DNA of 32,000 bases from Candidatus Heimdallarchaeota archaeon. GTDB lineage: Archaea > Asgardarchaeota > Heimdallarchaeia > Heimdallarchaeales > Heimdallarchaeaceae. Location: positions 1 through 32,000 of the forward strand of contig DAOVER010000027.1 in NCBI GenBank assembly GCA_030668875.1, in the 5' to 3' direction. The position numbers and the translations under genes were made by a program. Below, piece by piece: positions 1 through 32,000 of this stretch. The notes under the pieces were generated by a model. The model was not told the DNA's origin. It searched no databases and saw only the letters and a program-made list of their open reading frames with translations. Every line of letters starts with the position of its first letter. The first letter of the stretch is position 1.

Positions 1-159
1 TCCGCTCACGGCTACTTAATCAATGCTGATGTCAATGCTGCATACAACATTTTACTCAAAAGCGATCCGAAAGCCTTGCTTAAACGCACGGTGAACGGGG
101 TAGGAGGATACGTGATGTATCCACTCAGAGTGAGTATAGAATATCTTCGTTCTACATGA
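1..159 (+). CDS. tnpB: TnpB (IS200/IS605 family RNA-guided nuclease), C-terminal fragment, 5'-truncated by window edge
   Basis: Frame +1 translates as SAHGYLINADVNAAYNILLKSDPKALLKRTVNGVGGYVMYPLRVSIEYLRST* (TGA 157-159). NADxNAAxNI is the RuvC-III motif of TnpB. Not in the supplied ORF track. Confidence 0.9.
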   Translation, partial: SAHGYLINADVNAAYNILLKSDPKALLKRTVNGVGGYVMYPLRVSIEYLRST

Positions 160-220
160 TGACCTCTAAGCACGACATGTACCAAGCTTTGTCCAAGAGG
201 ACAAGAAGACAAAAACTCAT
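1..220 (+). mobile_element. Right-end portion of an IS200/IS605-family element
   Basis: tnpB 3' end. GC is 80/180 over the first 180 nt, clearly above the AT-rich flank. Subterminal hairpin TTGTCC-AAGA-GGACAA (189-204) is followed 12 nt later by TCAT (217-220), resembling TCAA/TCAC right-end motifs. The exact boundary is inferred. Confidence 0.6.
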
Positions 221-222
221 CA

Positions 223-3200
223 TTAAGATTGGATATAGAACCCAGTACCTTTACAAAGAGGGCACTTTGAGGATGTCTTTCCTGTTGGGAGCGTTACATT
301 GATTGTTCCGTTACCTATACATCTTAGACAAGGCATTCTACTCGTTCCTTTAGAAGAAGAAGTAAAACTATAACTTGTGTCAGATTTTACCTTAGCATTA
401 TTTGCCTTAGTTGTTAAGATTCTCAAAATTCCTTTAATTTCATTTTTTGATTCCTCAAAAATCCAGCTTATTTCTTTTGCAATTAGACTTTGAGATCTAC
501 CATATGCACTAATTGCTTTGCGCCATTTCCTTCGATCGAAATATATATCTCCTAAATAATGGAAGTAGATTGACAATCTACCTATTCTATTATAAAACAT
601 ACCATAAAGTGGACCAAGCGAAGAATAGAATTCATGAGCTGAATAGGTAGGTTCAGGATCATTTTTTATCATTGTCCAAGTTTCACTATCATATCCATCT
701 AGGTGATACAAGCAAAATAATTCAATATATAAACGTTGCAAAGTTTCTGGGTCAGTAAAAATTCTATTCTGTAAAATATGATTGATTAATCCGATTGCAT
801 TATTATAATTGTTCATAGATATATTTAATGCTACTTGCTTAGCGTAGGACTTTCTTATCCTTTGCTCTCTTTCAAGTCCCAATGGCAGTTTGAGAGCGTG
901 ATTAATTTGTGAATCTAAGTAACCAGAAGCTTCAGAAAACTTACCGCTAACGAAATGAAAATCTACCAAAGCATCATAGCTTTCTAATGCTGATTCAATC
1001 ATATCCACTTGTTCGAAAATTTCAATTGCTTTAAAGTAGTTTGCAGCGCCTACTTCAGAGGTACCCTTTATCATATTTGCATTTCCTAGCAAATGAAAAC
1101 ATCTAGCTACCATTTCTTGATCATTGATTTTTTCATATCCTTCTTTTGCTGTTTCAATTGCTACAAGTGCTTCAGCAATTTGCGGAGGTGATAGTTTTAT
1201 CATTGAAGAACCAATCAACATATTAGCTTGCGCTTCTAACTTTATATCTTCATCTGGTTTAAGCAACAATAATATCTTTCTACAATTTTCTATTGTTTGT
1301 TCTGACTTCCTTAAGGCCAAGAACATAATCGCCCCTTGTGTATATTTTTGTATGGCTTCGCTTATTTTTTTATCCCTTTCTAGTAACAAACCTGAATTAA
1401 AGCATAAATTAGCAACCACTTCGGGTTCTTGTTCTACTCCTTTTAAGTAGTCTATCATACCTTGGAACAGGGCTAAATATTTGGAATCAACGTCGAATAT
1501 TTTTGAATTAAAAAAGGCAGTTTTCAAATAGTTTTTGGCCGTATCAAGTTCTTCATCTTTGTAGAAGGTCATAGCTAATCGAATGTTGCTATTGGCGGTC
1601 TCTTGTTTATCATCAAGTTTCTCAAATAATTCCCTACTTCTCTCGAAATTTAATCTTGCTTTGTTTCTGTCATCTTTCTCTAATAGGATATCGCCATATT
1701 CTTGATAGATTTCAGCTAAATCTTTAGTCACTTTAGAAGTATCAGTTTTTCCAGCTAAATCAATGATCGTCTCAATCAGATCTTGTGCTTCCTCGCTTTT
1801 ACCTATTTTCTTTAGAGTTCTAGCAATTCTGCAGTTTACTAAAAGTTGTTCTGCTTCATTGTTAATTTCCTCAAAAATAGTTTTAGCCTGTTTCAGATAT
1901 TCAATTGAACCTTCATCTTTATTCATTTCTGTTTTTACATCAGCGAGATCTTTCAGTGTGTAAGCAGCTTTATTTTTGTCCTTAATTTTTTCAAAAGCAG
2001 CTAATGTATCTTGTAGTAATTTTTCTGCGGTCTTATAATCAGTTTTACCGATAAAACATTTGCTCTGTAATTTAAGCGAGAAAGCATAATTAATACTATC
2101 ATCTAATTGTTTGAACAGTTCTCCTGCTTCTAGGAGTTCAATTTGAGATTTGTCATATTCTTTTTGTTCTAAAAAGAAAGTTCCTTTTCGATACAGATAT
2201 TTAGGATAGATCATTTTATCTTCATTTTTCTTATATGCTTCTTTAGCTTTGACAAAATATTCTTCACTTTTATCAGGATCTGAAAGGAACATGGTATAAC
2301 CCATTTCTTCAAAAATGTCGCCTATATCATATTCTACTTGCGCTTCATCAAGAATTGAGATGGCATTAGGGATCATAGGTTCAGCTTCAATTGACCTTTT
2401 AAGTACCACCAATATTTTGGCGTGAAGAAGTAGAGCTTGAGCAAGTCCTATTCTGAACCCTAAATTACCAAATAGAGATTTAGCAGTGGTAATATACTGT
2501 TCAGCTCTCATGTTTTTTGCGTCCTCTAGTGAAATCTCAGTTATATACATATTACAAAATGCCAATTCAAGTTTAAAACTTCCAAATTCCTTCGTTTGAG
2601 CTAGTTTTATCGCTTTTTCCAGAAAATCAACAGCTTGGTCATATAGTTGTTGTTTTTGCTTGATTCTAGCTTGGAGTTTTAAGGTTCTAGCTTGATCTAG
2701 AACTTCTTTGTTTGACACAAATTTTGGCAAAACAAGGTCAACAAGTTCTTGTGATTTGTCCAAGTTCTCTAATTCATAATTCAATACTGCTAAATTATAA
2801 TTAGCTCTAGCTATCGCAATTTCGTTTCCTAGCTCTTGAGCTAGTTCGAGAGAAGAATTCAGCAATGTTTCAGCCTCTTTAAAATTCTTCAAATTTATAT
2901 TCAAAGTACCAAGACTACCTTTTAAGAGAATATTAAGAGATTTATTCTCTGAATCTTTTGAGAAGCTTAATGCGCTACTAAAACTTGATAAAGCAGCATC
3001 ATTTTTGTAAAAAAATGCATGGATAGTTCCATTAATCAAATGAGCTAATACCAAATCTTCTTTAGATAAACTTGAAGAAAGATTTTCTATCAAATTATTT
3101 ATCCTTGTTGAAGCAGCCTCGTAATTTCTCGATTCAAGTTCAATTAAACTCATAAAAGCACTAGTTTGCAGAATATCAGAAGAAACTCCACTTTTTTCTG

Positions 3201-3294
3201 CTTTCTGAAGAGCTTTCTCACCTTTCTTTATATCTTTTAGAATATTATCTGAAAGCTGTTTAGATAATTCAGGAAATTGAAATGTAAAGTACAT
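223..3294 (-). CDS. Large tetratricopeptide-repeat (TPR/SNAP-like) protein with C-terminal DnaJ-type CxxCxGxG zinc finger
   Basis: About 40-aa helical repeats throughout (e.g. ARANYNLAVLNYELENLDKSQEL, AAYTLKDLADVKTEMNKDEGSIEYLKQA). C-terminus CLRCIGNG...CPLCKGTG. Confidence 0.85.
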   Translation of the reverse strand: MYFTFQFPELSKQLSDNILKDIKKGEKALQKAEKSGVSSDILQTSAFMSLIELESRNYEAASTRINNLIENLSSSLSKEDLVLAHLINGTIHAFFYKNDAALSSFSSALSFSKDSENKSLNILLKGSLGTLNINLKNFKEAETLLNSSLELAQELGNEIAIARANYNLAVLNYELENLDKSQELVDLVLPKFVSNKEVLDQARTLKLQARIKQKQQLYDQAVDFLEKAIKLAQTKEFGSFKLELAFCNMYITEISLEDAKNMRAEQYITTAKSLFGNLGFRIGLAQALLLHAKILVVLKRSIEAEPMIPNAISILDEAQVEYDIGDIFEEMGYTMFLSDPDKSEEYFVKAKEAYKKNEDKMIYPKYLYRKGTFFLEQKEYDKSQIELLEAGELFKQLDDSINYAFSLKLQSKCFIGKTDYKTAEKLLQDTLAAFEKIKDKNKAAYTLKDLADVKTEMNKDEGSIEYLKQAKTIFEEINNEAEQLLVNCRIARTLKKIGKSEEAQDLIETIIDLAGKTDTSKVTKDLAEIYQEYGDILLEKDDRNKARLNFERSRELFEKLDDKQETANSNIRLAMTFYKDEELDTAKNYLKTAFFNSKIFDVDSKYLALFQGMIDYLKGVEQEPEVVANLCFNSGLLLERDKKISEAIQKYTQGAIMFLALRKSEQTIENCRKILLLLKPDEDIKLEAQANMLIGSSMIKLSPPQIAEALVAIETAKEGYEKINDQEMVARCFHLLGNANMIKGTSEVGAANYFKAIEIFEQVDMIESALESYDALVDFHFVSGKFSEASGYLDSQINHALKLPLGLEREQRIRKSYAKQVALNISMNNYNNAIGLINHILQNRIFTDPETLQRLYIELFCLYHLDGYDSETWTMIKNDPEPTYSAHEFYSSLGPLYGMFYNRIGRLSIYFHYLGDIYFDRRKWRKAISAYGRSQSLIAKEISWIFEESKNEIKGILRILTTKANNAKVKSDTSYSFTSSSKGTSRMPCLRCIGNGTINVTLPTGKTSSKCPLCKGTGFYIQS

Positions 3295-3404
3295 ACCTTG
3301 CGATTATAAATTTAAATTTATAAATTTTGTGTGCAAATAATGTGCACCTTCATGTTTCCAATCTAATATCAAAACTTAAAAAACAAAATCGACTTTATCT
3401 AATA

Positions 3405-4046
3405 ATGACTACTGAAAAATTATTCAAACGTCAAGAAATATTGAAACTTGTCGAAAAGTATTTTGGTGAGTCAGAAATCGGTTTAGAGCACCTAAACGGT
3501 CAATTATATGTTTTCTTTCACGGATTTTTGGTAGATAAATTACTTTTTACTCAAGAGATAGATGTCTTTATTCCATTCGAAGAAGTTTATATGGGACAAA
3601 AATTAAATGAAAAATCATATCTAAGAGAAAAAATAGTTTTAGAACAATATATTGAATTCTACTTTGAAAAAGAAGAAAATTTCCCAACAATGAGTCTAAG
3701 CTCAACTGAAGTTGCATCTATGAAGGAAGCTCATAAATGCATGAAAAAGAACTGCAAAAAGATGATGAGTTTCTTAGAGGATCTTTCAAAGTACTATGAT
3801 GGAAAAGTAACCTACACTTATCAAGATCGAAGATATAAAGACAAATTTTTACAGAAGAAATCTTATCATACTCCTGCAGAACCTGAAGAAGTGAAAGGAC
3901 CATCTTCGATGGGATATTTTGTAGAAGAAAAACAAATAGAGAATGAACAATTGCGAGATAAGGACGTTTTAGAGACTGTTTGTGTAAAAGATTCCCTACT
4001 AGAGATATTCAAGAATTTTTATGAGTTCATTGAGCAATATGACTAA
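3405..4046 (+). CDS. Hypothetical protein (soluble, acidic/lysine-rich)
   Basis: Long open frame with host-like codon usage. ATG 3405 (MTTEKLF) is preferred over GTG 3327, which lies in the divergent promoter region. No family recognised. Confidence 0.7.
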   Translation: MTTEKLFKRQEILKLVEKYFGESEIGLEHLNGQLYVFFHGFLVDKLLFTQEIDVFIPFEEVYMGQKLNEKSYLREKIVLEQYIEFYFEKEENFPTMSLSSTEVASMKEAHKCMKKNCKKMMSFLEDLSKYYDGKVTYTYQDRRYKDKFLQKKSYHTPAEPEEVKGPSSMGYFVEEKQIENEQLRDKDVLETVCVKDSLLEIFKNFYEFIEQYD

Positions 4047-4058
4047 ATCTATTTGAGT

Positions 4059-4409
4059 TTAAGTTATAATCTTGTATAATTTGTTTCGTAAGATGTCATC
4101 GACAAATATTTCATTTTTCTTAAGACGAATGATATCACAAGATTTCATTTTCTCTGTCATATTGTCTTCAATGCTGTCTGCGATAACAATGCAAATGTGT
4201 TTGCTCATCTCAAAATCCAAATTAGTTAATCGGTTCTCTATCTTATCAATTTGTTGAGAAGTAACTTTATCTTCAAAAAATTGTACAAAAACATAGAATG
4301 TATCCTTTCTTAGAACTAACTCACAGACATCAACAAAAATTGACTCTTTCCTGAATCCCAAACGCCTGAAGAATTTAGTTAGTTTTTCCTTCAATAGATC
4401 AGAGTACAT
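4059..4409 (-). CDS. Hypothetical protein, possible degenerate Mrr-like/PD-(D/E)xK restriction-endonuclease fold
   Basis: Pattern KLTKFFRRLGF...ELVLRK..YVFVQF..KVTSQQI...CIVIAD..ED resembles the Mrr_cat layout, but the catalytic Lys after VQ is absent. Confidence 0.55.
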   Translation of the reverse strand: MYSDLLKEKLTKFFRRLGFRKESIFVDVCELVLRKDTFYVFVQFFEDKVTSQQIDKIENRLTNLDFEMSKHICIVIADSIEDNMTEKMKSCDIIRLKKNEIFVDDILRNKLYKIIT

Positions 4410-4770
4410 TCAAGAAAATATTAAGGATTTCACAATAAAGAATTTTTCTGTGATATTAGATAAAATAACTAAATTACTTATATTCTATGAGCAATTTAAA
4501 AGTTACATCCTTCTGTTTCCTATTTTTGTTGGTTTCCTTGAAGTTTCTGTATCTTCCAAGGATAAAAGTTCTTCATCATCGATAAGATCATCAAACTCTT
4601 TCTTCCGCTTCCTTCAATAATTAAACTGCTATAAAGAGTAAAAACCAGAGAAGATGATGAACTTCTCTAAATTGATTTTACTAAATTCTTGAAATGATTA
4701 CTAAACGATTTGAGGAAAAGCTTAATAAATTGCTATACCAGTGCTATGCATAATTCGCGTTGGTTTGAAA

Positions 4771-6822
4771 ATGAATCGAAAGAAACAGAGAATATTACTT
4801 CTGTCATTAATATCAATTATAATCGCACCTAGCTTAGTTTCAGGAGCTGAATATTATTCTTTCAATGTAGGGGATTCTTATTACTGGACTATTAAAGTTG
4901 AAGGAACTATTTCCTTGATTCTTGATCCAGATAATTCTGTTAATAAAGATCTTTACTTAAAAGCTCAGATATTTGAATGCGATAGATTGGGGACACCTAG
5001 TTATGTTTCAAATATTAGAATCAAACCTAGCTTTGTAGGATCATCTGTAACTTTTGATGACTATTGGAATAGTGTACACCTTTATACTTCATTTATACAA
5101 AAACGATTTTATCTATTCGGATTGCTTTTCATACCTTTAGAATACAGTTCATCTCAAAGTTATATTAACTATTTAGACAGTAACGGTTTTGATGTGACTA
5201 CTACATCTTCAAGTAGTATCTTAACCTATACATCATCAACAGGTGCAACTCACACCTTGAAATACGATAACAAAGGCATCCTTGATTCATATGTCAAAAA
5301 CTATGATCATAACCAAATAAGTGTGAAGCGCGCATTGTCAGTGGGTGGAATAATAGGGTTGGGGATAGGTGGATTAGTTATAATAATAGGTCTGATAGCT
5401 TTGACAGTAATTCTTGTGAGAAGAAAAAGGAGAGCGTCAGCATCTTTTGACTTATCAGAAAAACCAAAGTCAAAACCTGTATATCGTTTTCAAGAACCCA
5501 ATTACACTGGAATAAGTTCACCATCACAAGGAGCACCTAAACAAACTTTGAGGGATTCTAGTGAAAAGACACTCGGACTACCATTTGCTAAATATCAATT
5601 AAACAGACAGTTTTATGCTGAAGCTAGTTTTGGTATCATCATTCTTCTTTTCATATTAATTAATGATACCATAATCTCACAGAGTTTCTATCTACATTTA
5701 ACTGAAATTACCTACAGTTACCAAATTTGGAATGGTATCGAAATCAATTTTCTATATAGATTATTCGTTGAAACAAGTATCTTTACAATAATATTATGTG
5801 CCATCACATTTATTCTAGCATTAATATCCCCATTAGATTTAGATAAAAATCTAAGTCAAGAGGAATTGGCAAAAAACATCCTAGTAAAGATCTGCTTCCT
5901 TGTTACAAGTATTTTCTCTTTAATATCTTTCATTGTTCAAAGATCAACTGCAAACACATTGATTGAAGGTCTCTATGAGGATTTTGAGTTAGTAATGTTA
6001 AAAAACAAAACAGCATACACTTTTGAAGTTTTAGCAGTTATCACGTTACTCGTAATATTGTGTATCATGCCATTGATATACAAAAATTCAGATCTCTTCT
6101 CATTTTACAAACCAGCATTTTATGTTATGTCTTTAGGATTGATATTTTTCATTATTGCTGGTTTTATTGCTAGTTCATTCTACGAAAAAATGGTTTTAGA
6201 TTTATTTCTAACGGAAGAAACCGCATTAAGTCAATATAGAACAGGAGCAATATTCACAGAAATTGCTTATTTCATGATTATGTTATCAATGATGATTTGG
6301 GTAATTTCATTGGCTAGAAAAAGAGGAGGAGTAATTATCATAGGGGCAATATTAATCACATTTTTAACCGCTCTTTTTGAATTCCTGGATAGTTATTTAC
6401 TTCTACAATATAACTTATCTGAAATATACTTTGAAATAGTTTTGTTCGAAGATGTGCTTCAGCGCCACCAAGCTTTTTCCAGCATCGCTTCAATACTATT
6501 TATTTCTTTAATTTTTCTAGGAATAGTATTAAGATTACAATTGTCTTCTGATTCACAAACAACTATTTCTAGCGATATAGCTAGAAGAAGATTTACCCCA
6601 GAAGAGAGAATGAAAATAGCTTCTTCACAAGCTTATAAAAGAGCGCAAGTACAAACTGGAGAGAGAGCTCAAGTAAGACATGAATATCAAGGTGAAATTC
6701 TGGAACCAATTAGAATTTCTTTATGTCCACTTTGTAAGGAAATAATTGAGGAAGACAGTCAATTTTGCAGGTATTGTGGGGCTAGGTTAAGTAATACACC
6801 TGATAGGAGGAAAAGATCATGA
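4771..6822 (+). CDS. Polytopic membrane protein: signal peptide, extracellular domain, TM anchor, multi-TM domain and C-terminal zinc ribbon
   Basis: MNRKKQRILLLSLISIIIAPSLVSG signal. TM followed by RRKRR, about 9-10 further hydrophobic helices, then CPLC...CRYCG. ATG 4771 preferred to GTG 4741. Confidence 0.85.
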   Translation: MNRKKQRILLLSLISIIIAPSLVSGAEYYSFNVGDSYYWTIKVEGTISLILDPDNSVNKDLYLKAQIFECDRLGTPSYVSNIRIKPSFVGSSVTFDDYWNSVHLYTSFIQKRFYLFGLLFIPLEYSSSQSYINYLDSNGFDVTTTSSSSILTYTSSTGATHTLKYDNKGILDSYVKNYDHNQISVKRALSVGGIIGLGIGGLVIIIGLIALTVILVRRKRRASASFDLSEKPKSKPVYRFQEPNYTGISSPSQGAPKQTLRDSSEKTLGLPFAKYQLNRQFYAEASFGIIILLFILINDTIISQSFYLHLTEITYSYQIWNGIEINFLYRLFVETSIFTIILCAITFILALISPLDLDKNLSQEELAKNILVKICFLVTSIFSLISFIVQRSTANTLIEGLYEDFELVMLKNKTAYTFEVLAVITLLVILCIMPLIYKNSDLFSFYKPAFYVMSLGLIFFIIAGFIASSFYEKMVLDLFLTEETALSQYRTGAIFTEIAYFMIMLSMMIWVISLARKRGGVIIIGAILITFLTALFEFLDSYLLLQYNLSEIYFEIVLFEDVLQRHQAFSSIASILFISLIFLGIVLRLQLSSDSQTTISSDIARRRFTPEERMKIASSQAYKRAQVQTGERAQVRHEYQGEILEPIRISLCPLCKEIIEEDSQFCRYCGARLSNTPDRRKRS

Positions 6823-8105
6823 GTAATAAATTTATCAACAATCAAGGAGATACAGCTCTTTCAGGTCAAACTAACCTTAATGATCATAGGATTTCAGAAG
6901 GGAATTTAATAAAAATATCTCTTGTTATTGTATCACTTGTTACTTCGATATATCTTTTCTTCTTTGATAGTTTTTTAACAACTCAAACAGATTCATTAAA
7001 TTACTTATCTGCAATATATGAGGATGACCTAGCTGATTTAGTTATGATACAATTTAACATCTACAGTTTTGCTCGTTTTGATACAAACGTTAATGGTTTT
7101 GTTTTTGGAAGTTTACTTATACTTATAGGTATTCTTGGCATATTAGCTATCATTGATTCACAATCTAGAGGGTCATCGCTTGCAATAAAAACAGCTATAT
7201 TTCAATTACCTACAGGAATATTACTAATAATCTCAGCAAGTTTATCTAAAACTGGGGTTAAAAGATTAGTAGAGCTGGAATCACCAATGTATGCTATGTC
7301 TGCTTTCCAGACTGCGTATTGGTTAGAGACCATATGCTACGTGCTGTTTTTAACTACTACAATTATGTTAGCTATAAGTGCAAGAAGGAAAAAATATAGG
7401 GCTTTGGAAACTGCACTAATCGTAATTAGTATAGGATTTTTCATAATAATTATTGCATCAATTTTCTCAATCAGTACGGTAAATAAGTATATCAATAGCA
7501 ATTTTGCAGAACTAGAACTATTTGTTTCATATACAGAAGTAGAAATAGCTGGCAGTTTAATTACTGCTCTTATATTGACTGCGTTAGCGAAGATAATCCT
7601 TGTAATCGCATTTTTATTAGGTTTGATTAGTTTCCTACGAAGAACTAACAAACAATTTACAATCATTATCTTTGTTACCACTTTGCTTTACGGCATCTTG
7701 AAATTGATTAACTCTATACTTTCCTTAATTTATAGTTTGTCAATTTTTTCTCCTGATGCTGAAATCGATGTGTATATGGTATACTATAAACGACTTATGA
7801 CTACAATTGGTTTAACCAATATGAATATGGCTATTTATTGGATTGTCTTCATCGTGGGAGTTTTTGGTGTATTGAAATCAATAGTTTTTGAAGAAATGTC
7901 TACCATAACTAGTCAGAAAACACCTAGAATATCTAGAACAGCAGATATACCATTCCGAGAAAATGTTCTACCTTATGAGAAACCACTAATTCCTCAACAA
8001 CAAGCAGCAGCTCCTGAATCAAGGTTCTGTACAGTTTGTGGAACCATTGCTGAGGATGATAGTATTGTTTGTGCCACTTGTGGAGCGTATGTACAAAACG
8101 AGTAA
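6819..8105 (+). CDS. Polytopic membrane protein with C-terminal zinc ribbon
   Basis: About 9 hydrophobic segments and C-terminal FCTVCG...CATCG. ATGA 4-bp overlap with the upstream gene. Confidence 0.85.
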   Translation: MSNKFINNQGDTALSGQTNLNDHRISEGNLIKISLVIVSLVTSIYLFFFDSFLTTQTDSLNYLSAIYEDDLADLVMIQFNIYSFARFDTNVNGFVFGSLLILIGILGILAIIDSQSRGSSLAIKTAIFQLPTGILLIISASLSKTGVKRLVELESPMYAMSAFQTAYWLETICYVLFLTTTIMLAISARRKKYRALETALIVISIGFFIIIIASIFSISTVNKYINSNFAELELFVSYTEVEIAGSLITALILTALAKIILVIAFLLGLISFLRRTNKQFTIIIFVTTLLYGILKLINSILSLIYSLSIFSPDAEIDVYMVYYKRLMTTIGLTNMNMAIYWIVFIVGVFGVLKSIVFEEMSTITSQKTPRISRTADIPFRENVLPYEKPLIPQQQAAAPESRFCTVCGTIAEDDSIVCATCGAYVQNE

Positions 8106-8243
8106 ATGTTTGGAAAATGTTGACGAAAGAAGTTTTCTAAATTAAAAAAATCTTAACTAATCAATCAAAGAAGATAAGTTTTCTAGATAGATTGGTTTGT
8201 TCACTTTTCATATTCGTGGAATGAACAAAAAACGAGAATATAT

Positions 8244-10346
8244 TTATTTTCTTCTTCTTTTGGAGAATCCTATTACTGTAATTACCATGGCTATGAAAAT
8301 CATTGTAGCAGGAATATAACTGACAATAAAAGTGCCATCATTTGGATCTATCTCTGTATAAAAATCATCATAAATTGAGATGTTTAGTTTGTAAAAGATA
8401 CTCGAAGAAGAATCTGTAATCCAAAGATATCCATCATCATCATAACAAATGCCATTTGGATTGATTTGTTGAAATTGATACTCCTGTACTATAGTATTAT
8501 TTTCTGGGAAAATCCGGAAAATTGTTCGTAAATCTTTATCACATACCCACAAGAATATACCATCATACACCATCCCTTTTATATTAGGTCCAGGTGTTGT
8601 TATTTCGGAAATAATTGATCCATCGTTTAAATCAATTTTATATATCTTAGCAGTCTGCTTATTTCCTACAAACATATAAGGATCATTAGAATCAGTATTG
8701 AAAACTGTAAGTCCATTTTCATAGATTACATCGATTTGTAGAATTTCCACAGTATTGAAGTTTTCATCTAATATGTACAGATATGACTTGCCTTTCTCCA
8801 TACAGAAGAAGTGTGATCCATTTGTATCAAAGTTATTAATTCTTATCCCTGAAATCTCCCAAGAATCTACAAACTCCTTAGTTAGTGAATCAAATTGATG
8901 AATAACATCTGTTCTTTGTGTAGCAACCAGCAAGTTATCGTTATAAGAAACGATCCCACTAGGATTTGAGTCAGGGGAGACAAAATACGAATCTACATAG
9001 CTATCATGAAGAATTGATTCAGAGACATTAATACTAATTTGCAAATTCCTAACCCAAAATTCTTGATTCCAATCCATAGACCAACCATCACTAAAGTAAA
9101 AAAAGAGAATAATCTCTTCGTATCCATCTAAAATGAATGTTTTATTGTATTGTTCAAAATCAGTCATTGGAATGTCAGAACTTAAAATAACTGGATAATT
9201 GAATATTTCTTGTTTAAATACAGAATCACAAATTCTAACATCTAATCTTGCAGCATAAGTATAATCAGAAATAGCTTTTCCTTCAAAGGATAAACTGAGT
9301 AAACCATTAGTAACAGGGATCGAAGCACTAGCACCAACCCACAAATCATGTGTATAACCTTCTTCAAGTACATGAAGAACAGTATCATTGACATCATAAA
9401 TCAAAGGTTCATAGGGAGAAACATTTAGAGGTAAAGAGCAATCTCTCTCACATACTCCGAAGGACCAGTCAAAGTCACCTATTGTAAGGAAAGGTTCTTC
9501 AGAAACACGAACATAAGTTTGATCTATTGCAGAATTATTGAATCGGTCTGTTACATTAATAGTAAATGTGTGGGTTCCTATTTCTAAATTATCAACATTA
9601 AGACTCACTGTATCAAGATTATTCCAACCTCTCGATTCCACCAATTCTTCATCTTTATAAATCTCAAAAGTACCAGGGCATGAATCAGAAAGTGTCCAGC
9701 TGATTTGATTACCATAGGAACTTTGTTCAATAAATAAATCCCCACTACTAGAAATTACAGGAGAATCTTCGTCAATAAACTCTTCAAAAGCAAGATTCCT
9801 TATCCATACTTCTTGGTTCCAATTAGCAGTTGTTGCATCAATGAAGAAAAAGAAAAGATAAACCTCAGTATACCCTTCTAATTCAAAACGATAATTAAAT
9901 TGATGATAACCGGTATCAAAAGGTGCAAAGTCTATTTCTCCTTGTAAATCGTAAGCACGAGCACCTGTTAAATACTTCATATCAGAAGAATTTATAGTAA
10001 GGAGACCAAAAGTGACAGCTTCTTTGATATCTGCTAGAGCTCTAGCTTCAAAAGTTAGAGAGAGAACACCATCAGTAACTGGAACTAAGGCATATACACC
10101 AGCAAAATAGTGATATTCGCCTCCAGAGGTTTCAAAAATATGAATGTGAGTGGAGTTAATCTCACTATCAAAATTCGCAGGAGTGTAATCTGCAAAACCT
10201 GTTTCGTAATTAGGTAGGAAACTACCTTCATTCCAAGTTAAATCCTCAATTATTGTACCGATTTCAGAAGAAAAACTAACTGCTACAATTGTACAAGTCA
10301 TTAGAAGGATAATAATAGTTGTTATTGAAAGTTTCTTCCCATTCAT
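8244..10346 (-). CDS. Membrane-anchored cell-surface protein: two repeated beta-sandwich domains flanking an Ig-like domain, plus a beta-propeller and C-terminal TM
   Basis: Signal MNGKKLSITTIIILLMTCTIVAVSFS (ATG 10346; 10352 is an alternative). Internal duplication (VPVTDGVLSLTFEAR / IPVTNGLLSLSFEGK; WNQEVWIRNL / WNQEFWVRNL). Ig-like DSPVISS...ISWTLSD...THTFTINVTD. Propeller blades PNGICYDDDGYLWITD. TM followed by KRRRK. Confidence 0.85.
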   Translation of the reverse strand: MNGKKLSITTIIILLMTCTIVAVSFSSEIGTIIEDLTWNEGSFLPNYETGFADYTPANFDSEINSTHIHIFETSGGEYHYFAGVYALVPVTDGVLSLTFEARALADIKEAVTFGLLTINSSDMKYLTGARAYDLQGEIDFAPFDTGYHQFNYRFELEGYTEVYLFFFFIDATTANWNQEVWIRNLAFEEFIDEDSPVISSSGDLFIEQSSYGNQISWTLSDSCPGTFEIYKDEELVESRGWNNLDTVSLNVDNLEIGTHTFTINVTDRFNNSAIDQTYVRVSEEPFLTIGDFDWSFGVCERDCSLPLNVSPYEPLIYDVNDTVLHVLEEGYTHDLWVGASASIPVTNGLLSLSFEGKAISDYTYAARLDVRICDSVFKQEIFNYPVILSSDIPMTDFEQYNKTFILDGYEEIILFFYFSDGWSMDWNQEFWVRNLQISINVSESILHDSYVDSYFVSPDSNPSGIVSYNDNLLVATQRTDVIHQFDSLTKEFVDSWEISGIRINNFDTNGSHFFCMEKGKSYLYILDENFNTVEILQIDVIYENGLTVFNTDSNDPYMFVGNKQTAKIYKIDLNDGSIISEITTPGPNIKGMVYDGIFLWVCDKDLRTIFRIFPENNTIVQEYQFQQINPNGICYDDDGYLWITDSSSSIFYKLNISIYDDFYTEIDPNDGTFIVSYIPATMIFIAMVITVIGFSKRRRK
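9035..10235 (-). repeat. Intragenic domain duplication (copies approx. 9788-10235 and 9035-9467)
   Basis: Two ~145-aa segments share aligned motifs (H..E.G; VPVT.G.LSL.FE; F.L.GY.E..LFF.F.D....WNQE.W.RNL). Confidence 0.8.
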
Positions 10347-10512
10347 ATACATAATTAGTAACTTGAACCTTTTTAAACTAATCTCTCTATCTTCAAGTCT
10401 TTTTCTGACTATTAGCACTTTCTAGAGCTAAATGAAGAACAAAAAAGCTACCACCTTTATAAACGAATTTGGGGAATAGTAGACTGAATCAACAATAAAA
10501 GGTTAAAGACAA

Positions 10513-11979
10513 ATGGCTACATCCCTAGATTCATTACCGTTATTAAGAGATGGGAAGGAATATTTAAGTCAAAGCAGAAAGACTTTGATTGGAACTAAAG
10601 GGGAAAAACTGCTGGACGTTGCATTGGCACCTGAAATCCACATTCAGATGAGTCTTCCAATTAACAAAAAAGCAGGTTTTTCACTATTACAAGATTTAAG
10701 CATAGATGAAATTGTAGACATTTATGTTGACGCTGGAAGAATTTTCGCTCAAGATATGTTAATTAATAACATCTCGACCTCACTGGATGATTTTGCAGAA
10801 TTGATCACGCGTTCCACAGGGATGCCCATCACCTATGTGAACAACGCTTTGAATATGATCCCACATGTTTTCAAGAAAAGAGAACTAAAAAGGATTCTAA
10901 AAGCAAACAGCCCAACAGGAAATCTAGATATTTACGATGACAATTTTGGAGTAAGAGGGAATACACGTTTTGGTTGGAGTCCAAGAGGAAGAAATGTTGG
11001 CGTTGCACTACCGGGTAACCATCCTGGAGTATCGCTTATGGGCGCTTTAATGCCTCTTTTCAAGATGCCAGCTATATTGCGAGCATCATCTAATGAACCC
11101 TTTACTTCTTTCCGTATTTGCAAGAGTTTGTGGGAAGCAGGACTACCACCTGAATCATTATTTCACTTTGTTACAGATCACTCTGTAGTAGACACTATCG
11201 TTAGAAAAAGTGACCTTGGAGTGATATTTGGCTCAGATTGGATCCTAAAAGCTTACGAACATAATGAGAACATCAAGACTTATGGTCCCGGTAAGAGCAA
11301 GATACTTATCGATATTGAAAACATGTCCCCTACTCTACAAGAACTATCTCAAGAAATAGCATATAGAAGTATCTCTTTAGATGGTGGAAGAGGGTGTATC
11401 AATGCAAGTGGAATTGTTTACAATGGTGATGACGGTTACGAAGAATTTCGAGATAATTTAGCTCAAAAATTAGCTTCAGCAGAACCTTTGGATCCAATGA
11501 ATCCACGTGCAGAGATTCCAGCTATGAACCCTGATGCTGCAAGAGGACTTTATAAATTCATTAAAAGTCGGATGGATGATAAAATCACAAACATTACGGC
11601 GAAAATCAGAGACTCTGAAGATTTTCTTGTAATAAAAGATGACTTAGCTTATCTCATGCCAACCTTACTTGAGTTGGATGAAAAACATTCTATGAGAACT
11701 GATGAGTACCCATTTGCTTTTGGGACAATAACAAAACCAAACGATTACTATCCTGAGGAGCTTTTAGAAAATTCCTTATCCGTAGGCTATCTTACTGATC
11801 ACCCAAATGAAGCTAAGAAACTACTTCGTAATCCAACCATCCAGAAAATATTTGTTAATGATCAAACATTTCTAATGGATATTGCAGCGCCTCATGAAGG
11901 ATTTAACGCAGAATTTCTCTACAGAAGCAAAGCAACAAATTATGATGGAGTTAATAACTTTCTAAAAACTGATAATTGA
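10513..11979 (+). CDS. Aldehyde dehydrogenase superfamily protein, LuxC-like acyl-CoA/acyl-protein reductase
   Basis: PGNHP (oxyanion Asn), RASSNEPFT (LuxC-like K/R-x-SS-x-D/EP), catalytic Cys in GGRGCINAS. YGPGKSKILI sits where hydrolytic ALDHs have ELGGK. Confidence 0.8.
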   Translation: MATSLDSLPLLRDGKEYLSQSRKTLIGTKGEKLLDVALAPEIHIQMSLPINKKAGFSLLQDLSIDEIVDIYVDAGRIFAQDMLINNISTSLDDFAELITRSTGMPITYVNNALNMIPHVFKKRELKRILKANSPTGNLDIYDDNFGVRGNTRFGWSPRGRNVGVALPGNHPGVSLMGALMPLFKMPAILRASSNEPFTSFRICKSLWEAGLPPESLFHFVTDHSVVDTIVRKSDLGVIFGSDWILKAYEHNENIKTYGPGKSKILIDIENMSPTLQELSQEIAYRSISLDGGRGCINASGIVYNGDDGYEEFRDNLAQKLASAEPLDPMNPRAEIPAMNPDAARGLYKFIKSRMDDKITNITAKIRDSEDFLVIKDDLAYLMPTLLELDEKHSMRTDEYPFAFGTITKPNDYYPEELLENSLSVGYLTDHPNEAKKLLRNPTIQKIFVNDQTFLMDIAAPHEGFNAEFLYRSKATNYDGVNNFLKTDN

Positions 11980-11984
11980 TTAAT

Positions 11985-12020
11985 CTCCCTCTTTTTCCTA
12001 TTACATTTACTTTTTATTTT
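11985..12020 (+). terminator. Probable oligo-T archaeal terminator after the reductase gene
   Basis: Pyrimidine/T tracts ctccctctttttccta...tttttatttt immediately after the stop. Confidence 0.4.
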
Positions 12021-12039
12021 GTAACAAATTAGTACTCTT

Positions 12040-12180
12040 ATGATTTGCCCTCGTTGTCGTAATGTGCAGAAGAAAAAAGTTTCTATGAAAACAGTAAAAC
12101 GAAAAGGTGGGTTTCACAAACAAACAAAATTCCAATGTCCTAATTGCGGACTCATACGCATGAAAAAGAATAGGAACTAG
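12040..12180 (+). CDS. Small basic Cys4 zinc-finger protein (46 aa; CPxC...CPxCG)
   Basis: MICPRCRNVQKKKVSMKTVKRKGGFHKQTKFQCPNCGLIRMKKNRN*. The two CxxC knuckles are in zinc-ribbon spacing. Below the ORF-track length cut-off. Confidence 0.75.
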   Translation: MICPRCRNVQKKKVSMKTVKRKGGFHKQTKFQCPNCGLIRMKKNRN

Positions 12181-12373
12181 AAATCTTATTTGGATTTAGA
12201 TTTGATTTTCACAGAGAAAGAAGATATGATACTAGCTAATAAACACTCATAAATATTTTCTCATTCTTTGAACTGCATTAACAGTAAATAACAAAAAAGT
12301 CAGCTTTTTTTGATGAAAATTGTTCTCAGTATATAAACCAATTTCAGAATAATAAGTAAACGATCTTTGCAGC

Positions 12374-12399
12374 AACTCAATTTCAAACAAAATTGAGTT
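12374..12399. promoter_or_regulatory. Perfect 10-bp inverted repeat (candidate operator or 5'UTR hairpin) upstream of the Hef-like/XPD operon
   Basis: AACTCAATTT-CAAACA-AAATTGAGTT, located between a TATA-like GTATATAAA (about 12330-12338) and the start at 12416. Confidence 0.5.
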
Positions 12400-12415
12400 C
12401 AGTTAGATATCTTGT

Positions 12416-14206
12416 GTGGATAAGATGAAGGAAAAAGGAGATACATTTAGTCAAATTGTGTTGGGAGTTGCTTCAAAGGAAAACACTCTCCTATTCCTCA
12501 CGCCATATTATGACAAATCTCATGTATCGTCAATTCTAATCAGATATTTCTTAAAAAAACATCCTGAACAAAAAATTGGTATAATCCTACCTGATACGGA
12601 TGTTTTCAATGAGTATTATTCTAAACTCAGTTCAGAAAAGGAAGATGTTTTTCATCTAACTACAGTTAATTCTTCAGATTCTGATGATAGTCGGAGAGAG
12701 AAGTATTCCAAAAACAACATCTTAATCATCACCCCTCACCTACTAAGGAACGATACTTTCCGCAAATTTATCTCTCCTAATCAATTCAGATTACTCATAG
12801 TTGATCAATCTCATTTAGCTAAAGGAAAACACGCAATTGTTAAGCTTCTAGAAATCTTTCATCAGAATAATCCTATGGTCAGAACAGTAGGATATACTTC
12901 CCATAATCTTAACAAGGTTGAAAATATAGTCGAGATTTGTAAGAATCTCTTAATCATGAAAATAGAGGTTTATGAAAATTTTAGTCCCCGCGCTGCTTAC
13001 GAGAGAACAAAGGCAAAAGAGCAAACAATTATCGTCCCTCTGAATAAACCAATCTACGATTTCTGTTTTGAAATTAATCGGTATATTAGAGAATACACAG
13101 AATTTCTTAAGAGTAAAGGAATCATTAAACCCATAACTGTCAGAAAGAATTTTCCACAATTTATTTCTGATGTCCGTTCCAAATTCGAACAAAATGAACA
13201 ACGGATCATTATTCGCAAAACTATTGAGTTAATTAATTTTCAGATGTTGAAAGATTTAATAGAGACTTCAGGTACAAAAGCAGCTATACGTTACATGGAA
13301 AATCTCCGAGCTAGAGTGGTCAAAACAGAAGAAGCTGAATATATCAAAAATCTACATGTTAATTTCGTTCGAACACCAATTTTCGCTGAGTTTTTAGAAG
13401 AACTTAATCAAATAAGCGAGAAGACCAACCACCCAAAGTTTTCAAGGTTAAAACAGTTAGTCCATCAATTAAAAATGAAAAGGAACTTCTCTCAATTTCA
13501 GGTTATTGCATCAAATAAAGCTGTTTTAGCTAGTCTACCAGCTTATTTCGATGAAATTGGTATGCAAAGTAAGATTGTATCTCCAAGTAGAAAAAAGGAA
13601 AAAGAGAGTGTGATTGATGACTTCAAGAATGGAAATATTCAAGTGCTTATCTCTAGTAAGGTTTTGGATATTAAATCAGATGCTTTAATCTTCTTTAATA
13701 ATCCAATAAAATATACAACTTTTATTGAAAGAGCAAGTAGTGAGAGCGAGGTTTACATACTGCTCACACACAGATCTAATGAAGAGAGAGTATATCACAA
13801 TTTTAGAAACCGTGAGAAGAATTTTAAGAATAAGTTAGATGACCCGCGCATTCATCAAATCTTAGTACAAAACCAACAACAGATGTTCAAGAAAAATATG
13901 GACAAAAAGATGGATGTTAGAACTAGAGCAATGGTGAATGTAGTTAGTGCTTTAGCAAAAAATAGGAAAGAGAAAAAGGGTATAAGAAAAGAAGTCGAAC
14001 ATAATTTGGAAGAACTGAAGTACATCCAATTTCTAACAAAATGCTCAATAGAAGATGCAAAGTTGATTTTCAATGAAAATCCGGAAATTGAAAAAATCAA
14101 ACCTGATTTATCTACACAGAAACTATTGAAGAATATTTTCTCTGAAAAAAAAGCAGAACATTTGTTTAGTAACATAAAAGGAAGGAAAGAACTTGTATCA
14201 ACTTAA
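12416..14206 (+). CDS. Hef/FANCM/XPF-like SF2 helicase homologue with degenerate catalytic motifs (pseudo-helicase)
   Basis: Collinear with Hef: KENTLLFL, IITPHLLRND, LLIVDQSH, HPKFSRLKQL, NEERVY..FRNREK. Walker A is TPYYDKS, motif II is DQSH, motif VI (QRxGRxGR) is absent. Confidence 0.8.
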   Translation: MDKMKEKGDTFSQIVLGVASKENTLLFLTPYYDKSHVSSILIRYFLKKHPEQKIGIILPDTDVFNEYYSKLSSEKEDVFHLTTVNSSDSDDSRREKYSKNNILIITPHLLRNDTFRKFISPNQFRLLIVDQSHLAKGKHAIVKLLEIFHQNNPMVRTVGYTSHNLNKVENIVEICKNLLIMKIEVYENFSPRAAYERTKAKEQTIIVPLNKPIYDFCFEINRYIREYTEFLKSKGIIKPITVRKNFPQFISDVRSKFEQNEQRIIIRKTIELINFQMLKDLIETSGTKAAIRYMENLRARVVKTEEAEYIKNLHVNFVRTPIFAEFLEELNQISEKTNHPKFSRLKQLVHQLKMKRNFSQFQVIASNKAVLASLPAYFDEIGMQSKIVSPSRKKEKESVIDDFKNGNIQVLISSKVLDIKSDALIFFNNPIKYTTFIERASSESEVYILLTHRSNEERVYHNFRNREKNFKNKLDDPRIHQILVQNQQQMFKKNMDKKMDVRTRAMVNVVSALAKNRKEKKGIRKEVEHNLEELKYIQFLTKCSIEDAKLIFNENPEIEKIKPDLSTQKLLKNIFSEKKAEHLFSNIKGRKELVST

Positions 14207-15986
14207 CGAAGAAGAGACACAGTACTGGGAAACGGTCAAAATCTTATTTCCTTACCCTCAGATGAAGTTACCTCAGCAAAAAATAATTCAATCAATAATT
14301 TCATCATCTAACCCTTTGCTCGTAAGTTCTCATACAGGTGTTGGGAAGACAGCTGCAGTTATGGCTGCATATCTAGCTATTAAAAAACCCGATGAAAAGA
14401 TAATTGTTTTTGTAAGAACCAAAGCTCAAATCAACGTATTCCTCAGAGAATTATCTAATATACACAATCAGATAGTTCAACATTGGAACATTCTCGAAGA
14501 CCATTTTGGGAATTTCCCGATATTCTTACCCTTTCTTGGGAAAAACGAATTGTGTTTGAAAGCTAAGAAAGAGTATCCTGGAGAGATGTATACACACATC
14601 TGTAACTTAACCAGATGCCCTTTAAAAGCTAAAACACAGAGAGCAACAAGAGAAGATTTACTAGATTCAGTAAGAGGACTATATCATTCCTTTTCACATA
14701 TTATTTCTAGAGAAGACCTATATTCAAATCTGAATGCAAAAAACTATTGTCCATATTTCTATTCATATTATCTCATGCAAAAAGCAGATGTTATTATAAC
14801 CTCATATCCTTTCCTTGAGAACCAAGCATTATTTGCAAGATTGTTCTATAGTATTGATACACCGATTTCAAAGACACTTGCTCTAGTTGATGAAGCTCAC
14901 AATTTGTATAAACCCATCAATCAAGAAATCAATAAAAAAATTATTGAAAACGCTCTAGAAGAGTTATCGAACAGTATTTTCTCCGATTTGTTGGATTTAA
15001 CCAATAATAACAAAGTAATTGAAATAGATTTTTCAGAGCTAGAAATAAAACGATTGGAAGAGGATTTATTCAGTTTACTTCAGTCACAAATGGCTTACAA
15101 ACAACCCATGGCTTTCAATGCATATCTTGCTTATCATTTCTTGAAGTCAGCTCAAAACAAAAAGGTAATTTCGGATGGAAAGAAATTGTTAGTAGTTAAT
15201 ACTAGATCATCAGACATTTTAAGCAATTTCAGCAAAGCAAAACGATTGACACTTATGTCTGGGAGTTTAGAACCTGTCCGTTCATATCAAAGAATCTTCC
15301 AATTACCCCGTTCTAGAACATTGAGAGTTTTACCTCCTAAAGAAGAAATTGAGAGTAGATATTTTGTTGTTGTTAACCAGAAATTGAATGCTAAGTATGA
15401 TAATAGAACACCTGAATATTATATCCTTGTAAGTAGCACGATTAGAAATCTTTTCGAAGAAATACCAGGACACACACTTGTTTTTGTTCCAAGCTATAGT
15501 TATATCGAAAAATTACTTGACACAAATGTGCTTCAACCAGATATTGTAGAATCACCTGGGCAAGATATTACAACTTTACAAGCAATCATTGCCAGCTCAG
15601 AAGAGAAAAAACTAATAATTTGCGTTACTGGAGGAAAAATAGCTGAAGGAATTGAATTTACGGTAGATGGCAAAAGTCTAATTAAAGGAATAATCATAAC
15701 CGCACTACCATTCCCCCCTCCATCAGAAGAGAACAAAATCATTCATGAAGACTTATCAAAACGGTTCGATCCTAAACTTGCTCGAGATTTTTCATTAATA
15801 ATACCAATGCTCCAACGCTTATCTCAAAGCTTTGGAAGAGCTATAAGAAATAAGGGTGATAAAGCAGTTCACATTCTTTTAGATCCAAGAGGTACAAAGT
15901 ATACTCGTGAGTTCAATTTCGAACGGCATACATCTATTAAAACGTTGAAAGAGAAGATAAAGTTGTTTTTTAAAGAATTTAAGTGA
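14193..15986 (+). CDS. xpd: XPD/Rad3/DinG-family Fe-S DNA helicase
   Basis: Q motif FPY..MK..Q, Walker A HTGVGKT, four Fe-S Cys (GKNELC, HIC, TRC, YCPY), DEAH, motif III SGSL, GGKIAEGI, motif VI QSFGRAIR. TTG start overlaps the upstream gene by 14 nt. Confidence 0.92.
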   Translation: MYQLNEEETQYWETVKILFPYPQMKLPQQKIIQSIISSSNPLLVSSHTGVGKTAAVMAAYLAIKKPDEKIIVFVRTKAQINVFLRELSNIHNQIVQHWNILEDHFGNFPIFLPFLGKNELCLKAKKEYPGEMYTHICNLTRCPLKAKTQRATREDLLDSVRGLYHSFSHIISREDLYSNLNAKNYCPYFYSYYLMQKADVIITSYPFLENQALFARLFYSIDTPISKTLALVDEAHNLYKPINQEINKKIIENALEELSNSIFSDLLDLTNNNKVIEIDFSELEIKRLEEDLFSLLQSQMAYKQPMAFNAYLAYHFLKSAQNKKVISDGKKLLVVNTRSSDILSNFSKAKRLTLMSGSLEPVRSYQRIFQLPRSRTLRVLPPKEEIESRYFVVVNQKLNAKYDNRTPEYYILVSSTIRNLFEEIPGHTLVFVPSYSYIEKLLDTNVLQPDIVESPGQDITTLQAIIASSEEKKLIICVTGGKIAEGIEFTVDGKSLIKGIIITALPFPPPSEENKIIHEDLSKRFDPKLARDFSLIIPMLQRLSQSFGRAIRNKGDKAVHILLDPRGTKYTREFNFERHTSIKTLKEKIKLFFKEFK

Positions 15987-16005
15987 ACACTCATCACGAT
16001 GAAGA

Positions 16006-16902
16006 TTAAACATCTCTGAAATTTCTAGCGATTACCAATCCAAAAACTTCTGTTCCAGTATGACATGTGATTATATTTCCAAGAAGAAAATCCACCAATT
16101 TTGTTATTTTTGGGATCTTCATCTTAAGAAGCTTTTCTCTGAAATAATCATTTTTTTCTCTAGGTCTTAACTGTGCAAAACTTATGTGAATTTCATCATC
16201 CTTATTAAAGAATTCCTGAATCAATCGAATAATTTTGTTTATTGCTCGCTCAAATCCTATCTCTCTTCCCACAGATTTAAGTTTACCACCCACAAGTGAT
16301 AATATAGGATAAGCATGGAGAAGATCTCCTAACAGATATGTTGCCCTTCCGATTCTACCACCTTCAAATAGTTTTTTTAAATCTGAAACTGTAAAAAAAA
16401 CTTTGATGTCATGATCTCTGCTCTCATCTAATTTTTTAATAATCTCGTCTACTTCTAACCCTTGATCTACCAATTGTTTAGCAATCATAGCTAGATACCC
16501 AGCAGCAAGTGAAACACCTTTAGAATCATAAACTGTTATTCCAGAACAATTCGGGTTTTTTCTTTTAAACTGCTTGATCACACTTCTTATAGCATTTATA
16601 GTCCCAGAAAGTTTTTCACCTACATGTATCATTATAAGATGATCATAATCTTGGTGTTTCTCTATTGCTTCCCATATGCTACTGGGGCTAGGTAAACTTG
16701 TTTGAGACTTCTTTGAATTATCAATCATGTCATAGAATTCTGATTGAGGAATAGAGCCATCGTCTAGAATGTCTTCACCATCAATTACTACATAACATGG
16801 AATAACTTCTAAATCGTGTTTTTCGACTTGTTCTGGTGTAAGATTACCTGTAGAATCAGTAATAATTTTGATTTTCACATCATTCAAAAAGAATAACTTC
16901 AT
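16006..16902 (-). CDS. degV: DegV family fatty-acid-binding protein
   Basis: IITDST, TSLPS, EKLSGT, VYDSKGVSLAAG, L..GGRIG, YPIL, CHTG motifs typical of DegV/FakB. Confidence 0.93.
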   Translation of the reverse strand: MKLFFLNDVKIKIITDSTGNLTPEQVEKHDLEVIPCYVVIDGEDILDDGSIPQSEFYDMIDNSKKSQTSLPSPSSIWEAIEKHQDYDHLIMIHVGEKLSGTINAIRSVIKQFKRKNPNCSGITVYDSKGVSLAAGYLAMIAKQLVDQGLEVDEIIKKLDESRDHDIKVFFTVSDLKKLFEGGRIGRATYLLGDLLHAYPILSLVGGKLKSVGREIGFERAINKIIRLIQEFFNKDDEIHISFAQLRPREKNDYFREKLLKMKIPKITKLVDFLLGNIITCHTGTEVFGLVIARNFRDV

Positions 16903-16976
16903 TAAAAAACTATTTTGTTTTTATGAGTAGAGAATAGTAAGCTAACACTTTTATTTCCAGTGACATAACTTTTTCC

Positions 16977-17150
16977 ATGACTCGTAAGGTTATGATAATG
17001 GTTTTAGGCTGCTTTGTTGCAGCAGCAGGTTTGTTTTTTGTACTTTCAGCTACTGTTTTTCCAGCATTAGCAGAAGTTAGCGTCTTTCTATCACAAACTA
17101 TCTCTGTAGCAGATTTAGGTGGAACTGGGATGAGTTTGATAACTTTTTGA
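16977..17150 (+). CDS. Small hydrophobic membrane or secreted peptide (57 aa)
   Basis: MTRKVMIMVLGCFVAAAGLFFVLSATVFPALAEVSVFLSQTISVADLGGTGMSLITF*. Basic N-terminus plus hydrophobic helix. It neatly fills the gap between degV and the deaminase. Confidence 0.6.
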   Translation: MTRKVMIMVLGCFVAAAGLFFVLSATVFPALAEVSVFLSQTISVADLGGTGMSLITF

Positions 17151-17164
17151 ATGCCAATTGATTT

Positions 17165-17608
17165 TTACTCCCCTATGTCCTCATTCCACAGTTCAGGATG
17201 AAGATTAATGAAATCTTTCATCAATTGCTTACATTCTACATTATTGTAGTTAATAATCTCAACTCCTTGTTGTCGGAGATAATCCTCTGGTCCTTTGAAA
17301 GTAGAGTTTTCACCAATTATGATTTTAGGAATCTTGTAGAGTAAAACTGCTCCACTACACATATTACAAGGAGAAAGAGTAGAATAAAGAATAGATTTCT
17401 TGTAATCAACTGATTTCAACCTTCCAGCATTTTCCAGACAATCCATCTCGGCATGAAGTATTGAACTTCTCTTTTGAACGCGTTTGTTATAACCCCTTCC
17501 TACAATCTGACTATCAATAACGAGAACTGAACCAATTGGAATTCCGCCTTCTTCCAAACCTTTTCTAGCTTCAAGTATAGCTTCTTGCATGAAATCATCA
17601 GCAGACAT
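17165..17608 (-). CDS. Cytosine deaminase, yeast Fcy1-type (cytidine/deoxycytidylate deaminase family)
   Basis: HAE and PCNMC zinc motifs, GGIPIGSVLV, IIGEN..F, C-terminal WNEDIGE characteristic of Fcy1-like enzymes. ATG 17608 (MSADDF) is preferred over 17692. Confidence 0.88.
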   Translation of the reverse strand: MSADDFMQEAILEARKGLEEGGIPIGSVLVIDSQIVGRGYNKRVQKRSSILHAEMDCLENAGRLKSVDYKKSILYSTLSPCNMCSGAVLLYKIPKIIIGENSTFKGPEDYLRQQGVEIINYNNVECKQLMKDFINLHPELWNEDIGE

Positions 17609-17756
17609 GCTTAGAACTATGTTATGATCAATATTTGACTTTATCGATAGAGAAATATAAGAATATTTTGTGTACTTTTTTTGCATATACAATTAACAAA
17701 TACTAACTAACTTAAGAGCAAGAAAAATTTAATACAGATTGAATTAAAACTATAAT

Positions 17757-18737
17757 ATGAGAAAGAGCCTATCTATATCACTTAAAAGTTCTGTAGTGGT
17801 GATTGGGTGGGCTTTAACTCCTGTAATCGGAGAATATTTGATAGATTATAATAGACAGCTATCACCTTATCAATTAGCTTTTTTTAGATATTTCTTAGCA
17901 GCTATTGCTCTTTATTTCATTTTGATTTTCCAGCAGAAAGTAAAGAACAAAGAGATAATTTATTCTCTGAAGAATAAATGGCCAAAATACCTTTTAGTTT
18001 CTGTAATGTCAGCCTTTATGCCAGTTCTACTCTTTCTTGCAGTTGAGAATACTTCAGCTTCTTCAGCTTCATTTCTTCTCAATTCAAATATAGTTTTAAT
18101 ACCAGTTATTGCAATAATATTTCTTAAAGAAAAAATAAGGAGAAATTATGTCATCGGGATTGCTGTCTCAATTATAGGTTTGTTCTTAGTGATTTTTGAC
18201 AATAATCTTTTAGCTTTAGCAGATCTTTCTTTTGATACAATTATGGGGAATCTGCTGGCATTTGGTTCTGGCTTCTTTTGGGCATTATATACTGTGTTCT
18301 TGAAGAAGTTTTTTGCAGATGAAAATCCAATATTAGTAACATTTATTTCCCTTCTTATTGGATCGTTCTATCTAGTATTTTTTGCCTTCGCGATACCACC
18401 TTATGTGAGCATGACACTTAATTTTCTTGGAATAACTCTTGTGTTAATAATTGCAGTGTTATCTACGTCACTCGCTTTTAGTTATTGGTTATCACTGTTG
18501 AAAATACTGCCAACAACTCAAACAGGAATCATTCAAAGCTTTGTTCCTATGACTTCTGTACTGTTATCCCTTATTTTTCTCAACGAATCAATAACTTACA
18601 TTTTCGGTATCGGAGGAGTATTAATCATCATAGGGATTATCATAGTTGAATGGAAAATCAAGGAGCATTTTAAGGGAACTATTGATGATGAACAAGAAAA
18701 AGCATCTGAGAAAGAAGATTTAATAGAAAATGATTAG
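17757..18737 (+). CDS. EamA/DMT family transporter
   Basis: Ten TM helices in two repeats, with QLAFFRY, ASSASFL, GNLLAFGSGFFWALYTV and LFLNESIT motifs. Confidence 0.92.
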   Translation: MRKSLSISLKSSVVVIGWALTPVIGEYLIDYNRQLSPYQLAFFRYFLAAIALYFILIFQQKVKNKEIIYSLKNKWPKYLLVSVMSAFMPVLLFLAVENTSASSASFLLNSNIVLIPVIAIIFLKEKIRRNYVIGIAVSIIGLFLVIFDNNLLALADLSFDTIMGNLLAFGSGFFWALYTVFLKKFFADENPILVTFISLLIGSFYLVFFAFAIPPYVSMTLNFLGITLVLIIAVLSTSLAFSYWLSLLKILPTTQTGIIQSFVPMTSVLLSLIFLNESITYIFGIGGVLIIIGIIIVEWKIKEHFKGTIDDEQEKASEKEDLIEND

Positions 18738-18793
18738 TTGTTAGAGAGAAACCTTTTTTTGTTTCTTTGTACTATTTTATTTCAGTGAGTTGT

Positions 18794-19570
18794 ATGAAAA
18801 AACATGAAGAAAATATATGTTTACATAAAGATGACTTCTTAGTTGTGCAAACAAAAGAAATTGAGTTCAATAAGCCTATAGTCTTTGTGACGTTTCCTAG
18901 TCCAGGAATTGTTGGACCGATTATTGCGAGGCAAATGATTGAATCATTAGGATTGAAAGAAATAGGTTTCTTCAAATCTGACACTTTAAGCCCAGTAACA
19001 ATATTTATGAATAATGTTCTCAAGCATCCTTATCTCTTGTACGCCAATGATGAAGGTACCTTACTTCTTATCACGCTTGATTATCCCGTCCCCCATGAAG
19101 CTTACTTAGTTGTAGCAGAAGGTATCAGTGATTTCATTGAAGAACATATAGATGCTCAGCAGATTGTCTGTCTGGATGGCATTCCAGTCAAGCTAAGACC
19201 TGAGAAACCTGTAGTTATAACTGCAGCTGAAAGAAGTGTAGCTGAAGAGCTGAAGAAATATTCGGTTGACCTATATGATCACGGTGTGGTGCTTGGTCTA
19301 TCAGGAGCTTTCATGAGTGAAGCTTTACTAAGAGATATAATTGGTGTTACACTTATGACACCAGCTACTCAAGATTTTCCTGACCCAGAGGCAGCTGTAA
19401 ATCTCATCAATGTAATTAATGACTATTATAAATACTCGATAGATACTGAACCTTTACTCAAAGAAGCTGCTAAGATTAAGGAACAGTTGGCTATGGTAGC
19501 AGAAAAACAGAAATCTATGCCTCAACAAGCTCCTCCTCTACCTAGAAAGAAGAGAGAAGGCTATGTCTAA
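18794..19570 (+). CDS. PAC2 family proteasome assembly chaperone (Pba-like)
   Basis: FPSPGIVGPI, CLDGI, GVVLGLSGA, FPDPEAA, IDTEPLLKEAAKI motifs. C-terminal GYV. ATG 18794 preferred to TTG 18767. Confidence 0.9.
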   Translation: MKKHEENICLHKDDFLVVQTKEIEFNKPIVFVTFPSPGIVGPIIARQMIESLGLKEIGFFKSDTLSPVTIFMNNVLKHPYLLYANDEGTLLLITLDYPVPHEAYLVVAEGISDFIEEHIDAQQIVCLDGIPVKLRPEKPVVITAAERSVAEELKKYSVDLYDHGVVLGLSGAFMSEALLRDIIGVTLMTPATQDFPDPEAAVNLINVINDYYKYSIDTEPLLKEAAKIKEQLAMVAEKQKSMPQQAPPLPRKKREGYV

Positions 19571-19617
19571 AAAGGTTTGAAGCAAATCTTTATCTTTCCT
19601 TTTCTTTTCTTCTACTT

Positions 19618-20589
19618 ATGAAAAAGAGAATTTTTGTGACACGCGAGATTCCTCAAGTAGGTATTGACATTCTTCAACAACATTATGAAGTAGAAATTTT
19701 TCCCGAAAAACGACCTATAACCAAAGATGAGCTGATCAAAGGTGCAATGGACTGTGATGGGCTTCTCCCTTTGCTCACAGATAAAGTTGATATTGAAGTA
19801 ATGGATGAAACAGGAATAAAAGCCATAGCAAATTATGCTGTGGGAGTTGACAATATCGACGTAAAAGCAGCTACTCAGCGAAATATCCCAGTCACAAATA
19901 CTCCTGGAGTTCTAACAGACGCAACAGCTGATCTGACTTGGGCACTGTTACTTAGTGTTTCTCGTCGTATTGTGGAAGCAGACAAATACCTTCGAGAAGG
20001 TAATTTTGTTGGTTGGGATTCTATGTTGTATCTTGGTGGTGATTTCGCAGGTAGAACAATAGGCATAATTGGTCTTGGAAGGATAGGTCAAGCTGTAGCA
20101 CGAAGAGCAGCTGGGTTTGACATGAACATCATCTATCATAGCACTTCTTCGCATCCAAAACTCGAAAGTCAATTAGGAATGAAAAGGGTCTCTCTAGAAG
20201 AACTGTTGAAAGAATCAGATTACGTTACTATCCATACACCATACAGTAAGAAGACTCATCATCTTATAGGTAAGAAAGAATTTGAGATTATGAAACCCAC
20301 AGCTTATCTCATTAATACAGCAAGAGGAAAAGTTGTCAATGAAGAAGAACTAGTAGTCGCTCTGGTCACAGGAAAGATTGACGGTGCAGGTCTAGACGTT
20401 TATTATAATGAACCTAAGGTCAACAAGGGGTTGATAGATCTTCCAAATGTTGTATTGCTTCCTCATATAGGCACAGCTAGCCTTTATACAAGATCTAAAA
20501 TGGCTTTGATGGCTGCAGAAAACTTACATGCTGCTTTAAGTGGCGAGAGACCAGAAAACATAGTTAATCCAGAATTATATGATAAATAA
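19618..20589 (+). CDS. gyaR: Glyoxylate reductase / D-glycerate dehydrogenase (D-2-hydroxyacid dehydrogenase family)
   Basis: NYAVGVDNID, TNTPGVLTDATADL, GIIGLGRIG, INTARG, GAGLDVY..EP, LPHIG. Confidence 0.92.
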   Translation: MKKRIFVTREIPQVGIDILQQHYEVEIFPEKRPITKDELIKGAMDCDGLLPLLTDKVDIEVMDETGIKAIANYAVGVDNIDVKAATQRNIPVTNTPGVLTDATADLTWALLLSVSRRIVEADKYLREGNFVGWDSMLYLGGDFAGRTIGIIGLGRIGQAVARRAAGFDMNIIYHSTSSHPKLESQLGMKRVSLEELLKESDYVTIHTPYSKKTHHLIGKKEFEIMKPTAYLINTARGKVVNEEELVVALVTGKIDGAGLDVYYNEPKVNKGLIDLPNVVLLPHIGTASLYTRSKMALMAAENLHAALSGERPENIVNPELYDK

Positions 20590-21663
20590 TCATTTGAATA
20601 ATTCGTTTCGATGATACTCTTTTTCATTAATTTTCATTCTTGATAAAGGAAAGTAATAATGGTCTAATCTAGTATCGGGAAATAGACCTACATGCACAAT
20701 CCCTAAGAATTTGTCAGCTACAGTGGCACAAAAAGGGTTCTTTGCTTGAGGATTTGTTCCCATTCCTATTTGTTTAATTTTTACGTCTTCAGTGCTAAGC
20801 ATTCTCTGAAGATGCTCACCTTTTTTTCCCCCTCCGATACAATCAACTAGAGTATTATCTTTAAATGTTAGAGTAAGTAGTTGTGTTATTTCTTCTTGCC
20901 ATCCAGGGAAGATGTTTAAGGTACCATTGATAGAACACTCAGTTTGTCCAAACTCCAATTCCAGTGTAATCTCGCCTGCAGGGAGATTAGAAAACATTCC
21001 AGGTGATGTACAAAAACCTGATTCCCATAACCAATCTACTGGTGTTAAAAATTCAAGCGAAAGATGGCTTCCTGCCACATCAAAGAGTTCAAGTTTTCTG
21101 GCTCCTTGAATTAAACTGAAAAGTTTTGTAGTAACTTTTTCAACTTCTAAAAGATCTACATCTAAAGGTCCACCTGTATAAAAAATATCAGGTGGGACAA
21201 GAGGAGCTGACACATGTCTAATTTTCTTCTCATCAAGAGGGATTCTCAAAGATGGAACATCAGTCAATGAGAATTCTGTCAATGTAATTACCAAATCAGA
21301 TTCTTGTATTTTCTTATTCATAATTTCATCTTTTGGATCTATATAATGTTGATAAGTTGGTTTAATGAGATGTAATTCTATTTTTTCAGGTTTGATTTCT
21401 TTTATAATTTCATAAATTCTCTTAGCTAACAAGTTTCTTTCTACTATTGATTGAAGAACAGTTGTTGGTTTGTTCACAAAATCCTCTATGGTTGGATAAT
21501 CACTGATAATTAGAATTCTTTCCTGCTCCCCAACTCTCCAAGCCTCATCTAACAATCTCTTAACTATAGGTTGGATAGATTCATTGAGGAAGCTCACAAT
21601 AATATCTAATTGAACATGCTGATTTTTACTTAAAAACATTAGTCTAAAGGAAAAAGGGTTCAA
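20590..21663 (-). CDS. Peptidase M29 (aminopeptidase T/AmpS)-like protein with partly degenerate metal ligands
   Basis: FSNLPAGEI, IGMGTNPQAK, DKFLGIVHVG match the M29-like archaeal aminopeptidase layout. Several acidic ligands appear substituted. Confidence 0.7.
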   Translation of the reverse strand: MNPFSFRLMFLSKNQHVQLDIIVSFLNESIQPIVKRLLDEAWRVGEQERILIISDYPTIEDFVNKPTTVLQSIVERNLLAKRIYEIIKEIKPEKIELHLIKPTYQHYIDPKDEIMNKKIQESDLVITLTEFSLTDVPSLRIPLDEKKIRHVSAPLVPPDIFYTGGPLDVDLLEVEKVTTKLFSLIQGARKLELFDVAGSHLSLEFLTPVDWLWESGFCTSPGMFSNLPAGEITLELEFGQTECSINGTLNIFPGWQEEITQLLTLTFKDNTLVDCIGGGKKGEHLQRMLSTEDVKIKQIGMGTNPQAKNPFCATVADKFLGIVHVGLFPDTRLDHYYFPLSRMKINEKEYHRNELFK

Positions 21664-21669
21664 TGATTC

Positions 21670-21694
21670 AAATGATGATATCTTAACATCATTT
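21670..21694. promoter_or_regulatory. 8-bp inverted repeat directly upstream of the M29-like gene start
   Basis: AAATGATG-ATATCTTAA-CATCATTT, 6 nt from the TTG start on the minus strand. Confidence 0.3.
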
Positions 21695-21818
21695 TAGCAA
21701 AAAATTCCCAAGAGATACATTCACCAAAGTCGATGTAAGAAGACTTGTCTTGACACTCTTCTAATAGTTTGACAAAAACTGGTTCGATTATAAAAAAACG
21801 TTACTAAAAAATCACGAT

Positions 21819-22790
21819 CTATTCGTCAAACTCCACTCCACAATTATTACAGAATTGTGTTTTGGTAAATAGTTTAGCTCCACAATTATAACAGAAGCTT
21901 ACACCAGGTTCACTAAGAGCAGCTGTATCAGCTATAGTTTCTTGGGTTTGTGGTTGAGTATAATCAGTATTAGGTGCAAAAATTGGATCTTTAAAACCTG
22001 TTTGTACCTGTATCATTGATGTAGCTGATACTGGCATTTCTTTTATCAAAAGAGCATCTTTACTTAATCTAAAGAAACCTACAATAACACAAGTTAAACC
22101 TCCCAAAGCTGTTACTCCAGCTATGATTAGAGGTACTAAAGAAACAAAAGTTAGAGTAAATGAAAGAGGAACAAATGAAAGATTAAAAACCAGTTGACCA
22201 AAGAAAATCAATCTGCTCTCCTTCTTGGGAAATAATCCCAACTCATGTAAAATTTTGAAAGTTCTGCAAATGAAAAAATAACCAACTGTCATTATGACAG
22301 TAGAAGCTAGATACATGAAAAGGGTGATGAAAATTGTAATTTCAGGGTAAATAAAAAGCACTAACGAACCAATAATAGGAAGTATGATACCTATTATAAG
22401 GAAAATACTTGTACTCTTTGCAACTTGTCCTACTCTTGGATCAATATTGGCCAATGTAGCAAAGTTTGAGCTTAGTAGCAATATTGAAACCAAATATGCT
22501 ATACCTAAGATGAATATGAAAAAACCTGTGAACATTATTATCGTCATCGATGGCAAATACTGAGACATAGTTGCATCAAGGTAATTTACTAAAGCATCAG
22601 GATCGTCTAATACACTTTGAGGAATCTTGAGAAGTTCTAATATCAAATTGTAAATCGACACTCCTACGATAATCGCACATAAAGCGAGAAATATTTGTAT
22701 AAATGCAAGTCTCTTAGCGTTCTTACTAATCTTTACTTTAATTTGATTCATTGGTTGATAATTGTTCGAATAAATACTGTTCTCCTCCAA
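21819..22790 (-). CDS. Multi-TM membrane protein with C-terminal zinc ribbon (paralogue family 1 of 3)
   Basis: About 6 TM. GLFPKKESRL and GFFRLSKDALLI motifs shared with 27074 and 28051. FCYNCG...FCNNCG. Confidence 0.85.
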   Translation of the reverse strand: MEENSIYSNNYQPMNQIKVKISKNAKRLAFIQIFLALCAIIVGVSIYNLILELLKIPQSVLDDPDALVNYLDATMSQYLPSMTIIMFTGFFIFILGIAYLVSILLLSSNFATLANIDPRVGQVAKSTSIFLIIGIILPIIGSLVLFIYPEITIFITLFMYLASTVIMTVGYFFICRTFKILHELGLFPKKESRLIFFGQLVFNLSFVPLSFTLTFVSLVPLIIAGVTALGGLTCVIVGFFRLSKDALLIKEMPVSATSMIQVQTGFKDPIFAPNTDYTQPQTQETIADTAALSEPGVSFCYNCGAKLFTKTQFCNNCGVEFDE

Positions 22791-22955
22791 GTAATTCTCT
22801 GGTTATTTTTTCTATCTATTTTATTTAAATCTAGCTAATCAATGATTACAATAAACTTCTTTTTTCCTCTTTTCTTTTTTTCACTTCAAGTGAAACAGAT
22901 TTATTAAAGCAAAGAAATAACTATTCTTATTCAGTATTGATATGGAGTTAAGTCA

Positions 22956-24893
22956 ATGAATGAAAATCATGATTCTTCCAATGAGCCCCTTGAAAATAAG
23001 GTAAAAGATGATGAAACATTAGAATCAGAATCTGAAGACATTTATCACTCAATGTTTAAGAATTCAATTGATGCGATGTTCATAGCTGATACTGAAGGAA
23101 ATATAATAGATGGAAATCAAGCTTTGTTAGATATGTCAGGATACAATAGGGAAGAACTACTCAATATTAATGCAATGGATTTATACAATAGTCCTGAAAC
23201 AAGAAAGCAATTTCTTGAAGATATTATGAGAGCAAAATCAGTTAGAAATTATGAAATAAAGTACAAAAGAAAAGATGGAACTATTACATCAAATCTTCTA
23301 ACAGCTACACAGAGAATTTCTAGGTCAGGCGAATTTTTAGGTTTTCAAGGAATCATTCGTGACGTCACACAACAGAAAATTATGGAAAAAGCCTTAAGGG
23401 AATCTCAGTTTCAGTATCAAATTCTTTTTGAAAATTCCGGATCATCGATGGTAATAGTAGAAGCGGATACGACTGTTGCTTTAATGAATTCTCAGTTTGA
23501 AGAGGTTTCTGGATACTCAAGGGAAGAGGTAGTTGGGCACAGTTTCTTGAAGTACCTACCTGAGAACGAACGAGACAGAATCATTCAATACCATCAAAAG
23601 AGAAGAATCGACCCCTCCTCAGTTCCCAATATTGTAGAAATAAAACTTAGTACAAAAACAGGAAAAGAAAGAAATTTTGTTTATACAGTAGCTCTGATTC
23701 CTGGATCAGATAGAAGTCTTGTAAGTCTCATGGATGTTACAACATTAAAAGAAACAGAAACTGCTCTTCAAGATAGTATTGAAAACTACAAAACCTTAGT
23801 AGGTATTTCTCCAGATGCTATTATAAAAACTGACCTAGATTTAAATGTACTTATGGCAAATCAGCAAACATATACCTTTTTAGGGTTTGAGAAAGAAGAG
23901 GAGTTAATTGGAAAAACCCTTCTTGATTTTATAGGTGAAGATATTACACAAAAAATTGTATCACTTGCTGAGGAAATAAACAGAGAAGGACTTTACTTAA
24001 ATCTTGATTTTGATATGGTAGGTCCAGATGGAGAATTAATTAATTTGAGTGCAAGTATTTCTGTTGTTTATGAGAATGAACAACCTCAAGCATATATTGT
24101 TCAAGTCAGAAATGTCACTAGCTATAAAGAGCTAGAAAATCAACTGACTGAATACACACATAGATTGGAAGAAATGGTGGAAGACAAAGCAGCACAATTG
24201 ATGGATCAGGAACGTGCGGTGATGCTTGGAAGATTAGCAGGGAGTATAGGTCACGACATTAATAATCCTCTTCAGTATGTACTAGGAAATGCAGAACTCC
24301 TAGGAGTATTATTACAAGAGGGTATTCCAGACACAAGTAAATTGATATCACTAAATGAAAGACTGATAGAAGGATGCTATAGAATAGGAGACGTCTCCAA
24401 AAGGCTTAGAAGAGTTTCGAGGAAAGGAGAGTTAACTGTTTTCAATATTTATGATGCACTTGAAACAGCAATTACCATGACTAGAGGTAAATGGAGATAT
24501 AAATGTGAACAGCTTGATCTCAATTATACTGCTCAAAACCCTACAAGTATCAAGGGTGTAGAAAATGATATCTCACACGTTTTTATGAATCTTCTTGTAA
24601 ACTCTTCTCAAGCAATTGATACTAAAGGAAAAATAAAGATAAGTGTCTCCACGGATGAAAATAAAGATAACGTGATATTTGAAGTAGAAGATGATGGAGC
24701 TGGAATGTCTTCTGACATTGTAGATAAAATTGGCAAGGAAAGCTTTACAACAAAACCCTTAGAAGAAGGTACAGGATTAGGATTACTATGGGTGTACGAA
24801 ATTATGGAACAACACTTCAGCAAGATATCATTTGAATCAGATATAAACAAGGGAACAAAATTCAGACTTATTTTTCCTATAGAAAAGGAATAG
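22956..24893 (+). CDS. Cytoplasmic sensor histidine kinase, 3 PAS + HisKA + HATPase_c
   Basis: Three PAS starts (MFKNSIDAM, LFENSGSSM, LVGISPDAI). H-box GSIGHDINNPL, N-box NLLVNSSQAI, DDGAGM, FTTK, GTGLGL. Confidence 0.93.
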   Translation: MNENHDSSNEPLENKVKDDETLESESEDIYHSMFKNSIDAMFIADTEGNIIDGNQALLDMSGYNREELLNINAMDLYNSPETRKQFLEDIMRAKSVRNYEIKYKRKDGTITSNLLTATQRISRSGEFLGFQGIIRDVTQQKIMEKALRESQFQYQILFENSGSSMVIVEADTTVALMNSQFEEVSGYSREEVVGHSFLKYLPENERDRIIQYHQKRRIDPSSVPNIVEIKLSTKTGKERNFVYTVALIPGSDRSLVSLMDVTTLKETETALQDSIENYKTLVGISPDAIIKTDLDLNVLMANQQTYTFLGFEKEEELIGKTLLDFIGEDITQKIVSLAEEINREGLYLNLDFDMVGPDGELINLSASISVVYENEQPQAYIVQVRNVTSYKELENQLTEYTHRLEEMVEDKAAQLMDQERAVMLGRLAGSIGHDINNPLQYVLGNAELLGVLLQEGIPDTSKLISLNERLIEGCYRIGDVSKRLRRVSRKGELTVFNIYDALETAITMTRGKWRYKCEQLDLNYTAQNPTSIKGVENDISHVFMNLLVNSSQAIDTKGKIKISVSTDENKDNVIFEVEDDGAGMSSDIVDKIGKESFTTKPLEEGTGLGLLWVYEIMEQHFSKISFESDINKGTKFRLIFPIEKE

Positions 24894-25052
24894 TCATATC
24901 AAGTATTCTCTTCTCACTTTCTTTTCTCAAACTCTAGTACACCTATTTTTTCAAACATGAAACCTATAATTTTTGTTATTAATGACATAAAACAATTCTT
25001 GATGGCTTAATCTCTTATCTTTAAACCCCTTTTGCATTAAGGAGAAAACAGG

Positions 25053-26942
25053 TTAACTGTCAGACAAAGGAAAGAAAATGTCCACTTGCGTAAACTCTCC
25101 TTTAGTGCTCTTTAGATCAATATAACCGTTATGTTGTCTAGTTAAACCATACACTTGAGATAATCCTAACCCACTCCCTTCACCTTTAGGTTTTGTTGTA
25201 TAAAATGGATCGAAGACTTTGTTTAAATCTTCTTTATCAATTCCTTCTCCATTATCAATTACGCATATTTTTACAAAATTAGAATCTTGCATTGGCATAT
25301 TTATTGATTCAAAATCTTTAACTTCAGAAGAATGGACTATCTGAGTTAGAATTTGAATTTTACCACCTTGTTTAAGTGCATCTTTTGAGTTTACAATCAA
25401 GTTCAATAAAATTTGTTGCAACTGGATCTTGTTAATTTTGATTTTAAAATCTTCAATGTTTATATCTACTGATATATTGGCAGGAAGACTTGAACTAGCT
25501 AATCTTACAGTTTCCTCAACAATTGGTTTTAGATCTAGAACTTCATCATATGCTTTAGATTGACCAGAAAAATCTAGTATTTGGTCAATTAAGTCATTAC
25601 CCTTTGCTGCTTGTTCAAGTATCATATTTCCAAGATTCCTAAGATTTTCATCTTTTGATTGAGTTTCAATTAATTCTGCTGCACCTGAAATTGCCCAAAT
25701 AATATTTTTAAAATCATGTGAGATACCTCTTGCAAGTTTACCTATAGATGCTAACTTCTCTTGAGTTTGAACTTTGTCTCTTATCTTATTTTCAGAAGTT
25801 ATATCGTGAATAACGAGAATAGAATCGCCTGATTGAGCCCCTTGGGTGATTTTCATTCCACCAATATGAAATACTCTTGCATCTGGACTATCAACATGAA
25901 TCTTATAAAATGTTAAATTTGAAGAAGGTGGGTTCAGTATCTCTTCAATAGAATAATCAGATATATTCTGAACTTTGTTTGTCTGTTTGCCTTTCACTAG
26001 GTAGGGTAAGAACTCTGTAGCTGCAGAATTCTTGATAATAACTCTATATTCTTCATCTAGAAGTACGATACCTTCAGGAATATTTTCAATTAGAGAATGG
26101 AGTCTCTGCGAATGTTTGCTTTGTAGATTCTGAAAAAGAAGAGAGAGAGGATCTTTCAAACTAACATGAACAGTAGCTCTATAAAAGAAATATAGTGAAA
26201 TAAAACGAGCAATATGACCAAAAATGTTGAAAGTACCTGTAACATCAAAATATAGTGAAAAGAAAAATTCACCCAATATAGAAAATGAAATTGCCGCACT
26301 AATAAAATAAAATATTGAAGAACTAAAATTAGATCGTTTAAAATATAGAACAACAATACTAGAAGCGTAAATCAAACAGATGATAAACTCACTAATTATT
26401 TTAAAAGTAGTTAGACCAGTTCCCTCAATATAACAATCTGGGAAGTGACCAGTGAAAGCCAATGTTAAAAGAACAGCTGTAACAACTCCAAGAACTATCC
26501 AAACTACACTGATATTCAATTTTCTACCTATAAATAAAACTGATAAAAACAAAGTCATTGCTTGGAAGGCTCTGCCTGCTATCCACAACTGCGTCGGTAA
26601 ATTAGCATCATAACCAATGAAAATATTCATGCCTTTGTAGGAGAGAGTATGTAACAAATCGATAATACCCATAAAGAAAAATGAGAGACCAAGAAGGGTG
26701 AAAAACTGATTGTCAATAGCTTTCCTTGTGTTCCAAAAAACAAGAAAAATAGTTAAAGTCATCATAATACCTACTAGTTCTATAACACTATGAAAGAGTA
26801 AATAATTATCATAGAAACTAGTTAAGTAGATAATTATAATTAAAGAACATATGAAAATATATTCTCTATACCTACGAAAGTTTTTTTGGAATCTCTCGGT
26901 TATATTTGTTGTACCATCATTGTTCATAATTGCACACCCCAT
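25053..26942 (-). CDS. Membrane sensor histidine kinase, MASE3 + PAS + HisKA + HATPase_c
   Basis: YLLFHSVIEL, DLLHTLSYKGM and TQLWIAGR are MASE3 motifs. PAS IENIPEGIV, H-box ISHDFKN, NLIVNSKDAL, FDPFYTTK, GSGLGL. No receiver domain. Confidence 0.92.
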   Translation of the reverse strand: MGCAIMNNDGTTNITERFQKNFRRYREYIFICSLIIIIYLTSFYDNYLLFHSVIELVGIMMTLTIFLVFWNTRKAIDNQFFTLLGLSFFFMGIIDLLHTLSYKGMNIFIGYDANLPTQLWIAGRAFQAMTLFLSVLFIGRKLNISVVWIVLGVVTAVLLTLAFTGHFPDCYIEGTGLTTFKIISEFIICLIYASSIVVLYFKRSNFSSSIFYFISAAISFSILGEFFFSLYFDVTGTFNIFGHIARFISLYFFYRATVHVSLKDPLSLLFQNLQSKHSQRLHSLIENIPEGIVLLDEEYRVIIKNSAATEFLPYLVKGKQTNKVQNISDYSIEEILNPPSSNLTFYKIHVDSPDARVFHIGGMKITQGAQSGDSILVIHDITSENKIRDKVQTQEKLASIGKLARGISHDFKNIIWAISGAAELIETQSKDENLRNLGNMILEQAAKGNDLIDQILDFSGQSKAYDEVLDLKPIVEETVRLASSSLPANISVDINIEDFKIKINKIQLQQILLNLIVNSKDALKQGGKIQILTQIVHSSEVKDFESINMPMQDSNFVKICVIDNGEGIDKEDLNKVFDPFYTTKPKGEGSGLGLSQVYGLTRQHNGYIDLKSTKGEFTQVDIFFPLSDS

Positions 26943-27073
26943 GCAATGAACAAATACTAAATTTTCCTCAATAATGTTTTACAAAGGTTCCCTAATAAAA
27001 ACTTTTCTTCGTTTTTTTCTTTAGATTATTCTAATATCTAACAAAATGAAAGTGAAGCAGAAAATAAGTGGTT

Positions 27074-27979
27074 CTATCTCAAGTAATTACCACAGTATGG
27101 GCAGAACTCATTAGTTTCAATTACTTTTTCCCCGCATTGGGGACAAAATTCTTTACTTCCATCAACAGCTTGATCCTTATATTTCTCTGAAGGTATAGAA
27201 GTTGCTGTTGGAGTTGGATCATAGTAAGAAGCGTGCTGTGGTACAGGTTGAGCAGGACCATAGACAACTTGGGGAGGCGCTTGTCTGGGTGAAGGGTCTT
27301 TCTCTAGAATCAGAAGCATGTTATTGCTGAATCTCTTCAAGGCAAAGATGTGTACAATAATTGTTGCAATTAGTAGGAATCCTGCTATAGAAACGAAAAT
27401 AGGTATACCTTCGAAGACGTTAAAATACCAGCTAAACAAGAGAATCCAAAAGGTCGACAAAGTAGCTATGATTAAGAAAAAGACTATACCTATTGCTATC
27501 GATGATCCAAAGAGAAACCGATCCTCTTTCTTAGGATATAAACCTGCTGAATTCAATTCTTTGAATATTCCTGTAATTCTACTGCAGGCAACAATATAGA
27601 GAATAATACCAACCACTCCAGCTGTTACTACCGAAACTATCATAGCAATTTTTAACATTTCTCCAGCTTTTTTTGCAGATTGAATGTATTGCCAATAATA
27701 TTCCCCTAGCTCTTCTAAATTTTGACTGATTCTATATATTTGTAAGAGCCCAAATGCTCCAATTGCAACCATAATAAATCCTCCAATACTATTGAATACC
27801 ATAAAAAACCCAATGAAGTCCAAATCTCCGTACCAAGTAAACATGAAAACCGTATATCCAATTATCATTGAAATTATGATACCGATAAGTGAGTATCCGA
27901 CTTTATATAAGCTTCCGCTTATCTCTGTCTTTATCGAATTTATAGGTTTAATTGGTTTAGAATAATGCATAGCCACCAT
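27074..27979 (-). CDS. Multi-TM membrane protein with C-terminal zinc ribbon (paralogue family 2 of 3)
   Basis: KPIKPINSIK, KKAGEMLKIA, GLYPKKEDR. Pro/Gln/Tyr linker. FCPQCG...FCPYCG. Confidence 0.85.
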   Translation of the reverse strand: MVAMHYSKPIKPINSIKTEISGSLYKVGYSLIGIIISMIIGYTVFMFTWYGDLDFIGFFMVFNSIGGFIMVAIGAFGLLQIYRISQNLEELGEYYWQYIQSAKKAGEMLKIAMIVSVVTAGVVGIILYIVACSRITGIFKELNSAGLYPKKEDRFLFGSSIAIGIVFFLIIATLSTFWILLFSWYFNVFEGIPIFVSIAGFLLIATIIVHIFALKRFSNNMLLILEKDPSPRQAPPQVVYGPAQPVPQHASYYDPTPTATSIPSEKYKDQAVDGSKEFCPQCGEKVIETNEFCPYCGNYLR

Positions 27980-28050
27980 ATAATCAACTATCCTTAAATT
28001 ATAACTAATAATTCTAGCTATTTAAGGAATTCCTAGTTTGGAAATAAGAA

Positions 28051-28977
28051 TTAATCAAGTTTGGTTCCACATTTTGTGCAGAAAGTAATTACATCATCAG
28101 TAGGATTACCACAATTTGGACAAAATGATGATTCCTCTCGGCTTTGATTTTTATGATACTTTATAGAAGGTGTTGATTGAGTCTGAGTAGGAGCAGGTGA
28201 ATAATGAACTTGTTGTTGAGGATATGGTTGCATAACGGGTACATAAGAAGAAGGTTGTCTTTCGACAATAAGTAACGCATCATCACCTAAACGATAAAAA
28301 CCAAAGATTTGAGCAATATATGTAGCTACCATTAGTGCAATCGAAATTCCTACAAAGATTACAATAGTTAGTGAAAAGCGATCATAAAACATAGCATAGA
28401 TTAAGGAATTATACAACAAATCAAAGATGAAGAAAGTATATGCTATTATAAATATTATTTGCGTAATAATTGATGCTATGAAGGATTTATACACTAATCT
28501 ACTCTCTTGCTTTGGAAATAGTTCATTTTTATTTAGTTCTTTAAAAGTTTCTGCAACTCTGTGATAAGCAATAATGTACAAAACAAGACTAATTATTCCT
28601 CCAGCGATTATACTTACAAGCAAAGCTATCTTTAGCATTTCACTTGCTTTCTTTGCAGTAGTAGTTTCTTGCATATAATAAAGCCCTAAATCATCTAACG
28701 ATTTGCTCAATTTGTACTCACAAACCATTTTATAGATACTAAAACCAGCAAGAATTAATGTGACTATAAATATAAATGGTAAAATAATTATAGAATTGGA
28801 AGAAAATGTTGGATCGAATGGATTGACTAAGAAAAATGAAATAATTGTTAATATAAGTATAATAACTATACAGATAACCATAGCAATAAGAGAATGACCT
28901 ATATTCCTAGCATATTTTCTTAATTCCTTCTTAATCTCTACTATGGGTTTAATAGGTTGAACATATGCATAATTCAT
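28051..28977 (-). CDS. Multi-TM membrane protein with C-terminal zinc ribbon (paralogue family 3 of 3)
   Basis: QPIKPIVEIK, KKASEMLKIA, LFPKQESRL, GFYRLGDDALLI. FCPNCG...FCTKCG. GAGGT SD upstream. Confidence 0.85.
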   Translation of the reverse strand: MNYAYVQPIKPIVEIKKELRKYARNIGHSLIAMVICIVIILILTIISFFLVNPFDPTFSSNSIIILPFIFIVTLILAGFSIYKMVCEYKLSKSLDDLGLYYMQETTTAKKASEMLKIALLVSIIAGGIISLVLYIIAYHRVAETFKELNKNELFPKQESRLVYKSFIASIITQIIFIIAYTFFIFDLLYNSLIYAMFYDRFSLTIVIFVGISIALMVATYIAQIFGFYRLGDDALLIVERQPSSYVPVMQPYPQQQVHYSPAPTQTQSTPSIKYHKNQSREESSFCPNCGNPTDDVITFCTKCGTKLD

Positions 28978-29171
28978 AGATTATTACCTCTCTTCCTAAA
29001 TATCTATGGTGTATTAAGAACCATATTATATAAAACTATTCAAAAAATATTAGTCTCATTTTCTATGTCTATTATTTAGTGGAAAATGAAAAGAGAAAAA
29101 CCGGGTAAGACAACAATCTCACCATACAACCTCTGTTTTTTGTTTTCTTTCAAATTAAGTAGGAATATAGA

Positions 29172-30371
29172 TCATTTTTGTGTTTGTTCAGTATTTACAG
29201 TGTCCTTTCTCACAAAGAACTTGACATAAACGAGTGTAAGAAGGATAAGAAACAGTAGTATTAAAGATGCGATCATAAACCAAAATGTGAATGATAAGAC
29301 ATGTTTTTCATCTATTAAGAGCTGATCATACCTTGCAGCAGAATAAGTAGCGTCATATATTTGAAAATAAAATATCATAAGGGTATAAATTATAGCAGGG
29401 ATTGTGAGATATGCTTCACCTTCAGGATTTGATGAAGGAATTATTAAGACGATCACCAAGAAAATAAACAGCAATAATTTTGGTTTTGTGATTTGGAGTT
29501 TTTTAAAATATGATAGTATTACTATAATGCAAACTGAAAGAAGCATAATAAAATATGTTAAATATATTAGAACATTTACGTCTAAGTACTTCATATGATT
29601 TGAATTATAGGAACTCTCAGGCGTTAAGAAACTAGTTAGAGTGTTATCTCCTTCTGCACCTCTGTAGACCCAATAAAATGTAGGAGTTACTAATCCAAGT
29701 ATAACTCCAACACTTGCAATCAGACATAAGATAGAGAGTATTAAATTCATTTTATTTTGATGTAAGTTTAATAGTTTTTTTTCACTAATAGGTGTTCTAG
29801 ATTTATTTCTATAGTTTCCCCAATTCTGAATAACTAAAATGATAGAAGGGAGAAATGAGATTAAGAGCAGAAGAATACCAACTAGACACATGTAAAAACC
29901 AAGACCAAGCTTCACAGCATATTCATAATCAACTGATCTCATTTGTGAATATGCTGCACATGAAGCTGCAGTTGTAAGACAATGTCCAATATAACCTAGA
30001 AAAGGAAAATAGGTAAAGGAAAATATAGGAACAAAAAGAATGAAAATTAGAAGAATGAAGGAAATAGTTGAGTTTCCAAATAAGCTTAATCTTTTGATTT
30101 TCCTTCCTAAGAGAGCTAGAAATCCTGACAAAAATATCATTAGAACAATAATTAACAATAACAATAGTACAACATCGACAAATTTGTAATACACATCATT
30201 AGAACTAGTTAAACTAAATAAAAAAGAATGACCAGGATGCCCATCAAGGTTAGGATAAAACCAATAAGGAATAATTAGACCGACTATGAGTACAGCTGAA
30301 CCAATTAAAATAAGAATATTATATAAAAGTGAAAGAGTACTTTTTTGATTTGTTATTTGTCTATCTAGCAA
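29172..30371 (-). CDS. Polytopic membrane protein of unknown function
   Basis: About 10 hydrophobic segments in two similar halves. TTG 30371 follows a GAGGT SD-like motif, and the track start 30413 is an alternative. Confidence 0.75.
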   Translation of the reverse strand: MLDRQITNQKSTLSLLYNILILIGSAVLIVGLIIPYWFYPNLDGHPGHSFLFSLTSSNDVYYKFVDVVLLLLLIIVLMIFLSGFLALLGRKIKRLSLFGNSTISFILLIFILFVPIFSFTYFPFLGYIGHCLTTAASCAAYSQMRSVDYEYAVKLGLGFYMCLVGILLLLISFLPSIILVIQNWGNYRNKSRTPISEKKLLNLHQNKMNLILSILCLIASVGVILGLVTPTFYWVYRGAEGDNTLTSFLTPESSYNSNHMKYLDVNVLIYLTYFIMLLSVCIIVILSYFKKLQITKPKLLLFIFLVIVLIIPSSNPEGEAYLTIPAIIYTLMIFYFQIYDATYSAARYDQLLIDEKHVLSFTFWFMIASLILLFLILLTLVYVKFFVRKDTVNTEQTQK

Positions 30372-30664
30372 AGAACCAACCTCATATGTGATACACAAAA
30401 GAGAAAAACTCAAAATATATAAACATTACTTAAAATTTGATTGAGCAATTTGCATTATAATGAGAATTAAAAAACTGTTTATGTCAACAAGCTCTCCATA
30501 CAATAACGAGCTCCTTTTAATAAGCTCACCTTAATGTAAGGTTATTTGAAAAGCTTGTATAATCAAGTCTTAGAAGCCCCATACAAAGAATAACATGTTT
30601 TGCTTTCTTTAGACATAAGCTAAAAACCGTATAGGATCTATCTAGATAATCAATTAAGCTATTT

Positions 30665-30706
30665 TGTATAACACTTGTTGCACTATAATGTAATATGTGT
30701 TATACA
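30665..30706. repeat. Perfect 10-bp inverted repeat, extendable by G-U pairs
   Basis: TGTATAACAC (30665-30674) / GTGTTATACA (30697-30706), with inner TGTTGCA/TGTAATA pairing. Confidence 0.6.
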
Positions 30707-31025
30707 GTTGTTCTACTAACCTTATTGTATACTCCAGTCTGCTCGTATAAGGTTTTCAGTTAACCATAATAATTCACTCTTCAACAGACACAGCCCGTTT
30801 CCTTCCCTTCTACGTCACTTTTTCTTTTCCCCCTTTATATATTAAACGATTAAGCTAATGATCTAAATCTTATAGATCTGTTTTAACCCTGAATTTGCAT
30901 TTTGCTCATTCAGGTATTTTACTTAACAAACTGCTTATTCATAGATCGTGAACATAGAGTTTAAGTAAATTTAAACTGATGCTGTTAGTTACATCAACTT
31001 TATAATTGTATTTCTATTCTTATAA

Positions 31026-31655
31026 ATGAACATGTCAAATTCAGGGTTAGATTTGATAATTCTTTTATTATCCGAAATTTCAAATAATCATATTATTGGC
31101 AAACTTAAATTCCATAAACTATTATTTTTGCTAATAAACGAAGGGGGATCAGAAGATATTGAAGAAATAATCTCCTTCAAGCCATATAAGTTTGGTCCAT
31201 GGTCTCCGGAACTAGACCCACTACTCCAATTAATGGAAGACGAAAAAATTATTGAAATAAAAAACATAAAAACTGATGCTGAATATTTGTATGAGGACCA
31301 TGAAAATGACAATTTGAAAAAGTATGAACTTACAAAAATCGGAATTAAAATTGGTCATGAACTTAAGAAAATTCACGAAAATAGACTAAAAGGCATCAAT
31401 TATATAATCACAAAATATTCGCACTTAAAGAATGAAACTCTACTAAGGTATGTTTATACCTCTTATCCTGGATTTAAAGAAAAATCTATTATTAAAGACA
31501 AAGTTTCCAAACTATCAATTGAAGAAGAATATAGACTTATTTTTCCAAATGATGAAATAGATGAGAACCTTTTCTCACTAGTAGGTATTATCAAACCAAT
31601 GTCTTTAGAAGAGGAAAAACAAGTAATAGACAGATTAGTACTAGGAGGAAACTGA
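31026..31655 (+). CDS. Putative antitoxin: Panacea/SocA(DUF4065)-like winged-helix domain plus VapB-like C-terminal tail
   Basis: GKLKFHKLLFLL, FKPYKFGPWSPEL, YELTKIG resemble KLQKLxY and yGP motifs. Tail DENLFSLVGII. Abuts the PIN gene. Confidence 0.65.
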   Translation: MNMSNSGLDLIILLLSEISNNHIIGKLKFHKLLFLLINEGGSEDIEEIISFKPYKFGPWSPELDPLLQLMEDEKIIEIKNIKTDAEYLYEDHENDNLKKYELTKIGIKIGHELKKIHENRLKGINYIITKYSHLKNETLLRYVYTSYPGFKEKSIIKDKVSKLSIEEEYRLIFPNDEIDENLFSLVGIIKPMSLEEEKQVIDRLVLGGN

Positions 31656-32000
31656 GTGCTTTTTATAGATGTGAATGTTATAAATGATGTTCTTGGTAAA
31701 CGAAGAGGATGGGAACATAGTCTTAAAATTCTTAACAGTAGTAAAATGGGTGAATATGATTATGGAATTTCAGCTCTTACAGTATTTTTTTTGGAAGGAT
31801 ATCTACGAAATAACAAACCCATTTTCAGTCAAATCCAGATAAGACAAAAGATTGGAGAAATAATTGAATTTATTAAAATTTTAGCCTTAGATTCAGATAT
31901 CTTATCAAATGCACTGTCGTCAGATTTCCATGATTTTGAGGACGCAATACAATATCATACTGCTAAAAAACATGATTGTTCAGCAATAATAACGAGAAAT
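31656..32000 (+). CDS. vapC: PIN-domain (VapC-like) ribonuclease toxin, 3'-truncated by window edge
   Basis: GTG immediately after the upstream TGA, AGGAGG SD at 31643-31648. Translates MLFIDVNVINDVL...ISALTVFFL...DFEDAIQYHTA...AIITRN, a PIN acidic motif set. Not in the ORF track. Confidence 0.88.
   Translation, partial: MLFIDVNVINDVLGKRRGWEHSLKILNSSKMGEYDYGISALTVFFLEGYLRNNKPIFSQIQIRQKIGEIIEFIKILALDSDILSNALSSDFHDFEDAIQYHTAKKHDCSAIITRN

Follow-up and report, generated by a model that had tools for sequence, protein, structure and literature searches.

The window, the 32,000-nucleotide stretch of DNA analysed here, carries a gene for a pseudo-enzyme, hereafter dead-Hef, that arose as a lineage-specific paralogue of archaeal Hef/FANCM helicase-nuclease; this gene overlaps that of a downstream Fe-S helicase of the XPD family (XPD2). 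We propose, with the arguments on either side about evenly balanced, that dead-Hef forms a two-protein machine with XPD2, in which it is the subunit that recognises DNA structure and has no catalytic role. A search of the literature for Asgard archaea returned no paper that describes either a Hef paralogue with dead motifs or a partner of XPD.

Gene structure and overall fold of dead-Hef

The open reading frame extends uninterrupted over positions 12416–14206 of the forward strand and ends with a TAA stop codon (14204–14206). The first-listed start is a GTG at 12416, three codons upstream of an ATG at 12425. The latter is the likely true start because the database orthologues comprise 593 residues and begin with MK(E/D)KGDT, which places the gene at 12425–14206 with a product of 593 residues. 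In the P0001 numbering, the protein was divided into a RecA1-like lobe (residues 1–200), a helical insert (208–340), a RecA2-like lobe (341–452), a segment of long helices (455–520), a flexible linker (520–530) and a four-helix C-terminal domain (531–593).

The AF2 model of dead-Hef had a pLDDT of 87.3, and its best Foldseek matches were the Hef helicase 1wp9 (E 6.5e-24, TM-score by target 0.76) and FANCM 9el5 (E 1.1e-23). A PDB search with the sequence likewise returned 1wp9 (E 4e-14), and alignment of the family with Hef by hhalign gave a probability of 100% and an E-value of 1.5e-52 over columns 11–491. The NCBIfam profile for the Hef nuclease, NF010337, was matched with E 1.2e-34 over positions 22–558 of 781, corresponding to the helicase part only, with 119.5 bits against an equivalog cut-off of 610 bits. 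The resemblance to Hef is far above chance, and dead-Hef is an SF2 module of the Hef/FANCM/XPF type, with two RecA-like lobes and a helical insert between them. It shares with Pyrococcus furiosus Hef (1wp9 for the helicase, 1x2i for the HhH domain) this same architecture, the Q motif, TPxxxxND, an ETxG-like ExSG, HPK and, following lobe 2, a segment of the TxDE type, and its C-terminal fold is predicted to resemble (HhH)2; unlike Hef, it lacks Walker A, DExH, motifs V and VI, the entire ERCC4 nuclease domain and the hairpin glycines.

Loss of the ATPase motifs and of the nuclease domain

The first-pass annotation, made from the window alone, had described a full-length protein on a Hef scaffold with altered ATPase motifs, and this description was confirmed residue by residue. 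Motif I (Walker A; 12500–12520, forward strand) reads TPYYDKS where Hef has PTGLGKT, motif II (12803–12814, forward strand) reads DQSH where Hef has DEAH, and the TAS of Hef motif III is replaced by YTSH; EEG is missing from motif V, and the QRxGRTGR segment of motif VI is deleted. Degeneration extends to motifs Ia and V, which serve nucleic-acid binding, and DNA binding by the core is therefore not assured. Retained are the Hef-specific TPxLLxND and the HPK motif (H339-P340-K341; 13430–13438, forward strand), which is common with canonical Hef and whose K341 is invariant in 80 of 80 aligned sequences. Within the dead-Hef family, the alignments show FDTS, FSIN, IDLN, FDYR and others at the position of motif I, and DEAH, ANAG, TDAI, NDVK, FEPS and others at that of motif II. 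Positions of motifs I, II and VI, present in all canonical Hefs compared, are unconserved among 23 dead-Hef members, and on these alignments the loss of the ATPase motifs is family-wide, with the positions no longer constrained.

As to the ERCC4 nuclease domain (GDxn-ERKxxxD), no Pfam or NCBIfam nuclease match was found in dead-Hef. The hhalign profile alignment ends at Hef column 516, ahead of the nuclease, and in the AF2 model only about 10 residues lie between the helicase part and the C-terminal domain. The segment MDVRTRA was considered as a remnant of the ERCC4 start motif (VDxRE) and discarded, as the Hef profile alignment does not extend that far and the segment opens a long helix in the model. 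FANCM, whose translocase (9el5) is the second-best structural match and whose HhH2, together with FAAP24, resembles the C-terminal domain, keeps an active, ATP-driven motor beside a degenerate nuclease domain, whereas dead-Hef has an inactive motor and no nuclease domain.

The C-terminal domain and canonical Hef

The C-terminal domain (residues 531–593; 14006–14194, forward strand) is predicted to be (HhH)2-like, with the hairpin glycines lost (LTKCSxEDA ... IFSEKKAEHLF). When folded alone, it reached a pLDDT of 83, and VIA-align gave Z values, middling for a small helical domain, of 8.7 for NusA AR, 6.7 for FAAP24, 6.2 for ERCC1, 5.9 for FANCM and 6.7 for the P. furiosus Hef HhH domain 1x2i (rmsd 2.7 over 62 residues). 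Foldseek returned no match for this domain at E≤0.001, and its alignment with Hef HhH2 by hhalign was not significant (E 0.038, probability 1.4%). Dead-Hef would, by its predicted fold, end in a degenerate (HhH)2-like domain, with weak support from sequence. This tail is absent in genera g3 and g4 and in one sub-lineage of genus g1.

The (HhH)2 domain of the XPF/MUS81 family mediates dimerisation, and ERCC1, FAAP24 and EME1 are non-catalytic partners of XPF, FANCM and MUS81, respectively; such dead nuclease partners are a hallmark of the superfamily. Dead-Hef might in the same manner be a dimer partner or regulator of canonical Hef, docking through its (HhH)2 tail, with XPD2 lying adjacent through a common pathway only. 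The predicted fold of the tail and its structural neighbours, which include FAAP24, ERCC1, FANCM and Hef HhH, agree with such a role, as does the presence of a motif-complete canonical Hef in the window's genome, where the first-pass annotation had asked for one to be sought (C68:85934-88294; 850 bits on NF010337), and in the other dead-Hef carriers among the matches listed. We nevertheless regard a partnership with Hef as improbable: the nuclease-like domain, which is the main dimer interface of the superfamily, is absent from dead-Hef; the tail itself is missing from the lineages named above; the hairpin glycines are lost and the similarity to Hef HhH2 falls short of significance; and the genome's canonical Hef is not genomically linked to dead-Hef.

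Distribution, selection and phylogeny

Among 399 Asgard genomes scanned, the dead-Hef family was small and found only in Heimdallarchaeaceae, the window's own family. Close homologues number 25, all of about 590 residues, and among 1.84 billion representatives, ten 50%-identity clusters were retrieved at E≤1e-30, none with more than 650 residues. In a tree of 82 sequences, dead-Hef formed a single clade with a support of 100 and a long stem; the tree gave no settled point of attachment within Hef, and long-branch warnings apply to it.

The dN/dS of dead-Hef, a check put forward by the first-pass annotation, was 0.12–0.13 at dS 0.29–0.74; the gene is under purifying selection, is no pseudogene and is conserved as a family. 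Random decay or frameshifts in orthologues, which had been named as grounds for abandoning the idea of a dedicated pseudo-helicase, run counter to the conservation and selection found here. That all ATPase motifs are gone, and that their positions drift freely among relatives, could in principle reflect a recently inactivated Hef, a still-open pseudogene en route to decay. This explanation is extremely improbable in view of the dN/dS values, the frames of 512–650 residues that stay intact in lineages down to about 25% identity, the approximately 35 residues that are invariant or nearly so over 23 members, and the confident AF2 model; the stop codons reported within genome-search matches are those that end the genes themselves. 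Dead-Hef diverges faster than its neighbours, with 29% identity compared with 62% for the upstream LuxC-like gene, and 35–41% compared with 57–67% for XPD2.

The downstream XPD-family helicase

XPD2 (14193–15986, forward strand) encodes 597 residues with the Pfam domains DEAD_2 (52.8 bits) and Helicase_C_2 (79.4 bits). The Walker A GKT lies at 14343–14351, the DEAH box at 14889–14900 and the four cysteine codons at 14553, 14601, 14616 and 14748, all on the forward strand. In agreement with the motif-complete, four-cysteine gene described by the first-pass annotation, the key residues G51/K52, D233-E234-x-H236, C121/C137/C142/C186 and Q545/G548/R549/R552 are invariant in 22 orthologues. The closest PDB match was Sulfolobus acidocaldarius XPD (3crv, 3.4e-28), and XPD2 has the DEAD_2 and Helicase_C_2 domains, the four Fe-S cysteines and all helicase motifs in common with the archaeal XPDs of S. 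acidocaldarius and Thermoplasma acidophilum and with the XPD/Rad3/DinG family.

In contrast to canonical XPD, XPD2 scored 123.9 bits on TIGR00604 (rad3), below the cut-off of 246.95, and the same genome carries a canonical XPD on another contig (C36; 360.1 bits on TIGR00604) as well as a third paralogue. Judged by its sequence, XPD2 is an intact but divergent Fe-S XPD-family paralogue and not the genome's canonical XPD. The earlier identification of the partner as XPD consequently holds as regards an intact Fe-S helicase of the family, but not as regards the excision-repair XPD, XPD2 being one of three paralogues. Throughout the class, genomes that lack dead-Hef carry a gene of the XPD2 type, so the helicase can do without dead-Hef as a partner. 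An assignment of XPD2 to the defence-related DinG/Csf4 of type IV CRISPR systems was rejected: PADLOC model PDLC01439 was matched with 191 bits, yet canonical XPD and the third paralogue reached 362 and 408 bits, respectively. No cas genes were found near XPD2, the neighbours being LuxC-like, DegV, deaminase, EamA and PAC2 genes.

The gene junction and its conservation

At the junction (14180–14206, forward strand), the TTG start codon of XPD2 (14193–14195) lies inside the 3' end of dead-Hef, for an overlap of exactly 14 nt as previously annotated, and is preceded at a distance of 7 nt by the purine-rich GGAAGG (14180–14185). Of 14 loci drawn from two genera, 12 combine the 14-nt overlap, TTG and GGAAGG, with synonymous sites saturated between many of the lineages, and AGG accounts for only 11% of the Arg codons in these genes. 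XPD2 lies directly 3' of dead-Hef in all g1 and g2 loci uncut by a contig end. Both genes are missing from seven genomes of the window's genus, and no genome clearly has one gene only, single-gene cases all being located at contig edges or consisting of partial matches; this co-loss says little about function because one deletion removes two adjacent genes.

The conservation of the pair, which the first-pass annotation had put forward as a check, was borne out in part: the overlap is kept in two genera, but dead-Hef is not beside XPD2 in genera g3, g4 or g5 of the same family, where the genes are either unlinked or 25–30 kb apart, nor on the contigs of P0027, P0029 and P0032; the adjacency is lacking on two metagenomic contigs of Heimdallarchaeaceae. 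In g4 and g5, XPD2 stands alone 25–30 kb from dead-Hef on the opposite strand, and no informative families were found beside it there. Dead-Hef instead overlaps a downstream gene for an AAA_25/KaiC-like ATPase in g4 and is followed after 359 nt by a Rad51/RadA gene in g5. A third gene found 3' of XPD2 in some species (289–333 residues, no family) was considered as part of the core and set aside, as it is absent here and only a 29%-identical relative occurs elsewhere in the genome.

The restriction of the adjacency to g1 and g2, the neighbours of RecA-family type in g4 and g5 and the faster evolution of dead-Hef relative to its neighbours are what would be expected if dead-Hef had an ATP-independent role of its own, either in binding or sensing nucleic acids or as a scaffold, for example for RecA-family ATPases, with the XPD2 operon representing derived co-expression with no stable complex. 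We consider such an independent role rather unlikely, given that genes overlapping in this way, with start codon and purine-rich motif conserved, typically encode subunits produced in fixed ratio, that the complex prediction described below exceeded every control, and that no other partner is conserved over the dead-Hef family.

Prediction of the complex

The complex was predicted with full-length XPD2 and dead-Hef residues 200–596, from the helical insert to the C-terminal end, and gave an ipSAE of 0.58 (runs at 0.58, 0.59 and 0.53) compared with 0.24 for the best of three controls. Partner pLDDT values were 73 or higher, and at least 66% of the contacts were common to the runs. Of 80 solved complexes, 58 reach the ipSAE pass mark, as do 2 of 110 mismatched pairs; values of 0.60 or less comprise only seven of those 80 complexes, plus both passing mismatches. 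The score for the pair falls in this weak band and lends weak in-silico support to physical binding between XPD2 and dead-Hef. Of the first-pass proposal of a pseudo-helicase scaffold that partners XPD, the dead, selected and family-conserved scaffold was upheld, whereas for the partnership the binding score is weak.

Proposed mechanism and comparison with eukaryotic systems

In the two-subunit mechanism that we favour, dead-Hef would be co-translated, in the genus to which the window belongs and in one sister genus, with an intact 5'–3' Fe-S helicase of the XPD family by way of the overlapping TTG start. Dead-Hef would sit on branched or fork-like DNA through its Hef-type insert domain and HhH tail. 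Once there, it would recruit the XPD-type motor, position it or regulate it, with XPD2 supplying the ATP-driven unwinding that dead-Hef can no longer perform. Both the binding of the two proteins to each other and that of dead-Hef to DNA junctions are conjectural here, and the pair may act in fork or repair processing. A more far-reaching reading, which we put forward as a tentative and less than probable one, is that Heimdallarchaeaceae possess a split machine for processing forks or lesions, in which dead-Hef recognises branched DNA and XPD2, in fixed ratio, unwinds it, as an independent archaeal re-invention of a dead Hef-type module working with XPD as in eukaryotic excision repair.

Dead helicase modules from a Hef-like ancestor are known in eukaryotic XPF. 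Like dead-Hef, the helicase-like domain of XPF/Rad1 derives from Hef, belongs to SF2 and no longer has ATPase function but is retained for structure or interaction, and its protein family acts together with an XPD helicase; XPF differs in having an active ERCC4 nuclease and in dimerising with ERCC1, whereas dead-Hef has no nuclease. Dead-Hef gave no match to TIGR00596 at E≤1, on which canonical Hef scored 59.8 bits through its nuclease part, and no XPF chain was among the PDB sequence matches. Since dead-Hef occurs in only a single archaeal family, its inactivation was independent of that of XPF. The relevance to the origin of XPF/FANCM that had been suggested was accordingly not borne out: being limited to Heimdallarchaeaceae, without a nuclease and without specific similarity to XPF/Rad1, dead-Hef is a lineage-specific parallel to the dead helicase of XPF and provides no evidence on that origin.

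To our knowledge, the origins of such dead modules and partners have been inferred from end states only. The present family shows the same kind of inactivation within an archaeal lineage, is clearly bounded and has the live parent gene, canonical Hef, still in the same genome. It further displays graded domain losses, with the nuclease always gone and the HhH tail sometimes gone, and it is joined to a candidate partner helicase through a conserved start codon that lies in the overlap. If dead-Hef and XPD2 bind to each other, dead-Hef would be, as far as the literature searched shows, the first dedicated partner proposed for an archaeal XPD-family helicase, and the pair would constitute a simple system for studying what a motor-less SF2 scaffold contributes. 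Should the split-machine reading hold, it would offer a tractable model of how pseudo-helicases become targeting subunits.

Other features of the window

A search of the window with Rfam returned no RNA family, and a repeat scan of positions 11900–16100 yielded short matches at chance level only. The runs listed as containing this stretch were of marine-sediment DNA only.

Motif loss and conservation of dead-Hef

The gene of dead-Hef, a Hef/FANCM-like protein with lost ATPase motifs (P0001), occupies an open frame at 12416–14206 (+) in the ORF scan. The ATG at 12425 is its most likely true start, because database orthologues comprise 593 residues and begin with MK(E/D)KGDT. The match of P0001 to the NCBIfam Hef model (E 1.2e-34) reached 119 bits where the cut-off is 610 bits, and only the helicase part of the model was covered (profile positions 22–558 of 781). 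The nearest PDB entry by sequence was the helicase domain of P. furiosus Hef (1wp9; 4e-14), with the human FANCM translocase (9el5; 1.4e-12) also among the best relatives. The motif losses reported in the first-pass annotation were borne out. Residue-level alignment placed TPYYDKS (12500–12520) where Hef has PTGLGKT in motif I, and DQSH (12803–12814) in place of the DEAH of motif II; motif III reads YTSH where Hef has TAS, motif V lacks EEG, and motif VI has lost its QRxGRTGR segment to a deletion. TPxLLxND and HPK, which are specific to Hef, are still present.

A word-indexed search returned 25 homologues, nearly all of about 590 residues and 39–91% identical, plus one at 26%; their sources, where named, were Heimdallarchaeota or Asgard MAGs. 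When 1.84 billion cluster representatives were searched exhaustively with HMMER, only ten clusters reached E ≤ 1e-30, below which scores fell to about 105 bits, where ordinary Hefs of 700–830 residues start. The longest family member among these representatives had at most 650 residues, so that no nuclease-fused form turned up. Alignments of 23 family members revealed no conservation at all where motifs I, II and VI would lie (DQSH, DEAH, ANAG, TDAI, NDVK and FEPS all occur at motif II), and about 35 other positions were invariant or nearly so. Those conserved in common with canonical Hef include Q13, N23, R93, T106-P107, N112-D113, E283 and H339-P340-K341.

Pairwise Nei–Gojobori estimates, limited to orthologue pairs with unsaturated synonymous sites, gave a dN/dS of 0.12–0.13 for dead-Hef (at dS 0.29–0.74) and of 0.06–0.08 for XPD2, the XPD paralogue encoded downstream. 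The dead-Hef gene is therefore under purifying selection. These ratios and the full-length homologues practically exclude that the gene is decaying; stops inside some genome-search matches are the terminal stops of the genes themselves.

A LuxC/aldehyde-dehydrogenase-like gene lies upstream of dead-Hef (10513–11979) and has a counterpart (locus L062, 1317–2774) upstream of P0032, a deep-branching member. The LuxC-like proteins are 62% identical and the dead-Hefs only 29%: this is an old neighbourhood with a fast-evolving dead-Hef gene.

Structure of dead-Hef

The AlphaFold2 model of dead-Hef (mean pLDDT 87.3; 80-row alignment) comprises a RecA-like lobe (residues 1–200), a helical insert (208–340), a second RecA-like lobe (341–452), three long helices (455–520), a low-confidence linker (520–530) and a four-helix domain (531–593). 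Foldseek against the PDB ranked the Hef helicase domain first (E 6.5e-24; TM 0.76 by target), with the DNA-bound FANCM translocase also at the top (E 1.1e-23), followed by the RIG-I, MDA5 and Dicer helicases. Profile–profile comparison with 18 full-length Hefs aligned dead-Hef columns 11–491 to Hef columns 12–516 (probability 100%, E 1.5e-52), and nothing in the dead-Hef profile aligned to the ERCC4 nuclease domain of these Hefs; the nuclease has been cleanly excised. What selection maintains in dead-Hef is a scaffold derived from Hef that has neither motor nor nuclease.

The closest folds to the C-terminal domain modelled alone (pLDDT 83) were (HhH)2 domains, namely the NusA acidic repeat (Z 8.7) and FAAP24 (Z 6.7), with the Hef HhH domain 1x2i at Z 6.7 (rmsd 2.7 over 62 residues), ERCC1 at Z 6.2 and FANCM at Z 5.9. 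Foldseek returned the same neighbours with E-values lacking significance, and hhalign aligned the domain to the Hef HhH2 profile in the expected register (E 0.038, not significant). On the strength of these comparisons, we call the domain (HhH)2-like, with the hairpin glycines lost; homology to the Hef tail is likely. Through this tail, dead-Hef could act as a FAAP24- or ERCC1-like partner of canonical Hef, a role we consider improbable. The genome does encode, on contig C68, a complete Hef that scored 850 bits and has its helicase and nuclease motifs intact, and other carriers also keep one, among those whose weaker matches were listed. The tail itself is absent from the members of genera g3 and g4 of the same family and from one sub-lineage of the window's genus, g1 (512–542 residues).

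Distribution and relation to XPF and FANCM

Among the 399 Asgard genomes searched with the family profile, matches above 200 bits were confined to the window's own GTDB family, Heimdallarchaeaceae by source names. They occurred in 14 of the 24 g1 genomes, the window's own included, and in all genomes of g2 (2/2), g3 (1/1), g4 (1/1) and g5 (2/2), the last being Candidatus Heimdallarchaeum, with the closed genome of Ca. H. aukensis. The remaining matches, at 75–113 bits, were all canonical Hefs. In a maximum-likelihood tree, a long stem leads to the dead-Hef family, which forms one clade (support 100).

Dead-Hef keeps a Hef-type SF2 fold for non-catalytic purposes, much as eukaryotic XPF does in its dead helicase-like domain. 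It differs from Hef in model score, ATPase motifs and nuclease, from XPF in nuclease and HMM, and from FANCM in lacking an active motor. The suggested relevance to the origin of XPF/FANCM did not hold up: confinement to one archaeal family and the lack of any special likeness to the eukaryotic proteins argue for an independent parallel to the XPF dead domain, not an ancestor. The finding is narrower in scope than first proposed; it offers a clean natural example of how a pseudo-helicase evolves, and its candidate partner is open to testing. A literature search found no published description of dead-Hef.

Among canonical Hefs, L036 and L037 (family f7) and P0143 are motif-complete and carry EYK in place of the ERK of the ERCC4 signature. 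In six genomes of their genus, these Hefs share a contig with the gene of XPD2 type, at a distance of about 10 kb.

XPD2 and its linkage to dead-Hef

XPD2 (P0002) is encoded at 14193–15986 (+; ORF scan) and matches Pfam DEAD_2 and Helicase_C_2. The Walker A GK, the DEAH box, motif VI and four cysteines (C121, C137, C142 and C186) are invariant in 22 orthologues, and XPD2 is, judged by these residues, an intact Fe–S helicase of the XPD family. The XPD described in the first-pass annotation thus retains its motifs and cysteines, but the canonical XPD of the genome is a different protein. XPD2 scored 124 bits on the rad3 model (cut-off 247), compared with 360 bits for the canonical protein (733 residues, contig C36), whose best matches are Thermoplasma and eukaryotic XPD. 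A third paralogue (782 residues, contig C73) matched PDB 9kqh, labelled as a DNA 5'-3' helicase, along its entire length with 534 bits. With the canonical gene (L012, C36:49148–49660) and the third paralogue (L014, C73:11590–11958), XPD-family genes number three in this genome. Helicases of the XPD2 type (about 600 residues, 25–35% identity) occur in the majority of genomes of this class and are nearly absent from the rest of the phylum; the type is therefore older than the dead-Hef family and also occurs independently of it. A defence-system reading was rejected, since each of the three paralogues is scored by the PADLOC DinG model and the surrounding genes have housekeeping functions.

The dead-Hef and XPD2 frames share exactly 14 nt, as annotated. 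In g1 and g2, XPD2 lies directly downstream at all loci that are not truncated by the end of a contig. At 12 of 14 junctions, its frame opens with a TTG 14 nt (17 nt in one case) before dead-Hef ends, and GGAAGG precedes this TTG by 7–8 nt; this geometry is kept across lineages with saturated synonymous sites and dead-Hef identity down to 35%. GGAAGG encodes Gly-Arg in the dead-Hef frame. Of all Arg codons in these genes, just 11% are AGG, and where dead-Hef is unlinked to XPD2, Asn or Gln takes the place of that Gly. This reasonably points to nucleotide-level selection on GGAAGG as a putative translation-initiation element. In two genera, an intact XPD-family motor is, from the junction sequences, apparently co-translated with dead-Hef.

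Linkage of the pair extended to g1 and g2 but not to g3, g4, g5 or the contigs of members P0027, P0029 and P0032, on which no XPD gene lies beside dead-Hef. In g4 and g5, XPD2 stands alone 25–30 kb away on the opposite strand, and a RecA-superfamily gene follows dead-Hef. In g4 (L047; dead-Hef 7082–8710), this is an overlapping AAA_25/KaiC-like ATPase gene (8703–9734; 343 residues, no PDB sequence match), and in g5 (L045; dead-Hef 6412–8220) a Rad51/RadA gene 359 nt downstream (8579–9670). Both genes are missing from seven g1 genomes (76–90% complete), which shows the module to be dispensable; joint loss is weak evidence, because adjacent genes need only one deletion. In the four genomes with one gene only, it lies at a contig edge or is a partial match. 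Dead-Hef might have a role of its own that needs no ATP, the operon being a derived co-expression arrangement; the unlinked genera would fit such a role, the conserved junction of g1 and g2 speaks for a closer tie, and we regard it as possible though rather unlikely.

Predicted binding of dead-Hef and XPD2

Complex prediction with full-length XPD2 and dead-Hef residues 200–596, using separate alignments, gave an ipSAE of 0.58 (three runs: 0.58, 0.59 and 0.53), compared with 0.24 for the best of three controls. Partner pLDDT was at least 73, and at least 66% of contacts were common to the runs. In the benchmark of the prediction tool, whose counts hold only roughly because custom alignments were used for this pair, 58 of 80 solved complexes reached the mark, as did 2 of 110 mismatched pairs; only seven of the 80 solved complexes, plus both mismatches that passed, scored 0.60 or below. 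The score lends weak support to binding and, with the conserved overlapping operon as prior, modestly raises its odds. In the reading we favour, dead-Hef would bind branched DNA via its Hef-type insert and its HhH tail, and would recruit or regulate the XPD-type helicase; we consider the odds of this combined role about even.

Additional observations in the window

A cytidine/deoxycytidylate-deaminase-fold gene, also matching MafB19-like deaminase, lies between DegV and EamA at 17165–17692 (−); in L009 and L010, which are syntenic, it is not called there. Upstream of dead-Hef, a spacer of 445 nt contains a 46-residue ORF with two CxxC pairs (12040–12180, +), which weakly matched the HVO_2753-like small zinc-finger family, below threshold (20.9 bits; cut-off 33.2). 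In the tail-less g1 sub-lineage (L028 of genome G020, and P0018–P0020; dead-Hef of 520–535 residues), XPD2 still follows dead-Hef, across a 23-nt gap and without overlap. Compared with L016 (G030), dS is 1.08 for dead-Hef (77% amino-acid identity) and 0.54 for XPD2 (94%); compared with L017 (G023), it is 0.74 for dead-Hef (81%) and saturated for XPD2 (86%). This discordance on either side of the junction suggests that related lineages have recombined, with the breakpoint close to it.
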